A DNA stretch of 64,000 bases. It comes from a virus. Its lineage: Duplodnaviria; Heunggongvirae; Uroviricota; Caudoviricetes. Both the position numbers and the translations under genes were made by a program. Location of the stretch: the IMG/VR virus record IMGVR_UViG_3300035494_000066. One strand, written 5' to 3'. Positions within the stretch are counted from its first letter, which is position 1; the number at the start of each line of letters is the position of its first letter. The notes under the pieces are model-generated. The model ran no database searches, was not told the origin of the DNA, and saw only the letters and a program-made list of their open reading frames with translations. Below are positions 1 to 64,000 of the stretch, one piece after another.

Positions 1-54
1 GCTTACTTTTAAGCCCGGATTGTTTGTACGGAACATTGCGACTTGTATGTTCAT
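1..54 (-). CDS. 5' part of a hypothetical protein running off the window edge (MNIQVAMFRTNNPGLKVS...)
   Basis: ATG at 54, preceded by AAGGTG just after the upstream stop; frame open to position 1. Confidence 0.45.
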   Translation of the reverse strand, partial: MNIQVAMFRTNNPGLKVS

Positions 55-63
55 AGCAACACC

Positions 64-234
64 TTATGATTCGTTATTCTCAGTCTTCCCTTCGTGCTTC
101 ATCTCGTCGTAATACTCTCGGAATGCCCATCGAGCATTCCAATCGTGGAACTGCGTAGCTGCATGCTTAGGCATGAACATCATAAGCGGGTGCACAAATA
201 CATTGTGTACGAAGTCTTTAAAGTATTGTTTCAT
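64..234 (-). CDS. small hypothetical phage protein, 56 aa (MKQYFKDFVHNVFVHPLMM...), missed by the ORF track
   Basis: Manually translated; ATG overlaps the stop of the upstream gene (TAATG at 232-236). Confidence 0.7.
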   Translation of the reverse strand: MKQYFKDFVHNVFVHPLMMFMPKHAATQFHDWNARWAFREYYDEMKHEGKTENNES

Positions 235-1214
235 TACTCTGTATCCTCGCTGAATTCACCCGAGTACACCTTGACGATAAAATCTTCCCAGAACGATTGG
301 TCAACTTTTTCCGGGTATTCCGATTTTGCAGCTAGTAGCTCAACTTCGTCGATTAGCATTTCTAGCGCAGGAGCAACAACTGTAGTGTAGTCTAGCTCAC
401 CACGTTTTACTTGCAGCAAGAAATCGGCTTTTTTCAACGGGTACTGCAAATCGCCAGTTTCGTAGATCTCTTTAAGCTGGTATCCTGCTCTCAGTGCGTG
501 ACTTGCAGCTTTGAAATCAACTCCTTCGTTATTTTTAGCTAGCTGCGCTCGGTGCCCGTATGCATCATACTTCTTTTGCATGCACTCGACTACGTAGCTA
601 ACATCACAAGACAGATCGTACTTTGATTCGCACACTTGGAGTACTTGCTTGTTAACAAACTTTTCTCCTTTGTAAAATCCGTCAAGCACAGACACATACT
701 CTGGGTATGTTTTCGACAATTTTCGCAAGCCGGTTTCCAATGAACCGAGCTTAAGCGACATGTGGTTGTCTGCTTTAAGATACAAGATTACCTTTTCCAT
801 CGCGTCTAAGCGGCTGCCCCGGATGCCGTATTTTGCAGCTTGCTTCTTGCAATACCCTAGGAACGCTTTCATGTTCCGAGTGTAGAATTTACTGCGATTC
901 TCGCGAATGAAAGCCCAGATTTCGCTAGATTCGAGCAGTCTAGAATCTAGAGCGTGGAGCATGTCGATTGCGATAGTCTCACCAGCACATGCCATTTTTA
1001 GAAACTTCTGCAGCGAGAACATAACGTTATCTACATCGTCTTTTGTGTTCTTGCTGTGTTCGTCGCCAGTTGAGCGTCGGATTTCGTGACACGGATTAAG
1101 CTGAACAATATCCGCTAGCGAAGGGAGAAACACACCTTTGTAATCTGTATCAGAGTTTTCAGTGTTCAAGCCATATAGATGCGAGCCGTGTACCATTTTA
1201 ACAATAGTTTGCAT
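234..1214 (-). CDS. predicted nucleotidyltransferase (Pol-beta superfamily, RlaP/DUF-type phage family)
   Basis: N-terminal HGSHLYGLNTENSDTDYKG = GS...DxD motif; start moved to ATG 1214, which has GGAG 6 nt upstream. Confidence 0.8.
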   Translation of the reverse strand: MQTIVKMVHGSHLYGLNTENSDTDYKGVFLPSLADIVQLNPCHEIRRSTGDEHSKNTKDDVDNVMFSLQKFLKMACAGETIAIDMLHALDSRLLESSEIWAFIRENRSKFYTRNMKAFLGYCKKQAAKYGIRGSRLDAMEKVILYLKADNHMSLKLGSLETGLRKLSKTYPEYVSVLDGFYKGEKFVNKQVLQVCESKYDLSCDVSYVVECMQKKYDAYGHRAQLAKNNEGVDFKAASHALRAGYQLKEIYETGDLQYPLKKADFLLQVKRGELDYTTVVAPALEMLIDEVELLAAKSEYPEKVDQSFWEDFIVKVYSGEFSEDTE

Positions 1215-1288
1215 GTGTTGCTCCACAATTAAAATTTTTTAAAAGAGTGCAGCACAGATGTTGGGTCTGTGCCTTGCTTAAGAATGTT

Positions 1289-1317
1289 ATTATGCACTCT
1301 GCAGCAGTCTGTGTCAA
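1289..1317 (-). promoter_or_regulatory. sigma70-type early promoter TTGACA-17-CATAAT
   Basis: Direct reading of the minus strand in an intergenic gap. Confidence 0.75.
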
Positions 1318-1353
1318 CAAAAGTAACGCCTATTTTACACAAAATATCTGTAA

Positions 1354-1659
1354 TTACAGAATGTCAAGTGCGGAGTTATAGTCGAAGACGTTTGAAATTA
1401 GCGGTTTGTTCATCACTACAATTTGTCCTTTGTCAACTAGCGCACTAAACATAACAAACGACGGTTTATTAGTAAACAGCTGTTTGTAGTCTTCGTGTAA
1501 CACAAGGATACTTCGCGCGGTTAACTTGTCTTTAATTGATTCGAAGTCGCTAGATGCCAGACATGCTTGCAAGATCGACGTTTTATACTCTAGTCGATCT
1601 TGCGCAAGCTTTGATGCTACGTTGTTGATTTGATCTACGATATCTGCAGAAGTTGTCAT
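1354..1659 (-). CDS. hypothetical protein
   Basis: 101-aa ORF, SD-like AGGAAGGT upstream, tiles with neighbours. Confidence 0.65.
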   Translation of the reverse strand: MTTSADIVDQINNVASKLAQDRLEYKTSILQACLASSDFESIKDKLTARSILVLHEDYKQLFTNKPSFVMFSALVDKGQIVVMNKPLISNVFDYNSALDIL

Positions 1660-1675
1660 TTACCTTCCTTTTAAG

Positions 1676-1885
1676 CTAAGCTATACCTAGTGCTAAACTT
1701 ATTACTTTTAGCATGATTACAGCAACAGTGCCTAGTAACCCGAGCAAACCAGCAGCAACAATCGGTCCAAATACAGCCGATACTATGCGAACTATAATGT
1801 GATCGCCTCTGGTAATACTGTAGAACCACGCGCCTGATGTGACCCAAAATACTACTACAAGCTGAGCAATTGTTTGCTCGCTCAT
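1676..1885 (-). CDS. small membrane protein
   Basis: Two hydrophobic stretches; ATGA overlap with the upstream gene. Confidence 0.65.
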   Translation of the reverse strand: MSEQTIAQLVVVFWVTSGAWFYSITRGDHIIVRIVSAVFGPIVAAGLLGLLGTVAVIMLKVISLALGIA

Positions 1886-2472
1886 TGTTTATTACCTGTA
1901 AACAGTTGTGCCATAGCTTCGATCCGATCTGCTAGCTCGTCTTTCCACTGCGGCGTCCAGCACGTATAGACTTTGTAGTGAGAATCTGCAAACGCAACGC
2001 CGTGGCGAGCTGCATCGTGTACGTAGCATTTTTTAAGATGCTCAGACTCAAATGCATCATACATCTGCGTAAATTCTTCTGGGGTAATATCTAATACGTT
2101 GACTTCATACGTTGTTCCGTGCTGAGCGGCCATCATTCGCTCAGTGTCAGTTAGGCACCGATCGGTGAAATTGTCGTCAAACCTCCATGCAAACACAATA
2201 CGAGGCTCGCCGTTAACACTAACAAACTCCATATCGCCGTCGTCGTACAGCGCATGGTGGAGTTCATTAATTAACGACTCAAACCCTACTGCAGACGAAA
2301 GGAGTCCTGCACGGCCCGGAACATACGCATACGGGTTAGAAGTTGTTTCTAGCATCCACTTAACAAGTGCAACCATACTGAAGTCATACGAGTCTGGGGA
2401 TATCGACAATGTGTCGCGGATGTGCTGCATTGTAGCATCATGGGTCTTATTGAATTCGTCGAGTTTCTTCAT
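1882..2472 (-). CDS. hypothetical protein
   Basis: ~196-aa ORF; ATG coupled to the stop of a short upstream ORF (TGATG). Confidence 0.7.
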   Translation of the reverse strand: MKKLDEFNKTHDATMQHIRDTLSISPDSYDFSMVALVKWMLETTSNPYAYVPGRAGLLSSAVGFESLINELHHALYDDGDMEFVSVNGEPRIVFAWRFDDNFTDRCLTDTERMMAAQHGTTYEVNVLDITPEEFTQMYDAFESEHLKKCYVHDAARHGVAFADSHYKVYTCWTPQWKDELADRIEAMAQLFTGNKQ

Positions 2473-2534
2473 CACAGTCGACCTGACATCGAACCAGTCT
2501 TAGTAATAATGTATTTCTTAGCCTGCTTTGCCAT
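2472..2534 (-). CDS. 20-aa ORF MAKQAKKYIITKTGSMSGRL (leader peptide or gene remnant)
   Basis: SD AGAGGA upstream, first ORF after an early promoter, TGATG coupling to the next gene. Confidence 0.5.
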   Translation of the reverse strand: MAKQAKKYIITKTGSMSGRL

Positions 2535-2568
2535 GATCACTTCCTCTGTTTGCTTACCTTATGTATGT

Positions 2569-2598
2569 ATTGTATAGTCGCTTACATGCCAGTGTCAA
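2569..2598 (-). promoter_or_regulatory. sigma70-type early promoter TTGACA-18-TACAAT
   Basis: Direct reading. Confidence 0.65.
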
Positions 2599-2601
2599 CA
2601 G

Positions 2602-2856
2602 TTATTTTGAAATGATTTTATTGATGTTGTGTGGGTAAACCCAAAAGCAAAAGTTACCGGCGATGTTTACTGCACGGTATCGGAAGTCACCTTCTTTGCG
2701 AGTACGCAATGTCTTGTCAAGGAAGTATGTAACATTAGATCCGTCTACAGTACGAATAGCACCAACACCGTCGTACTCAGTATAACGAAAAATAACACCA
2801 TTGATTAGATAGTTCTTATTGTGGCTAAAATCGCTTTCGAGTACTACATGACGCAT
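2602..2856 (-). CDS. hypothetical protein
   Basis: 84 aa, SD GAGGA, own promoter. Confidence 0.7.
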   Translation of the reverse strand: MRHVVLESDFSHNKNYLINGVIFRYTEYDGVGAIRTVDGSNVTYFLDKTLRTRKEGDFRYRAVNIAGNFCFWVYPHNINKIISK

Positions 2857-2889
2857 CGTGTTATCCTCATTGCTTTACGTTATGAATGT

Positions 2890-2918
2890 AGTATAAGGTC
2901 GCAAGTAGCCCGTGTCAA
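2890..2918 (-). promoter_or_regulatory. sigma70-type early promoter TTGACA-17-TATACT
   Basis: Direct reading. Confidence 0.8.
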
Positions 2919-2938
2919 CACCTGCATGCAGAATTTGC

Positions 2939-3172
2939 TTAAACAGTGCAAACTACTCGATTGCTATGAAATGTTACAGAGTGGCAGAAATCAACAAGAC
3001 GCGATAGCTGATCGATATCTATGCCTACGCCAACGCCGCTGTTCGTGAACCAGAACTCGTCGTACGACTTACGTTGGACGAAGTGCTCAGTGCCTATCTC
3101 GCTGAACAGATTAACAAAAAAATCAACTGTCAGACTGTCAACTAGATCTTCGATAACAAGTTCAACGTTCAT
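2939..3172 (-). CDS. hypothetical protein (start likely MNVELV)
   Basis: ATG at 3172 with GGAG 8 nt upstream. Confidence 0.65.
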   Translation of the reverse strand: MNVELVIEDLVDSLTVDFFVNLFSEIGTEHFVQRKSYDEFWFTNSGVGVGIDIDQLSRLVDFCHSVTFHSNRVVCTV

Positions 3173-3201
3173 AAAAATTACTCCGTAATCACTAAACACA
3201 A

Positions 3202-3231
3202 ATTATACAAACAAATACACCAGCATGTCGA
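3202..3231 (-). promoter_or_regulatory. sigma70-type early promoter TCGACA-18-TATAAT
   Basis: Direct reading. Confidence 0.6.
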
Positions 3232-3234
3232 CAA

Positions 3235-3525
3235 CTATTCGCTAGATTCAGGCTTAATAAATGCAGACATAACTTTCCTTATTACAGAAGGTCTAGTGAC
3301 GTTTGTGCGCCTGCCTGCTTTAGTGTGCACAAACGTCACTGTAGCAATGATAGCCATCGACAAATAAAACAACGGATATACTAACACCACAATGGTTTTG
3401 GTTAGCCATGTTACCCTGTCGTAGTTGTCAATCAACCATGGTGCTAGTACTACAGTTAGCATTAGCTGTAAAAGTGCATACCCCAAGAGGCCCGGGCCGT
3501 ATATGCTAAAAAAGTCAATCATCAT
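3235..3525 (-). CDS. small membrane protein
   Basis: Two predicted TM segments; overlaps the upstream stop. Confidence 0.65.
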   Translation of the reverse strand: MMIDFFSIYGPGLLGYALLQLMLTVVLAPWLIDNYDRVTWLTKTIVVLVYPLFYLSMAIIATVTFVHTKAGRRTNVTRPSVIRKVMSAFIKPESSE

Positions 3526-3937
3526 CGGCCTGCTGCACTAGTTTCCGATACATTAGTTCAAACATCAGACAAACATAAATTTGTGTCATGATATTCGGTA
3601 CATCTTCTAAGATAGCCTCGATGTGCTCTGTCTCGAGATCCATGATCTTCTTGTATTCGATCGGCTGATCGCCGAATTTGCCTCGAGTACCCCATTTCAG
3701 ATACTGTCGTGCAACCATATGATCACTTGTCCAAACAGACCGCTGCTTTAATACAGCACCCGCAACTCGCTGATACGAGAGGCCGCCGTCGACCATATAG
3801 AAGTTACCATCTACTGCGTCAGTGTGAGTTGCGCAATGATGACGATGCGTTGATTCTAGTACAGTACCGTCAGGAGTTTCAATCGCATTGCGAACAAGAA
3901 ATTCAGCCGGGTAAACAAACTTGTAGTCATTAGTCAT
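3515..3937 (-). CDS. conserved phage hypothetical protein (NAI.TPDG..LES.HRH...VDGG..Y type)
   Basis: Motif pattern typical of a recurrent phage protein family; ATGA overlap. Confidence 0.7.
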   Translation of the reverse strand: MTNDYKFVYPAEFLVRNAIETPDGTVLESTHRHHCATHTDAVDGNFYMVDGGLSYQRVAGAVLKQRSVWTSDHMVARQYLKWGTRGKFGDQPIEYKKIMDLETEHIEAILEDVPNIMTQIYVCLMFELMYRKLVQQADDD

Positions 3938-4245
3938 GAACTTAGTTTCCTGTATGTTTCAAGTTGGCTTTTAGCTTCTGCATATTCTGAGTTGCGAGCA
4001 ACAATATGCTTATCGGTTGTGTTATAGCTTAGCGAAGCATCGCCTTTGCTGTCGTACTTTAGAAAAATTTCATCACCTTCTTCGAATCGCCGCAGAATTC
4101 GCTTAAGTGATCCCTGGGTTTCTGCTATAACCCGGCGGCCGAAAAAATCTTCGTGCGTGTTATAGTAATCTTTGATTTCAGTTAGCAGCTGGATTTCGTC
4201 ACGCAAACAGCTCGCAAAGTAATCAACAAGTTTCTCACTCATCAT
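3934..4245 (-). CDS. hypothetical protein (start likely MMSEKL, not the ORF-track start)
   Basis: GGAG before ATGATG at 4245/4242; overlaps the upstream stop. Confidence 0.65.
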   Translation of the reverse strand: MMSEKLVDYFASCLRDEIQLLTEIKDYYNTHEDFFGRRVIAETQGSLKRILRRFEEGDEIFLKYDSKGDASLSYNTTDKHIVARNSEYAEAKSQLETYRKLSS

Positions 4246-4423
4246 CAACTCCGTCGATTTGTGCCGACAGCTTCTGAAAGATACTAACTGCTGCAGCACG
4301 GGTTTCTTTGTCAAACATTTTACTATTAATGTCATCAGATTGCAACTCAGTTGCATAGAGAAGAATTGCTTCTACTTCAGATCGACTTAGTTTAATTGTA
4401 GCTTCTTGGCGATGCGCTAGCAT
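4235..4423 (-). CDS. hypothetical protein
   Basis: AAGGAG 5 nt before ATG 4423. Confidence 0.65.
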   Translation of the reverse strand: MLAHRQEATIKLSRSEVEAILLYATELQSDDINSKMFDKETRAAAVSIFQKLSAQIDGVDDE

Positions 4424-4437
4424 AGCGGCTCCTTTAA

Positions 4438-4836
4438 TTAACTGCATACACAGTCAGCAGTCCAAAATACGTTCTTAATTCCATAGTGTTCGATAGCTCT
4501 TACACAGCCCGGACAAGGTTTTGCTAAGCCTGTAATCCACTTCTTCGAGCTCTTGTCCGGACGTTTCACGCGAACAACATACAAGTCAGACTTAGACAGT
4601 TGCTTAGACGTTAGTACACGACTAGCTCGAGTTAGTGCGTCAACTTCAGCATGCAAGTGCAATGCTTCGTCGTTTTTACCGAATTTCATCATGATCGGGT
4701 GTGTCTTGTACGAGTTAACACCAATTGATACAATTCGGTTTTTGTAAACTACTGCAGCAGCAAGCTTATACCGGTTTCTAATCCCGGGATTGTTTACTGC
4801 TATCTCTTGCAACTGTTCAAGTATCTTCTCTTTCAT
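4438..4836 (-). CDS. cytidine/deoxycytidylate deaminase-family protein
   Basis: Zn-binding HAE...PCPGC motifs. Confidence 0.85.
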   Translation of the reverse strand: MKEKILEQLQEIAVNNPGIRNRYKLAAAVVYKNRIVSIGVNSYKTHPIMMKFGKNDEALHLHAEVDALTRASRVLTSKQLSKSDLYVVRVKRPDKSSKKWITGLAKPCPGCVRAIEHYGIKNVFWTADCVCS

Positions 4837-4853
4837 GGTTGTATAATAGCAAA

Positions 4854-5606
4854 CTACGCAAACAACTGCAAGAATTCTTCGACAGAAATTTTCGGCTCAA
4901 AGCCTAACGTCTTCAAGTGAGCAATGTTAGCTTTTGTGTGCTTTCGCTCGTTCTCGTCGAGCTGAACTAGCGGGATACTGTTAGGGTTTGCAGAATACAA
5001 GCGAACAAGATGATCTATCCGGACGCTCTGGCCGGTGCCTACATCAAATACTGCAGCAGCAAACTGATTCTCAATGATGCAGTCAAGTGCATGCAATACG
5101 TCGTTGATGTGGATGAAGTCTCTATAGGCTGTTGTTTTAAACTCTAAAGTCCCAGACAGCAGCTTGTCAAAAAACATCCCCTTTCTCGGTGCACTGCTGT
5201 ACACTGTATGTAACCTGAGACCGATGCCAAATGTTAGGTATCGATTTGCTAAATCCTCAACAGCGTACTTTGATGCTGCATATATGTTTCTACTGTGCTC
5301 ATACACTGAAGAACTGCTTGCATAGATAACACGAGTGTTAGCATAGTGCATAAACAATCGCCTGCTAGCAATAACATTGTTGCTCCAAAAATCTGCTGCC
5401 AAAGATAAGTCTGCGCTATCTCGCAGTCCAGACTTACCAGCTAAATGCACAACAAGATCAACTTCGTTAGCCGGCGGCAAGTCGCAGTATCGAATGTCGT
5501 TGCCATCAACAACATCTAAACCAACAACGTCATGCCCTTGCTTTTCTAAGTGTGCAACTAGTGCACGTCCAATGAACCCTTTATGCCCTGTGACTAAAAT
5601 TCTCAT
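4854..5606 (-). CDS. NAD-dependent epimerase/dehydratase (extended SDR)
   Basis: TGHKGFIG Rossmann motif, ASSSSVY, YAASK catalytic YxxxK. Confidence 0.9.
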   Translation of the reverse strand: MRILVTGHKGFIGRALVAHLEKQGHDVVGLDVVDGNDIRYCDLPPANEVDLVVHLAGKSGLRDSADLSLAADFWSNNVIASRRLFMHYANTRVIYASSSSVYEHSRNIYAASKYAVEDLANRYLTFGIGLRLHTVYSSAPRKGMFFDKLLSGTLEFKTTAYRDFIHINDVLHALDCIIENQFAAAVFDVGTGQSVRIDHLVRLYSANPNSIPLVQLDENERKHTKANIAHLKTLGFEPKISVEEFLQLFA

Positions 5607-6426
5607 TAAAATTAATAACCTTAAATTCTTTTATTGCAGTTCCTGCCCGGAACACTTGCAAATAATTTTTATTATTATACGCGCATTGCCGTATTTTAGC
5701 AACTCCGGAAATTTCAACTGTTTGTCTAGGCGTTAGCTGAGAAGTAATCATTGACGCAAACGGTAACGTTGAATCAACGCACAACATTAACACTGTACTA
5801 TCGGCTGCATTTTTGCACCAAAACGATGTGTAAGACGAATCCTTCGACGACCGAGTGCTCTGCTGGATTATGTTATAAGTTCCTGAAAAGTCAGTGATGT
5901 GCTCGATGTACTCATCTGCAAAGCAAATAGACTCCGAACTTGCAAGGACAGAATCAGTAATTACATCCTCTTCATAAAAATCAAACAGCTTAGCAAGCGC
6001 TGGGAGTTGCCGGAACGTAACTCCGTTCTTCCAGTTAGTTAATGCTTTGCTAACATCGCGCCTGTAGTCAGTGAGTGGAACAGACATAAACGATAGATGA
6101 GAGAACTTAGCTACAAAATAACTACTAACTTCTTCAGCATGTGCAATTGCACTAGCAGTAGGGCACAATTTAGACGATTTCGTAATTACAGTGCGATGCG
6201 ACTTAGATCTAACGTATTCCTTTTGAAAAAAGTTTTTAGCAGTGTACGACGATAGCTCGGTTGCAATTTCGTGCAACTTGAGACCAGCTTGCAGGCCTGC
6301 TGCAATTAAATGCATCGGATTAATCGCAGTGCTAAGATTATCCTCAATTACGTATATGTATGTCTCCTCCGGCGCAACATGTACTGAGCTTGCTTCTTCT
6401 AAAAATATACCATGTGTACTGTTCAT
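5581..6426 (-). CDS. hypothetical protein
   Basis: 281-aa ORF overlapping both neighbours. Confidence 0.7.
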   Translation of the reverse strand: MNSTHGIFLEEASSVHVAPEETYIYVIEDNLSTAINPMHLIAAGLQAGLKLHEIATELSSYTAKNFFQKEYVRSKSHRTVITKSSKLCPTASAIAHAEEVSSYFVAKFSHLSFMSVPLTDYRRDVSKALTNWKNGVTFRQLPALAKLFDFYEEDVITDSVLASSESICFADEYIEHITDFSGTYNIIQQSTRSSKDSSYTSFWCKNAADSTVLMLCVDSTLPFASMITSQLTPRQTVEISGVAKIRQCAYNNKNYLQVFRAGTAIKEFKVINFNENFSHRA

Positions 6427-7499
6427 GAAATTCCACCAATTGTCGGGTTGATCTGATTAGTAACTGCTAGCACATTTTTACAACTATGCAACTCTAAACT
6501 AGCAAGATTTTTTAATTTAGCTTCGCACATAATGTCAAACTGCGGACTAAAGGTTAACACGTGGCTGTTAACTACATCGTTTGGGTACCTATCACTGTGT
6601 GCCCGAAGCTTTTGGCGTTTAATACCTACATCTAGAAGGAACTGTAAATCAGGCATTGTAGTGTGATCAAACGTCTCTGGAAAATGCTCGCTGCGGCTAT
6701 ACGAATAGTGCATAGTCGGTCGGACTCCGCGCCACGACTCAATTACACGTTTAATTCTATCGTCGGCTGCCGAAAGGTATCTACCTTCGTTGATCCATGC
6801 ATGGTGTATGTCAAATACAACAGGACACACGTCTGCAAGTTCAAGACAGCTATCAAGTCCCCATTTGCATTCCTCGTTTTCAACTGTAATGCAGTTTCGG
6901 GCTTCGGTTGATAACTGCGGAAGAACAGCCCGGAATCCTGCAGGACCGGCCTTTCCTGATATGTGTACGTTGATTTTGAAATCTTGAAATTCTTTACCGA
7001 ATCCCATATATCTAGCCATGTCCGCATGATACTCGAATTCCGCAATGCTATTTTTTACTATAGCTGGATCGTGTGATGCCAGTACAGTAAATTGCCCAGG
7101 GTGCATAGACAGTCGAACGTCCCCTTGGCGTGCTAAATCTCCAACTTTAGAAAAGTGAGTTTCGCAATAGGCCTGAACATCAGTTTGTTGCCAGAACCAT
7201 TTCCAATTAGCATGTGTGTACAAAGGTAAACAGTCAGACCCTAGTCTAACCATCCGCTGTTCGGGCGGTAGTTTTCTAACATAGTCAACTAGCTTGTAAA
7301 ACGACTGTATATTGTGCTGCATGATTGACCACAAACGATCAGCAGCAACGTCGCGAGTTTGACCGCCGAGCCACCGAGCTGTTGTCGTTTTAGTATTAAG
7401 TGGTCTTTGTACTTCCTCTAACAGCGACTTTTTTAGTGATTGATTAGGGTGTAAGTACTTACAAGCAAATCCGATTCTCTGTACTGTTTGGTCAAACAT
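6423..7499 (-). CDS. uvsE: UV damage endonuclease (UvsE/UVDE, TIM barrel)
   Basis: RIGFAC, RLGSD, RLSMHPGQFTVLAS, ENEE, VFDIHH, HYS, RAHSD, DIMCEAKLKN motifs. Confidence 0.92.
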   Translation of the reverse strand: MFDQTVQRIGFACKYLHPNQSLKKSLLEEVQRPLNTKTTTARWLGGQTRDVAADRLWSIMQHNIQSFYKLVDYVRKLPPEQRMVRLGSDCLPLYTHANWKWFWQQTDVQAYCETHFSKVGDLARQGDVRLSMHPGQFTVLASHDPAIVKNSIAEFEYHADMARYMGFGKEFQDFKINVHISGKAGPAGFRAVLPQLSTEARNCITVENEECKWGLDSCLELADVCPVVFDIHHAWINEGRYLSAADDRIKRVIESWRGVRPTMHYSYSRSEHFPETFDHTTMPDLQFLLDVGIKRQKLRAHSDRYPNDVVNSHVLTFSPQFDIMCEAKLKNLASLELHSCKNVLAVTNQINPTIGGIS

Positions 7500-7535
7500 G
7501 TGCTACCTTAATCGCTAGGTTACTAACTTTTAAGT

Positions 7536-7564
7536 ATGATAGCAACAATCTACTAAACTGTCAA
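7536..7564 (-). promoter_or_regulatory. sigma70-type promoter TTGACA-17-TATCAT for uvsE
   Basis: Direct reading. Confidence 0.7.
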
Positions 7565-8151
7565 GTCAGCTTGTTATCAGCAACAAATTGTGACAAGACA
7601 TCAAAGTCATCAACTGTCCAGTTATCGTAAATTTCCCAGTCTGCAGGAGGAGCCCATGATCTTGAATTTATAAATGCAAACGTAACATTCGGATACATTT
7701 GAAATATTTTTTCAAATTCGCTAGCTCGGCTGTCTGCAGCTGCAGGATGGTCAAGTCCCGGGATCGCTAACTTATAATTGACTGGTGCAAATGTTTGTTC
7801 GATGTCATACCCTACACAAACAACCATAGACGCTTTGTATTCGCATGCTGTTACAACTGCAGCAAGATCGCTCTCAAACGATTGCGCAGCAGCAGGAAGC
7901 TCGTTGACACCCTGTGCATAGTCTAAGTACCGGACGTTGTCTGCTGTTGTATAAAAATTACTTTTAGTATGATAATTACTATGAACAATTGCTGCTGCTA
8001 TACGTTTTCGAGTCGTGACCAAGTTATCAACATGAGTTTCTTTATAGATATAGTCAGACGCATACAGTGGTCCGACTTCTCGTAACTCTTGCAAATTAAC
8101 ACCGTTACGACTTGTACCGTTACCTATTGCAAAACTTATCTTCACGGCCAA
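7561..8151 (-). CDS. hypothetical protein with GNGxSR N-terminal motif (Maf/MptE-like or glycosyltransferase-like fold)
   Basis: FAIGNGTSR...LY...VDNLV pattern; lies in the glycan-gene neighbourhood. Confidence 0.5.
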   Translation of the reverse strand: MAVKISFAIGNGTSRNGVNLQELREVGPLYASDYIYKETHVDNLVTTRKRIAAAIVHSNYHTKSNFYTTADNVRYLDYAQGVNELPAAAQSFESDLAAVVTACEYKASMVVCVGYDIEQTFAPVNYKLAIPGLDHPAAADSRASEFEKIFQMYPNVTFAFINSRSWAPPADWEIYDNWTVDDFDVLSQFVADNKLT

Positions 8152-9452
8152 TTAACCCATCTAGTTCCACCGATACAAGTCCACGCCGCTGGTGTTCCCA
8201 GAGACCCGTCAAATGATGTATTGAAGCACACGTCTCCGCGGCTGCCGGCGCAGCTTGGTTCAGAATCGCTAAACATCACTTCGTACTTTCCTACTTTTAT
8301 CTTCGGGACACTCAGGGTGTCTCCTGTAATTGTCACACCAGCACTATTGCGGCTTCCTATTACAATGTCAGCGCCTGACGTTAGGATTCCTACAGTTTGC
8401 TTCTTAAACTTGCCGACTGAGAGCTTTGTTTCCTCGTCCCAAACAGTTAGCGCAGAATCGGGCGAAGTCGTATTAATACCAACTCGGCCGGATTTAGAGG
8501 AGAACAATGTGCCGCCTAGTGTTGTTTCGCCTGCAACAACCAACTCTGTTAAATTTCCGAGCTGGCGAATATTGCTTTTCGTTACCGTAGGGCCTAGCTC
8601 GTCGGTAGTTAACACAACTGTACCGTTTAGTGTAAGATCGCCAGTTAACTTAGCCGATGTTGTATCAATCGACTCTGCAACTGATCCGACTAAGGACTCC
8701 CACACGTCATCTGGTAAGAACAAGTCTCCTGTAACAGTTAAGTCAACAGTTGATATAGTGTCCGACTCGACAGATTCAGTGCAAACTGACACAGCAGATA
8801 ACTTTTCTACCTGAATACCAGTGTCAGTGAGTTCGATCACCCTGTGCGGATATGACGTGTTGTCTCGCATAGCCGCAGACTCTAGCTTTCCGAATTTAGC
8901 AGACGAAGCAACAACTGACTCAATATCTAGGTTGTCAAGAAGCTGCTGCACACTATTTGTTGTTGTGTAGCGCTCGAACTTTGGTTCTAATAAGCTAGAA
9001 ACTGCCCGGGATACCGATAATACTGCATTGTCGGACAACTGCAATGAATCACTAATAGTCACCGAGTCAGCTGTTATCGAATTAGCTAGTATGTCGCCGC
9101 GAACTGTCAGTCCCTCGTTTGTGACTTTAACAACTGTAGACGAAGCTGAGTCTCTAATGCCAGTACTAGAAAACTCTGCTATTGTTCCTGACTTAACGTT
9201 GTTGCCTGACAATTTGTAATTGTTCCAAACGATATTAGATGCTAACAAATTATTGTTAGCATGTTTTGTAACTGTAGTTTTGAGTTCGTCTACAATAGCA
9301 TCAACTGTTCCAGGTGTCGAAATTATGTCTCGTGCCACTTCCTTAACTAACGCACTTAAGTCGATCGACTTAAGTATTTTTGTAATCTCACTTTGTATCG
9401 AATCGGAAATAACACCTAAGGCGTATTCTCGCAATTGATCATCTGATATCAT
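8142..9452 (-). CDS. putative structural (fibre-like) protein
   Basis: beta-rich repeats (LTVTGDL, RVGINTTSP) and C-terminal GDVCFN...WTC...W..W motif of the kind seen in phage fibre proteins. Confidence 0.5.
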   Translation of the reverse strand: MISDDQLREYALGVISDSIQSEITKILKSIDLSALVKEVARDIISTPGTVDAIVDELKTTVTKHANNNLLASNIVWNNYKLSGNNVKSGTIAEFSSTGIRDSASSTVVKVTNEGLTVRGDILANSITADSVTISDSLQLSDNAVLSVSRAVSSLLEPKFERYTTTNSVQQLLDNLDIESVVASSAKFGKLESAAMRDNTSYPHRVIELTDTGIQVEKLSAVSVCTESVESDTISTVDLTVTGDLFLPDDVWESLVGSVAESIDTTSAKLTGDLTLNGTVVLTTDELGPTVTKSNIRQLGNLTELVVAGETTLGGTLFSSKSGRVGINTTSPDSALTVWDEETKLSVGKFKKQTVGILTSGADIVIGSRNSAGVTITGDTLSVPKIKVGKYEVMFSDSEPSCAGSRGDVCFNTSFDGSLGTPAAWTCIGGTRWVNWP

Positions 9453-9461
9453 TGAAGCCTC

Positions 9462-10205
9462 TTAAGGTTTAATTGTTATTATATGCTCGTAGTGCTTCGC
9501 AAACAACGGCTTATACATTAACGATTTCTGTATTTTGTACTCTGCAACGTCACACTCGTGTGCAATGCTAGCTAGCTGCTTAAAGTAAATAGTTCTTCGA
9601 GTTAGCGGGCCTAAGATACAAGCGCCGTCTTCGGTGATGACAAACATATAGTTGTCCCATACTTGTTTGTCATCCCTGCGCCACTTTCTCCGATTGAACA
9701 TCACAACGTCTTTATTCTTCTCATACGAGAACGCTAGCGGTTCGTCGAAGTTTCTAGCATGTTGCGGCAAGTTTTTATAGTCACGGGCTGTTAGAATTAC
9801 CAGAGTCTGACTTAGCTCGATTAATGCTTTAACAACGTCTCGTTGAACTTCTTCGGTATCGAAGTTAGTGATATAGTCGTCTAATGCAACAACTGCATCA
9901 TACTTCGATATCGGACGGTGATCAAGGATGTCATCCGGTAACATCAAATCCGAAATACCCACTTCGTCTCCGTACTCGATGCATGCTGGAGAACAATTGA
10001 TTATAGTAACAGTGTACCCTAAATTGATTAACCCAACAGCAGCTAAGCTGAAGCCGACACACAATACTGTCTCAACTTGAGCCTGTTCGTTTGCAAATGT
10101 TTGTACAATTGTTTCGGCTTTTTTAGCACTTAACTCGTCGATCTTATCCGAACTTGATGCATATTCGCTTATAAAGCGATAATACTCTGCATACGATGTT
10201 AACAT
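9462..10205 (-). CDS. class I SAM-methyltransferase-like protein (possibly degenerate)
   Basis: VLCVGF, YDAVVALDD and LVILT strand pattern; motif I not canonical. Confidence 0.5.
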   Translation of the reverse strand: MLTSYAEYYRFISEYASSSDKIDELSAKKAETIVQTFANEQAQVETVLCVGFSLAAVGLINLGYTVTIINCSPACIEYGDEVGISDLMLPDDILDHRPISKYDAVVALDDYITNFDTEEVQRDVVKALIELSQTLVILTARDYKNLPQHARNFDEPLAFSYEKNKDVVMFNRRKWRRDDKQVWDNYMFVITEDGACILGPLTRRTIYFKQLASIAHECDVAEYKIQKSLMYKPLFAKHYEHIITIKP

Positions 10206-10245
10206 AGTTTTTCCTAATCCTAGTTATTATAATAATAGTTTTAAT

Positions 10246-10251
10246 TATTTA
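10246..10251 (-). promoter_or_regulatory. T4-type late promoter core TAAATA
   Basis: Intergenic, 40 nt upstream of start 10205; motif recurs before many late genes. Confidence 0.6.
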
Positions 10252-10274
10252 TAATATTAGAATTCGGAGATGTA

Positions 10275-11189
10275 TTATCTTCGCAACACATCGAGAGTTA
10301 CACAATGGTGTCCGCCGCCCAATGTCCGGCTGTGACGGAGTTCTATACCGTGTGTTACTACGTTGAATTTTGCAAGTTGGTCACGGAGTACTACTTGCTT
10401 CGGATCACACACAACAGTATCAGGATCAACGGTAAGAAAATTTAAACCAATCCACTTGCTAGCATACGGATATCCGGTAAACTCTTGCGGAACAATTTGA
10501 TCGTCTTCGACCCATATCTTGTCCCAGGCGCGCAACGGTTCGGGTAAATTTGCTATATTAACTCGGGCTGCATTTAGCACTACTAGCCCGTCTCTGACAG
10601 GGCTAACTGTGCTATCGATATGTACACCAGAATATATATTGTCAACGATGTGCACTTTGTACTTACTTCCTAGCACACGCTGTAGCCATTTTGCACCCGC
10701 GTAGTTCCCGGAGTTACTCACCAAGTATAACAAGTCGTTTCCTAGCCGGCAAACGTTTGCAGCATCAAACACAACAGTAGGGTCATCTGGTTTTATTGCA
10801 ATATCATCAAACCACGGATATGCCTCTTCTTCCATATAGCGACATTTAAACGCCATTGGCGCTGATATGACTTTATCCCCTACTACTAAGAACCGATCCC
10901 GCGGGCAGTAATTATACATACCATCCCGGCTTTGGAAATCCAACACGCTAGGTCGAAGTACAGTTACACCCAAAGAAGTCAGTAAAGCAGAGAACTGCTG
11001 CAGATCATGGTTTGCTTCGTCGATAATCTGCATGCTAACTGGACCAGCTGGTACCGGTGTTTCCTTCCAAGCTGTTGTTTCTTCTAGCTCCCTAAAGTCG
11101 CTACAATTCACTGGCCAATTAGCATTCGTTGCATCACCAAGAATTACAGTGCGCAGCGGGTCCCACTCGTTGTTAGAGTTGATTTCCAT
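10275..11189 (-). CDS. amidinotransferase (glycine/inosamine-phosphate amidinotransferase family)
   Basis: NEWDPL start, CPRD, FDAAN, HIDST, GGGHHCVT: Asp-His-Cys triad intact. Confidence 0.9.
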   Translation of the reverse strand: MEINSNNEWDPLRTVILGDATNANWPVNCSDFRELEETTAWKETPVPAGPVSMQIIDEANHDLQQFSALLTSLGVTVLRPSVLDFQSRDGMYNYCPRDRFLVVGDKVISAPMAFKCRYMEEEAYPWFDDIAIKPDDPTVVFDAANVCRLGNDLLYLVSNSGNYAGAKWLQRVLGSKYKVHIVDNIYSGVHIDSTVSPVRDGLVVLNAARVNIANLPEPLRAWDKIWVEDDQIVPQEFTGYPYASKWIGLNFLTVDPDTVVCDPKQVVLRDQLAKFNVVTHGIELRHSRTLGGGHHCVTLDVLRR

Positions 11190-12411
11190 TCATACCTCTT
11201 GTATTCCCGTAATGGATTACCTCAACCCCACTGTCCAATGATGCAAAATTCCGCCACGGGTCAATAATTACCGAGCCGGTGTTGAAATGACAATAAGTCG
11301 CTTGCTCCTCTCGGCCGTCATATGTTACTACTGCATTGTGAGCCAATAGTACTACACCTGTTATCGATTCCGGAGTAGTGCTTTCTGTCAACGGATCGAT
11401 GTATTCCGGAATAAGCCCAAATTCACTAATATAATGCCCTACTAGCAAACTATAACTACCGTCTACTAGATCAATGCCCGGTTTGTATGCTTTACCGTGA
11501 ATGTACACTGGGAGATTTGTAGACTTAGCGATGTCGACAATAAAACGTGCAAGGTTTTTAGCTTGCAGCTCACGAGCCTGCATGATAGACTCAAACAAGT
11601 CATAATTTAAGCCTAGTCGATCTGACATATATCGGAGGGCAATGTTGTCTCTCGGGTGACAAGCACCGGCATCTCCCATTCCGGCAATCATATATTTCGG
11701 TCCCATAATGCGATAGTCTGATTCGGCTAACGCTTTTGTTACAACATCAACATTAATGTTACCGTTACGGATTGCAACATCTTGAATCATATTTACAAGG
11801 CTTAGCTTAGCGCTAATAAACGTGTTGTAAAAGATTTTTATAGATTCTGCTTCGTCCCATGTACCAACTACATACCTAGGATTGTTTTGCATAATCGGTC
11901 CATAGACTTCATCGATTAACATAGCAGCATCTGCAGATGTTTCGCCTTCCTTTGTACCAATGATAACCATCTCAGGATTTACCATATCGTAACGAACACT
12001 GCCCATTGCAATTAAGTACGGGTTATATATAAATCGGTAATTACGAGCTCGCTGGATTAATTGCATGCGAGTTGTTCCGGGCAGTACCGTGCTAATAAGA
12101 ACCACAAGATGGTTCTTATTACAACATCGATTTAGCTCTTCTAACACCTGCTTAACTGCAGAGTAATCAAAGTCTTTCTTAGCTAAATGGCAACTCGGTA
12201 CGCTGCCGTCGTACTCTTGTTCGTGGGGTGTTGGAACTGCAACAAAAATTACCTCAGAGTGCTGTGCTACTTCTTCGATCGAGGACAGTACCGCAACAGA
12301 GTTGCTTTCTCGGGGATAAATATCATAGCCGGCAACAGAATGTACTTTAGCCAACTCTTCTGCACAAGGCATTCCTAATTTCCCCAAGCCGATGAAACCT
12401 ATTTTTTTCAT
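11173..12411 (-). CDS. ugd: UDP-glucose/GDP-mannose dehydrogenase family
   Basis: GLGKLG, VPTP, ISTVLPGTT, YNP, ESIKIFYN, GACHPRD, GKAYKP motifs. Confidence 0.9.
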   Translation of the reverse strand: MKKIGFIGLGKLGMPCAEELAKVHSVAGYDIYPRESNSVAVLSSIEEVAQHSEVIFVAVPTPHEQEYDGSVPSCHLAKKDFDYSAVKQVLEELNRCCNKNHLVVLISTVLPGTTRMQLIQRARNYRFIYNPYLIAMGSVRYDMVNPEMVIIGTKEGETSADAAMLIDEVYGPIMQNNPRYVVGTWDEAESIKIFYNTFISAKLSLVNMIQDVAIRNGNINVDVVTKALAESDYRIMGPKYMIAGMGDAGACHPRDNIALRYMSDRLGLNYDLFESIMQARELQAKNLARFIVDIAKSTNLPVYIHGKAYKPGIDLVDGSYSLLVGHYISEFGLIPEYIDPLTESTTPESITGVVLLAHNAVVTYDGREEQATYCHFNTGSVIIDPWRNFASLDSGVEVIHYGNTRGMNGNQL

Positions 12412-12420
12412 AATTCTCCA

Positions 12421-13545
12421 ATGATCAATATTGATAACTTTTACTATTCTTTATTTAACATACTAAGAACCCACAAAGAACCGGTGCTCAAATTATATGC
12501 GCTACTTGACGGTAAGCGTAGCAAATCCGACATAATTTCATTCCACCGCAGTGCGGTCTGGAGGTCGAAAAGTATGCCTAGTATCTTTTGCCACGACCAA
12601 GAACCTATTTCGGCTAAAAGCAATGTCTGGGAGTTTGTTTCGGAACAGTGTACTACCCAGGTTGCTAATAATTGGAGGGTTTCCACACTGTTATTAGCTA
12701 ACAGTGAAAAAAATAGCACCGAAAAGGATGCTGTGTTGAGATCGCTCCCGGTTGTTGATTTTTACTACTTCTTTCACGGATTTGCTGCACTCGATTGGTA
12801 TCGGTCAAACGAGTTTTACTGCTTACCAAAACAGCCCAAGTACAACTTTGTTGTTAATGCTCGCGGCATAAGTGGCTCTAGGGCATACCGCTTATATCTA
12901 ATTAGCCAACTTCACAAACGAGGCTTATTAGACCAAAGTCTGTATAGTGTGTCAGTTGCTGAAGACGGCCAAGATTACAGCGAAATTGCAAAACGCTGTT
13001 TACCTGCACATATTGCATCTAGTATTAGTCTACCTAGCAGTACATCAGTGTCGTACGACTCTGAATTTAGCTCTACTGCTAGTGCACGTATCAATGACGT
13101 TATGTACAGCCAAGTCCGATTTCAAATTGTTGCAGAAACAGTTGCTATGTGTAACAGGCAGCACTTAACCGAAAAAGTGTTTCAACCTATTGTAACTAAA
13201 ACTCCGTTTTTACTAATTGCAGGCCAAAACGCTACGGCCTATTTAACTAGCTACGGTTTTAAAGATTACTCAAAATGGTTTAAAGTCAACGATACAAGCG
13301 AGTCGTGGGTCGACCGGGTTGATTCGGCTATTTCGGCAGCTGAGCAGTTCTGTTCTCTAAGCGAAGCCGAAAAAGAGCATCAGTTAAAGGAAATGGCTGC
13401 TGTAGCAGAATTTAATTACAACCACTTCTACGGTGAGTTCAAGCAAATTATTTTAAAAGAGCTTTTAGAAAACTTTAAGGTGGCGCATGCTATTGCTGTT
13501 GATAAAACGATAGAACGCTTTAAACAGGCTCCACATTTACCTTAA
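12421..13545 (+). CDS. glycosyltransferase-like protein (GT10-like ...ET...TEK motif)
   Basis: Long plus-strand ORF with no minus-strand competitor; FQIVAETV...LTEKVFQPI...PFLL...YGF. Confidence 0.55.
   Translation: MINIDNFYYSLFNILRTHKEPVLKLYALLDGKRSKSDIISFHRSAVWRSKSMPSIFCHDQEPISAKSNVWEFVSEQCTTQVANNWRVSTLLLANSEKNSTEKDAVLRSLPVVDFYYFFHGFAALDWYRSNEFYCLPKQPKYNFVVNARGISGSRAYRLYLISQLHKRGLLDQSLYSVSVAEDGQDYSEIAKRCLPAHIASSISLPSSTSVSYDSEFSSTASARINDVMYSQVRFQIVAETVAMCNRQHLTEKVFQPIVTKTPFLLIAGQNATAYLTSYGFKDYSKWFKVNDTSESWVDRVDSAISAAEQFCSLSEAEKEHQLKEMAAVAEFNYNHFYGEFKQIILKELLENFKVAHAIAVDKTIERFKQAPHLP
12452..12457 (-). promoter_or_regulatory. late promoter core TAAATA for the ugd operon (inside the divergent gene)
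   Basis: 40 nt upstream of the ugd ATG. Confidence 0.45.
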
Positions 13546-13828
13546 GTGGAAAGTTGTGCCGGCGCGCCAGCAGTATTACCTCAGATCCTTTTTGCTCAGC
13601 AATCTCATACGGGTAAACTGCAATAACTGCATTGCCTTCATGATGTATCTTCGACGCTAAGTCTAGTGCTTCTTGTTCTGAGTACAGAAATATATCTGTT
13701 AAAGTAAACACAACAAAATCAACAGTAGTAACATCGTCGTTTAAGTAAACAATCTTGTACTCTGTAGGCGGCTCGACATTTATTGTTCGTTTTGATACTT
13801 TTTTCGATTGTAGCTCTTTAGTTGCCAT
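13520..13828 (-). CDS. clpS: ATP-dependent Clp protease adaptor ClpS
   Basis: PP.Y.IVYLNDDVT..DFV...L..IF...IHHEG.A...Y..EIAE.K...FPL. Confidence 0.92.
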   Translation of the reverse strand: MATKELQSKKVSKRTINVEPPTEYKIVYLNDDVTTVDFVVFTLTDIFLYSEQEALDLASKIHHEGNAVIAVYPYEIAEQKGSEVILLARRHNFPLKVNVEPV

Positions 13829-13845
13829 AAAATTGATATCCTCAA

Positions 13846-13866
13846 AGAAGGGGCATTGCCCCTTCT
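13846..13866 (-). terminator. GC stem-loop between hsp20 and clpS
   Basis: AGAAGGGGC-AAT-GCCCCTTCT 9-bp stem followed by a short T run. Confidence 0.55.
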
Positions 13867-13868
13867 AC

Positions 13869-14297
13869 TTAGTTAATTTCAAACGAAACTGGTTTGTCTT
13901 CTTCAGGAATTGTATCTACGATAGTAATACGCAGAATACCATCGACATACTCGACTTTAGTAACTTCGGTACTTCGGGCGACCGGAATTACACGACTAGC
14001 ATTGCGAAGTGCAATATTTTTAACCAGGAACTTCCGAGAAGACTGCTCTTCTGTCTTTTCTTTTTCTGCACTAATCTTAATAAGATCTAGGCCAGAAGCT
14101 TTGCCAGTCCCTTTTTCCCGTGTTACTGAAATTTCGTCCTTAGAAAACCCAGCAAGTGCTACAGATACTGTAAACACAGAACCGTCGGAATTTTCCTCAA
14201 CTTCGATATTATAACGCGGGTATGCTTGGTCGTTTACATCTAACATGTTATTAAGAGCAAACAAGTGCATGTGTAGGGGGTTTAGTACAGATTTCAT
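13869..14297 (-). CDS. hsp20: small heat-shock protein (Hsp20/IbpA family)
   Basis: YPRYNI, VALAGF, I..R...R.I, EYVDGILRI; strong SD AAGGAG. Confidence 0.9.
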   Translation of the reverse strand: MKSVLNPLHMHLFALNNMLDVNDQAYPRYNIEVEENSDGSVFTVSVALAGFSKDEISVTREKGTGKASGLDLIKISAEKEKTEEQSSRKFLVKNIALRNASRVIPVARSTEVTKVEYVDGILRITIVDTIPEEDKPVSFEIN

Positions 14298-14371
14298 ATT
14301 GTAGTTCTCCTTTGTTTATAAGCAAGAGTTAAATAGAGTCCACAGTGTAATGTGCAACTCGTTAGTTAAAG

Positions 14372-14596
14372 TCACCGACCCTTCGGCTGACTTTTTGCAA
14401 GCTTCTTCTGCCATCGTTTAACAGCAGCTGCTTTAGCAATTTTACGTTCTTCTGTTGGTTTTGTAAAGTCTTTACGGGCTTTAGCTTCTGCTAACCGACC
14501 GTCGTTGTTCACTTTCTTTTTTAGTTTCCTAAGGGCTTTTTCTATATTACCATCTTTTACAGATGTTGTCAAGCCAAAGCTTTGATATGGTTTCAA
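14372..14596 (-). CDS. rpsU: ribosomal protein bS21
   Basis: IEKALRKLKKKV...RL.E.KARKDFTKPTEERK..K.AAVKRW; TTG start with GGAGG. Confidence 0.9.
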   Translation of the reverse strand: MKPYQSFGLTTSVKDGNIEKALRKLKKKVNNDGRLAEAKARKDFTKPTEERKIAKAAAVKRWQKKLAKSQPKGR

Positions 14597-14608
14597 AATT
14601 CCTCCAGT

Positions 14609-14944
14609 TTAAATAACAGCGAGCAATCCGCTTACTTCGTTGTCGTGTTTCACAGGAGGCCGTTTTTGGCGGCCGTACCAGTACACGTTACTAAACGACA
14701 ACAATGCACTAGCAAGCGGGGCTGGCGTAGTGTCGATATTTATCACTATAGTTGATGCAGAGGCTGCAACCGACGTTGCCCACACGGTGTCAACGTCTTC
14801 TGTGCCCACATGTACTGCAACATCTTCATCAGGAAGTTTGTTAATGAACTCAATTACGTCTTCTGGTGTTGGTCCTACTAGTAAGTAGCTCGTCGGTAGC
14901 GTAGTTACTATATCAGGACTACTTACTAGTAGGATGTCACTCAT
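14609..14944 (-). CDS. hypothetical protein
   Basis: 111-aa ORF overlapping the upstream stop. Confidence 0.65.
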   Translation of the reverse strand: MSDILLVSSPDIVTTLPTSYLLVGPTPEDVIEFINKLPDEDVAVHVGTEDVDTVWATSVAASASTIVINIDTTPAPLASALLSFSNVYWYGRQKRPPVKHDNEVSGLLAVI

Positions 14945-16532
14945 CAGTTAAACCTGTGGGTTCGTTTGCTAGTTTTTCAGAAAGTTCAGATATTGCCGAT
15001 CGCTCAGTATCCGAAATTGGTAGCTCGGCCAAGTTAATTGTTCCTGCAGCAACCAGTTTAGCCATGTGTTGTAAATATTCAGCGTTGTTTACCATAGCTT
15101 CGCAAGTCGACTGGTCAACTTGAGACCACTTAATGCCGCTCCACTGATACAGTCGAATAGGACTAAAGTCAGTTCTAAGAAAATAATCACCTTTCTGAGC
15201 ACTTTCTGGGAATACAACACCAAATCCAGTTGCAGGCTCTGTTGTACTGTTAGCAGCTAGTTCGTCTGCATCAGTCTTTGGTACTAAGTCGTAACGATCA
15301 GCTAGCGCAATAATAGCAGCATCTCGTTTTGAAATTTCAGTGTCTTTCTTGTCAACCTCGCGCTCGAGTTCAGCGACTCGAGAAATCAATTGGTCAATGC
15401 GAGCTGTGTTCTCAACTTCAACGATCTCAGGCTCGCGGTCTGTTAACTCTTTAATTTCAGCACGGAGTGATTCAATTTCTAGTCGAAGTGTCTCAGACAG
15501 CTCGTCTGCTTCTTGCAATTCTGTACGAGCAACCGAAAGCTTCTGCTCGATTTCGTTTTTTTCGCGATAAAGCTCTAACGTGCTGCTTTCGTAATCAATC
15601 GCAGTAGTAGACACCTTCGACAACTGGTCTAGGTGATCGCCAATCTCGCTAACTAGTTTTTCAAAATTTAATATTTCCATTTGTAACCTTTGTTTTTGTT
15701 TAATTACAATATCATATATATGACGTAATTTATTAAATCGGGCAACTAACTCGCTAACGTGGTTTTTGTTGTCCGAGTGTGAACGAGACCATTCAAATGT
15801 CATTGCTGCAGCAAGGACTAGCATAATTGCTAACGGATCAAATACTGCTACTATTATTATAATTACCCACCGAACAGCAGCTTCTAATAAACTAGCATCG
15901 GGACTGGTTCCATATATCAATTCAGCAATATATTTTATTGGTCCTACTTCAGCTTCGAGTGCAACTTGTTGCTTAGACAACACTAACCGCTCTTCGCGCA
16001 TTGCAGCAACTGACTCACTAGCTTCGTTAATAATAGCTGATAAACTAGCTCTTTCTTCTTTCTGGCTTTCGCGGACTGCAATCGAACCATCTGGTCCGCG
16101 TATACGATCGTACTTAGCAAGAGTCTCTACTGCAGCGTCAAGCTGATCGATTACTGTTTCTGCATCTGTTATTCGTTTCTGCTCTCTGGCTATTTTACTA
16201 TCAATTAGCTCGATTTGCAAACTTTGATTACCAGCACTTGATGTTTGCTCAATGTGTGCTTTCGATAGAAATCCAAAAATCCCCATTGAAGTAACAAACA
16301 TAAGAACTAACACTGCAGACGACAGATACGTTTTTGCTAGCAGCGGTATTCGTTTCCAGTAAACATGGAGCCATACTGTTGTCATAATTTTGCCAACTTC
16401 AAGCACTGAGCCCATGATCACAATCGGCCAAAACGCAGCTGCGAATATAGCTGTTAATCCAGCAATACTGTAATAAGCAGCTACAGCGCTTATACTTAGT
16501 GCCGACAATAGTAAAATAAAAGCAAAAAACAT
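14937..16532 (-). CDS. membrane-anchored coiled-coil protein typical of large T4-like phages
   Basis: Three N-terminal TMs (SIAGL..IF, LEVGK, TSMGIFGFLSKAH), a later TM (VFDPLA) and a long heptad region. Confidence 0.75.
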   Translation of the reverse strand: MFFAFILLLSALSISAVAAYYSIAGLTAIFAAAFWPIVIMGSVLEVGKIMTTVWLHVYWKRIPLLAKTYLSSAVLVLMFVTSMGIFGFLSKAHIEQTSSAGNQSLQIELIDSKIAREQKRITDAETVIDQLDAAVETLAKYDRIRGPDGSIAVRESQKEERASLSAIINEASESVAAMREERLVLSKQQVALEAEVGPIKYIAELIYGTSPDASLLEAAVRWVIIIIVAVFDPLAIMLVLAAAMTFEWSRSHSDNKNHVSELVARFNKLRHIYDIVIKQKQRLQMEILNFEKLVSEIGDHLDQLSKVSTTAIDYESSTLELYREKNEIEQKLSVARTELQEADELSETLRLEIESLRAEIKELTDREPEIVEVENTARIDQLISRVAELEREVDKKDTEISKRDAAIIALADRYDLVPKTDADELAANSTTEPATGFGVVFPESAQKGDYFLRTDFSPIRLYQWSGIKWSQVDQSTCEAMVNNAEYLQHMAKLVAAGTINLAELPISDTERSAISELSEKLANEPTGLTDE

Positions 16533-16533
16533 A

Positions 16534-16968
16534 TTAGTCCAACTTAACCATTCCAGCTTCTACCAAAAGCTGCCGGTTCCGCAAATGAGCAGCTTCGATA
16601 TCACTCTTAGATTTTCCGTTATACAGAACTGCGTGACCTTCTGTTAACATTATATTAGTCAATGTAGTCTTAGAACCATCTTCTGCGGTAATTACAAAGT
16701 CGCCTAATATTCGACCGTACTTACCTGTACCATCCTTAAACGTTTGTAATACTTGATCTGACCCCAATGGTACTAACTCACTAACTCGCTGTTTAGCTGC
16801 TAAGCCGAAGATCTTTTCAATCGGATCCGAAGTACGAGACTCTGGTGCGTCTATACCGTTTATCCTAATACGCTGATCTTTAAGCCAAACATCAAACCCT
16901 AAGTCGATATCAACATCAACTGTGTCTCCGTCGACAATATAGACTACTTTACATCTATACTCGTACAT
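16534..16968 (-). CDS. thermonuclease (SNase-like) family protein
   Basis: VDGDTVD, RIRINGIDAPE, GKYGRILG. Confidence 0.9.
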   Translation of the reverse strand: MYEYRCKVVYIVDGDTVDVDIDLGFDVWLKDQRIRINGIDAPESRTSDPIEKIFGLAAKQRVSELVPLGSDQVLQTFKDGTGKYGRILGDFVITAEDGSKTTLTNIMLTEGHAVLYNGKSKSDIEAAHLRNRQLLVEAGMVKLD

Positions 16969-16974
16969 TACTGT

Positions 16975-18672
16975 TTACCCTTGCATTATATTAGTTATAC
17001 CAGCTGCTTCGAGCAACTGCTTGTTTTCACCTGATGCAACAGCAACTTTTATAGCATCACCGTACTTGTCAGCGGCCGATACTAACCTTAAGTAGTCTGC
17101 TACTTCTTTATTAACTGTTTCGAGGTTGCTAGCAAACACCATTATGCCCATTTTATCAGCAGGTACGAATGTCGATGGTGAAATGTTTGCATTTAATAAA
17201 AATAACTGCTCTCGACTCAATTGATTAAACAACGCTATATACAGTCCTGCTACCTTGTCGTAATCTGTGCATGTGCTAATTCGATTTTCAACTGTTGTTG
17301 CTATATCCAAAAATGCTGCTGGCATATCAGAGTACACACCGTACGCCGGGACATCGTATGTAACAATAAGATCACCGGTGATTGGGTCTGTTTCAGTTAC
17401 AGTGAATTCGCCCTGAAACAATCGCGATATTAAGTTTACTTCAGCTACAATAAGATCTGTGTCGTTACTGCTATTCGTGTTAACATATTGTGCGAAGTAC
17501 TCTGCATTAACCCCAGCCAAGCTACCGATCATATCGTTAATGACAATATTCCCATACTCACCAGTGCCGCCGCCGTACGATTCTGAAATGACATCTGTAA
17601 CAGAATCATCTATCATATCCGTAACAGAGTTTAGCTCAGACATGTCGTCGACAGTATTCATACTCAGAAGGACTGTGCCGAGAGCACTGTAACTTTCTAC
17701 TTCAGTTAAGTTTCCGATTTGTTGTAGTAACACCCCTAGCTCATCTAGTGTATTAAATCGATTAAATTCGTGACTTAGTGGGAACAAAATTTCGGCGATA
17801 TTCAAGTCGCTTAGCGATGACACAGGCGTTAGGATACCAAAGTACTCTGTAACTAATTTCATTACACTTTCCGAGCTACACTGCGCTAATATACTTCGAA
17901 CTAGTGACGGTTTTGCTTCAAACAAGTTAGTACCCGACAACCCAGTTGCTGCAAGCAATTTATCTACCTTAGTAATTTCTAGCAGCTGGTTATCGTATAA
18001 CTCCATGATAACCATTGAAGGGTGTCCTAAGTAGTTAAGTGCACTAAAATTGCCATAACGTCCGAGGTTAACGAGATCCTCTGCTAGTAAGTCTAGTCTA
18101 GACGATAATTGTGTAAATCCTGCAGTTGCTATACTACTATAGTCCGAGTATATACCCGTGCCAACAGCAGCAATCGACGTTTTTGCCCGCGACACTGACT
18201 TCATATATGACGCACTCAGTGACGAAAAACCCTGAACACGAGCAATTAACGAAACAAAACCACTTAAGTCACCGTGTCCTAAGTACTCGGCCGCGCGAGA
18301 CTGTAAAAACACATCTACACGCGGATACATCGATTCGAGATAGCTAACTGCAAACGGTGCATACGACGATCCGATCTTATTATAATACTCGTAATCAGGT
18401 AACAGAGTTGTGCTAGCAACATTGTACTCTGCTGCACCCGGGGCGACACCTGTAACCCATGGCTTTGTACTAGCGCCTAGCTGATTGAGTAAAAAATACG
18501 GACTAGCCGTGTCTATAGCCGGTGCCAATTGTATTGCCTCTTGTATCGCCGCAATCACAGGTGTTTCTGTCCACTGCTGGATCGACGCAACTACATTTGG
18601 ATTTAGTGATACTCCGCGGTGTTCAGTTAACCCCGAAGCTGCAATCAGCGATGCTGCTGACAGTTCGATCAT
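16975..18672 (-). CDS. large hypothetical protein, possibly baseplate/tail associated
   Basis: 565 aa directly downstream of the PAAR gene. Confidence 0.55.
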   Translation of the reverse strand: MIELSAASLIAASGLTEHRGVSLNPNVVASIQQWTETPVIAAIQEAIQLAPAIDTASPYFLLNQLGASTKPWVTGVAPGAAEYNVASTTLLPDYEYYNKIGSSYAPFAVSYLESMYPRVDVFLQSRAAEYLGHGDLSGFVSLIARVQGFSSLSASYMKSVSRAKTSIAAVGTGIYSDYSSIATAGFTQLSSRLDLLAEDLVNLGRYGNFSALNYLGHPSMVIMELYDNQLLEITKVDKLLAATGLSGTNLFEAKPSLVRSILAQCSSESVMKLVTEYFGILTPVSSLSDLNIAEILFPLSHEFNRFNTLDELGVLLQQIGNLTEVESYSALGTVLLSMNTVDDMSELNSVTDMIDDSVTDVISESYGGGTGEYGNIVINDMIGSLAGVNAEYFAQYVNTNSSNDTDLIVAEVNLISRLFQGEFTVTETDPITGDLIVTYDVPAYGVYSDMPAAFLDIATTVENRISTCTDYDKVAGLYIALFNQLSREQLFLLNANISPSTFVPADKMGIMVFASNLETVNKEVADYLRLVSAADKYGDAIKVAVASGENKQLLEAAGITNIMQG

Positions 18673-18673
18673 A

Positions 18674-18961
18674 TCATCTTCCTATAATTACAGTTACATC
18701 ACCTGCGGCCCGTGTGTGGCCGCAGGAATCGCCTGCGCCAACATACACTGCCGGCTTGTTGCCTACAAAAACCGTTGCGCTACCTTCCGCAACAATTGCG
18801 CCACAGTGGCTAGCACAGCCGTCTGATCCACAACAGTCGTGCGGAGTTACCGGAGATCCGAGATACGCTGCTGGCTGTCCGCCGACAACAACAGTATCAA
18901 CACCTTTGATAACTGCGCCGCCTGCGGAATTAATGTCGCCTACCCGAACTACTACTGGCAT
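18674..18961 (-). CDS. PAAR-domain spike-tip protein (T4 gp5.4-like)
   Basis: RVGD, PAAY, VTPH, EGSATV...KPAV, CGH motifs. Confidence 0.9.
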   Translation of the reverse strand: MPVVVRVGDINSAGGAVIKGVDTVVVGGQPAAYLGSPVTPHDCCGSDGCASHCGAIVAEGSATVFVGNKPAVYVGAGDSCGHTRAAGDVTVIIGR

Positions 18962-18964
18962 GTC

Positions 18965-19264
18965 TTACGGCCTTGCAATTTCAATGCCGCTTGTTGCTTT
19001 GATATACGCATTTGCAATATCAGTTACCGGTTCAGCTAGCATTATAACGTTGCTTGTGCGCAAATACACCAGAGTTGTATCCGACACTGTCATGAAACTT
19101 TGTCCGAAGCTTAACCCTTCTTTCCCTGGGATAATACTCACCGGCTGAGTAATCACTAACACACCGTTGTCTTCCGGAGTATGTACTTTTGCAACCACTT
19201 CTTCGCCGTTTACTAATTTTGCTGCAACAATGTCGCCTTTTTTAAATACTCCAGTTTGTAACAT
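18965..19264 (-). CDS. conserved hypothetical protein (small beta-barrel)
   Basis: KL.NGEEVVAK pattern recurrent in T4-like phages. Confidence 0.7.
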   Translation of the reverse strand: MLQTGVFKKGDIVAAKLVNGEEVVAKVHTPEDNGVLVITQPVSIIPGKEGLSFGQSFMTVSDTTLVYLRTSNVIMLAEPVTDIANAYIKATSGIEIARP

Positions 19265-19514
19265 CGATATCTCCTAGTGTGTCATTTAATTCAGTGTCGG
19301 ACAATTTTGATAGTCCAGTAAATCCGCCGTGTACTGCAAGTTTGCCGTTCTTAAAAATTTGCGGAACGCTACGAAGACCTAAGTCAGCTAGTGTTTGTCG
19401 GGCTGCTTGATCTTCTTCTATATTAACTACATTAAACTCAATCCCTTTGCGTGTTAGTAGATCTTTTGCTCTGTCGCAATATGGGCAGTTTGTTTTTGAA
19501 TATACTTCTACCAT
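19242..19514 (-). CDS. grx: glutaredoxin (RNR electron donor, T4 NrdC-like)
   Basis: CPYC active site, SVPQIF, GGF. Confidence 0.92.
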   Translation of the reverse strand: MVEVYSKTNCPYCDRAKDLLTRKGIEFNVVNIEEDQAARQTLADLGLRSVPQIFKNGKLAVHGGFTGLSKLSDTELNDTLGDIDVTNWSI

Positions 19515-20032
19515 ACTCTCTCTTTGATTAACTTTGTTATATTTTCAACTGCATGTTCGTCGGCATCTAGTTCAGTATACGGAACGTTGTGTTGATCAAG
19601 TTGTGCTTTAATCATACAGTCAATTTCTTTTGCTTGATCTTCGGTTTGGTTTCGTCCGACAGGGTTATAAGGTTTTTTTCTGTTTAAAAATATATTTATA
19701 TTGCTGTAGCTGTTGTATACTTCCCATACTAACTTTTCATAATAGTTAGGAAAATAGTCAGGGGCTGCATAGTGGATCCCTAGTAACAGCGGACTGTCTG
19801 TTACAATGACATCCACTTTGTTCCGGAGTCGCCACATTCTCCGATTTTGCTTTGCAGTAATATACAATTGGTCTTCTAACTTTGACTCTGCTTTTTCCCA
19901 TGTTAAGTCTTTTGCATATTCTTGCACTAACTCAACATTTCGATTGTCACGCTTCAAGTGATAAAAGACCCCAGATGCTGTTGTGCTTTTACCTGTTCCC
20001 GGGCCGCCGAATAAATTAACTACAACTGTCAT
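19508..20032 (-). CDS. P-loop NTPase/kinase (AAA_28/NadR-like)
   Basis: GGPGTGKST Walker A, EYAK, TDSP. Confidence 0.8.
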   Translation of the reverse strand: MTVVVNLFGGPGTGKSTTASGVFYHLKRDNRNVELVQEYAKDLTWEKAESKLEDQLYITAKQNRRMWRLRNKVDVIVTDSPLLLGIHYAAPDYFPNYYEKLVWEVYNSYSNINIFLNRKKPYNPVGRNQTEDQAKEIDCMIKAQLDQHNVPYTELDADEHAVENITKLIKERVW

Positions 20033-21153
20033 TATAATGAAAGCCCTTTAAGGGTGTCTTCTGTAACGTCTTGTTTGACGCCGCCAATGATATATGAACT
20101 TATTTCTGCTTCTTGAGGGGCCGTTTGAACATCGTTGCTTCCAATCCAAGACTGGGTCCACGGAAGCGGATTCGATCCTGCTTTATACGGGCATGGTAAA
20201 TCTACTGCTTGCATTCGCTTTGCTGTGATATAATTCGCATAGTGCGATAGCAAATCAACATTCAAGCCGATGATCGAACCGTCTTTAAAGAGATATTTCG
20301 ACCAATCTACTTCTTGGTCGCGAGCCTCGATGTACATTTCCACGCACTGCGATTCGGTTTCTTTTCGTATTTTTGCAAAATCCGGATCTTCTTTTACTAG
20401 CAATTTTAAGAGTTGCTGGGTTCCTGCTAAGTGCAAGTTCTCGTCTCGCGCAATAAATCTAATGATCTTTGCGTTACCTTCCATTTTAGAAAGTTCTGCA
20501 AACGCCCACGAGCAAGCAAACGACACATAGAACCGAACACCTTCTAGTATATTAACACTCATAATCGCTAACCAGAGGCGCTTCTTAAGCTCGTACATGT
20601 CAACGACCACAGTTTCGCCATTTACAGTATGTGTGCCTGGGCCTAACATTTGATACCACATACTCATCTCGATAAACTCGTCGTAATATCGTGTAATGTC
20701 AGTAGCGCAATCTACGATCTCTTTAACATCGAGCATCGAGTCGAACACTTTTGACGGGTCCGAGTATACATTGCGCAAAATGTGAGTATACGAGCGGCTG
20801 TGGATTGTTTCACTAAATGCCCATGTCTCGAACCAAGTTTCTAGTTCGGGTAAACTAGTAATCGGAAGAAACGCAAGGTTAGGGCTTCGTCCTTGCACTG
20901 TATCTAGTAGTATTTGTCGCTTCAGGTTACTAGTAAAAATGTGCTGTTCGTGCGGCAATAGGTCCTTAAAATCTTTAGAGTCGCGACTTAGGTCAACTTC
21001 GTCGGGTCGCCAAAAGAACCCGAGTTGTTTATCAGTTAGCTTGTCAAATTGACGATACTTTAATAAATCGTATCGCTGAACTTCTACTGCTCCGTCAAAG
21101 AACATATTCCGCGATAAATTGTTTTTATTGTTTCTTTCAAAAACGCTTTGCAT
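20032..21153 (-). CDS. nrdB: ribonucleotide reductase class Ia beta subunit
   Basis: FFWRPDEV, LLDTVQGR, ETIHSRSY, EGVRFYVSF, RDENLH, VQTAPQEAEISSY. Confidence 0.97.
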   Translation of the reverse strand: MQSVFERNNKNNLSRNMFFDGAVEVQRYDLLKYRQFDKLTDKQLGFFWRPDEVDLSRDSKDFKDLLPHEQHIFTSNLKRQILLDTVQGRSPNLAFLPITSLPELETWFETWAFSETIHSRSYTHILRNVYSDPSKVFDSMLDVKEIVDCATDITRYYDEFIEMSMWYQMLGPGTHTVNGETVVVDMYELKKRLWLAIMSVNILEGVRFYVSFACSWAFAELSKMEGNAKIIRFIARDENLHLAGTQQLLKLLVKEDPDFAKIRKETESQCVEMYIEARDQEVDWSKYLFKDGSIIGLNVDLLSHYANYITAKRMQAVDLPCPYKAGSNPLPWTQSWIGSNDVQTAPQEAEISSYIIGGVKQDVTEDTLKGLSL

Positions 21154-21163
21154 TCGTACTCCG

Positions 21164-21562
21164 TTAGACTATTTCGTTGCTTGTGCTTTTTCCAATCCGG
21201 ATATGCTTTTTACCAAAAAGCCGCACAGCATGGTAAACCCAAATCTGTCGAATCTTTAACATCCCGTCGGTGTCACACCAGCGGATCATTTCTTTATTAC
21301 ATTCTTTAAACCACTGTTTATCTAGTAGCCCGAGCCTAATAAGCTGGAATAGTGCATCATGTACTGCGCTCCCTCGCATAAACGACTTAGTGTCAACTGC
21401 ACCAGAAGCACCATCCCAGGCGTAACCTGCTTGTAACGTCAACAAACCAGACGGTGTTAACGTTATCCATTCCGTTGATATTAAAGTATCTGGTTTGATT
21501 TGAGTTTGGAAAGTACAAGTTTCGTCTATCTTGTACTTCCACTTAATTTTAGTGTATTTCAT
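21164..21562 (-). CDS. DUF1353-like protein
   Basis: GYAWDGAS, GSAVHDAL, ...AVRLFG. Confidence 0.75.
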   Translation of the reverse strand: MKYTKIKWKYKIDETCTFQTQIKPDTLISTEWITLTPSGLLTLQAGYAWDGASGAVDTKSFMRGSAVHDALFQLIRLGLLDKQWFKECNKEMIRWCDTDGMLKIRQIWVYHAVRLFGKKHIRIGKSTSNEIV

Positions 21563-21623
21563 AGTAAACTACCTTTTTGTAGTTTACTTATCTCGTGCTA
21601 CTTATGTAGATTACCAACAGGAT

Positions 21624-22712
21624 TTATACTTTACAGTTGTCGCAGTCGTCATCGTCGTCAATTGTATCTGTTGGTAAGTCGGGCTGATCTACTACTTTTA
21701 CTTCGCCCTGGCCGTCGAATGTGTTATTATAGTATAGCTGCTTGCCGCCGAACTTATAGAACATAACAACATGTTTTAACAGCTCGCTCATTGGAATTTT
21801 TTCGTCTTCGTAGTGCTCGGGGTTATAACTAGTATTCACGCTTATACCCTGGTCGACGTGCTTCTGTAACACTGCGCAGATTTTCAAATACCCTTCTGGG
21901 CTTTTTTGATCCCATAGTAGATCGTACTTGTTCTTAAGCTTTCTGTATTCGGGAACAACTTGTCGCAGCTGTCCGTCTTTGCTTGCTTTAACAGACACGA
22001 AGCTTCTAGGTGGCTCTATGCCGTTTGTACTGTTGCTAATCTGACTAGACGTCTCACTCGGCATAAGTGCCATCAGCGTCGAATTTCGGATTCCGTGCTC
22101 TTTTAAGTCTGAGCGCAAAGCAGGCCATGGCATCCGTTCCACATGCGGAACAAGCTCGTCAACATCTTTCTTGTACGTCATGTTGGGTGTCACGCCTAGA
22201 CTATATTTTGTTTGATTAGATAGCGGACATGCGCCTTTTTCCTTTGCAAGATCGTTACTAGCTTTAATTAGATAGTAACTCCATGCTTCAGCCCATTCGT
22301 CGATCAAAGCAAGACCTTCCGGAGTAATGTCCTGGTAGTTCAAGCCGTTCTTAGCTAGCCAGTATGCAAAGTTAATAATCCCAGCGCCTAGCGGACGGCG
22401 ATTCATAGTAGCATGTTTTGCTGCTAGCACAGGGTACTCTTGGTAATCTAGTAGTTCATCTAGCGCCCGTACAATCAAGTCTGCTAATCGCTCAAAGTCG
22501 TGTTTAGACTTAACTACGCCCCAGTTAGTAGCAGCTAACGTACATAACGCAATCTCCCCGTCGGGGTCATGTAGATCGTTTAACGGCTTAGTAGGAAGGT
22601 CGATCTCTGCACAATTATGCACTAGCACATCATTTGCATAAAAGTTGTGATTGCCTGCCACCGTAATGTCGTATACTTCTTCTTTGTCTTTTAATTTTGT
22701 AATTCTTAGCAT
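21624..22712 (-). CDS. nrdA: NrdA C-terminal fragment preceded by a 33-aa split-intein C-half
   Basis: Start ATG 22712 with SD GAGGA; MLRI...VYDITV...NFYANDVLVHN/CAEI then NrdA (LCTL, MPSETSSQISNSTNGIEP, DQGISVN, KQLYY, CDNCKV). Confidence 0.95.
   Translation of the reverse strand: MLRITKLKDKEEVYDITVAGNHNFYANDVLVHNCAEIDLPTKPLNDLHDPDGEIALCTLAATNWGVVKSKHDFERLADLIVRALDELLDYQEYPVLAAKHATMNRRPLGAGIINFAYWLAKNGLNYQDITPEGLALIDEWAEAWSYYLIKASNDLAKEKGACPLSNQTKYSLGVTPNMTYKKDVDELVPHVERMPWPALRSDLKEHGIRNSTLMALMPSETSSQISNSTNGIEPPRSFVSVKASKDGQLRQVVPEYRKLKNKYDLLWDQKSPEGYLKICAVLQKHVDQGISVNTSYNPEHYEDEKIPMSELLKHVVMFYKFGGKQLYYNNTFDGQGEVKVVDQPDLPTDTIDDDDDCDNCKV
22614..22712 (-). mobile_element. split intein IntC of NrdA (33 aa)
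   Basis: Block F VYDI, block G HN followed by extein Cys+1. Confidence 0.93.
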
Positions 22713-23692
22713 AGTTTTCCTCTTACCCACCCCTCTGGGATAGGTTCGTTTTTTGGCCACGTCTTGTTCGTGACTCCGTTGTTAATTGTGCACTTATTCT
22801 GTTGTGCTTCTGCTAGTTTTTTTCTGTGTTCGGTGCTTCTGTAGTAAGGATTATATTTTACCTCAAATCCAACTTTTTTACTTGCATATATAACAAACTC
22901 ATCAATGCAACCAAATCGGTTTTTTATTATCGTACTAGCGTTTATTTTTTTCTTAAATTTGCTCATGACGTATTCTTTCAAAGCAGTATTAAACGGCTTA
23001 AACAAAAACATACCGCCTTCGACACAAACATCCATATTGTCTTTAAAAAAATCTAATAGGAATTCTTGTGTTGCAAATTCTTTATAGTTGTTATTCGATT
23101 TACCGAAAGACGGCTTCCTATTTTTTAACTCAGATTCTGATGCCTTTCGACCTGCTGTTATGTGCACCCATTCGCCTGATTTTACCTTAGGGTGATTAAC
23201 CGACACTACCCCTATAGATTTTCCAGTGCTTGCGTCCTTAGCTGGCATTGTTCCTTTTCTTGCATTCGATATAGACTTACGGCCTTCTGCTGTTTGCCAA
23301 CCATGTATATGTCTAAATTCGCTGCTATTTTGCCGGATCCATTTATAGCCATTGAGTATCGGTTTTGTTAACCTCAATTTAGTTACTTTGTCTATGTGCT
23401 GTCTATTCTTAAGTCCGTTTAACACATAACGAACAGCTAACATATCACAACGGGTTCCAAACGCTTTATACCTTAATTTATGCACAAAAACATGCTCTTC
23501 CGGAAGTAACATAACCAAATTTTCTGGTGTGTCTTCGCCGCCTAACGATTTAGGGACAATGTGGTGCATTTCAGTATATAGTTTTGTTTTGCTAAGCCTA
23601 AGGTCATTTGAATTTCTTAGTTTAATACGATCTATAGGTTTTGTCGACTTGCAATAATCAATGAATGTTTTGTGTAATTTTATATAATCCAT
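22706..23692 (-). CDS. free-standing HNH homing endonuclease (MobE-like N-terminal HNH)
   Basis: EMHHIVPKSLGGEDTPENLVMLLPEEHVFVH; sits between the nrdA halves. Confidence 0.9.
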   Translation of the reverse strand: MDYIKLHKTFIDYCKSTKPIDRIKLRNSNDLRLSKTKLYTEMHHIVPKSLGGEDTPENLVMLLPEEHVFVHKLRYKAFGTRCDMLAVRYVLNGLKNRQHIDKVTKLRLTKPILNGYKWIRQNSSEFRHIHGWQTAEGRKSISNARKGTMPAKDASTGKSIGVVSVNHPKVKSGEWVHITAGRKASESELKNRKPSFGKSNNNYKEFATQEFLLDFFKDNMDVCVEGGMFLFKPFNTALKEYVMSKFKKKINASTIIKNRFGCIDEFVIYASKKVGFEVKYNPYYRSTEHRKKLAEAQQNKCTINNGVTNKTWPKNEPIPEGWVRGKLC

Positions 23693-23701
23693 AGTAAGTT
23701 A

Positions 23702-23739
23702 ATCTCTGTACACAGTTATTTATCGTTGTGTACAGAGAT
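23702..23739 (-). promoter_or_regulatory. 13-bp perfect hairpin with late promoter ATAAATA in its loop, just upstream of the HNH start
   Basis: ATCTCTGTACACA-acgataaataac-TGTGTACAGAGAT. Confidence 0.8.
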
Positions 23740-23747
23740 ACAACTAC

Positions 23748-25382
23748 TTAAGCGATTTTCAAAACATCATCTTCGCGCAAGTCTTTAGCGCACACATACC
23801 CGCGGTTTTCAGTGTATACCTTGTGATCCGGTGTACACACCAAACGTTTGCCTGTGTCTTCGTCGACGATTTCGAGCAGTTCTGCAGACGGTGATGTTTT
23901 TGCAAATGCTTCGATTTCTTTGTACTCGTCCGCTCCGGTGTCAGTGTTATAAGACTTAACTAATACAGTTTCGTGTTTTACCATCAACGCGGCTAAGTCT
24001 TCAATAGCAACAGTATACTCATTGCCATCCACTTTAACATCAATGTTTGTATCAGCAGTAACACACAAATTCGACTGGCGGATCGGAGCAACTGATTCAA
24101 TAAATGCACCATGTGTGTTTGCGTGATCAACATTTTGCAAATAAATCCGGCCAGTGTCCTTGCGTTCGGTTAAGTATGCTTGGAATAAGTCAATAGCTTT
24201 TACTGTTTTTTTCCGGATATCCGGATTCTTTTCAGCTGCTTCGTAGATCTCTTTAAATTTAGCCTGATCTGCAAAAAACGCATCATACAGCCCCGGGATA
24301 TCTGACGGGCTGAACAGTGTGATGTTCCCACCTGTTAACAAGCGCTCATACATTAGCTTATTAAACTGAACACCGTAATCAAGTTTGCGGACTCGGTTAT
24401 CTTCTGTTCCTTTGTTGTTCTTTAGTACAATCAAGTCTTCAGCTTCTAAGTGCCAAATCGGAAAATACAACGTAGCAGCGCCGCCGCGTACACCGCCTTG
24501 AGAGCAACTCTTTACTGCAGTCTGGAAGTGCTTGTAAAACGGAATTACCCCGGTGTGATACGCATCACCCTTCCGAATCGGACTTCCTATTGCCCGGATA
24601 GCACCGGCACCGATGCCAATACCTGCTTTCTGACTAACGTATTTTACGATCGCAGCCGACGTTGCGTTAATAGAATCCAGACTGTCTGCAGTTTCAATTA
24701 GTACACACGAGCTAAACTGACGTTGCGGAGTACGAGCACCTGCCATGATCGGAGTTGGCATGCTAATCTCAAAATTCGACATTGCGTCATAAAAATCTTT
24801 TACATACTTCAGTCGTGTTTCAGCTGGGTACTTTGAGAAGAGCGTAGCTGCAATTAGAATGTATGCGACTTGCGGAGTTTCGAAGATTTCACCGGAAGCG
24901 CGATTCTGTACCAAGTACTTCCCGCGGAATTGCTCCATTGCAACATACGTTAGGTTTTCATCGCGATCGTGTTTGATAAACTTCTCAATTTGATCCCACT
25001 CTGCTTCAGTATAATCGCTTAGCAGACTACTGTCGTACCAGCCGGCAGCAACGTTCTTTTTAACAATGTCAAAAATATGAGGCGGTGTAAAAGATCGATA
25101 AATGCTTTTGCGCAAATGATAATTAATCAAGCGTCCAGCTGGGTATTGATAATTAGGAGTATCTTCCGAAATTAAGTCAGCTGCAGACTTAATTAATGTT
25201 TCCTGGATTTCAGCACTTGTTATTCCGTCATAAAACTGGATATGACTTTTAATTTCGATTTCACTAGGACTTACACCCGTGATGCCCTCACATGCATATA
25301 TTACAACCCGGTGAATCTTTTCTAGGTTTAAGTCTTCCCGCGACTTACTGCGTTTTACAATTTGAATTTGCTTCGGTGTCAT
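23748..25382 (-). CDS. nrdA: NrdA N-terminal fragment (ATP cone) ending in a 105-aa split-intein N-half
   Basis: ATP cone, PTPIMAG, QFSSCVLI, SQKAGIG, CSQGGVRGGA, RQSNL/CVTADT...CTPDH...; start 25382 has SD GAGG. Confidence 0.95.
   Translation of the reverse strand: MTPKQIQIVKRSKSREDLNLEKIHRVVIYACEGITGVSPSEIEIKSHIQFYDGITSAEIQETLIKSAADLISEDTPNYQYPAGRLINYHLRKSIYRSFTPPHIFDIVKKNVAAGWYDSSLLSDYTEAEWDQIEKFIKHDRDENLTYVAMEQFRGKYLVQNRASGEIFETPQVAYILIAATLFSKYPAETRLKYVKDFYDAMSNFEISMPTPIMAGARTPQRQFSSCVLIETADSLDSINATSAAIVKYVSQKAGIGIGAGAIRAIGSPIRKGDAYHTGVIPFYKHFQTAVKSCSQGGVRGGAATLYFPIWHLEAEDLIVLKNNKGTEDNRVRKLDYGVQFNKLMYERLLTGGNITLFSPSDIPGLYDAFFADQAKFKEIYEAAEKNPDIRKKTVKAIDLFQAYLTERKDTGRIYLQNVDHANTHGAFIESVAPIRQSNLCVTADTNIDVKVDGNEYTVAIEDLAALMVKHETVLVKSYNTDTGADEYKEIEAFAKTSPSAELLEIVDEDTGKRLVCTPDHKVYTENRGYVCAKDLREDDVLKIA
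23751..24065 (-). mobile_element. split intein IntN of NrdA (105 aa)
   Basis: Cys1, block B CTPDH, NRGYV.A.DL tail, then stop. Confidence 0.93.
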
Positions 25383-25406
25383 TGATTTCCTCAAAAAAAC
25401 TAAAAA

Positions 25407-25850
25407 TTAGTGTGTCAAACAGCTGAAATAGCTAGGAGTGTATTCGTTGCACACTATAATATTTGGTGTTGCTGCTTTAGACTCTATTACTTCCCCAGAT
25501 ACAAGGTTGAGCAACAATTCGTCAACCTGGACAATCAACTTAAGCTCGTTAGAGTCTCTTTCTCTAATAGATAATAACTTTAGAGTATTATACTGTTTGT
25601 GTTGCAAAAGAGCAAGAGTGTAGAACATACCAAGTCCAACACTAACCGGATCGTATACACCGTCTGCTAAAAGCTGCCACGGATCTGGCCAATTCTCAGT
25701 GAAGTCGGCGGAGTAGTACTGATTGCATTGTGGGGCTTTTTCCCACAATGCAACTATAGTTAGAATTTGTTCTTGTAACTCAATATTTTCAATCGAATTT
25801 CGTATCTTATGAAATTCAAGTAGTCTTTCAGTAACGCTTAATCCAAACAT
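25407..25850 (-). CDS. conserved hypothetical protein
   Basis: 147 aa; W..AP...WPDPWQL..D..Y...LGM.YTL pattern. Confidence 0.7.
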   Translation of the reverse strand: MFGLSVTERLLEFHKIRNSIENIELQEQILTIVALWEKAPQCNQYYSADFTENWPDPWQLLADGVYDPVSVGLGMFYTLALLQHKQYNTLKLLSIRERDSNELKLIVQVDELLLNLVSGEVIESKAATPNIIVCNEYTPSYFSCLTH

Positions 25851-25853
25851 AGA

Positions 25854-27398
25854 TTATCTTAAAATATTAACATAGTAGGACAGGGTTGCTGGGGCGCCTA
25901 CAGGTGTCGTTGTATAGGCGATTTTAACTTCGCCCGACACTAGCGTTCCTTGTAATACAACTCCAACATTACCTGTTTCGTTATAATCGTCAGTGTATTC
26001 AATATCTGTTCCATCTGATGTTACATGAAATATACCTCGTCGAACTAAGTTGCCTCGTCGGATAGTGTATTTAACTTCAGCGCCGTTAGCATCTAGTACG
26101 TATTGCAATACCTCTGGGATCTGTGTCGGAGTTAACCTACCGTCTAACAATATAACTTGATTACCTGGTGTTTGTTCAAAAATGCCGTGCTTGATCAAAC
26201 CTGACGCTGCTACATAGTAGTTTTCTCTGCCGTTTACATCTACATTAGGAAACACTAGCAGCACAGAAGGCGGCCTATTAAAGACGTCTCCTATACTATA
26301 ATTACCGCTTTGTTCAAATCTAATTACAGATGCTAGCGGATTCGTGTCGCCTTGTAGCCCGTTTGCACACTCTTCAAACGTATTAAACGAGCTTACAACT
26401 GAATTTTTATTATAGCTGTGTATTGCAACATTATAGATGTGACTCAAGTACGAATTAATAATCTTAACGCCCACAGGCCCTTTGTTAGTATACGATTCGC
26501 CTAACTTAACTGCTTTAAATAAACGTGCAAAATGGCTTTTTTCGATTACAATATTGTACATATCGTCGTCAGCTAACACACCATAGATGTTATTATAAAA
26601 CTCACAATTCGAAAAGCTTACATTGTATGTTCGGTTAACAGGTGTACTAGTTAAGAAAACACACGCTGTACTAGAAAAAATCTGATCAGGCACTGTTGAA
26701 AAGTTACCAACAAATTTAACCCAACTAAACTTAGCGTCTTTAATGCTATCTAGTTTAGCCACGTGGTAGTTTGCTTTAGTTTCTAATGTCAGTGAAGACA
26801 CTGAACTATGACCTGGCTGAGTCGCACTGTTTGACCCTATAGCTGGCGCTAACTGCCCCAACGAGTCACTTGTTACAATAACGTAGTCGGTACCAGTCTG
26901 ACGTATTACTGTTGAGTCTGGGCCAGCGCCGACTAATTTTGCATACGTAGGAAGGCGGATCGCTTTTGTTATGTTGTACACACCAGGTGGGAAGAACAAG
27001 GTACGGCGGCTTTTTGGGTTATGCTCGCGGATGAATAGCTGGGTTATTGCAGCATGTATGGCATCTGTGTCATCTGCAGATCCGTCACCGACGGCTCCGA
27101 AATCAGTAACACTTACATATTCGTCTAACTTATCCTGAAGGCTTCGGGGTTTAGTATTTTGTACCGAGTACCCAGCCCGGGCCCCTTTGTATGTATAGCT
27201 CGAGACTAGTCCCAAAATATCACTGTATTCTGTTAAAATCTCAGTATTGCCGACTTCTGGGGCGCCTTCTGCAATACTTCCGTTACCGATATAAAGCTTT
27301 CGTTTATCAATTACCCACCCAAACTCTGCGCTTGCTAGTTGGGGTAGATTTTCTGACAGGCCGCGGCGGTGTTGAATCCGACTGATTTGCGTAATCAC
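25854..27398 (-). CDS. tail fibre/spike protein: Mtd_N-like N-terminus plus pectate-lyase-like beta-helix
   Basis: IQHRRG...L...EFGW..D.RKLYIG; SVTDFGAVGDGSADDT.AI...LFFPPG.Y. Confidence 0.75.
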   Translation of the reverse strand: MITQISRIQHRRGLSENLPQLASAEFGWVIDKRKLYIGNGSIAEGAPEVGNTEILTEYSDILGLVSSYTYKGARAGYSVQNTKPRSLQDKLDEYVSVTDFGAVGDGSADDTDAIHAAITQLFIREHNPKSRRTLFFPPGVYNITKAIRLPTYAKLVGAGPDSTVIRQTGTDYVIVTSDSLGQLAPAIGSNSATQPGHSSVSSLTLETKANYHVAKLDSIKDAKFSWVKFVGNFSTVPDQIFSSTACVFLTSTPVNRTYNVSFSNCEFYNNIYGVLADDDMYNIVIEKSHFARLFKAVKLGESYTNKGPVGVKIINSYLSHIYNVAIHSYNKNSVVSSFNTFEECANGLQGDTNPLASVIRFEQSGNYSIGDVFNRPPSVLLVFPNVDVNGRENYYVAASGLIKHGIFEQTPGNQVILLDGRLTPTQIPEVLQYVLDANGAEVKYTIRRGNLVRRGIFHVTSDGTDIEYTDDYNETGNVGVVLQGTLVSGEVKIAYTTTPVGAPATLSYYVNILR

Positions 27399-27420
27399 GT
27401 AATAAATCCTCTATTTGTTG

Positions 27421-27426
27421 TATTTA
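27421..27426 (-). promoter_or_regulatory. late promoter core TAAATA
   Basis: 22 nt upstream of the tail spike start. Confidence 0.65.
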
Positions 27427-27432
27427 TTTGAA

Positions 27433-28134
27433 TCACGCGATCAGTTTAGAGTAAAACTGCTCGAGCTTGCTGAGCCACAAAGACACATAATAATCCCAGT
27501 CGGCGCCTTCTAGAACCCATTGTTGAAAATCTAGTTGCTGACTGCACATTAGAATGACACCTGTTTTTATATCAGTGCCGTAGACTTCGTTGTGCGCAAG
27601 AGCATATGCTACTAACTGGATTTTATAATCGTGCACACGATCATCAGTTTTAGGTTTTAACGTTTGCTTAAAATCGATAATCGCCGGGTTGCCGTTCCAC
27701 TGACCAACTAAGTCAGTTGTTCCTGCATATAATCCCGGAAAATACAGCGGTACTTCTACACCCCATATTTCGTCAAGGTTCGACATCCCTTCTTTAATTA
27801 TGCAACTTGCCATATTTGCGCTAAGACGGCGGATGAAATTTCCTTTAACTTCGGGCTCAGCGTCCGACAGTGCGTAGTTCTCAAGATGCTCGTGCATGAA
27901 CGTACCAACATTAGCAGCATCGTTGGTTATTTTTGCTGCTGCTTCATGGCCGATTCGGTCTCGCCAATTTTGTAAGGCTGCTGCGGCTTGTGCGTCCTTT
28001 GTTGCACTAAGAATAGTAGTAACGCTAGGTAAGGACTCGCCTGCAGGTGTTACGTATTGTCGACCGTTCGGCGAGTCTGTTCTGTTGAGCTTATGGTATT
28101 GGATTTTATCAATGATCATATAATAATTATACAA
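27433..28134 (-). CDS. PD-(D/E)xK exonuclease (Cas4/YqaJ-like) of T4-like phages
   Basis: LPSVTTIL, GT.MH..LE, EV.L, YAGTTD, IIDFK, QLVAY. Confidence 0.85.
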   Translation of the reverse strand: MYNYYMIIDKIQYHKLNRTDSPNGRQYVTPAGESLPSVTTILSATKDAQAAAALQNWRDRIGHEAAAKITNDAANVGTFMHEHLENYALSDAEPEVKGNFIRRLSANMASCIIKEGMSNLDEIWGVEVPLYFPGLYAGTTDLVGQWNGNPAIIDFKQTLKPKTDDRVHDYKIQLVAYALAHNEVYGTDIKTGVILMCSQQLDFQQWVLEGADWDYYVSLWLSKLEQFYSKLIA

Positions 28135-28491
28135 TCATTGTCGTTTCCGTAAAGCTCTTTTTGCCATCGTGTCAACTTTGTCAACAGACGGTAAATCAGC
28201 ATTGTCGGGATTTGACTGATCAACGTTGTTAGTGTCCCCGTACGGGTCGATAGTAATAGTATCTGCGTTAAAGTTCTTAATCAAGTCCTTAACTTCGCGG
28301 TTATTGTCGTACAGTGACTTAAATGATTCAAAATCAATTGACCCACCGAAGTTACTCATCATGTACGACAGCGCCGGAAACGATATTACTGCGGGTTTTT
28401 TATTCTTTGCAGCACGTTGTCGTAAGAAGTTTAGTACAGTTAACAACTGCGTCAAGACTTCGCCCGAACTGTCAAACTCTACTAGTCGCAT
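28135..28491 (-). CDS. hypothetical protein
   Basis: 118 aa, coupled to neighbours. Confidence 0.7.
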   Translation of the reverse strand: MRLVEFDSSGEVLTQLLTVLNFLRQRAAKNKKPAVISFPALSYMMSNFGGSIDFESFKSLYDNNREVKDLIKNFNADTITIDPYGDTNNVDQSNPDNADLPSVDKVDTMAKRALRKRQ

Positions 28492-29222
28492 TAGTCACGC
28501 TTTTCCCGGCCTAGTTCTGCTTCGCCGCCTGATGCAGCAACACTAGCATCAAACTCGTCAGCTGGTTCATCGTCAGCTGGTTCATCGTCAGTCTCAACGT
28601 CGCTATCGACATCTAAGTCTAAGTCGTCAACTGCATTAGACGCAATCTCATCGCTTAGGTCTGAGTCAGAATCTCCCATATCTGGCGCTTCTTCGCCGGC
28701 AATGATTCGGCTAGCTAAGTCTAGTCCTTCACGCGCAGTTGTTACATCAGTTAGTGCTTGCTCTAAAGTTGCTTTAGCTTTTGCAGCAAACGCTTCTGCT
28801 ACTTCGGATCCAACTTCGCTACGCATATCATCAACTAGCGGGTACAAGTCTTCATTCAGCATTTTGCTGATATCCTCGACCATTTTTTGCATGCGGTCAA
28901 CAAAGTCTTTACTTGCTAGCAAAACTTCTGCAGTGCTAGCATCGGATTCTGTTAGCTTTTCAGTAGCCGTTTCTTTTTCTTGAATGTACAGCGAGAGCGC
29001 TTCTGCAATAGTAAGTCGCTTTAAGAACTCAGGATTGCGTTCTGCATTTGCGTACCCTGCAGTCTGGCGGAATTTTTCTAAGCTTTCGTTCATTGCTGAT
29101 AGCATTTTTGTTGCTTTTTTAAGAGTTAAATTACTAGTTTCAAACGTATATCCGAAACGAGAATTTAAAGACTTTTGCACGCTCTCAAAAGTATGCTGTT
29201 TACCGATTTGATTCAATTTCAT
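28491..29222 (-). CDS. hypothetical protein, acidic tail, possible head-internal/scaffold protein
   Basis: LTES motif, helical, D/E-rich C-terminus; late promoter at 29255-29260. Confidence 0.6.
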   Translation of the reverse strand: MKLNQIGKQHTFESVQKSLNSRFGYTFETSNLTLKKATKMLSAMNESLEKFRQTAGYANAERNPEFLKRLTIAEALSLYIQEKETATEKLTESDASTAEVLLASKDFVDRMQKMVEDISKMLNEDLYPLVDDMRSEVGSEVAEAFAAKAKATLEQALTDVTTAREGLDLASRIIAGEEAPDMGDSDSDLSDEIASNAVDDLDLDVDSDVETDDEPADDEPADEFDASVAASGGEAELGREKRD

Positions 29223-29250
29223 TATATTATCCTATAACCTAAAAGTATTT

Positions 29251-29700
29251 TTAATATTTAGTCGATAACAGACGTTTATTATACTGTTCTGCACTGTATA
29301 TCGTGTTGTTTAATACATACTGAGCTTCGCTTAAGCGATCTAAGAATACATCCGCGTCTGCATACTTTTTAGCAGCAATATTAGCACGAACAATAGAAGA
29401 GTATCGAAATGCATCTTGCTTCGATTTAGTTACTCGCTTGTCAAGCATGTTAAAATACGACAACCCAGTTACTGCTGCAGGGTACCCTTTAGCAAAACAC
29501 ACTGCGATTGACTTGTTGTCAAACGATGCTATTACTTCGGTACCGATGCTTACGATGTATTTGGTACCGTTAAGCGTTATGTCTAACTGACCTACCCGAA
29601 TACTATCACCATCTGTAATCATTACGTCAGGGAGATTGCGCAACTGTTGCGACTCTTTAGCAATAAACCGTTCAACGACTAACGTGAGCTTGGATAACAT
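29251..29700 (-). CDS. hypothetical protein
   Basis: 149-aa ORF. Confidence 0.65.
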   Translation of the reverse strand: MLSKLTLVVERFIAKESQQLRNLPDVMITDGDSIRVGQLDITLNGTKYIVSIGTEVIASFDNKSIAVCFAKGYPAAVTGLSYFNMLDKRVTKSKQDAFRYSSIVRANIAAKKYADADVFLDRLSEAQYVLNNTIYSAEQYNKRLLSTKY

Positions 29701-29887
29701 ACCCTATATCTCCGCCGATACTTTTTCTCTCAACAAGCGACTTAGCTATTAAGCGGTCGACTAATTTTGCATCAGACTCCGACAGCTCGCTATACCTAAC
29801 TGGCTGTTTATACTCTATTATATTAAACAAATTGTACTCAGCTAATGTAACATACACTGATGCGTTTTTACCTAACTTTAATTTCAT
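29672..29887 (-). CDS. hypothetical protein (winged-helix-like)
   Basis: 71 aa; TAAATA at 29897-29902 upstream. Confidence 0.6.
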   Translation of the reverse strand: MKLKLGKNASVYVTLAEYNLFNIIEYKQPVRYSELSESDAKLVDRLIAKSLVERKSIGGDIGYVIQAHVSR

Positions 29888-29891
29888 CGAT

Positions 29892-30179
29892 TTACCTATT
29901 TAATGATTGAACTCGACGACTTGCCGGATTAACTCGCTTAGTGCGCTTAGCTTTTCTTGCCATCCGTTTTCCAAGTCGGGCTTTGGTTAGTTTAAGTTTT
30001 AGCCGCTTCTTAATATCAGGTGCAGCAAAACACTGACTAGGCGATGAAACAACTCTACCTTTACGTTTTCCACTAGTGCAGCGATATTTTCTAACTGCTT
30101 TGCCGCCGCGGCGCGCCCATGCTATTTTTGCTTCGGCTATTAGCACAGATGACGTTACAATTTCTTCTATTAACATCAA
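29892..30179 (-). CDS. small very basic protein (candidate internal head/DNA-binding protein)
   Basis: LIAE then K/R-rich body with two Cys; TAAATA at 30196-30201. Confidence 0.7.
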   Translation of the reverse strand: MMLIEEIVTSSVLIAEAKIAWARRGGKAVRKYRCTSGKRKGRVVSSPSQCFAAPDIKKRLKLKLTKARLGKRMARKAKRTKRVNPASRRVQSLNR

Positions 30180-30190
30180 GCTTGCTCCTT

Positions 30191-30688
30191 TTATGTATTT
30201 ATTCGTTTAGTTATATAAAAATTTGTTGCTAAGCCAGTTGTAACAATCACCGGTGGGTCGATTTTAATAGACTCAGTTAAGTTAACAGACACAGGTAAAA
30301 GGTTTATGTCGTCGAGTGCAAGGCCGGCTGGATTGTCTGACGATGCTATAGTACACTCGCGGTCCATGCACATGTAAAAGTGCCAAACTCGTAAAGTTCC
30401 AGTATAGTTAGTACCGAACATAAAATCCGGTGCCGGGCCTGTGATCACAGTCGGTTTTGATACTTTTGCAGGTGTTGTCCGAAGCATAAGAGTTTGCAAC
30501 ACAACATCGTAGTTACGCTGTTGTGCTCTGGCCAAGTTCCATTTAGCCGCTGTTGACAAGATATCACCAGTGTCTGTAATAACGCAGCCGTTTTCTGGAT
30601 TGTATAGCTTAGTAATGCCAGATGCTGTTATGTCAACTAAACAGTAACAATCAAATACTTCTGCGTACTCGTGTGTAATTGGTTCCAT
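30191..30688 (-). CDS. hypothetical protein, probably leaderless late transcript
   Basis: TAAATA ends 5 nt before the ATG; no SD. Confidence 0.7.
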   Translation of the reverse strand: MEPITHEYAEVFDCYCLVDITASGITKLYNPENGCVITDTGDILSTAAKWNLARAQQRNYDVVLQTLMLRTTPAKVSKPTVITGPAPDFMFGTNYTGTLRVWHFYMCMDRECTIASSDNPAGLALDDINLLPVSVNLTESIKIDPPVIVTTGLATNFYITKRINT

Positions 30689-30705
30689 ATTAATATTTAA
30701 CCAAT

Positions 30706-30729
30706 AAAAAAGCCCACAACTGCGGGCTT
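30706..30729 (-). terminator. Rho-independent terminator
   Basis: AAGCCCGCA-GT-TGTGGGCTT followed by TTTT. Confidence 0.75.
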
Positions 30730-30749
30730 AGTGGTTGTTAGTATGTAGC

Positions 30750-31034
30750 TTAGAAACTAACAGTTGATACGTTAAACGCACCAGCATAGCTATTATCAGC
30801 TACATCAGCAATATCAGCACCACTGATGATCATGTTAACTTCAGTGCTTGTACCTGCAGTAAAATCGCCAACAACTTCAACAGTTGCAACAGTTTGTACT
30901 GCTTGTACTAGGGCATCTAGTTCAACTTGAGAAATAGTTGCAGTGCCGTCTTTAGTGAAGCCTTTGAAGAATAGATCGCGGCCTACAAATTCGCCTGATG
31001 CTGCAAAGCCGTGTGCTTTAGTAAGTTCTGCCAT
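30750..31034 (-). CDS. small, probably abundant virion protein (decoration-like)
   Basis: Own late promoter (31068-31073), SD AGGAG and own terminator; A/V/T/G-rich. Confidence 0.6.
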   Translation of the reverse strand: MAELTKAHGFAASGEFVGRDLFFKGFTKDGTATISQVELDALVQAVQTVATVEVVGDFTAGTSTEVNMIISGADIADVADNSYAGAFNVSTVSF

Positions 31035-31075
31035 TTTTTAATCTCCTAAAATGATTATTTTGTAAAGTATTTATC

Positions 31076-31711
31076 TTATTTAATATTTTTTCCTAAGGCA
31101 TAGCCAGCAGCAAACGCTATTGCTGCTTTGGCTGCTAAGCTCATGCCTTTTTTACCCGGATCTTTTGTTGCGTTCGAGAATGTTGCGTACAGATCTGATC
31201 GCTTACTGTGCTGTTTAAACTGCCGATGTAACATGCCAACAACTTGCTTGCGCTCAGACTCCGACAAGTCGATCCAATTTTGTGCGCCTCTTCGTGCCCG
31301 TTTTATGTAACTATCGTCTACCTTTAAGTAGCGCTCGACTTTAAAAAGGATTTCAGAGGTAGTTGATTCGTTGTACACCTCACGCGCCATTTCTCGGAGA
31401 TACTGCTTTAACTGTAGCCCCGGGATCGAAACGTCTGCAGGAATGTCCAACTCGTCGCTTTCGCGTGACACAATAACTGACACAAGATTATGCAAGTCTG
31501 TTGCACCCGGCTTGATGCTGCTAAAATCACCTAGGGAGATTGTATTAGAAGCATACTTTGCTGCTGCAGCAGGATCTAAATGACGTATAATCTCTAGTGC
31601 TAGCAAGTGTGTCATTATCATATTCTTAACAGCATCTATGCTATTAGGAATATTTCGTTCGTTACGAAGCAATCTTGCCTCGGTTAATTCTTTTCGTATA
31701 AAGTCAAACAT
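31076..31711 (-). CDS. hypothetical protein with ELTEA N-terminal motif
   Basis: 211-aa ORF. Confidence 0.7.
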   Translation of the reverse strand: MFDFIRKELTEARLLRNERNIPNSIDAVKNMIMTHLLALEIIRHLDPAAAAKYASNTISLGDFSSIKPGATDLHNLVSVIVSRESDELDIPADVSIPGLQLKQYLREMAREVYNESTTSEILFKVERYLKVDDSYIKRARRGAQNWIDLSESERKQVVGMLHRQFKQHSKRSDLYATFSNATKDPGKKGMSLAAKAAIAFAAGYALGKNIK

Positions 31712-31714
31712 ATG

Positions 31715-33367
31715 TTACCACGATTTTTGTGCCGTAAAATTTTGCTTACTAAACTCAAGCCGGTCAACTAGTTTAACTGCATTACCTTTACTAATTGCAA
31801 CAAATCCTTCAGGGTTTGCTACTTCGTACCCATTATCTGTTTTAAAGAACGTGCCGATATTATCAATCTTCTGCAACTTTTTAAGTAGCATCAACTTTAA
31901 TTGGATAATAGCTTTATATATTGTAATTATTTTAACTAGTGTGTCAAGGTTTTTATTAACAAACTCTTCTTGGCGCCGAATCATTTCTAGGCGGCGCTGT
32001 CCTGCTGCTCCTTCGGCGCCAGTTTTTAACTTAGCAATTTCGTTCTCAAGCTTACTTTTATAAAACTCGTAAAAGCCTTTTATAAACGCTTTAGGATCGC
32101 CGACTGTCTCGCCTGATCGAACTCTAGAGTTCATATACACTTTAAGAACAGGAGCAACATCTGGGTTTGTTATAACATCAAATTCCGCGCGGGGCACTGT
32201 TTGCAGCAATTTACCTATCTTAGTAATGTATCCATTGAAGATCCGTTGTTCGTCGTTGGTTAGCGTTGCTACACCTGTCAGGTCTTTATAAGTTGCATCA
32301 TCAAACCAGACGTTTGAACTCTGTTTAAGAGGCGACACATCAACACCGAATTCTGCATTCATTGACTCTAGACTAGATCCTGTATATCCTGTGTGGAATA
32401 CAATTCCAATCTTAGCAGTTTTAATCTTTCGCCCTAGAGCACTGTCTTTGGGGACAACATATGATATAGTATTCGGTGTAAACACAACAGACGGTTCACC
32501 GCCCACTGTTGCTTCCTCTAGGTCGGAATCAATGAACATTAAATCGCCCTGTAGTACACCGTCGATGCCTAACTCTTTGAGATATGTAAATGCATACATC
32601 AGCTTCTGGCGCAGGCCCGGCTTATCTCCATACAGTTCATCTAAGTCCTCGGTGCTTTTTATAAGCTTAGGATTCTTTGCAAATACACCTTTTGTACCAA
32701 CAAAAAACTTCCCGTCAGACGGATCAGTTCCTACAAACACTGCAGGCGCGCCGTCCCACTTTACAGTAATTTTATGCTCTGAATCGGCGTTGCCTTGCTC
32801 AATTACGTCAACAATGTTGTCAATAAATGTTAATGCCGACACTGCACCCGAATACCCCCGATCAAAGATCATATCTTCGATGTGCTCTAGGTGTAAGTTC
32901 TTACCGTCCTTAGACTCACATACAACTTGCCACAACGGCACTGGGGACTTTTCTGTCAGAACCTTAGATTCTTTGATAACGCTAACATCGACATTTTTAC
33001 TAGCTAAGTAATCCTTTACTGCCCGACTAACTGCCTTAATTAGAGACTGGGTCTCAAAGCTTGCTGGTATGTGTCTACCCGGGTTAAACACGTTCCCGAA
33101 CATCTTTTTGCCCCATTTGATGTACGCATTGCGGCGTTCTTGTTTTAGTTTACTAGTGTCAACGTTCACTAACGCAGTTGCTTGTTCTTTAAACCAATCA
33201 GCTAGGGCGCGTTGCTGTAACGCTTTGTGCCGCTTAACAACAGCTCTAGGATTGTTAACCTTATCATGTTGTTGCTGTGCTTGTCGCTTAGCACGCTGCT
33301 CAGCCCGGCGTGCGCTAATTGTCGCTAGCGACTCTGGAGTAAACTCATCATATAACGATTTCTTCAT
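31715..33367 (-). CDS. DUF6267-like conserved T4-like protein with a basic N-terminal extension
   Basis: HLEHIED, TVKWDGAPA, FFVGTK, LQGDLMF, FTPNTI.Y, EGFV, KLVDRLEFS; late promoter 33390-33395. Confidence 0.75.
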   Translation of the reverse strand: MKKSLYDEFTPESLATISARRAEQRAKRQAQQQHDKVNNPRAVVKRHKALQQRALADWFKEQATALVNVDTSKLKQERRNAYIKWGKKMFGNVFNPGRHIPASFETQSLIKAVSRAVKDYLASKNVDVSVIKESKVLTEKSPVPLWQVVCESKDGKNLHLEHIEDMIFDRGYSGAVSALTFIDNIVDVIEQGNADSEHKITVKWDGAPAVFVGTDPSDGKFFVGTKGVFAKNPKLIKSTEDLDELYGDKPGLRQKLMYAFTYLKELGIDGVLQGDLMFIDSDLEEATVGGEPSVVFTPNTISYVVPKDSALGRKIKTAKIGIVFHTGYTGSSLESMNAEFGVDVSPLKQSSNVWFDDATYKDLTGVATLTNDEQRIFNGYITKIGKLLQTVPRAEFDVITNPDVAPVLKVYMNSRVRSGETVGDPKAFIKGFYEFYKSKLENEIAKLKTGAEGAAGQRRLEMIRRQEEFVNKNLDTLVKIITIYKAIIQLKLMLLKKLQKIDNIGTFFKTDNGYEVANPEGFVAISKGNAVKLVDRLEFSKQNFTAQKSW

Positions 33368-33402
33368 TACTATCTAACCTTTTAGTACTTATTTAACCGT
33401 TT

Positions 33403-33648
33403 TCAATTGTCTCTACTCTTGCGAATAGCACGTTGAAATTTCTTCGAATCCCTGCCACGAATACTGTTAATTAGCCGGCGTTCGAGTTCACCTGCGGTGC
33501 TGTCGTCATACGTTTCGCGCACATGATTTAAAAAATTGATAGCACTTTCGATTATATGGATTCCGCGATTTTCCATGACGTGCGACTCGTCATGGCGCTC
33601 TGCTAAACTTTCTAATTCTTCTAATAGGCTTCGGGTTTGGCGTTTCAC
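33403..33648 (-). CDS. conserved hypothetical protein
   Basis: 81 aa; TAAATA 33671-33676 formed from the helicase stop codon. Confidence 0.7.
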   Translation of the reverse strand: MKRQTRSLLEELESLAERHDESHVMENRGIHIIESAINFLNHVRETYDDSTAGELERRLINSIRGRDSKKFQRAIRKSRDN

Positions 33649-33673
33649 TCAGATGTTCCTTCTATTACAATAT

Positions 33674-35086
33674 TTAGTCCGAATTGCCCTTAAGGCTTGC
33701 TATCATCCCGGCTAGCTTAGCACTCTGCACGTTGCCCGAAATCTTTGCAGTCGACTGCGTTGACGCAATAGACGACGGTTTTGTTGTCGTTGCTCCGGAC
33801 TCGGCTGACTGTTTAATTTTTGCATAGATTGCAGAGTTAGGAGCTCCGTTATCGCTGTCTGCTTGAAACATGTCGGTAATTCGAAGTGTGTCTATGTTAA
33901 ACGCTAAATCAACTTTAGACCCAACGCCAGATGAGCTTCGCGTTTTAATTAACTGTAACTGATACTGCCCTCGTTCTCTCATTGAACGAGAAGTGTATAT
34001 TGCAAATACGTTGTCTGCAGTGTTGATCTTCGAGATACCGCCTGCGATGTGACTGTGGTCTAGTTCGATTTCTTCTACAGCACTACGGTTTAACTGAGAC
34101 GCTGTAACTAGAAGGAGACCTAGTTCTTTTGACAAATTACGCAGCTCTTCCGAAACATACTTATCTTTAATAAACTGATCGTTTGGATTTACTTTAACAC
34201 TAACCGGCATCAATAGATCCAGATAGTCGACCATGATAAAATCGAGCTTGCAGCCTTTTTGTATCTGCAGTTCTTTTAAGTAGCTCCGAATGTCATTAAT
34301 GGTACTCTGGGCCGGCATGTACTTAACCCACAAGTCGCCAGCTGATCTCGATTTCATTTTAACTTTAAGCGCAACATCATCTGCAGACTTGAGAATTTCG
34401 CGGCTAGGTACTTCAGACACCATCGAGTCTATACGCATTGAACAAAGCTCTTCACTAAGTTCTAAAGTAATGTATACGCCTGTTAATCCTGCTAGCATCC
34501 AGTTAACTGCAATGTTTTGCATAAAAAGCGACTTACCAGAGCCAGAGCCGCCTGCAAAAATATTAAGCTCGCCTCGATTAAAACCACCGTATAGTTTAGC
34601 GTCTAGCGCAGACCAACCGGTCGACAGTTGCCCGTTGTTATCTCTGATCTTAGACAGTCGACCAATCGGGTCTTCTGCATATAATGTTCCTAAGTCTTTT
34701 GTTAAGCTAATCTGTACAGCATCTTTAACAAGTTTCTCAACCGGCGAATAGTCGCCTTTTTCGATCATGTCAGCTGCTTTAAGAATTGCCCGTTCTAACT
34801 CGTACCGCTTGGTAAATTGCTCAAACTCAGTAAGGAACCAATCTAAGTGACCGTCGTTGAACTCTTCTACTTTTGTTAACTTTGTGCCGCACTTTGCATT
34901 AACTTGCTGTACTGTTGGCATAGTAGAGTGCGACTCTGCATGCTCTTTAATAAACGTTGCGGCTTTTTGTAAGCTCTTGTCGAAGTTTTCGGTATTAAAT
35001 ATATTCTGTACACGAACAAATGCATGCGGGTCGTGTAACATAAGTTCTAAAAATAACTTTTGTAAATCTGGATTGTATTCGGCCAT
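33674..35086 (-). CDS. gp41: replicative DnaB-like helicase (T4 gp41)
   Basis: AGGSGSGKS Walker A, TLELSE, MVDYLDL, TASQLNR, GGISKINTAD. Confidence 0.93.
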   Translation of the reverse strand: MAEYNPDLQKLFLELMLHDPHAFVRVQNIFNTENFDKSLQKAATFIKEHAESHSTMPTVQQVNAKCGTKLTKVEEFNDGHLDWFLTEFEQFTKRYELERAILKAADMIEKGDYSPVEKLVKDAVQISLTKDLGTLYAEDPIGRLSKIRDNNGQLSTGWSALDAKLYGGFNRGELNIFAGGSGSGKSLFMQNIAVNWMLAGLTGVYITLELSEELCSMRIDSMVSEVPSREILKSADDVALKVKMKSRSAGDLWVKYMPAQSTINDIRSYLKELQIQKGCKLDFIMVDYLDLLMPVSVKVNPNDQFIKDKYVSEELRNLSKELGLLLVTASQLNRSAVEEIELDHSHIAGGISKINTADNVFAIYTSRSMRERGQYQLQLIKTRSSSGVGSKVDLAFNIDTLRITDMFQADSDNGAPNSAIYAKIKQSAESGATTTKPSSIASTQSTAKISGNVQSAKLAGMIASLKGNSD

Positions 35087-35094
35087 GCTTCTCC

Positions 35095-36123
35095 TTAATC
35101 TGTTTTCATTTTCTTTGCTAGCAACTGGATCTTGAGCGGGTTTTTTTCTGCATTTGCAATAATGCTAGCAACCGTAAATAACTTGCCATACCGTTCTACT
35201 GCTGCAGCGCAATCTTTAACGGTTTCGAACCAGTCTGGAAAAGACACTTCCCAGCCGTACTCTAACGCTGCATTTACCATCTCTTTACCAGCTTTATCGT
35301 TATCAGGCACGACGATGACCCTCTTATGAAGCATCTCGATGATAGATGCTTGCTCGTCGCTAATTTCGTTACCTAATCCAGAAACTCCGCCGATCAGCAG
35401 TGCGTCAATAATACCCTCAACAACTATAACTACCTCACGGTCATCTGTTTGCGCATCAATATTAAAAACAAAGTCACTCGGTGTCTGTGCAAAATATTTA
35501 GGCCTTACATCTTGTTTTATGTGTCTGGCTACCCACCCTACAACTTTATTATGATAATAACAAGGGATAATTAATCGTTCTTTAAGAGGAACAACCTGAT
35601 TTCCTAAGATGTAGTTAGCCGGAGACCACTTTACTTCAGGACCTGAGAGCAATCGGCTATGAGAATACTCAGTTACTGCACTAAATGCTCTTTCTTCGTA
35701 GGTAGGATTGTCACTTAATGTCCACGCAGATGCAGGAATATCAACACACTCCGGGAGCTCAATTTCCGGAAATTCGGCAATCGGCTTTTCGATTAATTCG
35801 CCAACGTCAATTATATCTTGTCGTATTCGCATCGACTCGAATACTGCCCGGTTTATATTTGCTTCGTTTGCGCCTAGCCAAGACAGCAGTTTTCGTAATT
35901 TATAAGGTAGGTGCCAACCTGGCCGCCATGTTACCTTATACTTACAGTTAAAACACTGATACGCTATACCAGTCGAGTCTAAATGTGCGCCGCCGCGGCT
36001 TCTAGTGTCTGGTCGATGCCCCCGGTGTTGACAACACGGTGCATTAAAGCTTATCCATCCTTTTGGCGAAGTACGACGGCGGGCTGGTAGAGAATCTAGA
36101 AGAAGGGATTGTACATAGTTCAT
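35095..36123 (-). CDS. gp61: DNA primase (T4 gp61-like)
   Basis: N-terminal Zn finger (CCQH...CFNC), RLIIP, Toprim VEGIIDA, PDND, KD. Confidence 0.9.
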   Translation of the reverse strand: MNYVQSLLLDSLPARRRTSPKGWISFNAPCCQHRGHRPDTRSRGGAHLDSTGIAYQCFNCKYKVTWRPGWHLPYKLRKLLSWLGANEANINRAVFESMRIRQDIIDVGELIEKPIAEFPEIELPECVDIPASAWTLSDNPTYEERAFSAVTEYSHSRLLSGPEVKWSPANYILGNQVVPLKERLIIPCYYHNKVVGWVARHIKQDVRPKYFAQTPSDFVFNIDAQTDDREVVIVVEGIIDALLIGGVSGLGNEISDEQASIIEMLHKRVIVVPDNDKAGKEMVNAALEYGWEVSFPDWFETVKDCAAAVERYGKLFTVASIIANAEKNPLKIQLLAKKMKTD

Positions 36124-36129
36124 TGTACT

Positions 36130-36158
36130 AGTTTAATACCAATGTTGTATACAGTCAA
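36130..36158 (-). promoter_or_regulatory. sigma70-type promoter TTGACT-17-TAAACT for primase-helicase
   Basis: Direct reading of the intergenic gap. Confidence 0.55.
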
Positions 36159-36165
36159 ACGGTTT

Positions 36166-36909
36166 TTAATTACGGTACCAAACTGAATCCACTGTGCCAG
36201 AGTCAGTTGTTATTTGTACTCGGATAGCCGAAAAAACACCAGTGGCTGAAATAATGTGGGTTCCAGTGTCGGCTGTGAGGCTGATATCAGCCACTGGGAG
36301 ATAATCCGATGAACTAGCTGTAGTTGATTCGATCATAGTAGCTAGTAGTTCTACCCGGCCGGAAAAATCAGTTGTATAAAATTGCACAGAATGACTACTA
36401 GAATTCTTACTGTTAACGACTACGTTGCTAGCACCTGACACAATGTCAAGTTCAACAGAAGCTGCCGGCTTAGGCATGAACCCTTGAAGTACTTGCACAG
36501 TACCTACAGTAGAGTAATTGTCATCAGTGTACGCTGCAGAAACAACACCAGTGTCGTTACTAGATACTGCAATTCCATACTGATAGTGTCCAGGCACTAC
36601 GTCAACTAAGTCAGACGGTGTGATATCTACGTAAAAGAGGCCCGAAGATTGGACAACTGGTTGTGCTTCTAGATCTAACACAAGCTGATTGTCAGGCACT
36701 GATGTGATAACCAGCCTAACTGTTTTTCCTGTTAGACCAACACTACGTTGATTTGTATTTTTGCCTGTTAGTTTAAGTGTGTTAACAACACCTTGATATA
36801 GTTTAATGTCACGTGCGTACACAAAATCACCTCTGTCAGGATTTTCTATCTCGGTGTTGTGTGTAAACACCAATTCATTCTCGTATAAATAATATGGAAT
36901 AGTTTGCAT
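36166..36909 (-). CDS. putative virion structural protein (beta-sandwich domains)
   Basis: beta-rich; late promoter TAAATA 36934-36939. Confidence 0.55.
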   Translation of the reverse strand: MQTIPYYLYENELVFTHNTEIENPDRGDFVYARDIKLYQGVVNTLKLTGKNTNQRSVGLTGKTVRLVITSVPDNQLVLDLEAQPVVQSSGLFYVDITPSDLVDVVPGHYQYGIAVSSNDTGVVSAAYTDDNYSTVGTVQVLQGFMPKPAASVELDIVSGASNVVVNSKNSSSHSVQFYTTDFSGRVELLATMIESTTASSSDYLPVADISLTADTGTHIISATGVFSAIRVQITTDSGTVDSVWYRN

Positions 36910-36945
36910 GTATTGTAAACCGAATTATATGAATATTTACCTAAT

Positions 36946-37317
36946 ATGATAACAAAATACAAAGACCTTTTTAACAAGTATCCATTTTTAACAGTAGTCT
37001 CGTACAACGGCCAGGAATTTACCGGGATTGTACAAAACCAAGACTCCAATTTTACAAATTTCTATGATATCAGTCTTTGTAGAACTGCAGCCGAAAAACA
37101 ACTATTCCTTGAGTTAGCAGATCAATGGTGGTGGGAAAGTAATCGATTATTGCCCATTAATATCTTTCTCAAAACCGATTGGCTAGTATTTAAGCACACT
37201 CTCCGAACGTTTAACAACAAACCATTAGAAATTATTTGCGGACATGTTGTTAACTTAAACAACATAAATCAAAAAAGAATCAAACGTCGATCGATCCAAC
37301 TAATCAAAAAACCTTAA
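36946..37317 (+). CDS. conserved hypothetical protein
   Basis: Fills the plus-strand gap; YPFL...GIVQN...FL.L...WWWESNR..PINIFLK. Confidence 0.75.
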   Translation: MITKYKDLFNKYPFLTVVSYNGQEFTGIVQNQDSNFTNFYDISLCRTAAEKQLFLELADQWWWESNRLLPINIFLKTDWLVFKHTLRTFNNKPLEIICGHVVNLNNINQKRIKRRSIQLIKKP

Positions 37318-37892
37318 ACACCACTTAACAAATTCATATGAATTTTCACTAAATGCGCATACGATAATGAGTGCGACTTCTTAAAATAATATTCGTCTGC
37401 AGCCGGCTTAATCCAAATTTCGTTTTCAACTGTTTTCCAATCTTTACCTATTAGGTGTCTCTTTGCCGGCCGGATCATAGCCAATATCATTGCTAGCTGC
37501 ATTAAATTCCGCGGCTGCATAGACGACACTACATCAAAGTAATTTCCTAAGTGTATTAGCTTACTAACGTATTCTTTATCTGTGCACAAACGTTCCCAGT
37601 CTGGCTCGTGTTGCAACAGCCGGTCTAAGTGCTCTTGGTCTTTAACTAGCTCGTATACACTTACATTTAGTATATCTAGTTTAAAATACCCAAGGCGTTC
37701 AGCGTCTTTGTAATCAATACTAGCGCATCCAGACATTGCGTCGATTGGTATTTTATTAAAATACACTCCTGTGTTGTGTTTAGTAATCTTACCATCCTTG
37801 ATTATCGACGCAGGAGTGTATTTAAAGTGCTTTAGTACAAGTCGACGATCTGCAACATCGATGTCAACATCAGGTAACGTGTGTTTATACAT
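37314..37892 (-). CDS. miniature family-C (DnaE alpha-like) polymerase core
   Basis: PDVDID, KHNTGVY, YFKLDILN, AMIRP, YYFKKSHSLSY motifs in only 192 aa. Confidence 0.8.
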   Translation of the reverse strand: MYKHTLPDVDIDVADRRLVLKHFKYTPASIIKDGKITKHNTGVYFNKIPIDAMSGCASIDYKDAERLGYFKLDILNVSVYELVKDQEHLDRLLQHEPDWERLCTDKEYVSKLIHLGNYFDVVSSMQPRNLMQLAMILAMIRPAKRHLIGKDWKTVENEIWIKPAADEYYFKKSHSLSYAHLVKIHMNLLSGV

Positions 37893-38166
37893 ATTGCGAA
37901 AATTTCATTTTTAAAACAATAGCAACTTGCTCGTTTAATGATTTACTTAGTGATTTTAATGTAACACGGATACAGTTACGCCTAGCAGAGCGAATCGGTG
38001 TTACAAGTTCCCAGTTCGGTGATCCTATAGCATAATGAAGATGAAATTTCCTAGGTCCTAAGAATGATGTTAGTTCTGCTTCAATGTCATGCATAACCGT
38101 CTGAAGTGACCCAGACGTGCTTAGTTCGAGAACAACATGATTATCACTGTTATGCAAGTCAATCAC
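37885..38166 (-). CDS. hypothetical protein
   Basis: 93-aa ORF tiling with neighbours. Confidence 0.6.
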   Translation of the reverse strand: MIDLHNSDNHVVLELSTSGSLQTVMHDIEAELTSFLGPRKFHLHYAIGSPNWELVTPIRSARRNCIRVTLKSLSKSLNEQVAIVLKMKFSQYV

Positions 38167-38167
38167 T

Positions 38168-38899
38168 CTACACTCCTGCTGCTGTTAAGACAGACTTTAC
38201 AAACTCTTGGTCGCTTGGTGCTTTCCGAAAATGGAGTTGCCAAAAGTCCGGGTCAATCAAGTCAAACATCATTGCTACTTGTTCTTGGTTACATGACGCT
38301 AAAAAATCAACACCAGTTGAACTATTGTAGATACACCATGGACTTATCCGGCCGTTACAAACGTCCCTAACAACACGATTAGACGATGCACTTACAAAGT
38401 ATAAATTAAACGGTTTTTCTACTTCTTCGCTCCACTCAGTCATTGTCTTAATAGTGCGCTCTAGTGCGTCATTAACGTGCTCTAACTTAAGATACGATCT
38501 CAGATAGTTAGCGTAGTGCAACTCATGTGTCCAGTGATCGAGCTTGATTTGGTTCTTTAAAAGATACTCAACAAATCGCCGGAAATTAACAACCCTGGTG
38601 TTGTTGCAGTAATACCCGAACTTAACAAATGCATTGTAATACTGGCTTTTGACAAAATCAGTGTACGACTTCGTCTTACTGCCCATTGAAAACTGATAGA
38701 ACAAGTTAAACGCTTGCAACGCTAGTTGTACCGGAATATCCTTCTCTTGCATCCAGCGCCGTTTCGTTTCGCACATGTGTGCAACAACTGTTGTCTCTTT
38801 TGCAAATCCTTTGTTACAGTACTTGCACACAAACGGTCGACTTGGGGGGTTTTTCTTTTTATACTCTGCTACTTTGTTAACTAGTTCGGGTGTGATCAT
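38168..38899 (-). CDS. C2H2-like zinc-finger conserved phage protein
   Basis: CKYC...F.KE..V..HMC. Confidence 0.7.
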   Translation of the reverse strand: MITPELVNKVAEYKKKNPPSRPFVCKYCNKGFAKETTVVAHMCETKRRWMQEKDIPVQLALQAFNLFYQFSMGSKTKSYTDFVKSQYYNAFVKFGYYCNNTRVVNFRRFVEYLLKNQIKLDHWTHELHYANYLRSYLKLEHVNDALERTIKTMTEWSEEVEKPFNLYFVSASSNRVVRDVCNGRISPWCIYNSSTGVDFLASCNQEQVAMMFDLIDPDFWQLHFRKAPSDQEFVKSVLTAAGV

Positions 38900-39360
38900 T
38901 TTAGCTTCTTCTTAACTTCTTTCGGATCCATTCCGTGCTCAACACCAAGTGCAATCAAATCTTCTGTCGAATTAACGCTGCTTAGCAGTTTAATTTCGTC
39001 ATCTTTCATTGCCGGGAATATCTCTGCTAGAAACTTTTCTGACTTCGGCACTGTAGTTTTAGACATAGGAATCCACTCATGACGGCATGTACCTAACCCA
39101 GGACTTACGGTTGTGAGCCGTAGCCATTGTAGCTTAGGGTGCTTACTAAAATCAAAGAAATTTCGATTAACCTTCGTATTGTCAGATAGCAAAAAGTACT
39201 CAACTAGCATAGGGTCGCCCGATACTGAGCTTGCATATCGATTCAACAAAAACGGAGCTAGCTGCTTCTTGTCGTCGTCGCTTAATCGATCATAAAATCC
39301 GCGATCCTTCTTATCAATTGCAGCTAGTACTTGATTTAGAGGGAGTTTTTGCTTTGCCAT
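38896..39360 (-). CDS. clamp-loader small subunit-like protein (T4 gp62-like)
   Basis: L.AID.K...PFLLNRYAS...HEWI pattern in a replication context. Confidence 0.55.
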   Translation of the reverse strand: MAKQKLPLNQVLAAIDKKDRGFYDRLSDDDKKQLAPFLLNRYASSVSGDPMLVEYFLLSDNTKVNRNFFDFSKHPKLQWLRLTTVSPGLGTCRHEWIPMSKTTVPKSEKFLAEIFPAMKDDEIKLLSSVNSTEDLIALGVEHGMDPKEVKKKLK

Positions 39361-39363
39361 ATA

Positions 39364-39864
39364 TCACCACGCTTTGTGAATGTCTACAACTTCACATGAT
39401 TTGTTCAGTTCTTTTACAAAGTACACGCACTTTGGCTTTGGGCCAGACTCGAGCGGGACTGCCAGCAGTTGCCCAGGTTTTAGCTTCGGTAGATACCACT
39501 TTACTTCGGTATAAACATCAACTATGTCTATAGTAGGATACGTCGGCATAAACGCGCTAAGCGGGTTAAATTCAAACGCCGAAAAGTCCCGGCCATTGAT
39601 ACTAGTCAGATTCATAACCTCCAGATCGCCTATTTCCGGGTCGCCTAATAGAATCTTCCAGTCAACTGGCATCTTAATGATGTTGCCACCGATGTTTAAC
39701 ACCAGTGCTGGTGCGTTAAAGCTCTCAAGGAAAATAAGAGGAGTTGCAAAGTAGTCAGGCTCCGACGGGTCAGAATTGTCTAACACCATGAAACGCAAGT
39801 CGTCGACTTCATCGGGTACTTGGTCTAATTCAAATGATTCATTTTCTACTGTTAATATCCGCAT
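39364..39864 (-). CDS. conserved hypothetical protein, possible degenerate Hint fold
   Basis: beta-rich; spacing resembles intein blocks but lacks catalytic residues. Confidence 0.6.
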   Translation of the reverse strand: MRILTVENESFELDQVPDEVDDLRFMVLDNSDPSEPDYFATPLIFLESFNAPALVLNIGGNIIKMPVDWKILLGDPEIGDLEVMNLTSINGRDFSAFEFNPLSAFMPTYPTIDIVDVYTEVKWYLPKLKPGQLLAVPLESGPKPKCVYFVKELNKSCEVVDIHKAW

Positions 39865-39868
39865 ATGT

Positions 39869-40606
39869 TTATTTTAACATCTCTTGTGTATTTTTACTAG
39901 GTAAAATAGTGCTTAAAACTTCTGCATAAGGAGCTACTTCAGTGCGCATCGCATTAAAAAATGCCGAGGCAGAGTTAAGCCGAGCATCATAGTGATCAGT
40001 GCACTGGCGCACTGCTACAGCGTACTTCTTCAAAGCAGGATTCCTGACAAATTTGCACGATGCATTTGACATCTTGCCCAGAAGAGTTGTCAGCGCCTCG
40101 CTAAAAAACTCCGATAAAAAGATGCTATATGTTTGTACTGTTAGATTTTTGCACCATTTTGAATATCCATATACATCAGTTTGTAATAATCCTAGTGTCG
40201 GATTTGTGCTCAACCTAGCTCGGACATAGAACCAAGTCACAGGATATTTTTGTTGCAGTAGCGGGTCAAATTCGAACAGTGTCCGCGCGACTTCAACTAA
40301 CGAAGTGTGCTCGATTGCCATCACTGTTGACTTACTACATGCATCTTGCAAAGTAACATAAGTGCACATTTCAGAAAGCTGATCGATAAGTGTGTTAGTT
40401 TGTGTATACTCCGGTGCTTGTTTAATGATAAACAACATCGTTGCAATTATCATATTATCACGCAAGTCAGATTCTGTAAGTACAGCTGTGGCTTGCGATT
40501 GCTTTGTTTCTTCCGAGAAATCAACTACACATGTTTCGGGTTCTACATCGTAGGTTGTTTGTACATCACTAGTAAGTTTTAACTTATTGTAGCTTATAGT
40601 TGCCAT
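39869..40606 (-). CDS. hypothetical protein
   Basis: 245-aa ORF. Confidence 0.65.
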   Translation of the reverse strand: MATISYNKLKLTSDVQTTYDVEPETCVVDFSEETKQSQATAVLTESDLRDNMIIATMLFIIKQAPEYTQTNTLIDQLSEMCTYVTLQDACSKSTVMAIEHTSLVEVARTLFEFDPLLQQKYPVTWFYVRARLSTNPTLGLLQTDVYGYSKWCKNLTVQTYSIFLSEFFSEALTTLLGKMSNASCKFVRNPALKKYAVAVRQCTDHYDARLNSASAFFNAMRTEVAPYAEVLSTILPSKNTQEMLK

Positions 40607-42054
40607 AATATTTTCTCTATTTTAAACGGATACTGAGCATCTTTATAAAATGCTTTTCTCTTAGTTAAATGTCGCTTCGAAAACTTACAAGTTGATGTAA
40701 TATCCCATATCTCTACATGGTCCTTGTCCTTTGCAATACGGATTCCGCGGCCGATGCTTTGAATTACACGTACAAACGATTTTCCGGGTTCAATTAGTAC
40801 CATATTAAATATTCGTGGTATGTTAATACCAACTGCTGCAACCCCGTATGTTGATATAATCTTAAGGTTGTCGTTGTCGGCTGCAGAACTATAGTGTTTT
40901 TCGCGTTCTGCAGATTTAGTACCGCCTGACACAAAAACACTTCCAGGGATTAATGATTCTAATTCTTTGCCAGTTGCAATGCGATCAACTAGTATAAGAG
41001 TGTTGCCAGTGACCGAAATAGCACTAATAAGTTCAGATAGATATTCCAACCTAGCTGAATTAGTTAACAAATACTTTTGTTCATCTTGATATGTTTTGTA
41101 TTCAACATTCTCAACTAGCTGCATAATATTAATGTTACACTTAGCTAGCATTCCTTGTTCTTGGAGGTCAACTGCGCGAATCTGGTTAACTACGCTCCCG
41201 ATATTACATTCGATTGTAAGTCGATTAAAGTCTTCCTTAGGTATAGTTCCTGTTAACCCCCATCGAATCGGAACCCGCGATAACGGGCCGGACAGCATGT
41301 TCTTAAGGACATCCGACTTTGCACTTTGAACTTCGTCGACAATCACTGCTACAATTCCGTCAATGAATTCAGCAAACGTAATATCAGCTTCGCCGTTTTG
41401 AGTCATTTTCATTAGATTGTGCAAGCTTTGCCACGTGCATATAGTATGAGTTTTGTTATATTCCTTTTGCCCTCCAAAAAACACACCGACATCTAATCCC
41501 ATATTAACATAGTCTTTGTATGTTTGTGTTACTAGATCGCGGTTCGGAACAATAATCAAACTGCGGCCGTATGTTTCTACGCGCTCACTAAGCGCTGCGG
41601 TCATAATAGTTTTCCCGGCGCCAGTTGATATTTCTTGGATCGATTGCAGGTTCGACAGGAACTGATTAACTGCTGCTACTTGATAGTCACGGAACATTAT
41701 CGGCTGACCTTCAATGGGATGTCCATTTGGCCAGGCTCGGTTACTATACGTGTCTTCGGTAATCAGGTCAAATTTATAATCGACTTGATAATCTCTACGA
41801 TCGTCGACCTCTATTGTGTATCCTGCTGAAATTAACTCTGGGATGATTTCAGGGAGTAAATTAATATATGTCATTCCGCCAAGTTGGAAAAATGCAATTT
41901 TGCCGTCCCATCGGCCTAATTTATATGCTGGAGTATTCCTTGCGTACGGTACTTCATACTTAAACTTTGTTACTAACTTCCGGCGGTCTATTAGATCTAA
42001 ACCTGCAATCTTTACATTTACTTCATCGTTGATTATTAACGTAGCCTTTGCCAT
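40594..42054 (-). CDS. uvsW: SF2 recombination helicase UvsW
   Basis: FRDYQ, TGAGKT, VDEVQ, GLTGT, STYGVAAVGINIP, QSIGRGIR; start moved to ATG 42054. Confidence 0.92.
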   Translation of the reverse strand: MAKATLIINDEVNVKIAGLDLIDRRKLVTKFKYEVPYARNTPAYKLGRWDGKIAFFQLGGMTYINLLPEIIPELISAGYTIEVDDRRDYQVDYKFDLITEDTYSNRAWPNGHPIEGQPIMFRDYQVAAVNQFLSNLQSIQEISTGAGKTIMTAALSERVETYGRSLIIVPNRDLVTQTYKDYVNMGLDVGVFFGGQKEYNKTHTICTWQSLHNLMKMTQNGEADITFAEFIDGIVAVIVDEVQSAKSDVLKNMLSGPLSRVPIRWGLTGTIPKEDFNRLTIECNIGSVVNQIRAVDLQEQGMLAKCNINIMQLVENVEYKTYQDEQKYLLTNSARLEYLSELISAISVTGNTLILVDRIATGKELESLIPGSVFVSGGTKSAEREKHYSSAADNDNLKIISTYGVAAVGINIPRIFNMVLIEPGKSFVRVIQSIGRGIRIAKDKDHVEIWDITSTCKFSKRHLTKRKAFYKDAQYPFKIEKILWQL

Positions 42055-42077
42055 ATCTACCTTTAAGTTGTTGTCAG

Positions 42078-43295
42078 TTAACTGATGCTTGCTTCGAATG
42101 TTACGGTAAAGAAACTCCATGAGTCTATTGCACTAGTTAACGTCTTCGACATTCTTGTTGTTGCCCCAATTGGGCCTACTAATGCTAGCAGTTTCACCTT
42201 ATCATTCGAAATGCATTCTGGAAGACTGTCTGCCCAACTACTCACATCACTGAGCGTATATACTGGCACTGGACAGTCATTGACATCAGCAATTGTTGCA
42301 GCCGAGGAGCAAAAAATAATGTCATCCTCAGCTATTCCTAGTGACCGAGAAATGCACTTCCTGATATCGGCTAATGTTGTTTCGTTATACGAAAATAGCA
42401 ATCCAGAATCTTTACGATTACTAAATATCAGGTCTAAGACTTCACCAGTGACAGTTGTATTATTCCAACTCCATATGCCTGGCATAGTAGTGTTTCGTGA
42501 TGCTACTAGCTCAGAAATCATTCCGGTAGTGTCATATAACTCGATTGCTTCCTGAACACATTGTGAGCGTTCAGTTACACCTAGCGTAACCGCTAACAAT
42601 ATATTATACACGATGTTTGAAGTTTTGCAATCATTGAATTTAGACTGCAGAGACTCTGGAGCATTGACAATAACTATATTTCCAGCTTCGAAGTTAATGT
42701 ACGGTTTTTTTGATTTTTCCGAACACACACTCGCAACTTCGCGCATCTCGTTGTACAGTGCAACAATCTCCGGAGCAACGTCAAAATTTTCAGTGAATAA
42801 CGAATCCGAAAACAGTGTGTCTAAACATGCAAACTCAATGGGCATTCCTATCTTATACCGTGTTTGTCCGTATTCGTTCTTATAAAACTGCCCATTCATT
42901 AACGACATTTCTTTAATATCTTTAAACCGCAGCCATGTTCTCTCTATACATGAGTGCATTAGTAGATTGACACTATCAACTTCTTCGGTGTGCGGCATGT
43001 CTAGAACAACTGTTCTAGTGTCAGTGTCAATCGAGGCAGTATGACTACTGTCAAATTTGCGGGCTCTAGACTCCCAGGCAATATCAGACGGAATGACGAA
43101 CCTTTTCTTTTTAAGTTGCCGAGAGTACACTTTAGCCCATTTTTCTACTACGAGCCGCTGGGCGTCTGTTAGACCGATTTTGTCATTTAGGTTTTTTGCA
43201 ATGCCGTAGACAAACTTAACATCGTACCGTGCTAACTTAATACCGCAGTTCAGAAGAACGTGCACCAGCATCTCGTAAGTAGTAATAGTCCGCAC
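42078..43295 (-). CDS. hypothetical protein
   Basis: GTG start overlapping the upstream TAG, with SD GAGGA. Confidence 0.65.
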   Translation of the reverse strand: MRTITTYEMLVHVLLNCGIKLARYDVKFVYGIAKNLNDKIGLTDAQRLVVEKWAKVYSRQLKKKRFVIPSDIAWESRARKFDSSHTASIDTDTRTVVLDMPHTEEVDSVNLLMHSCIERTWLRFKDIKEMSLMNGQFYKNEYGQTRYKIGMPIEFACLDTLFSDSLFTENFDVAPEIVALYNEMREVASVCSEKSKKPYINFEAGNIVIVNAPESLQSKFNDCKTSNIVYNILLAVTLGVTERSQCVQEAIELYDTTGMISELVASRNTTMPGIWSWNNTTVTGEVLDLIFSNRKDSGLLFSYNETTLADIRKCISRSLGIAEDDIIFCSSAATIADVNDCPVPVYTLSDVSSWADSLPECISNDKVKLLALVGPIGATTRMSKTLTSAIDSWSFFTVTFEASIS

Positions 43296-44158
43296 TAGGG
43301 CATCCTCTTCATGCAAGTAATTGACGCAATCTCTTTCCATCGTTTACTAGTTTTGTACAAGTCGGCAATTTTTACAGCCATCCGAAGACTAATTTCACGC
43401 AAATGCGCTTTATTAGTTTGCATAAACGTAAGAACTTCGTCAGCCTGTTCGTCTGTTAGCTTCTGAGATAAGAATAGCTCACCAGTTTCAGCAATCTGCT
43501 CAATGCGAAGGAACTTGTCTCGGTCAGTATCTAACGTTAGGTCCAGATAGTGGCATCGTGACTCTAATGCCTCAAGGTGGTCTCGTAGCTTCTTGCTTCG
43601 GATGTTTTCGAATTTGACGTTTGTAACAAAAATTACAGTACCTTTAAATTCGAAGTCATTTGGAATGTTTTCTTGGTTTAGCAAGCGGCTGTCTGAGTTC
43701 CAAAAGATTCGACGCTTTTTACCGCTATCCAGTGCAGCTTTAAGTAGGTTCAAACTGAGCTCGTCTTGAAGAATGCTATCACAGTCGTCGAATACTAGAA
43801 CATTTCCTTCATCGGAGAATTCATACAGCTTACAGTACAAACCTACTGCGGTCATGGCTCCTTTTACTACTTGCCACCGGGGGTCGCGATCTGCAATGCG
43901 ATCTAGCAAGGTCATCTTTTCGAGCTCTTGCTGAATGCCGTGACTCTTACCCACACCCGGAGGTCCTGATACAATCATTCCTCGGATATATCCTGCGCAA
44001 GCTGCTGCTGCCATCTCTTGAAGAATTGCAAAACGTTCTGCAATCTGCTGCTTTCGCTGCGAATCACTTACATAGTCACCCGGTACAATGTACTCTAGCA
44101 GTTCAATCTCACTCAGTGACACTTCATCGTGTTCGATTACAATCGGATCCGACATCAT
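43295..44158 (-). CDS. P-loop ATPase (AAA-like)
   Basis: GPPGVGKS Walker A, LVFDDCD Walker B, IFVTN, ALESR. Confidence 0.85.
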   Translation of the reverse strand: MMSDPIVIEHDEVSLSEIELLEYIVPGDYVSDSQRKQQIAERFAILQEMAAAACAGYIRGMIVSGPPGVGKSHGIQQELEKMTLLDRIADRDPRWQVVKGAMTAVGLYCKLYEFSDEGNVLVFDDCDSILQDELSLNLLKAALDSGKKRRIFWNSDSRLLNQENIPNDFEFKGTVIFVTNVKFENIRSKKLRDHLEALESRCHYLDLTLDTDRDKFLRIEQIAETGELFLSQKLTDEQADEVLTFMQTNKAHLREISLRMAVKIADLYKTSKRWKEIASITCMKRMP

Positions 44159-44236
44159 CTACCCTCGTGTACGTTGCGTGTCTTAGTATAATACTGTATT
44201 ACACTGCGATATGCAACCGGTATTAGTCGCTGCCAC

Positions 44237-44263
44237 AAAAAAACGTAGCCTAAGCTACGTTTT
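44237..44263. terminator. Rho-independent terminator (possibly bidirectional)
   Basis: AAAAAAACGTAGC-CTAA-GCTACGTTTT. Confidence 0.8.
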
Positions 44264-44285
44264 GTATTGTATGTATATTGTACAA

Positions 44286-44987
44286 TTATTTACCAGTTGG
44301 GTCGAGAAGAATTACATACCGATCCACAGACACTACAGTTATTTCGACAGGTTCGCCGGTTGTTTGACTAATAGCCGGAACAGTTGACTTATGTTCGCTC
44401 GCGTAGTTAACAACAATTTTGTCACGGTCGATTGAATAGTCGTTATACTCTGCACCATCGACTACTACACGAATGTCATCCTTAGTAATAGGACTTGACG
44501 TTAAGGTTAAGTCAGTTACTAATTGTGTGTCTGGGTCGATTGTCGGTTTTTCACACTTGATGATGTCAATATCAAATGCAAACGTGCTAGCATACGAAAG
44601 CACAACTGGCTTAAATCCTCCAGATGTGTTTGTAATTGCTGTTCCGTTGACTGTACCAGTTGTCCAAGGGTCCGGATACGTCATAGTATCTGCACTGTCA
44701 TCGGCATCTTGGTCAACTTCTACATTTGCTATAATTAGCTCGCGAGTGCCTGCTTGGTCATAAAACTCGTTATCAAACGACACTTGCAAACTATACACAC
44801 CGGAAGTAATTACCGGATTTAACTCTACTAGAGTCATGTCTGTAGCCGACACTGTCACTGCTTTACTAACAACAGGTGTGCCTGTTGTTTTTTCAACTAG
44901 TGTAACAGTTGCAGCTGGAAGCTCAGTTCCATACGGATTCGCTTCCAGCTGTACAACAATACTGCGTTTCGTTAATACGTCTTGCAT
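44286..44987 (-). CDS. putative virion protein with a carbohydrate-binding-module-like domain
   Basis: VSFDNEFY...TRELII.NVEVD resembles Ca-dependent xylan-binding CBM; late promoter 45027-45032. Confidence 0.45.
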   Translation of the reverse strand: MQDVLTKRSIVVQLEANPYGTELPAATVTLVEKTTGTPVVSKAVTVSATDMTLVELNPVITSGVYSLQVSFDNEFYDQAGTRELIIANVEVDQDADDSADTMTYPDPWTTGTVNGTAITNTSGGFKPVVLSYASTFAFDIDIIKCEKPTIDPDTQLVTDLTLTSSPITKDDIRVVVDGAEYNDYSIDRDKIVVNYASEHKSTVPAISQTTGEPVEITVVSVDRYVILLDPTGK

Positions 44988-45006
44988 AATTTATACCTTT
45001 AATTAA

Positions 45007-45783
45007 TTATTCTGTGCCTATACGACTATTTAGTCTAAAAAAACGTACAATATCAGTTTCTAAACAAGTACCGAGCTGAACTTCTACCAGGACGGCCGGA
45101 GTGCTGCCTGTGTTTTTTATCATATGAATCGCATTAAGAGGAATGTAAACAGTGTCTCTTGTTGTGTAAGTTGAAGTTTTATCAGAGCACAGTACACTAA
45201 CAGTACCTGCTACTACTACAAATATTTCTTCGCGCATCGCATGTTGCTGCAAGCTAGTAGACATGCCTGGGGCAATTTCTAGCTTCTTAACTTTACAGTC
45301 TGGAGTGGCATCTAGTACAGCAAAGTTACCCCACTTGCGTCTAGTTTCACTGTTTTTGTGTCGGAAGAGCAATGAGCTGCTAGACTCGATCTTCTCAGTA
45401 CCGCCGGTGCCAAACGAAAAACTCACGCGCGGGTGGCTTTTGTACTGGTCTAGCTCCGGTGTCGAGTCTAAAGTTCGGTCGCCGCCATTTGCAAACACAA
45501 CAACCGAATCAGGGTACATGTTGAGCACTTGTTCAATTGCATTACATGCTGTATTGTCGATATCGTCGAAGTCTATAACAGTATCAACAAATCGGAGATT
45601 CTCTAATACTAATTTTCGCGATGAGAATGTCATAAACTCAGACCCTTTTTTAGACCTTAACCAGTCGTCTGAATTAAGCCCAACAACAAGTATATCGCCG
45701 AGTGCTTTTGCTGACCTCAAGTATGAAATATGACCCGAATGCACTGGGTCAAATCCGCCTGTGCACAATACAATTTTTTTCAT
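45007..45783 (-). CDS. cytidylyltransferase-like domain fused to a cupin (mannose-6-P isomerase type II-like)
   Basis: TGGFDPVHSGH, VGLNSD.WL, FANGGDR; R.WG, SLQ.H..REE cupin. Confidence 0.88.
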   Translation of the reverse strand: MKKIVLCTGGFDPVHSGHISYLRSAKALGDILVVGLNSDDWLRSKKGSEFMTFSSRKLVLENLRFVDTVIDFDDIDNTACNAIEQVLNMYPDSVVVFANGGDRTLDSTPELDQYKSHPRVSFSFGTGGTEKIESSSSLLFRHKNSETRRKWGNFAVLDATPDCKVKKLEIAPGMSTSLQQHAMREEIFVVVAGTVSVLCSDKTSTYTTRDTVYIPLNAIHMIKNTGSTPAVLVEVQLGTCLETDIVRFFRLNSRIGTE

Positions 45784-46544
45784 AGTTTATTAAACAAGTA
45801 AATGCGGCCGTCGAACCAATGACCTTCTAACACTAAGTCATTGATGTAACCATATTGATCAATTGATGTAATAGCCGACTTTGGTAATAGTCCGCTACTA
45901 TGCAAATCGTATACTGTTTGGTTAAACTCACAAACCGTCGACTTTTGATTATATGCAACTATTTCGAAGTGCATAGGATTATGTTTAACTGCTAGTCTAG
46001 AATCGCTGCAGTCAAACCCTGCTGCTGCTAGCATGTATAACATATTCGACGGTGTGTAATGGAAATATGCGCCCGATACTGCACTCCCGGAAAATGAATT
46101 ATACATTCGGTTTACACTATACGGGAGCGACACGTACAACATTCCGTTATCAGTTAACCAGTTCTTAATGCTACAAAGCAATTGCAACGGGTTTTTGCTG
46201 TACTGAAAAGAGTTATGCGCCCAGACGATATCAACCGAATCTGCCTTGATTATATCCGGGTTATCAAAGTCATCGTCGATTACAGTAATATTTGACAAAC
46301 TTTTTGCAGGTTTACTTAAGTTCTTTAAGTTGTTGTCAACAGCTATCACGTTATAATTTCGAGGTACATGCGGCGGTGAGGGGTCTCTGCGGGTTGCCCA
46401 CCATATTGCGTCGGCACCAGATCCGGATCCTAAGTCTAGCACTGTATCAACACTAGACATAAAACTATCGTATTCGTTTAACACATTAAGTGTTGATAGA
46501 CTGTGATCATGACTGCTTTCGTTGTCTTTAAAGGATTGCATCAT
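45780..46544 (-). CDS. class I SAM-dependent methyltransferase
   Basis: VLDLGSGSG motif I, VIAVD, DIVWAH, L..NGMLY. Confidence 0.85.
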   Translation of the reverse strand: MMQSFKDNESSHDHSLSTLNVLNEYDSFMSSVDTVLDLGSGSGADAIWWATRRDPSPPHVPRNYNVIAVDNNLKNLSKPAKSLSNITVIDDDFDNPDIIKADSVDIVWAHNSFQYSKNPLQLLCSIKNWLTDNGMLYVSLPYSVNRMYNSFSGSAVSGAYFHYTPSNMLYMLAAAGFDCSDSRLAVKHNPMHFEIVAYNQKSTVCEFNQTVYDLHSSGLLPKSAITSIDQYGYINDLVLEGHWFDGRIYLFNKL

Positions 46545-46993
46545 ACTGACACATCCTCCATACCTGCTGTCCGGAGCCGCACAATATGACCTAACATAAA
46601 GTTTTTACTTTCGAATCCCTTCATAATACCTAGCCACTGATTCCTAATAAACGCAACTTCATTGATTATAGTTTCATGAGTAATAACTTCTGGTTCTCCG
46701 TCTACATATTTCTCGGCGTCCCGGCTCGAAAGTGCCCGTTGATAATTTTCTAAATATTTCTGAAAATGCTTTCGACGTATTTTTCGCAACTCGATGTTTA
46801 AGAAGTTTAAAACAGCTTCGATTTCTTGAAGCTGATTAAACCGATGTTCGGTAACACCCGGGAGCTTACTTATATTCTTTTCTACGTTGCCGAATATTTT
46901 TACTTCTTCTTTTGCAGATATCAGTTCATTCTTGTAATAATCTATAAAATCCGGAATTACAGATATATCATATACTACCTTATTGTACCACAT
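46541..46993 (-). CDS. uvsY: recombination mediator UvsY
   Basis: Y.ENYQRALSSRDAEKYVDGE, helical, downstream of recA. Confidence 0.75.
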   Translation of the reverse strand: MWYNKVVYDISVIPDFIDYYKNELISAKEEVKIFGNVEKNISKLPGVTEHRFNQLQEIEAVLNFLNIELRKIRRKHFQKYLENYQRALSSRDAEKYVDGEPEVITHETIINEVAFIRNQWLGIMKGFESKNFMLGHIVRLRTAGMEDVSV

Positions 46994-48156
46994 TAATTAG
47001 TAACCCATTTAATAAATGACTCTGGAAATACGTTTAGCGATAAGTTACGGCGGGCTGCAAAGTCTAACAAATACTCCCGCAACTTTGACCTTTCTTCTGA
47101 TGAAGGCACTGTTTCGATCAAAGCACTAATTACACTCCACTGACTGTCAGAAAAGCAATCCTTTTGCTTAAGCAACAAGTTTTTTGAGTCTTCGTCCATG
47201 ACTGAGCCGTTTAAGAACGAAGGTGAATTGCACAGTGAAACTCGTATCTCTTTAGCACCAGAACTGTATGTGTTAATAAAATCCGAAAATCCGAAAAGTG
47301 TCAGATTGCTAATAACGCTGTTAAACGAATAAGTTAAGCCAGTGTCTCGGATTAGTGAAAGGTTAGAGTTAAATCGCGTCCAAGTATTGCCATACCGAAC
47401 AAACTCATATAGCGAGCCAGTAGTTTCAGCCGAAACCACAACATCATGATTAATACCTTTTAATGCACTTACTACATTTTGCAATCGTGACGCGCTCACA
47501 CCTAACCCGGTCCACACGCGGACTACGCCCGGCGTGTTTATTGCTGATAACAAGGGGACTATTCCGTTATAGAGCAACGGCTCGCCGCCTGCTATATCTA
47601 ACTCGCGCAGACTAGGCGAGTTAGCTAACTGTACTATTTCTGAAATTATGCCACTATCGCTAGACCGTGCAATAATATCCTTTTGCGAAATCTTATTCAA
47701 TACTTTGTCGCGAGAAGATAAGACAAAGCGGTCGTCTTCAGTTTCTACTGCATAAGAGCCGTGCTCTACAATGTCGCGGCGCCATGCTGAACTGTACTGT
47801 TTACAACAGTACACACATGTCAGGTTGCAGTCGTTCGACACATTAACTGATAGGTATTCGGGTGTAGCGTTAACATTAGTGTGGGTTACATCAGTTCTGT
47901 TATGCACGCGCCGGCGACTAGGCAAGCCTGCTGCTTCTGGCAGCCAGCATGCGGTCTTGCATGACGTTACTGGCTTATCTGCTAGCATATCAGTTCGATC
48001 TTGGTGTAACGCCGGTGTGTTAAAGAGCATTCCAGGATGCTCTTTAACCCATGCCTTATCAATTTTAGTTGACGTAGCAGCACAACAGCTAGACGTAGTC
48101 ATTTGGACTAAGTCTATTGTTAACCACGTGAATTTTTCTGAACAATAGTAATTCAA
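46993..48156 (-). CDS. radical SAM protein
   Basis: CNLTCVYC (CxxxCxxC), GGEPLL; extra N-terminal Cys cluster. Confidence 0.9.
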   Translation of the reverse strand: MNYYCSEKFTWLTIDLVQMTTSSCCAATSTKIDKAWVKEHPGMLFNTPALHQDRTDMLADKPVTSCKTACWLPEAAGLPSRRRVHNRTDVTHTNVNATPEYLSVNVSNDCNLTCVYCCKQYSSAWRRDIVEHGSYAVETEDDRFVLSSRDKVLNKISQKDIIARSSDSGIISEIVQLANSPSLRELDIAGGEPLLYNGIVPLLSAINTPGVVRVWTGLGVSASRLQNVVSALKGINHDVVVSAETTGSLYEFVRYGNTWTRFNSNLSLIRDTGLTYSFNSVISNLTLFGFSDFINTYSSGAKEIRVSLCNSPSFLNGSVMDEDSKNLLLKQKDCFSDSQWSVISALIETVPSSEERSKLREYLLDFAARRNLSLNVFPESFIKWVTN

Positions 48157-48171
48157 GTTAGTATTTCTTAA

Positions 48172-48384
48172 TCACTCGTCGTCGTTTGGACTAAAGTCAA
48201 CGTGGTAGTTAGTTGCGGCTTTTAAATACTTGTCAACTTCTGCGAGTGCAACAAGCAGTTCTTCGTCCGGCGACAATTCGGAAATTCGGTCAACAACATG
48301 ATCAGCAACAGCTTGTCTGTCTTTAGCAGGTACATACCGGATCATGATACTGTACATTGCTTCTAATAGTTCAGCTTCCATCAA
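48172..48384 (-). CDS. small hypothetical protein
   Basis: 70 aa, ATGA overlap with recA. Confidence 0.7.
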   Translation of the reverse strand: MMEAELLEAMYSIMIRYVPAKDRQAVADHVVDRISELSPDEELLVALAEVDKYLKAATNYHVDFSPNDDE

Positions 48385-49481
48385 TCTACTCCATTTGTTT
48401 CGTCTGTGTCGTTAACTGTTTCATCGGATTCTTCGTTAACGCTGTTGAGTACAACTAAATCTTTATTATTGTATGTAGCCATAATGCTATCCAAGCAACC
48501 GTCTTCGTTTGATTCCCAGTTTTTTCTAAACTTAATAATCGACTCACCAGTAGATTTGTCAATGTATTCGAGTCGATTCCCTGTTTTAGACAAAATACCC
48601 GACTTCTCAAAAATATCTACTAGCCCAGAGTAAGGATTCATACCAGTGTCGTACGGGATCTTTACCTGCACACTTTCAAACGGTTTTGCGTAACGTGTTT
48701 TCATAATCTTACACGCAGACCGGATACCGCGGACGTCGGTTACTTTTTTGCCATCCTCGTCTTCTTTAAGCTTAAGCTTCTTCATTGCAACTACGATAGA
48801 GCTAGCGTAAATAAATCCCTGGCCGCCGGCAATCTTGTCGTCTGGGTCAAACATGTCCTGGCTTGCATACGTGTGGTTAGTTGCAACTAGTCCTACATTA
48901 TGGCTTCCGAACATATTTACGCAGTTAGTTACTAACGCCTTGAGTGCTTTAGCTTTGCGGCCCATGTCACCTTTCATGTCACCAGCTTCGAACTGATTTA
49001 GTTCAGTTGGTGACATGAGCATACCGAGCGAGTCAACTACAAATAACACCTTCGGCCGCTCGTCTTCTGCAAGCTCCTTATATCCTTTCATGAACTCCGA
49101 GATAGTTTTTGCTACATCATCGATCATAGCCATATTAAGCTTTAGTAGCTTATCTTCGCTAGTATCTACGCCTAGTGCTTTAAGCCACGCCTCATCGAGA
49201 GCGTTTTCCGAGTCAACTTGTACTACAAAAATTCCTTGCTCTTGTGCAGCACGTACAATGTTGCCCGAGCAGATGTAACTTTTACCAGAGCCAGACTCCC
49301 CGGCGAATACAGAAACTTTTCCTAACGGAATTCCTTTGTAAAAGTCTCCGCTAATTAAGTAGTTTAGTGCGTAACTACCAGTGCTTACCCAATCAGTTGG
49401 GTCATTAAACCCGATTGATAAGCCGTTAATACTTTTTGTAATATCTTTTCGAAATTTACTTACGTCAAATGGTTTTGCCAT
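48381..49481 (-). CDS. uvsX: RecA-like recombinase (UvsX)
   Basis: GESGSGKS, DSENALD, VVDSLG, NHTY, GGQGFIYASS. Confidence 0.93.
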   Translation of the reverse strand: MAKPFDVSKFRKDITKSINGLSIGFNDPTDWVSTGSYALNYLISGDFYKGIPLGKVSVFAGESGSGKSYICSGNIVRAAQEQGIFVVQVDSENALDEAWLKALGVDTSEDKLLKLNMAMIDDVAKTISEFMKGYKELAEDERPKVLFVVDSLGMLMSPTELNQFEAGDMKGDMGRKAKALKALVTNCVNMFGSHNVGLVATNHTYASQDMFDPDDKIAGGQGFIYASSIVVAMKKLKLKEDEDGKKVTDVRGIRSACKIMKTRYAKPFESVQVKIPYDTGMNPYSGLVDIFEKSGILSKTGNRLEYIDKSTGESIIKFRKNWESNEDGCLDSIMATYNNKDLVVLNSVNEESDETVNDTDETNGVD

Positions 49482-49489
49482 GTTTATTC

Positions 49490-50396
49490 CTATGTGTTTG
49501 TTTTGAGCTCTAACCCGTTGCCTGCTACTGAATTTCGATACACGATTTCTCGATACGAAGTAAGGCGTTCACTAATACTTTCGAAAATCCCGATCGGAAT
49601 TTGATTTGTTATAGGCTTTACTCCCCGATCGTTACACCAAGCAATAAACTCAGGAGAATACGGAATAGTTTGTGGGCGGTTTAAGTTTACCTGAAATGCC
49701 CACTCAAGTGTTTCGTAATTATACACGTCTGGGTATTCTAGTGTACTATCATAATTAACCCATTTATCGTAATTTTGCCGACCTACATATGTATATCCAA
49801 AACTAAAATTAACTACATCATTATTCGACACAAACGTGTCTTTAAACGGATTTTCGAATACCTGCCATTTATTCTCTGATTGGAATTCAATTTTACTAAA
49901 TGCCGATTCTAGACGATGCACAGTTAAGTTTACTTCTTCATACGGAAAAAATATACCCTATCTTTGTTAATGCTACTGCTAGTGGAATTTCTCTAACACT
50001 ATCATCAAACATATCATGCAATTTCCATCCCGTTTCTGATATGCTAACATCAGGAGACGCTTTTAACGCATCAATATCAACTATAACTTTCTGGGACTGC
50101 ACCCAATCAGAGTGTTGCTTATTTAAAAAGTTTTGATCTAAATAATCGTTAAGGTCTACATTAGTGTCAAAGGTTAGTCTGGCTAATTTATATAAGACTT
50201 CATTAGTTTTACACACCGACCAGTGAATAGATGTTAGAAGCGGATTTATTTTATTAGCTACTGCGTTAAAATCAGAGAAATAATTGTTTTGCGTTGCATT
50301 AGCATGATGTATGTACCACTCTATTAGAGAGTGATTGTACTTAACATCAACCGGAAGAGTATCGCCGGAATTTTTATATACTAGATTTATTTTCAT
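49490..50396 (-). pseudogene. single hypothetical gene interrupted by one extra base in a T6 run (49946-49951); sequencing error or real frameshift
   Basis: Removing one T joins the ORFs 49938..50396 and 49490..49921: ...KIGYIF-PYEEVNLT-VHRLESAF... Confidence 0.7.
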
Positions 50397-50403
50397 ACTG
50401 TAA

Positions 50404-50425
50404 AATGCGGAGCTAGCTCCGCATT
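50404..50425 (-). terminator. perfect 22-bp palindrome after gp32 (terminator-like)
   Basis: AATGCGGAGCTAGCTCCGCATT followed by TT on the minus strand. Confidence 0.65.
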
Positions 50426-50433
50426 ATTATTAT

Positions 50434-51429
50434 TTACTGACTGCGGGCGCGGATCATAGCAAGGATATCTTGCGGGTTAGCTGCAGCTTTTGGTGATTCT
50501 GCTGGCTCAGCCGGAGCCGATGGCGAAGAGTGTTCATTGCCTTCCCATGGGGCCGGTTCTGCTGCTGGTGCAGCCGGTGCAGCAGCAGGCGCTAGAGCAG
50601 CTGGAGCAGCTGGGGCAGCTGGGGCTGATTCGGACTGCGCAGTAGGTGCTTGTACACCAGGCGGACGGTAGTACTGGCCGTACTTATCAATGTCGTACGG
50701 CATTCCGTTTACAGAATCTTCAAACATCTGCTTAATGATATCAAGCTCAAGCGCTGATGGCTTTTTAGGTAAAAATTCGCTTAGGTTGTTCAAACCATAT
50801 TGCTGAATAGCAGTGCTTTCTTCTTCTGTTAGAGCACTTTCGCGGCGTGCCCACTTACTAGTAGAATAGTCTGCGAAACCGCCTTTGCTTGTCTTTTTAA
50901 TAACAAAATCCAAGCCTTGCATATAATCAGTTGGGAGTTCTACTAGCTCTGGATCCATTAGTGCATCTTTAATCGGAGCATATAGCTGCGGGCCGATAAT
51001 GAATCGACGAATCGGATTTTCCGGTTTATCATCTGAAAGCGGATTTTCGCGGACAAAACCTTGGAAAATATAAGAACGCTTTTTCCAATACTTTCGACCC
51101 ATGTCTTCTAGGTTTGGGTCTTTGAACCAGGTCCGAACTTCTGCTAGAATTGGGCATGGTTCTTGCCACATCTCAACACACGGAACTGACACTGTAACAG
51201 GTTTTGATCCCGGCTGGCCTTTGACCCCTGCAAACGGCAGTTTGATCATAAGTCGCTCTACCCAGAAGAACGGGTTATTACTATCTGCGTCTGGCAGGAA
51301 ACGAATTGTGCAGCTTTCGTCTTCTTGGATGTTCCAGTGTGGGTAAATTGCGTTGTCGCCGGTTGGGCGTTGTGAATTGTTTGCTTGCTGCGCTTGTAGA
51401 CGAGCGCGAATTTCTGCTAGTGATTTCAT
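50434..51429 (-). CDS. gp32: single-stranded DNA-binding protein (T4 gp32 family)
   Basis: IRFLPD, PFFWV, CVEM...CP, YWKK.SY, G.DFVIK.T.KGG.ADYS.S.W; A/P-rich tail. Confidence 0.9.
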   Translation of the reverse strand: MKSLAEIRARLQAQQANNSQRPTGDNAIYPHWNIQEDESCTIRFLPDADSNNPFFWVERLMIKLPFAGVKGQPGSKPVTVSVPCVEMWQEPCPILAEVRTWFKDPNLEDMGRKYWKKRSYIFQGFVRENPLSDDKPENPIRRFIIGPQLYAPIKDALMDPELVELPTDYMQGLDFVIKKTSKGGFADYSTSKWARRESALTEEESTAIQQYGLNNLSEFLPKKPSALELDIIKQMFEDSVNGMPYDIDKYGQYYRPPGVQAPTAQSESAPAAPAAPAALAPAAAPAAPAAEPAPWEGNEHSSPSAPAEPAESPKAAANPQDILAMIRARSQ

Positions 51430-51432
51430 ATT

Positions 51433-51476
51433 TTAGTTATGCCTTAGTTATGCCTTAGTTATGCCTTAGTTATGCC
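51433..51476 (-). repeat. four perfect tandem copies of GGCATAACTAA ending 3 nt before the gp32 ATG
   Basis: Plus strand TTAGTTATGCC at 51433, 51444, 51455, 51466. Confidence 0.95.
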
Positions 51477-51521
51477 TAGATCGCAACAGTGAGATACATT
51501 ACGTACACACCTATGCGAACA

Positions 51522-51550
51522 ATTTTATTTATCTTTTGCAGTATTGTCAA
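51522..51550 (-). promoter_or_regulatory. overlapping early (TTGACA-17-TAAAAT) and late (TAAATA, 51526-51531) promoters for gp32
   Basis: Direct reading. Confidence 0.7.
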
Positions 51551-51563
51551 CCAAAAAATAAAC

Positions 51564-51592
51564 AAAAAAATAGCTGCACCGAAGTACAGCTA
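51564..51592 (-). terminator. Rho-independent terminator with a C(UUCG)G tetraloop
   Basis: TAGCTGTAC-TTCG-GTGCAGCTA-TTTTTTT. Confidence 0.9.
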
Positions 51593-51634
51593 CTATAGTA
51601 GCACTTTCTTGTTACAAGTCAAGTACTTATGTTG

Positions 51635-53068
51635 TTAGCGACAACGCGTCTCTACAACTCCGCTAAACTTATCTTCGGCATACGAAAGCATCTGTGCAAA
51701 CGAGTCGAACACCTTGCCAAATGCTTTAGTAGTCTTATCAGCTGACTTAAGCACGAATTCACTAACCGGCTTGCCGTCAACATACACGTCGCCAAACACA
51801 TCATCTGTTACTTCATCAACGTCATCGATTTTTGCTTCAACGTCATCGTTAATAACCCGACGAACTGAGTTCATTGACTCTGCTACGTTGAGTTGTTTGC
51901 GATATTTCATAACTGCTTTTTTAGCTTTAGTTACAGCTCGTGCACGAGTAGGTTCGCGACCGGATTCTAATGTTTTATTAGGTTTTCCGTACTCAACTGC
52001 GTATACTTTCCACTCGAATCCGTCGCCGGATTTTTTTGTACTCCATCCAAACGAATTTGGACTTTCTGACAACTTAACCGATTCACTGACGTTGCGATTA
52101 TTAGCTACTTTAGCCATGTTCTTGGCCATGGTAGTTGCTGTCTGAAGTGATAAGTCTTCTTTCTCTGGGACAGGGTCAAACTCAAATCCAATACTACCGC
52201 TGCGAGTAAGTGTAACAGATGCACGAGATACATAAAAACTATTTTGGTTGTTTACAGCAGGATCGTCAAGCACTACGTAATAAACATGCGACCCCGACCG
52301 GAATCCAGCATATTCGATCAAAACAACGTCTGACATCACTCCTTCGGTATATCCGGCGTTGTTATAAAATTGCTCCAGCTGATCTTCAGTATACGGCCCA
52401 GCTATAGCAGCTGTTGCTTCGTGCACGCCTGCACTATAAGAATTGTCAGCTGACTCCGATGCTATTTTTGGTTTGATATTATCGATGTAAAATAGCTCCG
52501 ATGCAATCTCATAATCAGGATTGTTTGCTTTAGCTAGTGCAGCTTTTACTCCGTTGTATGTAGACCAACGCTTACGAGCGGCTAGCTTCTTTGTAGCAGT
52601 ATTGTATATAACCCACGGCCCGCCGCCGCTGGCTGCTTCTGTAGTTTTACTAACATCTTCATCTTTGTCATACGCATACCATTCATCGTACGACAAGTAC
52701 ATGTCAGTATCCGGGTCGTAGTATTTCCCTTCGCGAGGATCGTAATACACAACTTTGCCGGAGCGTGTGCGGAACGGCCCCTCTAATCCTTCGCGTTCCT
52801 GGTATCTTTCTGTATCAATCGGCGGAAGGACTTTATATCCTTCGAGCACCGTTAACCCTGCTTCTTTTGCCCACGTCTTTATCGCGCGTGAGGGGACTGC
52901 AGTTAATGAAGAGATGTCAGCCGGACTTCTTCCTTCTTTAATAAGACGGGTTACTAATAGTTTTAATCGTTCTGCAGATGCTGTTTTAGCTACTTCCTTG
53001 ATCTTCCGGCGCTTAGTAGTCCGCAATTCAGCTTCAACTAAGTATTCTGATAGTGTTTTCATTTTCAT
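51635..53068 (-). CDS. modular protein with a capsid-targeting-like N-terminus; candidate processed internal head polyprotein
   Basis: MKMKTLSEYLVEA; unrelated modules separated by VLEG, VHEA, VSES, LSES, VAES. Confidence 0.65.
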   Translation of the reverse strand: MKMKTLSEYLVEAELRTTKRRKIKEVAKTASAERLKLLVTRLIKEGRSPADISSLTAVPSRAIKTWAKEAGLTVLEGYKVLPPIDTERYQEREGLEGPFRTRSGKVVYYDPREGKYYDPDTDMYLSYDEWYAYDKDEDVSKTTEAASGGGPWVIYNTATKKLAARKRWSTYNGVKAALAKANNPDYEIASELFYIDNIKPKIASESADNSYSAGVHEATAAIAGPYTEDQLEQFYNNAGYTEGVMSDVVLIEYAGFRSGSHVYYVVLDDPAVNNQNSFYVSRASVTLTRSGSIGFEFDPVPEKEDLSLQTATTMAKNMAKVANNRNVSESVKLSESPNSFGWSTKKSGDGFEWKVYAVEYGKPNKTLESGREPTRARAVTKAKKAVMKYRKQLNVAESMNSVRRVINDDVEAKIDDVDEVTDDVFGDVYVDGKPVSEFVLKSADKTTKAFGKVFDSFAQMLSYAEDKFSGVVETRCR

Positions 53069-53138
53069 TTTAATGTTCCGTTAATCTAATTTGTGTATAC
53101 TTTAATTGTATATTAATTGTTGCAATAAAAATAGGCTG

Positions 53139-54983
53139 TTAAACAGCGCCTTTGTCTATTAGCGTTATAACCCAATCGTCGCCGTAAACATATCCCATGA
53201 TTTCATCCACTAGCGAGTCGCGATCGTTTTTCATCGAGTCAATAATATCATCGTCAATACCAACACGTCGAGCGTAACCTGCTAATGCAGTCTGATTCCA
53301 ATCCTTAATACGAGTGTACATTTCCTCCGGAGATAAATCTTCATCTGACTCTGTAACAGAATTATCAACTTGAGATTTTACTCGTCTTGCAATATCAGGC
53401 ATATGCTCCTCTAGCCACGACAGTATGACCGGGCGTGCGTCAGCATCGGGTGTTGCTTTACTAGCTGCGTATAACGCGTCAGATAGCCCGTCTGCGCTTA
53501 GTACAGAAGCAATAGTACCAATGGCACTGTCTCCATCAACTCCTAGCGAGATCGGCTCGTTGAATAGTTCAAATAGCTCACCGACATTATTTGAATTAGG
53601 TTTTTTCCACACTTGCTCAGACAATCGGTTAGCCCATCGTTCGAATGATTTCGATTCTGCGAGTTCTGCAGTACGGACTTCGGTCTTATATGTTTGATCT
53701 TCTTTAATTTTAGTAAGATCAGACAGGTAGTGTTTAGCAATACGGCTTGCTAGCAACATCTCCGGGTCGCTCAAGCGATCAAACTTCTCAACGATACTTT
53801 TTGCAAATGTACGCAACGTTTGGTTAATAGATCTGCTCGATATATCTTCCATGATATTCCTCATCAGTGATGCACCGTCACTGAATCGAGACTGCATTAT
53901 AATCATATCTGCAGCAGGGTCTTCTTTAAGCAACAACGAAAAACTGGCTTGTTCGAAAATAGATGCCGCTTCGCTTAGTTTATTCATTTTATCGTCCTCT
54001 AATTCATTGAATGTCTGTGCTACAAGAGGTAGCGCATCATCGATATCGTCGCTAACAACTGATTTCACTAGCTTGCGGCGTATTTTGTCAATGTCAGAAT
54101 CTGGTACACTAGTACCGTCAGATTCCGGAATGTCTGTTGTCTCGATATACGCAGCATAACCGCGCGGAGATTGCAGCCTAGCTAATGTCTTATTAATACT
54201 CGAGTATTTCTTTATTGCACCTTCTACAATATCCTGAGCGTCTGCCTCAGCAAACTGCTTATTACGTGTTTTACGGATGAACTTGCTTAGCTTTTGCTTA
54301 TCGTCGACTAATTTAGTAATATGAGCACCTACAATGTCTACAGTAGAGCCGCCACTCGATACATGCCGGGCCATGGCGCGGGCGCCTGCTAAGTTATTAA
54401 ACGGTAACTTAAATCTCTCGCCTTCTCGTGTTTCTATATACACTGTACTGATCCGACGTGCTCGACTGCCGCGCTTTTCTTCGTCAATTGCAGTACTGTG
54501 ACGAATTATCAACCGGCACTCGCCAACTTTCTGATAGCTACTTTTTTTGCTACCGTACATCTTACTTTCGGTAATTGATGTAGATTCGTTTGCCGACACT
54601 ACGTCGGAATCGCCTGTTGCTAAGAATTTAAAATCATCTTTACTGAGTACTTTTTTAGAAATATCCCGAACTTCAAATCCTAGCATCCGACGCGAGCTAA
54701 ACTTTCGCAGCGATCGCAAAAAGTCAAACCAAATCGGCTTGTCTTCGTCAGTTAGCTCACTTGTAATGCTACGGCCATATATAACATTTAACGTATCTTT
54801 ATCAAGCAAACTAAGAGTGACATTCCCATATACACGATCGTCTACCTTAAAATCAAAGTTAAAAAATCGTGCCTGCGCTGGGTCTGTTACTACTTTAGCT
54901 GCTTCATCGCCTAACACAACCCCGGGAAACTTTCCGCGGATCTTATTAAACAACTCTTCTGCTGTATTTTCAATTTCTCTCAT
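53139..54983 (-). CDS. large conserved late protein next to terL; candidate internal head protein
   Basis: ITES, LSEA, LAES, VTES linkers; TAAATA 5 nt before the ATG. Confidence 0.65.
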   Translation of the reverse strand: MREIENTAEELFNKIRGKFPGVVLGDEAAKVVTDPAQARFFNFDFKVDDRVYGNVTLSLLDKDTLNVIYGRSITSELTDEDKPIWFDFLRSLRKFSSRRMLGFEVRDISKKVLSKDDFKFLATGDSDVVSANESTSITESKMYGSKKSSYQKVGECRLIIRHSTAIDEEKRGSRARRISTVYIETREGERFKLPFNNLAGARAMARHVSSGGSTVDIVGAHITKLVDDKQKLSKFIRKTRNKQFAEADAQDIVEGAIKKYSSINKTLARLQSPRGYAAYIETTDIPESDGTSVPDSDIDKIRRKLVKSVVSDDIDDALPLVAQTFNELEDDKMNKLSEAASIFEQASFSLLLKEDPAADMIIMQSRFSDGASLMRNIMEDISSRSINQTLRTFAKSIVEKFDRLSDPEMLLASRIAKHYLSDLTKIKEDQTYKTEVRTAELAESKSFERWANRLSEQVWKKPNSNNVGELFELFNEPISLGVDGDSAIGTIASVLSADGLSDALYAASKATPDADARPVILSWLEEHMPDIARRVKSQVDNSVTESDEDLSPEEMYTRIKDWNQTALAGYARRVGIDDDIIDSMKNDRDSLVDEIMGYVYGDDWVITLIDKGAV

Positions 54984-54999
54984 GCGTGTATTTACCTAG

Positions 55000-56073
55000 T
55001 CAAATCATTATAAACGGCATCGGTTCTACATAATCGTCGTCTAGGCCGTCTGCCAGAACTGTGTCAAACTCAGGGTCAAAACGCTTTAATTCTAAACACA
55101 TTCTAACAACCAAAATAGTAGACATTACCAAATCGTCCTTCTCGCCTGGTTTAGCTGCGTACGAACTTCCTACAGCAACAAAGTTTTTAATCTCGGATAT
55201 CAACATCTTAGAGTTTAAATTCATGATATCATTTTCAACCCAGGTTTTAAGTTTGCTGCATGCGTTTAACTTCGTTTTGTTAGTAGTATTGAACCCTCGA
55301 CGAAACCGGCGGCCGGATCCGGGTTTCTTTGTTTCGCTTAAGAAAATGCCCGGGATATTTTCTTCTCCGATTTCTTCGATTGTAATGAGAGCAGCTTCGC
55401 CTAATGTGTTATTCTCAACACTGTACCAAATATTAGTCGGCTCGCCTGTGATATCTAAAATGTAACGGTTGATTCCTGCTAAGATACTAATTTGTTTCGG
55501 TATAGGAGTCCGGTTGTTACACCATTCTGCTACCTGAATCATCGTCGGTAACTCGTACACTTGAATTGCAGCATTGTCGCCGCCGGTTCCTAAACTAGGG
55601 TCTAAGCCCACTGCATACGTGCGACCTTTTTCTGGTTTTTTAAACCACCGGACTTGACCAGTTCTAAACACTGGTTCTACTGCTTCTAGAGCTGCTATTT
55701 TAGTAGGCGATATAAGGGTTTCGTCAAAGATGATCGGCTCGCAGTTCGAAACTAAAACACCATTGGCATAAAATCTATGATCTTTGCCCGCATTAACGAT
55801 ATCGTATACTTTCCCTTTGCCTAGTTCAACAATGTTTAATAGTGCTACAGGGCCCAGACTAGACTGAACTATATCACCCAATTTTAAATCCTGCGCAGGA
55901 ACTTTGGCTAAATTGTTTACGTAAATCTCGTGATCGTGCGTGCACTCGACCCATAAGTTGTACTCAAACTCTAACCGTAACCCAGTCTGGCTTCCTTTCT
56001 CTACTATACCATCAAACGATTCATAACCAGCAGCCGTTAAAATCTTATATCCTTTTGTATTTTTCTTAAACAT
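55000..56073 (-). CDS. terL: terminase large subunit C-terminal (nuclease) fragment preceded by a 110-aa split-intein C-half
   Basis: ...CTHDH...VYDIVN...FYANGVLVSN/CEPIIFDETL; RNase H-like GLDPSLG, ENN, DDLVM. Confidence 0.92.
   Translation of the reverse strand: MFKKNTKGYKILTAAGYESFDGIVEKGSQTGLRLEFEYNLWVECTHDHEIYVNNLAKVPAQDLKLGDIVQSSLGPVALLNIVELGKGKVYDIVNAGKDHRFYANGVLVSNCEPIIFDETLISPTKIAALEAVEPVFRTGQVRWFKKPEKGRTYAVGLDPSLGTGGDNAAIQVYELPTMIQVAEWCNNRTPIPKQISILAGINRYILDITGEPTNIWYSVENNTLGEAALITIEEIGEENIPGIFLSETKKPGSGRRFRRGFNTTNKTKLNACSKLKTWVENDIMNLNSKMLISEIKNFVAVGSSYAAKPGEKDDLVMSTILVVRMCLELKRFDPEFDTVLADGLDDDYVEPMPFIMI
55744..56073 (-). mobile_element. atypical split intein IntC of TerL (110 aa)
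   Basis: Contains block B TxxH, block F and terminal Asn before Cys+1; penultimate Ser. Confidence 0.9.
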
Positions 56074-57083
56074 TATTAATATCTCTTAAAATTTCTAAAG
56101 TCTTGTCATCTTTAAATAACCAGACTTCGTATTCATAGCCTGCATCTAAAACAGCTTGCCATTTACGAAGATTGTTTGTTAATCTGTTTTCGTACCCAGG
56201 CCGTTGTTTGGCATCCCACCACCACTGTGCTTTAACTTCGATAATCTTATTTTTATGCGGGATATAGATGTCTGGGTAATACTTTGCTCGGCGACTGTTT
56301 GCTTCTTTATTAATATAGTCAAACACCGGAATGTTATATTCAGATATTCTATCATCAACTACTAACTCAGTCTCTGCATACCCTTGCTCTAACAACATAG
56401 CAATGACTTTATCTTCATAGCCTCGCACATGCACAATATCACCCGAAGGCAATACAAATTCGCGACCTATCGAATTTGACTTTGCTGACTTTGCCCTGAC
56501 TTCCGGCTTCATTAATGCATTCTCTACGCCAAATTTTTCCATACATGTTTCGCGACGCTTATCTACAATTGCACCAATCTCATCTGTAGTCTTATTCTGC
56601 CAGGTTGCTGATGTTTTTCCTGGATTAGAATAATTACTATGACCGTATTTTTTTTAATTTAGTTGCCGATGCCTCTGCTTTAAACTCTTCGGTTTGTGTA
56701 GCAAGCATACCGTACTTTGCAATCTGTGTTGCTTTCGACTTTGCTACTTGCTCTGCAACTTCTTCCTTTGTTCGACTGTATGCAGCTTTCTTCTTATTAA
56801 TCAAGTCCTGCAACACTTGCTCTTCTGTCCAAGACTGCTTCGTTACTGATACATTCTTACCAACACACTTCGGACTACCGCACGACTTAGCATACGATTC
56901 ATCTTTTTGATAGAATGTTAACGGCTTTGTACATGCACAGACAGGCGTTACGCCAGTTATATATGTTTCATAATAATCTTTATACGTTAAACCATGAGTA
57001 CGCAAATGACGTGTAAATTGGCCATTCTTTCTACAATATTGCTTATTATCTATCTTTGATATTACATAAAATTTAGTATTCAT
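56066..57083 (-). pseudogene. Zn-finger + KYG-repeat + PD-(D/E)xK putative homing endonuclease broken by one extra A in an A8 run (56648-56655)
   Basis: Removing one A gives ...TKLKKYGHSNYSNPGK...ETCMEKFGVEN...YYPDIYIP...IIEVK, 338 aa. Confidence 0.75.
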
Positions 57084-57107
57084 TTCTATACGTCTCGTTG
57101 AAATCGC

Positions 57108-57113
57108 TATTTA
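57108..57113 (-). promoter_or_regulatory. late promoter core TAAATA between terL-N and the endonuclease
   Basis: Lies in the 36-nt spacer. Confidence 0.65.
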
Positions 57114-57119
57114 CTAAAA

Positions 57120-58040
57120 TCATTTATCCATCAAATTATACAACTCGCCGATTGTGATTGTTATTTCGTTATTAAATTCGTCTAAGATCGTTACATTATT
57201 GTCGGTGTACAAACAATCCATCTCGCGACGGAATCGCTCGTCGCCGATTCGGCTGCGCTCTTCGTTTGCCCACTGCTCGTCTCGCTCTGGATGCTCGTAC
57301 CATAACGCCTTATACGCTTTAAATCCATTCTGTCCGACTTCTGTTTCGTTACCAAACTCGTCGAATGTCTTATTTGCACCCAGCCACAGCTCCCAGAACT
57401 GATCCTCGTCTGAGTTTGGTGTGCTAGTTATTATAGCTTTACCGCCTGTAGCAAGTGTAGGCGATATGGACGTCCAAAATTCTTTAGCAATAGTGTTTCG
57501 TACGAACGCAAATTCGTCAGTGTATAGTAACGAAATAGACATCCCGCGGCCGGTGTTTTCTGTTGTGGCTTGTGCTACAATTCGGCTTCCGTTATCAAAC
57601 TCAATACTGCCTTTGTTGTAACTTACTACACCGGCACGTATATGATCAGGGCATGACTCGTACGCGTATCGGATACGCTGCATGATCTCTTGCGCACCCG
57701 AATACTTGTGCGCTGCAATTAAGATAGTGCTATCCGGAATAAACATAGCATACCACAGTAAGTAACCTGCAGCAGTTGTAGTCTTGCCGAGCTGTCGCGA
57801 CAGCAAGTTGATACTAAACCGGTACTTGTGATAGTTGTCTACTAGTCCGCGTTGGTAGCCATACGGCTCGTAGAGCATCTTACCTCTAGTAGGGTGTTGT
57901 ATGTAGAAGTAATTTTCCAGAAAATACGAAGGGCCAAAACATTCATCAGCGCACCTTGCAAATTCTAACATCTGCTCCCGGGAGAATTCTTGCGGCTTGT
58001 GGGCTCGTTTGATTAAGACGCCATCTAATGATTTTGACAT
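57120..58040 (-). CDS. terL: terminase large subunit N-terminal (ATPase) fragment ending in a 31-aa split-intein N-half
   Basis: YQ, SRQLGKTT Walker A, LLYTDEFAF Walker B, TSTPN, FRREMD/CLYTDNN...IGELYNLMDK stop. Confidence 0.93.
   Translation of the reverse strand: MSKSLDGVLIKRAHKPQEFSREQMLEFARCADECFGPSYFLENYFYIQHPTRGKMLYEPYGYQRGLVDNYHKYRFSINLLSRQLGKTTTAAGYLLWYAMFIPDSTILIAAHKYSGAQEIMQRIRYAYESCPDHIRAGVVSYNKGSIEFDNGSRIVAQATTENTGRGMSISLLYTDEFAFVRNTIAKEFWTSISPTLATGGKAIITSTPNSDEDQFWELWLGANKTFDEFGNETEVGQNGFKAYKALWYEHPERDEQWANEERSRIGDERFRREMDCLYTDNNVTILDEFNNEITITIGELYNLMDK
57123..57215 (-). mobile_element. atypical short IntN of TerL (31 aa)
   Basis: Cys1...V.I......I.IGELY block-A pattern, then stop. 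Confidence 0.85.
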
Positions 58041-58049
58041 CGATTCCTC

Positions 58050-58077
58050 TTGACTTATTTTTTATAGATGATATAAT
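58050..58077 (+). promoter_or_regulatory. sigma70 promoter TTGACT-16-TATAAT (extended TG) for the HNH gene; overlaps the divergent terL late promoter TAAATA at 58080-58085
   Basis: Direct reading. Confidence 0.65.
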
Positions 58078-58112
58078 TCTATTTATCGTGTAACTTTAAA
58101 GAACTTAATACT

Positions 58113-58634
58113 ATGTCGCATACACTCATCTTAAACGCAGACTACCAGCCTATTAGCTTGATTCCGCTAAGTGTCATTGACTGGCAACAGGCGATAAAAT
58201 TGCAGTGGCTCGGAAAGCTTCATGTACTACACACATACGAAGATTGGATAGTACATAGTCCTACTACTTCGTTCCATGTCCCGGCGGTATGTGTTACATC
58301 GAAGTACTACAAAGTTCCTCTAGACGCAAACTTCTCGCGATCCAATCTATACATACGTGATGCATTTGTTTGCCAGTATTGCAACGAGCAGTACAGCACA
58401 TCCGAGCTTTCGATTGATCACGTAATCCCGCAGTCGCTCGGCGGTGGTACGTCATGGGAGAATTGTGTAACTAGTTGCAAACCGTGCAACCACGGTAAAG
58501 GAAGCAAACTCATCAAGCCAATTCGCCAGCCGTATGCACCATCATACTGGGATCTTGCAAGAAAGTCAGTTGGTCGGCATGTCAAAATTAAACACGATAG
58601 CTGGCGGCAATATTTAAAACCTGTACTGTCATAA
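58113..58634 (+). CDS. HNH endonuclease family protein (CxxC...DH.IP...GG...WEN...C..CN)
   Basis: LILNADY.P, RD...CQYC, SIDHVIPQSLGG.TSWENCVTSCKPCN..K. Confidence 0.9.
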   Translation: MSHTLILNADYQPISLIPLSVIDWQQAIKLQWLGKLHVLHTYEDWIVHSPTTSFHVPAVCVTSKYYKVPLDANFSRSNLYIRDAFVCQYCNEQYSTSELSIDHVIPQSLGGGTSWENCVTSCKPCNHGKGSKLIKPIRQPYAPSYWDLARKSVGRHVKIKHDSWRQYLKPVLS

Positions 58635-58661
58635 AAAAGCCCTGCATATGCAGGGCTTTTT
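58634..58661. terminator. bidirectional terminator between convergent genes
   Basis: Perfect palindrome AAAAAGCCCTGCATATGCAGGGCTTTTT. Confidence 0.9.
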
Positions 58662-58669
58662 ACTTTCAA

Positions 58670-60784
58670 TTACATAGAAGTGTAGCCGCTTCCGTTAACG
58701 TTTGAATCTACTCCAGTTGACTTAAGTCGCTTGCGCAAATTCTCTTCTTGCCTTGCTAAGCTATCTGCTAACGTAGTATTACCGGCTTCTTGTGCTTTTT
58801 GTTTTCGGTGCACAATTTGATTTAGCTGATTAGTAAGCGCCAACTGTTGAGCGTTTTCACTTACACTACCTTGTTCGCGGGCAGCTGAGACAATCTGAAT
58901 CGTATACGTTGGGTTTTTAACTTTGATCTTATCAGTAACTGCTCTAGCATGGCGCATAGACTTGAACTCAACTGGCGTCCCTGCTTTTTTCCAGACTTTT
59001 CCGTTGATAACAACATTAAATACTTTGTTTTGTGCAGCAGGCACACTATTCGTCTCTGATCCTAGCTCATGATCTAATTCGCGCTGTTTAAACTGCTGCT
59101 TTGTCATCTGACCCCAGTCGTCTGTTTCATTGATGTTAGCTTTAGTTAATTCACTTGCGCGGAACTCAACTTCTCTTCCACCTCGGAATTTTACTAATAT
59201 GTAACCACCGTCTTTTCCGGAAACAGTGCCAGTTCGGCCGGCATACTTTTTACCAATTCGATCTTTAACGGTGCTGCTAACTGTAACTTTAGCACCGTTT
59301 TCGAAGTTTTCCTGCAGAGTAGCAGCGCTTTCGTTGTCAACACAACTTTCGGCAAAAATGCGCACGTTATCAATGTTGTCTTCGTTTTTTGCAATCCATC
59401 GTTCAGCTGCTGATTGTGTTTTAAACTTTTTACGAAACTTCTTGTCGTTTAAACCTTGTACACCAGTTACAATAACAGTTTTTCCGTCCATGTCTGTGTC
59501 TCGGGCTACTACGCTGCTCTCTTTTACATTATAGCCGCGATCGTCTGCCGCTAGCGGATTGTCTCCCGGGCGTTGTTTGAAGTGCTTACCTTTCGGTCCG
59601 TTAATGCCACCACTTAAACCAACTAGCTGAGTTTCGGTATCTAGATACTTTTCGTCTGGTTCGTTGGCGTATTCTTCTGTTGTTACAGCCGAGCAGCCAC
59701 AATCGTCGGCAGTATTTAATCCTGATAGTTTAAGGATTTCTGCTAGCATCAAAGCATGTTGTCCTGTTGCATTAACACTAACACTTTGCTCACCAGCATC
59801 GTTAACTGTACTAGTAATGCTAAACGACTCGTTAATTTTTTTAGATTCAGTGACTGGAGCGTTTTTACTTAAGTTATCAGCAAACGACACCATTTCATCG
59901 CCGTATTGCGACAATGTCATATATTCATCATCGTCGTACCAAGTTTCCATCTTACGGAAGAATGATTGTACTAACTCAGTCGTGCCTAGCTTATGCGCAA
60001 AGCTCCATAAGTTTTCATTAAATTCTTCTAAAAATGATTCAGAATATTCGCCTTGGTCGTATAAGCTTTCCATCTTTGCATACAACGTTTTCATTACTTC
60101 AACAGCATTGGATTTATCTACGCTGCTGTCATCGCTACCTTCGTGCACGGACTCAAAATCAAACTGGCGAGAGTAATCATTCCAGTCTTCATCTTCGTCT
60201 TCGTCGTCTGCATGCTTTAATTGACTTCCGTGGTACGCACTTTGGTCGCCATGGTCGAGATCAACAACATAGAATTTGCCCGACGGTGATACCCCTGCGA
60301 TGGTTCCGAGCCCTTCGGGAGAGTGTACACGATCTCCCTCCGAAAATACCTCTTCGTCGTCATCTTCATAATAGTCGTCGTCACTTTCTATAACTGTATC
60401 TTCGAGCTGACTGTCTAGTTCAATATCGTGCACCCGAGCAAAGTCGTCGACGAATTCGTTCAACTCGTCAGCTGTTGTCCACTTACTGTACTCGGCCATG
60501 AGAGTTTTAGGACCTAGGGCTGTTTCTAGCTCGTCGATTGCTGCTTGCAAATCTCCATACTGATCTACGTCAATGTCGAACGCGCCTTCGACATGATCAA
60601 TGAATTCTTGCATGTCGCGGCTTCCGAGCCAGCGGACTAATTCAGCCCATAAACTAACTAACCCAACTTGGTCAACTAGCGCATTAAATTTCTCAAATTT
60701 GTCGCCGTACGACTCTAAGGTGCGTGACTCGCACAATGATGTTTTTGATGATATAGCATCAAGCTTGTTTAAAATATCTTTCAT
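58670..60784 (-). CDS. 704-aa modular protein; candidate processed internal head polyprotein
   Basis: Tandemly duplicated helical units and two SH3/KOW-like units, separated by LCES, VIES, VHEG, VTES, INES, VKES, LQEN, INET, VSEN. Confidence 0.65.
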   Translation of the reverse strand: MKDILNKLDAISSKTSLCESRTLESYGDKFEKFNALVDQVGLVSLWAELVRWLGSRDMQEFIDHVEGAFDIDVDQYGDLQAAIDELETALGPKTLMAEYSKWTTADELNEFVDDFARVHDIELDSQLEDTVIESDDDYYEDDDEEVFSEGDRVHSPEGLGTIAGVSPSGKFYVVDLDHGDQSAYHGSQLKHADDEDEDEDWNDYSRQFDFESVHEGSDDSSVDKSNAVEVMKTLYAKMESLYDQGEYSESFLEEFNENLWSFAHKLGTTELVQSFFRKMETWYDDDEYMTLSQYGDEMVSFADNLSKNAPVTESKKINESFSITSTVNDAGEQSVSVNATGQHALMLAEILKLSGLNTADDCGCSAVTTEEYANEPDEKYLDTETQLVGLSGGINGPKGKHFKQRPGDNPLAADDRGYNVKESSVVARDTDMDGKTVIVTGVQGLNDKKFRKKFKTQSAAERWIAKNEDNIDNVRIFAESCVDNESAATLQENFENGAKVTVSSTVKDRIGKKYAGRTGTVSGKDGGYILVKFRGGREVEFRASELTKANINETDDWGQMTKQQFKQRELDHELGSETNSVPAAQNKVFNVVINGKVWKKAGTPVEFKSMRHARAVTDKIKVKNPTYTIQIVSAAREQGSVSENAQQLALTNQLNQIVHRKQKAQEAGNTTLADSLARQEENLRKRLKSTGVDSNVNGSGYTSM

Positions 60785-60786
60785 GT

Positions 60787-61311
60787 TTAATCCCTTTTAC
60801 TTAGCGGACCTGGTTTTGTAGCAAACACATCTTTCATTGAGTCGTCTACTAGGTCGTTAACGAGTTTTTTATTGTAATTGTCGCCGTAATAATCGTCGTG
60901 GTCAATATCTGACTTTGCATAATCTGTGTCGAGCAAAGACTCATATTCTTCATCGCCTTTTGCAACTGCTTCTTCTCTAGCAATCTCTTCTGGGTGATCT
61001 TTATTGATCACAACCATATGGCTTGCTGGGTATCGAAGGACAAACGACAAGTAGTTATGCAACTCTGCCGGAGTTACCGGATAACTCACAGTCGCGTCAA
61101 CAATCGACACATCTGCATTCTGCAACGTTTGGAAGTCTAAGGGATGCTCTTGGATCGGCGTCTTTTTTGGCTTTGACAAACTTTTAAGTTCGTATTTTTC
61201 TAACGCAATTTCTAGCTTTTCGATATTAAAGTCGTCTGGCAGATCTGCAAACTTTAATCTAAAGCTATATTCTTTTGCACTTTCAGTTAAGTATTCGCGA
61301 AACTTTTTCAT
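60787..61311 (-). CDS. late protein with T4 capsid-targeting-like N-terminus MKKFREYLTE/S
   Basis: Resembles the T4 IP leader MKTYQEFIAE; late promoter 61341-61346. Confidence 0.65.
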   Translation of the reverse strand: MKKFREYLTESAKEYSFRLKFADLPDDFNIEKLEIALEKYELKSLSKPKKTPIQEHPLDFQTLQNADVSIVDATVSYPVTPAELHNYLSFVLRYPASHMVVINKDHPEEIAREEAVAKGDEEYESLLDTDYAKSDIDHDDYYGDNYNKKLVNDLVDDSMKDVFATKPGPLSKRD

Positions 61312-61360
61312 AACATTCCTATTCTAAATAGTATATGTTATATTTAGCAGAATGTAAGGG

Positions 61361-61888
61361 TTACTTTGGTTTGTTATTAAGCTCAGCTCTGAGCTCAGCT
61401 AGCAGTTCATTACGGTCGTATACTTTACTCTGTACTGTTCCGTCGATCGAATCGTCGACTAACGCAGCAGGTTTATTCTTAAGAGCATTTTGCAATAAAC
61501 GTGCTTGTTTTAACTGCAAGTCAATAGATTTTAACTTTTTATCTGCTTTAGCAGTTTTAGCTGTTATTGCATGACCTAATAACCGACTAGCTACATTAAA
61601 TATTTCAGCTGAAAATCTAGGATCAACATTAAGGCCTAGGTCCATTAAGTCGTTAAACCCAGTGTGTGCGTCATTTGACAACTTGTCGAATTCTTCGTCT
61701 GCTGCTTCTAACCCTTTAATAGACGGTAGTGATGCTGTAACTTTATCCAACAGCTCATTATAACGATCTAAGTCTGTGCTTTCGTCGGTATATTCATCGA
61801 TGTTATATTCTATATCATCGTCATCGACTATCTCATCGTCGGTATCAGCTGATAATATATTAAATGTTTCTTCTAACTTTTTTGTCAT
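61361..61888 (-). CDS. putative terminase small subunit (T4 gp16-like)
   Basis: Helical DL.DLG..V.PR...EIF.VA..LL...K pattern; upstream of terL. Confidence 0.45.
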   Translation of the reverse strand: MTKKLEETFNILSADTDDEIVDDDDIEYNIDEYTDESTDLDRYNELLDKVTASLPSIKGLEAADEEFDKLSNDAHTGFNDLMDLGLNVDPRFSAEIFNVASRLLGHAITAKTAKADKKLKSIDLQLKQARLLQNALKNKPAALVDDSIDGTVQSKVYDRNELLAELRAELNNKPK

Positions 61889-61903
61889 TGATTAACTGCC
61901 TTT

Positions 61904-62353
61904 TTATTTTTTTCTACGCCGTTGTGTGCCTTGGTGGAAAATATCATCCTCTGTAACAATCCGGAATCGTATTTGATTGCGCTTACACCAAATTGCAGCA
62001 GCTTCCCATTTAGCTTGATTTAAAATAGCAGCAGCTTGCGCTTTTTTACTGCGGCCTGCTTCTTCTAGGCTTGTTTCTTTTTTAGGCTTTACTTCAATTA
62101 GCTCTGCATGTTGCTTTTGGTTTTTATCAACGTATACGATAAAAAAGTCCGGAACATATATTGTGTTCTTTCCTGTGAACGGATTTCTGTACGGTATATT
62201 AATTGACTCACTTGCCCATTGCAATACACTCGGATTGTTATCGGCAAAATTCATAAAAGCCCATTCCCAACTACTGCGATAATGAATCTTCTTTTTTCCT
62301 ATATACTTTTCGGGATGTTTTGGTGTAAAAAGCCCCTGTGCAAATTTAGTCAT
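61904..62353 (-). CDS. gp4: head completion nuclease (T4 gp4, TnsA-like)
   Basis: MTKFAQG.FTPK.PEKYIG, YRSSWE, WASE, YVPDF, LIEVKP, KWEAA, EDDI; true start 62353. Confidence 0.9.
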   Translation of the reverse strand: MTKFAQGLFTPKHPEKYIGKKKIHYRSSWEWAFMNFADNNPSVLQWASESINIPYRNPFTGKNTIYVPDFFIVYVDKNQKQHAELIEVKPKKETSLEEAGRSKKAQAAAILNQAKWEAAAIWCKRNQIRFRIVTEDDIFHQGTQRRRKK

Positions 62354-62357
62354 ATTA

Positions 62358-63257
62358 TTATTTATTATCCTCTGTAAGCAACGATTCGGCATACTTTAAC
62401 TGAAGCTCTTCTAATGTGATCGTGCAGTTGCTTCCTTTCTGTAAATTTTTCTTTGCAGATATTAATATTAAATTATGCTGGTGCGCAATAATCTCCGGAG
62501 GCACACCATTGATAAACCCTTGAAATACACTATATCTATGATCAAGGTGCCACTCTCTGCCACGGTTACCATTTGGATCGATTTTTTCTTTATGTATGTG
62601 GTAAGTTTGCTCTGTCAAATATTGAACCGCTGCATAATATAACTGTTTACTTTCCGGGTTCGACATATACTCACGGATAAGTTCTTCTGCAATTTGCTTC
62701 TTAGTTGCTTCGCGCTTAACTACTACATCAAGTTTCTCCGAATCTGTCGCCTCTTTCCACCATCTGTGCGCGCCTGTCTTAAGCATAACAGTTTTAACCC
62801 ATTCTTCCTTTAGCTCAATTGATAATGAATTCATCCAGCCGAATTTATATTTTCGTTCTTCAGCAGTCATTTTACTATTATTTTTGCGAGCAGTGGCACC
62901 AGCTTTTGCATGTATGGCTTTATCAACGCCTTTGGCTTTCCTATCTGCCCATATGGCTTTTTGATTATTGCTAACTTTCTGTACGAACGCTGCGTGTTTT
63001 TCTGGGTCAGTTGCGTTCTGTTGCCTGATTTCTTTCATTGCCAATGACTTACATGCCGTCGACGAACAAACATTTTTATATCCTGCAACGATGTTTACAT
63101 ACGAAGTGTTATTGCCACAGAACTTACATACACCGTCATTAACCGACTTAACATGTGTGTCATAATATTCCCTAGCTGAAATTTTGTGTGCATAGCGAAC
63201 ATGCAGCGATAGCTTCTTCGCCGATTTGAATTTTTCCGAACATATTCTACATTGCAT
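62358..63257 (-). CDS. Zn-finger + C-terminal HNH putative homing endonuclease
   Basis: CRIC...H...H, CKFCG...CS..C; WHLDHRYS...HNL......NL.K; ATG 63257 with GGAG; late promoter 63279-63284. Confidence 0.8.
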   Translation of the reverse strand: MQCRICSEKFKSAKKLSLHVRYAHKISAREYYDTHVKSVNDGVCKFCGNNTSYVNIVAGYKNVCSSTACKSLAMKEIRQQNATDPEKHAAFVQKVSNNQKAIWADRKAKGVDKAIHAKAGATARKNNSKMTAEERKYKFGWMNSLSIELKEEWVKTVMLKTGAHRWWKEATDSEKLDVVVKREATKKQIAEELIREYMSNPESKQLYYAAVQYLTEQTYHIHKEKIDPNGNRGREWHLDHRYSVFQGFINGVPPEIIAHQHNLILISAKKNLQKGSNCTITLEELQLKYAESLLTEDNK

Positions 63258-63340
63258 AATTTTATCTCCCAACAACTATATTTACGTTAAGAAGTAAAAT
63301 TTATCGGTTTTTCATTACATTTACTAACGATTTAATATGT

Positions 63341-63460
63341 TCAAGCGGGTCGTTTGGATCTGTTTTTCTTTTCTTTAGCGTAATGTTTAGGATCAACATT
63401 TTGTTTGTTTTTCCATTCACGCTTCGATACATTAGATCCTTCGTAATTTAATTTACTCAT
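63341..63460 (-). CDS. small basic ORF (39 aa; 52 aa if one A of the A5 run at 63363-63367 is removed)
   Basis: ATG overlaps the stop of the gp4 stub (ATGAGTAA). Confidence 0.4.
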   Translation of the reverse strand: MSKLNYEGSNVSKREWKNKQNVDPKHYAKEKKNRSKRPA

Positions 63461-63512
63461 AATACTTTGACTGATTCTTCGGAGTAAACTTTCCTTGTGC
63501 AAATTTAGCCAT
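63453..63512 (-). pseudogene. stranded 5' stub of gene 4 (MAKFAQGKFTPKNQSKYYE*)
   Basis: 12 of the first 17 aa and 37/51 nt identical to the start of the intact gp4 at 62353. Confidence 0.85.
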
Positions 63513-63513
63513 A

Positions 63514-63855
63514 TTATTGAATTATGTTCCTTGCAACAAAATTTGTCGGCTTCTTAGGTTCTTTAATTCCCAACAAGCTTGTATTACTTCTTGTTCTATT
63601 AATAAGTGCTGCCATAAGCGCATTAACAGATACCCCTTCTTGTGATGATATTTCATCTAATAGTTTCATTGGGTCGATATTAGTATCTGCAGATATAGCC
63701 ATTAAACTCTGAGCCATTGCTTCAGCTGCATCCTTGTCACCTATCTCTTTAAGAAAGAAACTCTTAATAGCATTATATGCATCCGGGTTTATTGATATCT
63801 CAACATTGCGATATCCATCAAATACTACTTTTTTTACGACTTCGGTATTAGCCAT
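63514..63855 (-). CDS. conserved hypothetical protein
   Basis: 113 aa, TAATG coupling to the upstream gene. Confidence 0.75.
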   Translation of the reverse strand: MANTEVVKKVVFDGYRNVEISINPDAYNAIKSFFLKEIGDKDAAEAMAQSLMAISADTNIDPMKLLDEISSQEGVSVNALMAALINRTRSNTSLLGIKEPKKPTNFVARNIIQ

Positions 63856-64000
63856 TAAACATCATCTCCGTTGCTGTTGAATATGCCAGAAACAGTTTTT
63901 CTAGTATTATTGTATATAGTAGCAACACCCGAGGATACATTACTAATCAGATTAGAGCCGCGAGAGCCTGATGATACTTGCGGGTTTGATCCTGTAGCAT
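63855..64000 (-). CDS. 3' end of a gene entering from beyond the window (...SSGVATIYNNTRKTVSGIFNSNGDDV*)
   Basis: Frame open from the window edge to TAA at 63855-63857. Confidence 0.55.
   Translation of the reverse strand, partial: ATGSNPQVSSGSRGSNLISNVSSGVATIYNNTRKTVSGIFNSNGDDV

Follow-up and report, generated by a model that had tools for sequence, protein, structure and literature searches.

Fractured nrdA genes and related systems

Seven fractured nrdA loci (NrdA-1 to NrdA-7) were described by Dassa et al. 2009 (PMC2677866) from the Global Ocean Sampling metagenomes, with the integration in nrdA placed "directly N-terminal to the thiyl radical active site". Hairpins before the nuclease gene and overlaps between the nuclease gene and IntC were already part of that description; the endonucleases of these loci are GIY-YIG or Vsr-like, and HNH enzymes were only suggested as able to fracture genes (PMC2677866). 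[quoted passage not shown] 2007; Crona et al. 2011, PMC3045599). Aeh1 has no intein, and its NrdA pieces assemble non-covalently via charged tails (PMC3045599). Among the split inteins of the GOS data, NrdJ-1 (PDB 8UBS, 9OMB) is one of the exceptionally fast inteins (Pinto et al. 2020).

The locus analyzed here resembles the NrdA loci of Dassa et al. in that a class Ia nrdA is present as two same-strand genes with a split intein and a free-standing endonuclease gene between them, in the hairpin with a TATAAATA-like element ahead of the endonuclease start, in the overlap of the 3' end of the endonuclease gene with the start of IntC, and in the combination of an acidic IntN with a basic IntC start. 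It differs in its nuclease, which is of the HNH type, and in its context, because the earlier loci are short metagenome fragments resembling cyanophage genes whereas this one lies within a 302-kb phage record. The layout adds another case to the fractured genes recognised since 2009, and only the nuclease family differs. The original prediction of a natural split intein combined with an HNH gene stood, but the novelty claimed for it was overstated, since the site, the hairpin and the overlap had all been described (PMC2677866). Among the papers searched for split inteins with HNH and nrdA, none describing an HNH-type fractured gene was found.

The break differs from that of Aeh1, where the interruption of nrdA comes some ten residues after the NLCIEI motif and leaves Cys431 and Glu433 on NrdA-a; here the break precedes Cys439 and a bona fide intein is present, and the locus does not belong to the intein-less Aeh1 type. 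Crona et al. suggested that the Aeh1 tails are a degenerate split intein; they scored 0.3-2.5 bits against an intein profile, which roughly half of 500 shuffled sequences equalled or exceeded, and the idea is not supported.

Organization of the locus

It had been predicted that nrdA is split at its catalytic cysteine by a 105-aa IntN and a 33-aa IntC around a 328-aa HNH gene. Every coordinate of this arrangement held when the sequence of the window (the whole stretch of DNA analyzed, 64 kb) was read, and all features of the nrdA cassette lie on the minus strand. The nrdA-N ORF (25382..23748, 544 aa) starts with an ATG at 25382, five nt downstream of a GAGGA (25392-25388), and consists of a 439-aa N-extein (24066..25382) and the IntN (23751..24065, 105 aa), directly followed by a stop codon (23748-23750). 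A spacer of 55 nt (23693..23747), which contains a hairpin with a perfect 13-bp stem and GATAAATAA in its loop (23702..23739), separates this stop from the start of the free-standing gene for a putative HNH homing endonuclease (22706..23692, 328 aa). The Shine-Dalgarno sequence of the third cistron, AAGAGGA (22718..22724, from direct sequence reading), sits within the 3' end of the HNH gene, five nt ahead of the IntC ATG at 22712, and this ATG shares 7 nt with the HNH stop (22706-22712, ATGCTAA). The IntC (22614..22712, 33 aa) continues into the C-extein (21624..22613, 329 aa plus stop), which starts with CAEI. The 55-nt spacer, as well as the GAGGA and ATG before a 33-aa IntC ending in VHN/CAEI, could all be read as anticipated.

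The cassette (IntN, spacer, HNH gene and IntC), probably a selfish element, comprises 1,452 bp. The frame of the HNH ORF differs from those of both nrdA halves, its G+C content is 0.365 versus 0.43-0.455 for nrdA, and the spacer and IntC, like the HNH gene, are lower in G+C than the exteins. The organization is that of a fractured gene: two ORFs on the same strand and in the same order jointly cover the whole NrdA, with IntN at the end of the upstream ORF and IntC followed by the +1 nucleophile at the start of the downstream ORF, and a separate endonuclease ORF, preceded by a hairpin and overlapping the IntC cistron at its 3' end, lies between them. A Logan assembly from another read set, which may derive from the same or a sister sample, is 100% identical across 7.4 kb, and the N-half protein is present unchanged in seven contigs.

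NrdA exteins and the active site

The ATP-cone, all-alpha and ten-stranded barrel domains of a class Ia NrdA (three Pfam domains) are distributed across the two halves. The N-extein (Pfam ATP-cone, Ribonuc_red_lgN and Ribonuc_red_lgC) comprises the ATP-cone, the all-alpha domain and the first part of the barrel (positions 1-213 of the Ribonuc_red_lgC profile) and ends in RQSNL, which includes the equivalent of Asn437. The C-extein aligns to residues 438-760 of E. coli R1 (4R1R, E 1.8e-111). Cys+1 of the intein aligns with Cys439 and Glu+3 with Glu441, in agreement with the claim that the nucleophile is the radical cysteine itself; the insertion point of the cassette is one codon before the thiyl-radical cysteine codon. 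Besides these two residues, the C-extein has a counterpart of Cys462 as well as the YY pair and the C-terminal CxxC, and across both halves the equivalents of Cys225, Asn437, Cys439, Glu441, Cys462, Tyr730/731 and the C-terminal Cys pair are all retained (motifs SSCVLIE, LCTLAA, LYYNN and CDNC in the translations). In the 85%-complete phage record (302 kb), no RNR large-subunit gene was found other than the fractured nrdA. An nrdB and a glutaredoxin-like gene are located near it.

The split intein and its relatives

The Pfam domain Intein_splicing was matched by IntN at profile positions 7-93 and by IntC at 125-155, i.e., at the complementary ends of one domain. The residues of a class 1 intein (HINT) are present: Cys1 (block A, CVTADT), T78-P-D-H81 (block B, TPDH), the block F Asp in VYDITV, H32-N33 (block G, VLVHN) and C+1; in alignments, their equivalents were kept in ten related inteins with 35-58% identity. 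IntN has a net charge of -11. A model of the IntN/IntC complex reached an ipSAE of 0.92, a mark attained by 51 of 78 solved complexes and by 2 of 108 mismatched pairs (best of three controls, 0.00), with 100% contact agreement between runs and a partner pLDDT of 91; because solved split-intein complexes exist, the model shows likeness and may reproduce those known structures.

A comparison of the intein halves with known split inteins, which had been proposed as a check, identified NrdJ-1 as the best solved relative of IntN (8UBS, E 2.1e-13, residues 19-105). The two are RNR active-site inteins with the same split point near ...DDxLxxA, but the host protein of NrdJ-1 is a class II RNR (class Ia here), identity is only about 40%, and the insertion of NrdJ-1 follows the radical Cys, one residue downstream of the present one. 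At the RNR Cys439 site, the metagenomic locus L014 carries an intein of the same family that is 50% identical to IntN and whose IntC segment is nearly identical. It is a contiguous mini-intein of 147 aa, a single polypeptide with a linker of about ten residues at the place occupied in the present locus by a stop codon, the HNH gene and a second start; in the alignment, the split point coincides with this linker. Within this intein family, split RNR inteins are frequent: 118 of the best 150 cluster representatives end at IntN. The relatives occur in three states (contiguous mini-intein, split with a GIY-YIG gene, split with an HNH gene), which supports the 2009 model of a free-standing endonuclease gene invading an intein linker.

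As nrdA is cut in two by a split-intein cassette, NrdA would have to be joined after translation. All three cistrons probably share one transcript, on which each nrdA half has a strong ribosome-binding site of its own, and the intein halves would bring both half-proteins together to form one HINT domain. Trans-splicing would then proceed by an N-S acyl shift at Cys1, trans-thioesterification to Cys+1 (the future Cys439), cyclisation of Asn33 and an S-N shift, and would yield an NrdA of 768 aa in which the NLCAEI finger loop is the native one. The predicted IntN/IntC pair may splice fast, and dNTP supply may depend on splicing, a proposal that leaves the host enzyme out of account.

The HNH endonuclease gene and its hairpin

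The HNH motif is located at about residues 39-71 of the 328-aa protein (Pfam HNH, E 8.9e-7), and the protein matches the homing endonuclease family phrog_655 (2.6e-23). The beta-beta-alpha-metal motif (HHIVPK...N...H) aligns to Aeh1 MobE, the only Aeh1 match to this protein (34% over 71 aa, comprising the nuclease motif only). The gene is present in a single copy in the phage genome record and shows the distribution of a homing-type gene, with sporadic presence at one conserved site and empty-site alleles among relatives. The protein is a putative homing endonuclease that would spread the cassette into uninterrupted nrdA alleles during co-infection; we infer its nuclease activity, its target and the control by the hairpin.

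The spacer hairpin has a folding energy of -25 kcal/mol (z -5.8; none of 200 shuffles folded as well), its extended pairing reaches the region of the HNH start codon, and the Shine-Dalgarno-like sequence of the HNH gene is weak (AGAGA). Equivalent structures with (T/G/A)ATAAATA-like loops precede the nuclease gene in related loci, with strong folding in four of the seven. With the HNH start buried in the hairpin and a late-promoter-like GATAAATA in the loop, synthesis of the HNH protein is probably restricted to late times and a low level, a proposal made by analogy with what was shown for Aeh1 mobE. On the coding strand, 5 of 10 occurrences of a relaxed ATAAATA motif are located no more than 60 nt upstream of a start, a range that covers 7% of positions, and one of them is GATAAATA before terL; given a relaxed motif and small counts, the late-promoter reading of the loop is suggestive only. 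The exact TATAAATA was not enriched in the window (3 found versus 5.07 expected), scans of 21400-25700 for sigma-70 promoters and intrinsic terminators gave results at chance level, and no repeated copies of the hairpin arm were detected elsewhere in the 64-kb window.

Empty sites and recurrence of the layout

The 1,452-bp insert is absent from all of the 80 nearest viral NrdA relatives (72-76% identity). In each of these 80, the N-extein abuts the C-extein with a 0-nt gap, no residue being gained or lost, and one relative (L090) reads IRQSNLCAEIDLPTKPLNDL, exactly the predicted spliced product. A megablast search of the locus against phage records returned short nrdA matches in cyanophages only and no close DNA relative.

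The HNH-type layout (nrdA-N+IntN / HNH / IntC+nrdA-C) recurs in at least six further loci (all four of the HNH homologues for which contigs were retrieved, the locus L012, and phage TG1), with overlaps of 4-17 nt between the nuclease gene and IntC. Yersinia phage vB_YenM_TG1 (KP202158, genes 233-231), a cultured 162-kb T4-like phage in contrast to the uncultured phage of about 300 kb studied here, has the cassette at the same site (KQSNL / C...VHN / CAEI), with a homologous IntN (35%), an IntC of 33 aa and a homologous HNH gene (40% over 302 aa); its HNH gene and IntC likewise overlap, and a hairpin is present whose loop matches TATAAATA exactly. Its annotation lists two "alpha subunit" genes and an "HNH homing endonuclease" with the intein unmentioned, i.e., the HNH form is already present, unrecognised, in GenBank. 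The TG1 relative phiR1-RT has one uninterrupted nrdA (97.3% identity) and represents an empty site.

A single origin of the HNH-associated inteins was rejected by the intein tree (AU p 0.0013). Perhaps a Mob-like HNH lineage colonised the linker of the nrdA Cys439 mini-intein, interchangeably with GIY-YIG genes on the same scaffold and with both forms keeping a hairpin-with-late-promoter control; we put this forward tentatively, as a possible but rather doubtful scenario. If true, TG1 and phiR1-RT would be a cultured filled/empty pair for studying endonuclease capture and the splitting of inteins, and the HNH-form locus would also supply a new NrdJ-1-like fast splicing pair.

Alternative explanations

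We regard the locus as best explained by a natural split intein in nrdA together with a free-standing gene for an HNH homing endonuclease (probability about 0.85). The intein halves could instead be non-covalent docking domains in a two-chain NrdA that is active without splicing, like the tails of Aeh1, whose two-piece NrdA can be fully active, and the halves are indeed predicted by modeling to bind tightly. Docking alone, however, would not need the residues of the splicing chemistry, all of which are kept across relatives only 35-58% identical, and without splicing a HINT domain of 138 aa would remain between Leu438 and Cys439, within the finger loop at the barrel centre; in Aeh1 the break lies about ten residues beyond NLCIEI and the tails are without an intein signal. 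We consider docking without splicing very unlikely.

That nrdA is a dead gene after endonuclease invasion, with the phage relying on the host reductase, would agree with the annotation of the equivalent locus in Campylobacter phage CPt10 as a pseudogene and with one survey in which such nrdA genes were viewed as degenerating. Both halves are, however, full-length open frames that keep the equivalents of the catalytic residues from Cys225 to the C-terminal CxxC (Asn437, Cys439, Glu441, Cys462 and YY included), each is preceded by a strong Shine-Dalgarno sequence, nrdB and the glutaredoxin-like gene remain nearby, and the layout persists with intact splicing residues in many diverged phages, all of which makes decay of the gene highly improbable. 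An assembly or sequencing artefact concealing one contiguous intein with an in-frame HNH domain has a precedent in the inteins with internal HNH domains that exist, but we judge it extremely improbable here: the HNH ORF is off-frame to both nrdA halves and has its own start, a stop and 55-nt spacer follow IntN, IntC has its own Shine-Dalgarno sequence and ATG, the identical sequence was obtained by two assembly pipelines, and the same three-cistron layout recurs in at least six other diverged loci.

Implications for annotation and other fractured genes

Under the split-intein reading, where a phage genome is annotated with two "nrdA" genes and an "HNH endonuclease", the nrdA genes should be interpreted as encoding a single spliced enzyme and not as a pseudogene; the loci of TG1, KP13-7 and CPt10 are all annotated without a split intein. 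The pair described here, together with its relatives, provides new candidates for protein engineering, in which the natural split inteins of the NrdJ-1 family are valued as tools. In the same phage a DNA polymerase gene is also fractured, and a terminase gene possibly so; with nrdA, several essential functions may depend on protein splicing.

Organization of the nrdA locus

Every gene of the nrdA/HNH locus lies on the minus strand. The upstream ORF (nrdA-N plus IntN, the N-terminal half of the intein) starts at ATG 25382, with GAGGA 5 nt upstream, and encodes 544 aa; TTG 25394, given as the start in the ORF list, lies upstream of this Shine-Dalgarno sequence and was rejected in favour of the ATG. 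In Pfam, the ORF matched the ATP-cone, the all-alpha domain and positions 1-213 of the RNR barrel, and its residues 455-542 matched the N-terminal part of the intein splicing domain (profile positions 7-93). The N-extein ends in RQSNL and is followed by IntN (24065..23751, 105 aa, beginning with CVTADT) and a stop. After a spacer of 55 nt comes an ORF of 328 aa with an HNH motif (Pfam HNH, E 8.9e-7; phrog_655 “homing endonuclease”, 2.6e-23), the stop of which overlaps the ATG at 22712 (ATGCTAA) that opens the third ORF, IntC plus nrdA-C, 5 nt downstream of AAGAGGA. IntC comprises 33 aa, ends in VLVHN and matches the intein profile at its C-terminal end (positions 125-155); CAEIDLPT follows and leads into RNR barrel positions 212-522. 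Both nrdA halves share a reading frame, and the HNH gene is in a different one. In a phmmer search against solved structures (E 1.8e-111), the residue directly behind the intein Asn fell on Cys439 of E. coli R1, and the Glu at the second position after it on Glu441.

The original prediction had proposed an IntN following RQSNL and closed by a stop, an independent HNH ORF behind the spacer, an IntC with its own Shine-Dalgarno sequence and ATG and a VHN/CAEI end, and a Cys+1 identical to the radical Cys439 of NrdA; the ORFs, the Pfam matches (including that of the HNH ORF) and the alignment to E. coli R1 bear it out. The nrdA feature of the window is real and intact, and we regard it as very probable (about 85%) that nrdA is fractured here, its products being joined by trans-splicing, and that the HNH endonuclease gene is mobile.

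Empty sites and alternative explanations

Empty sites were compared in the 80 viral contigs with the NrdA N-extein most similar to that of the window (72-76% identity). The N-extein match stopped at query residue 439 and C-extein residue 1 began at the next base (0-nt gap) in all 80; therefore, the 1,452 extra bases from 22614 to 24065 are sporadic and have codon-exact borders. In locus L090 the junction reads IRQSNLCAEIDLPTKPLNDL, an exact match to the expected spliced product of the window halves. The G+C content is 0.33-0.365 in the spacer, the HNH gene and IntC, compared to 0.43-0.455 in the exteins and IntN. Yersinia phage TG1 (KP202158) has the same layout and integration site as the window (HNH 40% and IntN 35% identical to those of the window), and its relative phiR1-RT (HE956709, 145317-147476) has a single uninterrupted nrdA, the exteins being 97.3% identical to those of TG1. 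The two phages are a cultured filled/empty pair, ready material for homing and trans-splicing experiments.

A frame error might produce such a layout, but this is unlikely because at least six other diverged loci share the three cistrons. This recurrence, which a frame error cannot reproduce, is more telling than the identity among assemblies (the identical 544-aa protein was recorded from seven contigs, and the Logan assembly of run SRR11791835 is 100% identical to the window along 7,387 bases and yields the same three ORF calls). A split of the type found in Aeromonas phage Aeh1, the nrdA of which is split by mobE (PMC3045599), was also rejected: the Aeh1 break lies ~10 residues downstream of the NLCIEI motif with no intein there, and the Aeh1 tails gave no signal against the intein profile. 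The fractured nrdA of the window agrees in all sequence-level respects with the fractured genes of the GOS metagenomes (Dassa et al. 2009; PMC2677866) but differs from them in the endonuclease family, and no description of an HNH-type fractured gene was found in the searchable literature. Its value lies in annotation and in a candidate NrdJ-1-like splicing pair.

Proposed splicing of NrdA

The net charge of IntN is -11 and that of the first ten residues of IntC +3, and the same polarity was reported for NrdA-2 and NrdJ-1 (PMC2677866). The intein halves would associate through these opposite charges, the acidic IntN with the basic start of IntC. A model of the IntN/IntC complex reached an ipSAE of 0.92 (best of three controls 0.00; of the solved complexes 51 of 78 came up to this mark, of the mismatched pairs 2 of 108), with 100% contact agreement among runs and a partner pLDDT of 91; because solved split-intein complexes exist, the predicted complex shows likeness rather than binding. 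Standard class 1 splicing would then turn Cys+1 into the thiyl-radical Cys of a 768-aa NrdA, with ...RQSNLCAEIDLPTK as the expected ligated junction peptide. Before splicing, Asn437 would be on one chain and Cys439/Glu441 on the other with the HINT domain between them, and because of this separation activity of the unspliced enzyme seems unlikely. No second RNR large subunit or NrdD was found in the phage record (302,518 bases, 85% complete); splicing would be a requirement for phage-encoded dNTP synthesis, although the host enzyme remains.

Relatives of the intein and possible exchange of endonuclease genes

The original prediction had also proposed comparing the intein halves with known split inteins. 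The sole sequence relative of IntN among solved structures was the GOS NrdJ-1 split intein (8UBS, E 2.1e-13), which is listed among exceptionally fast trans-splicing inteins (Pinto et al. 2020). Closer relatives, found in a word-indexed search and then looked up on their contigs, occur in three states: split with a GIY-YIG gene (L009, L011 and the cultured Klebsiella phage KP13-7), split with an HNH gene (L012), and contiguous (L014, a mini-intein of 147 aa). Cys1, TxxH, the block F Asp, HN and Cys+1 are kept in all aligned members, and in the alignment the split point of every split form falls in the ~10-residue linker of the contiguous L014 intein. The IntC of L012 (MITIEYLEEEIPVYDITVKDNHNF...) is nearly identical to the contiguous L014 segment (LEIEYLEEEIPVYDITVEDNHNF...), thus the split and unsplit states are closely related. 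Together with the cultured filled/empty pair, this three-state family could test the gene-fracturing model.

Homologous inteins use two adjacent integration points at the radical Cys (L011, KP13-7 and Campylobacter phage CPt10 were compared with the window, TG1, L009, L012 and L019-L021): one before this Cys, as in the window (SNL / C...HN / CxEI), and one a codon downstream (SNLC / C...HN / CEI), where residue 440 is the +1 Cys. The first was used by six of six HNH loci and the second by two of three GIY-YIG loci; both provide a Cys because most uninterrupted relatives read NLCCEI.

Homologues of the HNH protein formed 21 clusters (29-53% identity), and in all four contigs fetched they were placed between the nrdA-N+IntN and IntC+nrdA-C genes, as is the HNH gene of L012. 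The six HNH-associated inteins did not group in a small intein tree, and their grouping was rejected by the AU test (p 0.0013; short alignment, long branches), which suggests more than one event of exchange or capture of endonuclease genes on the nrdA intein scaffold.

A profile of five IntN sequences, run against 1.84 billion cluster representatives, yielded 2,954 matches at E <= 0.001 (525 at E <= 1e-10). Among the best 150 of the 2,954, the protein ended within 12 residues of the IntN end in 118 (mostly 1-2 residues), at least 85 of these with the RNR-typical ...NL/C junction; therefore, metagenomes are rich in RNR inteins of this family that are naturally split.

A hairpin in the spacer

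The spacer contains a perfect 13-bp hairpin with loop GATAAATAA, the pairing extending to the HNH start (-25 kcal/mol, z -5.8; 0 of 200 shuffles folded as well). Folding was strong in four of seven related loci (TG1, L020, L021 and KP13-7, again with 0 of 200 shuffles as good) and weaker in L011, L019 and L009. Most related loci carry a (T/G/A)ATAAATA-like loop (exactly TATAAATA in TG1 and L021), and the endonuclease Shine-Dalgarno sequence is visible within the 3' arm in TG1, L020 and L011. The same arrangement was reported for Aeh1 mobE and the GOS loci (for the latter PMC2677866), where read-through transcripts conceal the ribosome site and late transcripts starting inside the hairpin expose it. 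The use of late promoters of this hairpin-loop type by the present phage is at most tentatively suggested.

Other split genes

The large terminase is apparently split in the window (55000-58040, minus strand) into an ORF with the T4-type Terminase_6N ATPase domain (57120-58040), a DUF7487 protein (56066-56542) and a third ORF with no Pfam match (55000-56073); the terL start is preceded, at a distance of ~40 nt, by GATAAATA. Outside the window, the same genome has a family B DNA polymerase gene in at least three pieces (L008, G000:C1:197500-203000). One break carries a cysteine-less split intein within the YGDTDS motif (YGD / SVTGDS ... LVHN / TDS; Ser1, Thr+1), and the ORF between its halves (320 aa) has a motif of Vsr-like type, ...EFNGDYWH...; the upstream break holds a 565-aa ORF (DUF723 repeats) and gave no intein signal.

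In the cultured jumbo phage KP13-7 (OP617745, 30877-36407) nrdA is in four pieces, in the order piece 1, HNH_3 ORF, piece 2 with IntN, GIY-YIG ORF, IntC with piece 3, a 323-aa ORF with no Pfam match, and piece 4, most ORFs of the region being annotated “hypothetical protein”. In CPt10 (FN667789, 117773-121840) the annotation treats nrdA as a pseudogene “disrupted by” two CDSs. Both ORFs are flanked by the halves of a homologous split intein (TNLC / CLAGDT ... CVHN / CEIS), and a second, contiguous mini-intein (...AGN / CISEDH ... SHN / SSKPS) lies further downstream; this nrdA is probably functional rather than degenerate.

Follow-up and report, generated by a model that had tools for sequence, protein, structure and literature searches.

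A predicted atypically split intein and a frameshifted DUF7487 endonuclease gene fracture the terminase large subunit of an uncultured jumbo phage

The terminase large subunit (TerL) of an uncultured ~300 kb jumbo phage is encoded by two minus-strand ORFs, one for the ATPase half and one for the nuclease half, which raises the question of how a single enzyme arises from them. The window, the whole 64,000-nucleotide stretch of DNA that was analyzed, belongs to a metagenome-assembled contig with a CheckV completeness estimate of 85%, and the phage is placed in the PA5oct/Atu_ph07-like clade. ORF P0001 (57120-58040, minus strand, 306 aa) has the C-terminus ...FRREMD/CLYTDNNVTILDEFNNEITITIGELYNLMDK followed by the stop codon. 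ORF P0002 (55000-56073, minus strand, 357 aa) has the N-terminus MFKKNTKGYKILT... and carries CTHDH and VYDIV motifs, with ...GVLVSN/CEPII at residues 105-115. Pfam and PHROGs assign P0001 to the N-terminal half of TerL and P0002 to its C-terminal half. The locus is very probably a fractured gene with a split-intein insert, in which the TerL halves are joined by trans-splicing and a formerly mobile endonuclease is now decaying. Its features are as follows.

57216..58040, minus strand: TerL N-extein, the ATPase domain, P0001 residues 1-275, ending ...GDERFRREMD (Pfam Terminase_6N, 4.1e-18; phrog_36964, 5e-68)
57123-57215, minus strand: coding sequence of the 31-aa IntN (CLYTDNNVTILDEFNNEITITIGELYNLMDK), with its TGA stop at 57120-57122
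57135..57164, minus strand: weak sigma-70-like promoter match, ATAACA-18-TATAAT, 10/12, inside the IntN coding sequence and upstream of the endonuclease gene
57084..57119, minus strand: 36-nt spacer from the IntN stop to the endonuclease start, closed in all three frames
56637..57083, minus strand: 5' part of the endonuclease gene, ORF P0004, 148 aa, with a Cys-rich putative zinc finger and KYG-type repeats
56648..56655, minus strand: A8 homopolymer with a +1-nt frameshift in the endonuclease gene
56066..56653, minus strand: 3' part of the endonuclease gene, open for 195 aa in the +1 frame, with a DUF7487 domain of PD-(D/E)xK fold
55744..56073, minus strand: IntC, 110 aa (MFKKNTKGYKILT ... GVLVSN)
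55000..55743, minus strand: TerL C-extein, the nuclease domain, P0002 residues 111-357 from CEPIIFDETL, plus stop (phrog_36964, 1e-43)

The mobile insert spans 1472 bp (55744-57215) between the ATPase and nuclease domains and consists of IntN, the frameshifted endonuclease gene, and IntC. The order of host N-terminal half with IntN, spacer, free-standing endonuclease gene, and IntC with host C-terminal half, all on one strand, is that of fractured genes. IntN is closed by a stop in all three frames. IntC is translated from a separate ATG at 56073, ahead of which its frame has no other start, and this ATG lies in an 8-nt overlap with the endonuclease stop. The called ORF P0003 (56066-56542) lies within the 3' part of the endonuclease gene. 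The G+C content of the insert (IntN 0.31, endonuclease gene 0.37, IntC 0.39) is below that of the exteins (0.47 and 0.42). Promoter- and terminator-like sites in the region are not commoner than in shuffled sequence, and a megablast search of the locus against GenBank phages did not find a near relative.

Intein-free relatives were used to locate the junction. TerL is uninterrupted in 78 of the 80 nearest IMG/VR relatives, where N-extein residue 275 directly adjoins the C-extein Cys111 and the base that follows the N-extein match is the first of the C-extein match. N-extein identity to these 80 relatives is 68-78%, and one of them (L009) encodes RFRREMD/CEPIIFDETL, exactly the predicted spliced junction. 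The N-extein is 58% identical to the TerL of PA5oct. Alignments with PA5oct and other intein-free TerLs break at the predicted junction and pick up at P0002 residue 110/111, and the junction consensus in intein-free relatives is FRRE(M/H)(D/E)/CE(F/P)I. The insertion site therefore falls between the TerL ATPase and nuclease domains, before Cys-Glu. At the level of predicted protein sequence, removal of the insert restores exactly the junction of the intein-free relatives. The sequence-only reading of this DNA had proposed that a split intein with a 31-aa IntN and a 110-aa IntC fractures TerL, and the ORF ends, domain calls, and relatives' junctions all agree with that proposal.

The two ORFs between the TerL halves are a single DUF7487 homing-endonuclease gene that is frameshifted, a detail that the sequence-only reading had missed. 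One extra A in the A8 run (56648-56655) breaks the gene; the window reads ACT AAA TTA AAA AAA A TAC GGT where an intact homologue (in contig L087) encodes T K L N R Y G. P0004 residues 1-145 align with residues 1-146 of the intact 338-aa protein P0167 (53% identity, E 2e-48), and residues 2-191 of the 3' part align with P0167 residues 146-332 (60% identity, E 1e-82). Pfam DUF7487 (PF24308) matches the 3' part with 107.8 bits against a gathering threshold of 27, and P0004 alone matches no Pfam or PHROG family. Pfam lists DUF7487 as a family of unknown function, and the literature searched does not mention it. The invariant residues of the endonuclease are E80, D128, E139, and K141. Its AF2 model has a pLDDT of 89.8; a Foldseek comparison of the model with the PDB returned nothing at E ≤ 0.001, and a second structure comparison gave Z scores of 6.7-8.6 to proteins of the PD-(D/E)xK fold, including TnsA (Z 8.0), Vsr (PDB 1CW0; Z 8.1, rmsd 2.9, 97 residues aligned), and I-Bth0305I (PDB 3R3P; Z 6.7, rmsd 3.8, 83 residues aligned). 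The restriction-endonuclease-like fold is shared by the window's endonuclease, Vsr, and I-Bth0305I. The invariant E, D, E, and K form the classical PD-ExK set, in contrast to the His-based site of the I-Bth0305I/Vsr-like enzymes. Membership in the Vsr-like/EDxHD homing endonucleases was considered and rejected: the sequence has no match among PDB chains, there is no His-based site, and only the fold is shared.

In place of the intact endonuclease ORF expected of a fractured gene, the window copy has the +1 frameshift in A8, which may be a sequencing error. With its endonuclease broken, the element has probably lost its mobility. The break might nevertheless have nothing to do with decay and be either a homopolymer sequencing error or programmed slippage that throttles endonuclease synthesis. 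We regard this reading as possible although somewhat doubtful. Runs such as A8 are classically prone to sequencing errors as well as to slippage, and the two halves are otherwise well conserved, at the identities to P0167 given above, with no further stops. Against it, the intact L087 homologue has no A-run at the frameshift position (AAA CTT AAT CGA), which leaves a conserved slippery site unsupported. The chances are about even that DUF7487 is a PD-(D/E)xK homing-endonuclease family with a subgroup dedicated to the TerL ATPase/nuclease junction, which propagates, and perhaps created, the atypical split, and whose window copy is decaying. The members of this TerL-junction subgroup are 45-62% identical to the window copy over the C-terminal 195-aa part that was compared. 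If the proposal is true, the window copy would represent a stage of the homing cycle with a dying endonuclease and a split intein locked in by an essential host gene.

The identity of the intein was established from IntC. P0002 residues 1-112 match PDB 6DSL chain B ('Consensus engineered intein CatC') with E 1.4e-12, and VidaL is matched with E 0.008, which bears out the likeness to AceL-TerL and GOS-TerL to which the sequence-only reading had pointed. IntN alone has no significant match among PDB sequences because it is too short. An exhaustive phmmer search with IntC gave 742 cluster representatives at E ≤ 1e-3; a word-index protein search gave one relative only. The class-1 catalytic set is complete, with C276 of P0001 and T45, H48, D91, N110, and C111 of P0002. 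The previously picked out CTHDH, VYDIV, and terminal SN/C motifs are all present and supply block B (Thr45/His48), block F (Asp91), and the terminal Asn110 followed by C111 as Cys+1. Aligned across the IntC family, H48, N110, and C111 never vary, and D91 hardly does. IntN can be aligned with the IntN of contig L005 (57% identity, counting the end of the extein along with IntN) and with the corresponding block-A segments in contiguous relatives, and Cys1 is invariant in this alignment. A contiguous mini-intein occupies the same TerL site in P0014 (QEFN/CLNKNTT...GDLYQFN-GFSKNT...SSN/CEFVTD). Comparison with such mini-inteins places the split between the 31-aa IntN and the 110-aa IntC in the loop after block A, as had been suggested. 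The same type of split is found in 74 of the 145 top cluster representatives, in which the ORF starts directly with IntC.

Structure prediction of the IntN-IntC complex gave a score of 0.66 compared to 0.01 for the best of 3 controls. Of 80 solved complexes 58 attain this mark, as do 2 of 110 mismatched pairs, counts that apply only approximately here because custom-made alignments were supplied. At least 88% of contacts are common to the runs, and the partner pLDDT is at least 68. The predicted docking may reflect only likeness to the solved complex 6DSL. Judged by its sequence, the intein is an atypically split class-1 intein of the AceL-TerL/GOS-TerL/Cat family.

An intein of this type could be catalytically dead, or act as a dimerization tag, so that the TerL halves form a non-covalent heterodimer held by the intein pieces without splicing. 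The penultimate residue of IntC is Ser instead of His, and spliceless assembly of fragmented phage enzymes is known, for example for Aeromonas phage NrdA (PMC3045599). Against this, conservation extends to every nucleophile and to the residues of blocks B, F, and G, and the penultimate residue among 145 relatives is H in 81, S in 43, and K in 13. Many of the relatives with Ser sit at the same TerL site, so Ser is a normal state of the family; the earlier remark that Ser takes the place of the usual His was correct as to the residue, which is not unusual. A heterodimer without splicing is very unlikely.

The three-gene layout with a 30-35-aa IntN was seen again in no fewer than 8 independent contigs (L005, L030, L082, and L087-L091), which come from different samples and have either a DUF7487 or an HNH endonuclease. 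Some close relatives have HNH in place of DUF7487, further metagenomic contigs have intact DUF7487 copies of 333-338 aa at this position, and one relative has the two TerL halves on opposite strands. Although the contig is of metagenome origin, it is exceedingly improbable that the split is an assembly mis-join, or that a group I intron with the endonuclease is removed from the mRNA to give a contiguous intein: an Rfam scan of 54800-58300 found no family, intron or other RNA, at E ≤ 1, the 36 nt upstream of the endonuclease ORF and the overlap of its stop with the IntC ATG leave no room for an intron core, and both the recurrence of the layout and the 74 representatives that begin with IntC speak against either event.

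The locus was compared with known systems. Cat was designed from the consensus of GOS-TerL and AceL-TerL (review PMC11766414). AceL-TerL, GOS-TerL, and Cat (Thiel 2014; Bachmann & Mootz 2015; Stevens 2018; all cited via PMC11766414) share with the window the TerL host gene and a Cys+1 followed by Glu, and their IntN of 25-37 aa and IntC of ~104 aa compare with 31 and 110 aa here. About one third of the window IntC residues are identical in CatC. The window intein differs in its penultimate Ser versus His, its diverged sequence, and its jumbo phage host of the PA5oct/Atu_ph07-like clade. VidaL (PDB 6VGV) has a homologous IntC-type HINT domain and the short-IntN topology, but is far more distant in sequence. 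Dassa 2009 (PMC2677866) described 'fractured genes', among them a gp17-like terminase locus from Lake Gatun whose intein is broken at an unusual point. The three same-strand ORFs of the window follow this pattern and its 36-nt spacer is within the reported 27-51 nt (PMC2677866), whereas its endonuclease is a frameshifted DUF7487 protein with a canonical E...PD...ExK site and not GIY-YIG or Vsr-like. The hairpin reported in the endonuclease 5' UTR of some fractured genes has no significant counterpart in the window (z 0.60). The cultured, T4-like Providencia phage PSTRCR_127 (MW358927) likewise encodes ATPase plus IntN (...QEH/CIGPNSKV...), an endonuclease, and IntC plus nuclease (...THN/CAEFQG). 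Its endonuclease is SegE-like GIY-YIG with NUMOD3, unlike that of the window, and its IntC plus nuclease protein is 28% identical to the window counterpart. The MW358927 annotation lists the ATPase-IntN and endonuclease ORFs as hypothetical proteins and annotates no intein.

The same genome has a canonical NrdA split intein, which is in the window (21624-25394), and a third split intein in PolB (genome positions 199931-202778), which is cysteine-less; both are canonically split. The earlier claim of two split inteins holds for the NrdA pair in the window, and the added statement that the two must stay orthogonal was an overstated inference. The breaks in the TerL and NrdA inteins fall at distinct positions of the HINT fold, so that a mixed pair would have some blocks missing or present twice.

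In the proposed mechanism, the short IntN would dock post-translationally on a partly folded IntC and complete the HINT fold. A Cys1 thioester would then be attacked by Cys+1, followed by Asn110 cyclization and an S-to-N shift, and the predicted product is a 522-aa TerL reading ...RFRREMD-CEPIIFDETL.... The endonuclease would once have cut TerL alleles that lacked the intein in co-infection and so spread the cassette. In the window copy it is presumably decaying, whereas the split intein could not be lost, TerL being essential.

Atypically split inteins are valued because the peptide of ~30 residues can be chemically synthesized and ligated to a recombinant protein. The locus adds one more natural pair of the Cys1/Cys+1 kind, in which IntN is 31 aa long and the penultimate residue is Ser, and since the genome also carries two canonically split inteins it offers a ready-made set for orthogonality testing. 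The class, host gene, and gene layout are already described, such inteins having been known since 2009-2014 and being common in phage metagenomes, and current understanding is unchanged. The locus is a further predicted case of an essential packaging enzyme that requires post-translational assembly, and its relatives and the window copy illustrate, at a single homing site, endonuclease turnover (DUF7487 versus HNH) and what appears to be endonuclease decay.

The terminase large subunit (TerL) is encoded in the window by two genes, each carrying one piece of an intein (IntN or IntC; a slash marks a splice junction).

57120-58040, minus strand: TerL ATPase half followed by IntN (P0001, 306 aa), ending ...GDERFRREMD/CLYTDNNVTILDEFNNEITITIGELYNLMDK and a stop codon
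55000-56073, minus strand: IntC followed by the TerL nuclease half (P0002, 357 aa), beginning MFKKNTKGYKILT..., with CTHDH and VYDIV inside

P0001 matches the TerL ATPase domain (Pfam Terminase_6N, 4e-18; PHROGs phrog_36964, 5e-68) and P0002 is the TerL nuclease half from residue 109 onward (phrog_36964, 1e-43), its residues 103-120 reading ...ANGVLVSN/CEPIIFDETL. Stops are present in all three frames downstream of IntN. No start precedes the IntC ATG in its frame, and this ATG overlaps the upstream gene's stop by 8 nt. The sequence-only reading had described a split TerL and was right in all details. The TerL split is real, and its reading as an atypically split intein is correct.

The window belongs to a 302.5-kb IMG/VR viral contig (CheckV completeness ~85%), and the closest relatives of its TerL are in jumbo phages: PA5oct (58% identity), Atu_ph07 and the Rak2-like group. 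Alignments of intein-free TerLs with P0001 run to the junction and those with P0002 resume at residue 110/111. Among the 80 nearest IMG/VR loci (ATPase identity 68-78%), 78 have the match to N-extein residue 275 stopping one base ahead of that to C-extein residue 1. Uninterrupted alleles among these loci read FRRE(M/H)(D/E)/CE(F/P)I at the junction, and Cys+1, the first C-extein residue, is thus native to TerL. Pro at +3 is an ordinary variant in this TerL clade, although Phe is near-invariant there in the family. The intein-free relative L009 encodes RFRREMD/CEPIIFDETL, exactly the predicted spliced product.

55744-57215, minus strand: mobile insert, 1472 bp, G+C lower than the exteins

In Agrobacterium phage Atu_ph07 (MF403008, 80301-81715), the TerL ATPase match (276 residues) lies in two pieces across 1415 bp with a ~590-bp interruption within the ATPase domain; the annotation there has two features labelled 'terminase large subunit'. 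A 173-aa HNH protein (CQYC...DHVIPQSLGG...CKPCNHGKG) is encoded at 58113-58634 on the plus strand, divergent from TerL, and has a homologue at the same position in locus L082 (3903-4439); it seems to be a conserved HNH protein associated with the terminase rather than a homing element.

IntC matches the engineered consensus intein CatC (PDB 6DSL chain B, 'Consensus engineered intein CatC'; E 1.4e-12, residues 1-112) and VidaL (6VGV; E 0.008). Cat is a consensus of GOS-TerL and AceL-TerL, atypically split inteins with an IntN of 25-37 aa (PMC11766414), and the CatC match bears out the likeness to AceL-TerL proposed by the sequence-only reading. An exhaustive phmmer search returned 742 cluster representatives related to IntC at E<=1e-3, of which 112 reach E<=1e-10. 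IntC stands at the protein N-terminus, the atypically split state, in 74 of the 145 representatives classified and is internal in 71, most of them contiguous mini-inteins in which block A lies 25-40 residues upstream (for example P0014, QEFN/CLNKNTTLQLLDENNQPIDMMIGDLYQFN-GFSKNT...SSN/CEFVTD). Comparison with contiguous relatives that share this TerL site maps the split to the loop following block A. In four proteins of 575-764 aa (P0051, P0056, P0090 and P0102), endonuclease-like NUMOD, GIY-YIG or zinc-finger sequence lies in frame upstream of IntC; these are either true endonuclease-IntC fusions or read-through by gene calling.

Cys1, block B His48, Asn110 and Cys+1 are invariant in the family, with block F Asp91 close to invariant. 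The penultimate Ser singled out by the sequence-only reading is present but not peculiar: of the 145 relatives, 81 have H at this position, 43 have S, 13 have K and 4 have A, which makes Ser an ordinary family state. The intact catalytic set argues, as far as sequence can indicate, against the halves being assembled non-covalently without splicing. Prediction of a complex between IntC (alignment A2) and IntN with 10 extein residues (A1) scored 0.66, against 0.01 for the best of three controls; 58 of 80 solved complexes reach this mark, as do 2 of 110 mismatched pairs, rough counts here, custom alignments having been used. Contact agreement across three runs was at least 88% and partner pLDDT at least 68, with IntN predicted to contact IntC residues 3-12 and blocks B (42-49), F (87-92) and G (101-111). 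Because the like complex 6DSL is already solved, the modeled docking shows likeness to it and would not indicate binding by the window's copy.

The same fractured layout occurs in several unrelated contigs, which makes an assembly artefact unlikely. In L005, IntN is 31 aa (CLYSNNLLTLQTQSGEIITKTIGELYNELSS, then a stop), the endonuclease is of the HNH+NUMOD3 type, and the IntC-nuclease half matches that of the window at 50% identity in the IntC segment used for the search (residues 1-115). Only L030 and L082 among the 80 nearest relatives bear an intein, with HNH endonucleases in both and an IntN of 35 aa and 30 aa, respectively. Intact DUF7487 endonucleases are present in L087-L091, of which one comes from a 329-kb contig. 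The 354.5-kb contig of P0018 (ENA ERZ25072076) has a 302-aa ATPase half on the strand opposite to the IntC-nuclease half, separated by a 715-aa gene, so no shared transcript is possible. The cultured T4-like Providencia phage PSTRCR_127 (MW358927, 1681-4589) has a fractured TerL of the same kind, in which a SegE-like GIY-YIG/NUMOD3 endonuclease gene separates the halves; its record calls the ATPase+IntN and endonuclease ORFs 'hypothetical' and the IntC+nuclease ORF 'terminase large subunit', and annotates no intein. The conserved split state argues that the intein would be functional. Gene 224 of Salicola phage SCTP-2 (MF360958, 2492-4576), annotated as terminase large subunit, begins with an IntC of the Cat-type family, but at a differing TerL site, before CDEFAFVRKN (Walker B region), and with a terminal Gln (...GGNVSQ/C). 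It also contains a second, contiguous intein (PTIS/CLAPG...GILGSN/TGGK), and gene 225 upstream is endonuclease-like in appearance.

Two ORFs lie between the window's TerL halves.

56637-57083, minus strand: 5' ORF of the endonuclease gene (P0004)
56066-56542, minus strand: 3' ORF of the endonuclease gene (P0003)
56648-56655, minus strand: A8 run where the two frames meet

These ORFs leave 36 nt on one side and overlap on the other, and with no Rfam match a group I intron at the split is unlikely. The 'fractured genes' of Dassa et al. 2009 consist of host-N+IntN, a spacer (27-51 nt there, 36 nt here), a free-standing endonuclease gene and IntC+host-C, and among those loci the terminase one had the sole intein with a differing break point (PMC2677866).

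P0004 residues 1-145 match residues 1-146 of P0167, an intact 338-aa homologue (53% identity, E 2e-48); the P0003 frame is open upstream up to the A8 run, and the 195-aa downstream read matches P0167 residues 146-332 (60% identity, E 1e-82). P0004 and P0003 accordingly align to consecutive parts of one protein and are a single gene broken by one extra A; decay, slippage or a sequencing error in the homopolymer may account for it. There is no A-run at the corresponding place in the intact copy of L087. The family has ~100 cluster representatives, most of 333-342 aa. The C-terminal domain belongs to Pfam DUF7487 (107.8 bits), with invariant E80, D128, E139 and K141; a PDB sequence search gave no match, and DUF7487 is absent from the literature searched. 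The AF2 model (pLDDT 89.8) resembles restriction-endonuclease-fold proteins: Vsr (Z 8.1, rmsd 2.9, 97 aligned), TnsA (Z 8.0), I-Bth0305I (Z 6.7) and Hjc (Z ~6). Free-standing homing endonuclease genes usually sit between other phage genes, and remoter DUF7487 genes do so in Vibrio phage Va1 (after gp23) and other contigs.

Two more split inteins were located in the genome, the second by searching with an IntC-family HMM.

21624-25394, minus strand: NrdA split intein; N half ends ...APIRQSNL/CVTADTNIDV...DVLKIA and a stop, C half ...VYDITVAGNHNFYANDVLVHN/CAEIDLPT
G000:C1:199931-202778, plus strand, outside the window: DNA polymerase B (PolB) split intein, YGD/TDS motif

The canonical split of the NrdA intein, already proposed, was confirmed from both half-genes: an IntN of ~105 aa follows ...RQSNL/C, a short IntC ends VHN/CAEI, and a 328-aa ORF lies in between. 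The PolB halves read ...VIYGD/SVTGDSMIYLSDG...LLITVSGIN and a stop (the intein begins SVTGDSMIY...) and ...YFFANGILVHN/TDSCYF, with a 322-aa ORF between them. With Ser1 and Thr+1 this intein is cysteine-less and, like Aes123 PolB1, canonically split. On the IntC-family HMM, NrdA and PolB break between positions ~70 and 75 and TerL before position 1. Orthogonality, as the sequence-only reading proposed for the TerL and NrdA inteins, is plausible, because mixed pairs would lack or duplicate blocks.

The window's TerL intein is one more member of an already described class. Patchy presence in close relatives and varied endonucleases at one site are the pattern expected of a homing element whose endonuclease is replaced over time.

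Follow-up and report, generated by a model that had tools for sequence, protein, structure and literature searches.

Between the packaging genes of an uncultured T4-like phage of ~300 kb lies a gene, P0001, whose product strings together several dissimilar modules, and the locus raises the question of whether this protein stays in one piece or is a precursor that would be cut into small cargo inside the phage head. The window, namely the whole 64,000-nucleotide stretch of DNA analyzed here, had previously been given a sequence-only reading that favored the precursor and foresaw anti-defense or host-takeover effectors among its parts. The ORF delimited in that reading is exact and lies on the minus strand, adjoining DNA-packaging genes; a head-closure gene, a virion structural protein gene and terL flank it. 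The main features of the locus, together with a second gene of the same design, are the following (the arrow marks the proposed cut in all sequences below).

58670..60784, minus strand: whole P0001 ORF, 704 aa, 78 kDa, pI 4.6, proposed multi-module head-internal precursor
60791..60796, minus strand: Shine-Dalgarno sequence AAGGGA of P0001
60787..61311, minus strand: upstream 174-aa gene, homologue of the PA5oct structural protein gp282
58633..58660, minus strand: intrinsic terminator GCCCTGCATATGCAGGGC followed by a T-run, directly past the P0001 stop codon
51635..53068, minus strand: second gene of the same design, 477 aa, leader MKMKTLSEYLVE↓A, 8 sites

Only 2 nt separate the stop codon of the upstream virion-protein gene from the ATG of P0001, and a single operon is therefore probable. 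The N-terminus of the 174-aa product, MKKFREYLTE↓S, is a close match to the leader of the T4 internal proteins IPII and IPIII (MKTYQEFIAE↓A), and the product of the second gene contains a ‘GLEGPF...YYDP’ module common to P0002 and P0003, two positional orthologues of P0001. No T4 late-promoter consensus (TATAAATA) was found near P0001, and its frequency in the window is not above chance.

From leader to C-terminus, P0001 divides as follows.

60728..60784, minus strand: residues 1-19, N-terminal leader, ending LCE↓S
60386..60727, minus strand: residues 20-133, acidic helical module, a tandem duplicate, ending VIE↓S
60140..60385, minus strand: residues 134-215, very acidic, possible small beta unit, ending VHE↓G
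59846..60139, minus strand: residues 216-313, acidic helical module, a second duplicate (MESLYD / METWYD), ending VTE↓S
59519..59845, minus strand: residues 314-422, conserved ‘GDNP’ module, between INE↓S and VKE↓S
59309..59518, minus strand: residues 423-492, beta-beta-alpha-beta mini-domain (430-480, pLDDT about 90) and a linker with FAE↓S and LQE↓N
59126..59308, minus strand: residues 493-553, basic small beta-barrel-like module, pI 9.9, ending INE↓T
58856..59125, minus strand: residues 554-643, basic alpha/beta ‘FKxRELxHEL...KVWKK’ module, pLDDT 89-97, ending VSE↓N
58673..58855, minus strand: residues 644-704, basic helical hairpin (643-689, pLDDT about 95) and a short tail

The leader has the length (19 residues) and the (L/I/V)-x-E end of the T4 IPI leader (MKTFKEF...ITE↓A), a pattern common to the positional orthologues of P0001. 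Both internal duplications that had been noticed earlier are real, the first pairing residues 26-74 with 76-124 (E 8e-8) and the second residues 227-266 with 268-305 (E 2e-6). The GDNP module comprises a beta-hairpin, a helix EILKLSGL, EEYANEP, GGxNGPK and GDNPL, and its helix resembles the C-terminal RLAGLK of the scaffold protein. Linkers had been described as acidic throughout; this holds for the N-terminal half only, as the predicted pieces have a pI of 4.1-4.6 over residues 20-422, 5.4 for 423-492 and 9.6-9.9 over 493-704, where they measure 6.6 to 10 kDa.

The nine [LIV]xE[SGNT] sites originally listed are all present (Glu 19, 133, 215, 313, 319, 422, 492, 553 and 643), and three further sites carry F or M at P3 (149, 257 and 479). 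Judged against 3000 shuffles that preserve composition, nine sites are an excess over the 3.9 expected (p 0.014), as are the five [LIV]xES sites over 0.97 (p 0.004), and among 379 ORFs ranked by enrichment the scaffold protein comes first and P0001 fifth. The anticipated excess of motifs is thus found, but it is only moderate, and the enrichment in P0001 alone is modest. The genome encodes a protease of the T4 gp21 family (Peptidase_S77, genome 282542-283171; PF03420 match at 282590-283021, 94.8 bits, above cut-off). The scaffold gene (genome 283174-284280) adjoins it and holds 16 sites, at a density of 4.3 per 100 aa versus 0.48 genome-wide (1.3 in P0001), so that the motif is very probably the site of this gp21-type protease; the major capsid protein carries 4 sites within its first 43 residues. 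The motif clusters in the substrates expected for this protease, namely the scaffold and the propeptide of the major capsid protein.

Comparative evidence for a polyprotein is stronger than motif enrichment. By synteny with phage PA5oct, P0001 lies between a gp282-like gene and terL, which is the position of gp281 (YP_010678933.1), listed in its record as structural and detected by ESI-MS/MS. The gene that fills this slot at 80 related loci encodes from 154 to >734 aa, its leader conserved and its remaining content unrelated; positional orthologues span 154 to 1066 aa, the longest (P0002, 1066 aa) being a confirmed one. The slot is hypervariable and is set between a conserved virion gene and terL. 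The GDNP module is present in 34/61 positional orthologues, and one clade of them has zero canonical sites. In one relative, a gene with an ART-PolyVal domain lies two genes beyond terL.

Whether orthologues gain or lose modules at the sites had been suggested as a check, and the comparison supports such gain and loss. In one relative (L159) the slot is divided between genes of 553 and 138 aa, which overlap by ATGA at the very point of INE↓S in P0001. Another protein, P0018, shares the 20-133 module and links it to a GDNP module via a short helical segment; relative to it, P0001 carries an insertion that starts exactly at VIE↓S and includes residues 134-215. Across 280 proteins, 755/2883 similarity boundaries fall within 6 residues of a site, versus 539 +/- 19 expected; this test and that of site conservation draw on related sequences, and their p-values therefore imply more independence than there is.

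In a library of 1.8 billion proteins, 265 clusters (50% identity) match P0001, most of them on residues 316-422. The GDNP module (consensus: hairpin, LLKLAGL, EEYANEP, GGLNGPK, GDNPM) is a hallmark of >140 related proteins, in which it is normally C-terminal, its end lying a median of 23 residues from the C-terminus; P0001 is atypical in carrying it internally. No Pfam or PHROG model covers the module. The slot proteins of GDNP-module or PA5oct gp281-like type are an unannotated family, newly delimited here, which P0001 fits in position and module.

A site precedes the GDNP module in 34/41 copies, compared with 36% of background windows, and internal copies of the KVWKK module have an upstream site in 23/45 cases versus 27% of background. 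The same [IV]xE↓[AST] site stands before a module whether this is N-terminal or internal. Distinct viral ORFs with the KVWKK module number 57; they span 64 to 1747 aa, and contig ends truncate some of them. The module stands alone behind T4-like leaders in P0116 (MKTFTEFKKEINE↓A) and P0030 (MKISEIINE↓T). The 423-492 domain directly follows a leader resembling a capsid-targeting sequence (CTS) in P0132 (...IVTE↓A), and P0007 has the leader MNKFNQLLE↓S before a P0001-type module. Three P0001 modules are found N-terminally in smaller proteins, right behind T4-like capsid-targeting leaders.

Structure prediction bears on where the sites lie. Folded as a single sequence, the whole protein was uninformative (mean pLDDT 40) and its N-terminal half gave no confident model. 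The AlphaFold model of residues 423-704 comprises four domains (mean pLDDT 75) separated by low-confidence stretches at 423-429, 484-502, 549-554 and 639-641; Glu 492 and 553 lie inside such stretches, and Glu 422 and 643 no more than two residues from one. In this model, the cleavage-type sites are therefore placed in predicted inter-domain linkers. Of two SH3/KOW-like barrels proposed earlier, the region about 505-550 is predicted as a beta domain with moderate confidence; the other, at 149-176, is a putative one, and the two differ in sequence.

The effector role finds no support in these data: no module matches a known family or fold. Foldseek against the PDB gave no match at E <= 0.001 for the 423-704 model, and a BFVD fold search returned uncharacterized phage proteins only. 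The top Foldseek rows (phi29 p56, T4 Dmd and Tudor/SH3/Hfq barrels), with E values of 0.4-2 and TM scores of 0.4-0.5, represent generic small folds and were rejected as evidence of anti-defense activity. Scores stayed below 0.8 in ESM Atlas searches with the KVWKK module and a minimal GDNP protein, which offered no usable lead, and no shorter relatives of residues 423-704 turned up in a word-indexed search. Pfam returned sub-threshold noise only for P0001, with no domain at cut-off, no peptidase domain and no embedded zincin-like MPTase; PHROGs gave zero matches, and neither megablast nor tblastn of the gene matched any of 50,697 phage records.

On balance we favor, with some reserve, the reading of P0001 as a late head-internal precursor, a ‘poly-internal-protein’ that would be cut at its joints. 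Slot variability, the virion counterpart in PA5oct, the recurrence of modules behind leaders, site conservation and linker placement support it. Cleavage by the prohead protease, as first proposed, also agrees with the gp21-family gene, the motif in the scaffold and in the propeptide of the major capsid protein, and the stand-alone modules.

The same anatomy could arise if only the leader, and perhaps one or two other joints, were cut and P0001 otherwise stayed one large bead-on-a-string internal or ejection protein, its linker motifs being relics of gene fusion. Fusing CTS-led genes would leave such motifs. Many motif-bearing giant-phage head proteins are left uncleaved, as are most head proteins of SPN3US, so that motifs do not guarantee cutting (PMC10052503), and the N4 vRNAP, like some polyvalent proteins, enters the particle without processing (PMC5512222). 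We nevertheless consider leader-only removal rather unlikely, because the site before a module is kept well above background in distant relatives and because the sites lie in exposed low-confidence linkers, presumably within reach of a prohead protease confined with its substrates.

Returning to the poly-internal-protein, we infer the packaging, cleavage and fate of its pieces from the observed anatomy, protease gene, motif distribution and modular pattern. P0001 would be expressed together with the upstream virion gene, and its 19-residue leader would carry it into the assembling prohead; the internal helix EILKLSGL may also help entry, since it duplicates a motif that is conserved at the C-terminus of the scaffolding protein. 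The gp21-type serine protease would then cut after Glu at the (L/I/V)-x-E↓(S/G/N/T/A) linker sites, so that about ten pieces, each of 2 to 13 kDa, would result. Residues 20-422 would give four that are acidic (pI about 4.1) plus the GDNP piece, which is mildly acidic (pI 4.6); the 423-492 piece would be near-neutral (pI 5.4), and 493-704 would give three basic ones. By analogy with T4, the basic pieces would stay with the DNA and exit with it at infection, and the acidic ones may be expelled like scaffold fragments. Injection of the pieces, part of the sequence-only reading, finds no support in the present analysis.

The sharp charge split, from pI 4.1-4.6 (residues 20-422) to 9.6-9.9 (493-704), would also suit a protein whose acidic residues 1-422 are a long sacrificial propeptide or auxiliary core, chopped at many sites and expelled, so that residues 423-704 are the only mature cargo. 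The GDNP module holds a copy of the scaffold C-terminal motif, the scaffold homologue is the sole head-module protein undetected in PA5oct virions, and the propeptides of SPN3US, such as that of gp53, are long and removed by multiple cleavages (PMC10052503). We judge this quite unlikely: in most relatives the GDNP module ends the protein, nothing basic follows it and no cargo would be left, and the acidic PA5oct gp281, of the same type, is still detected in virions. Very improbable is a non-virion role, in which P0001 would be a disordered, fast-evolving accessory protein lying by chance among packaging genes with coincidental motif counts; it would fit the lack of an assignable family, fold or function in the searches above and an enrichment in P0001 of only p about 0.01, but its neighbors encode virion and packaging proteins, PA5oct virions contain the positional counterpart, the leader matches that of T4 IPI in its 19-residue length and (L/I/V)-x-E end, and P0001 modules recur behind T4-type leaders.

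If the cuts do occur as the poly-internal-protein implies, the slot shows how large phages expand and reshuffle packaged cargo with no new loading mechanism, the leader-plus-site serving both as a gene start and as a polyprotein joint. A sequence rule for recognizing capsid cargo in metagenomes would follow, namely a leader, [LIV]xE↓S and a gp21-type protease. More tentatively, CTS-type sites might be universal junctions by which small cargo domains shuttle, in a large group of T4-like and jumbo phages, between stand-alone genes that carry a leader and polyproteins that reach about 1000 residues or more, giving combinatorial, fast-evolving capsid loading and delivery with the DNA, possibly of anti-defense or takeover factors. 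The analysis also yields a list of small orphan domains that are candidates for DNA-binding or anti-defense screens. If the cuts do not occur, P0001 is still a hypervariable virion protein.

How new is such a system? To call it an undescribed delivery system, as had been suggested, is too strong, since T4 is the classic case of cargo loaded through a capsid-targeting sequence plus gp21 cleavage (PMC9026906), and the literature already contains ‘polyvalent proteins’, whose multiple domains are delivered by the virion (Iyer, Burroughs, Anand, de Souza, Aravind 2017, PMC5512222), as well as giant-phage head proteins that are cleaved multiply (PMC10052503). In T4, Asp in place of the P1 Glu prevents processing yet leaves targeting intact (PMC9026906). 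Like P0001, T4 IPI, IPII and IPIII have a short leader ending in (L/I)-x-E↓ followed by A or S, a gp21-family protease in the genome and hypervariable content behind a conserved leader. A small basic mature product, as in T4, would come from residues 493-704 of P0001, whereas the pieces predicted from 20-422 are acidic. P0001 shows no sequence homology to the T4 internal proteins in Pfam, in PHROGs or by tblastn of 50,697 phage records; T4 carries one cargo per gene, whereas P0001 is a single 78-kDa precursor with about nine internal sites, half of it strongly acidic, and its gene lies between packaging genes rather than at the T4 ip loci.

Polyvalent proteins share with P0001 the many unrelated domains per polypeptide, the gene position among virion and packaging genes, and the proposed logic of several functions delivered together and freed by proteolysis. 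P0001 differs in having no catalogued enzymatic or LPD domains and no embedded MPTase peptidase; its modules are mini-domains of 50 to 110 aa, and their release is proposed to occur in trans, through the capsid maturation protease at CTS-type sites. In SPN3US gp53 and gp54 and in the phiKZ inner-body proteins, as in P0001, a gp21-like protease is proposed to make several x-E↓ cuts in one head protein, with Ser preferred at P1' both in SPN3US (PMC10052503) and in the phage of P0001. SPN3US, however, belongs to another lineage, uses an A-x-E motif and makes its extra cuts to remove a propeptide, whereas the pieces of P0001 are discrete folded modules that are also encoded by genes of their own.

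PA5oct gp281 resembles P0001 in its acidity, its bead-like build and its position between a gp282-like gene and terL; it has repeated xLxLAG[VIL] helices, with V-x-E↓S behind two of them, and close to its C-terminus a GDNA motif, but at 498 aa it has no counterpart of residues 423-704. The GDNP profile scores 7 bits against gp281 with filters off, aligning short motifs only, so homology is not claimed beyond position and motifs. Nor is P0001 a scaffolding or core protein of the T4 gp22, gp67 or gp68 type, which are conserved, mostly coiled-coil, saturated with sites and encoded in the head module; compared with the scaffold of its own genome it is hypervariable, encoded elsewhere and shares the LAGL-type helix only. 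Judged by sequence comparison, P0001 looks like an elaboration, not reported before, of the way in which T4 loads its cargo.

The 704-aa protein P0001 is encoded at 58670-60784 on the minus strand, as the sequence-only reading had placed it, and we interpret it, with somewhat better than even confidence and from sequence, as a multi-module internal-protein precursor that the prohead protease would cut after loading. All nine [LIV]xE[SGNT] sites listed by that reading are present, and the two internal duplications that it had noticed are both significant (E 8e-8 and 2e-6). The start codon lies 2 nt past the stop of a 174-aa gene, with a ribosome-binding site AAGGGA, and a strong intrinsic terminator is found at the 3' end of the gene. 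The IMG/VR record containing the window spans 302,518 bp, and its terminase is 58% identical to that of the Pseudomonas jumbo phage PA5oct. Three further genes enter the argument (C1 denotes coordinates of the whole record, and a slash in sequences a predicted cut):

Window 60787-61311, minus strand: 174-aa upstream gene (phrog_14802), homologue of the PA5oct virion protein gp282
Window 51635-53068, minus strand: second gene of like design, 477 aa, opening with the leader MKMKTLSEYLVE/A and containing 8 protease-type sites
C1:283174-284280 (= L003:2085-3191), outside the window: scaffold gene, 368 aa, next to the protease gene

A T4 gp21-family protease (Peptidase_S77, 94.8 bits) is encoded at genome positions 282542-283171. 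The scaffold protein, homologous to those of the PA5oct / RaK2 / 121Q group, holds 16 [LIV]xE[SGNTA] sites, mostly x-E-S (4.3 per 100 aa versus 0.48 genome-wide), and the first 43 residues of the major capsid protein hold four; in the latter protein, the site LAE/A precedes the conserved GVQPM motif by a few dozen residues, about where T4 gp23 is matured. Because the motif is concentrated in the scaffold and the capsid protein N-terminus of a genome carrying the protease gene, it is very probably the site of this gp21-type protease. P0001 contains nine sites where composition-preserving shuffles predict 3.9 (p 0.014), and five [LIV]xES where they predict 0.97 (p 0.004); among 379 ORFs, the scaffold ranks first for site enrichment, the 477-aa neighbour second and P0001 fifth. 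Taken alone, this enrichment is suggestive but short of decisive.

The leader of P0001 has 19 residues, as does that of T4 IPI (MKTFKEF...ITE/A), while the T4 record gives MKTYQEFIAE/A for both IPII and IPIII. In T4, the capsid-targeting sequence (CTS) of 10 residues is enough for encapsidation, its residues 8 and 10 govern cleavage, and T4-related phages carry unrelated cargo behind CTS-like leaders (PMC9026906). Among 1.84 billion representative proteins searched, 265 relatives of P0001 were found, the majority matching residues 316-422, within what we call the GDNP module (residues 314-422). This module, composed of a hairpin, LLKLAGL, EEYANEP, GGLNGPK and GDNPM, is covered by neither Pfam nor PHROG models and is normally followed, in relatives, by a median of 23 residues up to the C-terminus; its smallest member, P0007 (138 aa), consists of MNKFNQLLE/S and the module alone. 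Likewise, the KVWKK module (residues 554-643) is N-terminal in P0116 (104 aa, leader MKTFTEFKKEINE/A) and P0030 (MKISEIINE/T), and the counterpart of residues 430-480 immediately follows the leader MQSFIEFNTIVTE/A in P0132; these four leaders closely resemble those of T4 IPI, IPII and IPIII. For the 477-aa gene, put forward earlier as a second example, the leader and sites were confirmed, together with a module in common with the positional orthologues P0002 and P0003 of other phages, the 'GLEGPF...YYDP.EGKYYD' unit (phrog_13298). Outside the window, three small ORFs with leader-like N-termini ending in a site are candidates for further capsid cargo, namely 107 aa at C1:184028-184351 (start MKEDIKKYMQILSE/S, 3.7 sites per 100 aa), 77 aa at C1:167010-167243 (start MNDIVNKLSAALYE/T, like the leader of P0001) and 124 aa at C1:194097-194471 (start MRYYEFINE/S).

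The same type of site marks module starts, whether N-terminal or internal. Alignment A1 has [IV]-x-E-[AST] shortly before the KVWKK module in six of nine proteins; three of these sites are N-terminal and three internal. This module is present in 57 distinct viral ORFs, which encode 64 to 1747 aa and some of which are truncated by the end of a contig. Where it is N-terminal, it comes after leaders such as MKMSELLDE/G, and 23 of its 45 internal copies have a site 8-40 residues upstream, versus 27% of background windows (p 6e-4); 34 of 41 GDNP copies have one 18-50 residues before the LAGL helix, versus 36% of background windows. A set of 280 non-identical proteins of the family contains 2883 internal boundaries of similarity, of which 755 fall at most 6 residues from a site, versus 539 +/- 19 for randomly placed sites, a comparison that overstates independence because the proteins are related sequences. 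Orthologues also gain or lose modules at the sites, a check proposed by the sequence-only reading: relative to P0018 (302 aa; leader, helical-duplicate module, short helical segment and GDNP module), the insertion in P0001 starts exactly at VIE/S; residues 423-704 start at VKE/S and have counterparts as separate proteins elsewhere (P0132, P0074); and in the relative L159 (3343-5417), the slot between the gp282-like gene and terL is divided between a 553-aa gene and a 138-aa gene (P0007) that overlap at ATGA, the break falling at the position of INE/S in P0001. A rival reading, in which the leader is the only part of P0001 to be removed, we hold rather unlikely.

An AlphaFold model of residues 423-704 (24-row alignment, mean pLDDT 75) shows four compact domains:

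Residues 430-480: predicted beta-beta-alpha-beta domain, pLDDT about 90
Residues 505-550: predicted small barrel domain, moderate confidence
Residues 562-633: predicted alpha/beta domain, pLDDT 89-97
Residues 643-689: predicted helical hairpin, pLDDT about 95

The pLDDT drops below 50 at 423-429, 484-502, 520-524 (within the barrel domain), 549-554, 639-641 and 697-701; sites 492 and 553 lie within such inter-domain stretches, and 422 and 643 at most 2 residues from one. Fold searches with this model gave no significant match in the PDB and matched only uncharacterised phage proteins in BFVD. The predicted pieces are strongly acidic from residues 20-422 (pI 4.1-4.6) and basic from 493-704 (pI 9.6-9.9). 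The acidic half could be a sacrificial, multiply cut propeptide, for which SPN3US gp53 provides a precedent (PMC10052503); we regard the proposal as quite improbable.

The gene order (head-closure, 175-aa, 174-aa 'virion structural protein', P0001, HNH on the opposite strand, terL) matches that of PA5oct (gp283, gp282, gp281, terL), and clear homology links the N-termini of gp283 and gp282 with the 175-aa and the 174-aa gene, respectively. The 174-aa protein begins with MKKFREYLTE/S (MKTFKDYLME/S in its relatives), which nearly copies the CTS of T4 IPII/IPIII. PA5oct gp281 (498 aa) is annotated in its record as structural, with detection by ESI-MS/MS. What it has in common with P0001 is limited to its position, a bead-like, acidic build and short motifs, namely several xLxLAG[VIL] helices, of which two precede V-x-E/S, and GDNA near the C-terminus. 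It is very improbable that P0001 is not a virion protein.

The slot is hypervariable: in 80 IMG/VR loci carrying the gp282-like gene, the product of the following gene ranges from 154 to over 734 aa. Its leader is of a related type, M-x-D-(I/L/V)-(L/Y)-x-K-(L/I)-x-x-I-x-E; the remainder is unrelated between clades. P0002 (1066 aa), a confirmed positional orthologue whose locus also keeps the antisense HNH gene, has only two modules in common with P0001, one of them 71% identical, in a different order. In the clade of L024-type and L054-type loci (leader MNDLYKAID..., slot proteins of 319 to 350 aa), the canonical [LIV]xE[SGNTA] site and the GDNP module are both absent from the slot proteins; the slot thus houses at least two unrelated designs. 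The HNH endonuclease gene (window 58113-58634, plus strand) separates the slot gene from terL-N and runs antisense; the distant relative L085 has an HNH gene that agrees in both position and orientation, which suggests an old or a recurrent insertion. In L159, an ART-PolyVal (Alt-like ADP-ribosyltransferase) gene two genes past terL (9241-10417) encodes five protease-type sites within its first 60 residues.

A conserved motif ends the scaffold (IKRLAGLK here, LRRLAGIK in PA5oct, LDVLSGINKK in 121Q) and recurs in similar form as EILKLSGL within the GDNP module and DILRLAGV at the N-terminus of PA5oct gp281. GDNP-module and gp281-like proteins may enter the prohead by mimicking the C-terminal contact of the scaffold. 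Within the head module of PA5oct, every gene except the scaffold homologue has an ESI-MS/MS note.

The sequence-only reading had also proposed injected anti-defence effectors; neither injection nor an anti-defence role is supported by our results. Its 'undescribed delivery system' goes too far: T4 CTS cargo loading and the 'polyvalent proteins' described by Iyer et al. (PMC5512222) are similar concepts. We found no description of the P0001 family or of such a design in the literature. What would set P0001 apart from both is the proposed use of mini-domains together with a capsid protease acting in trans.
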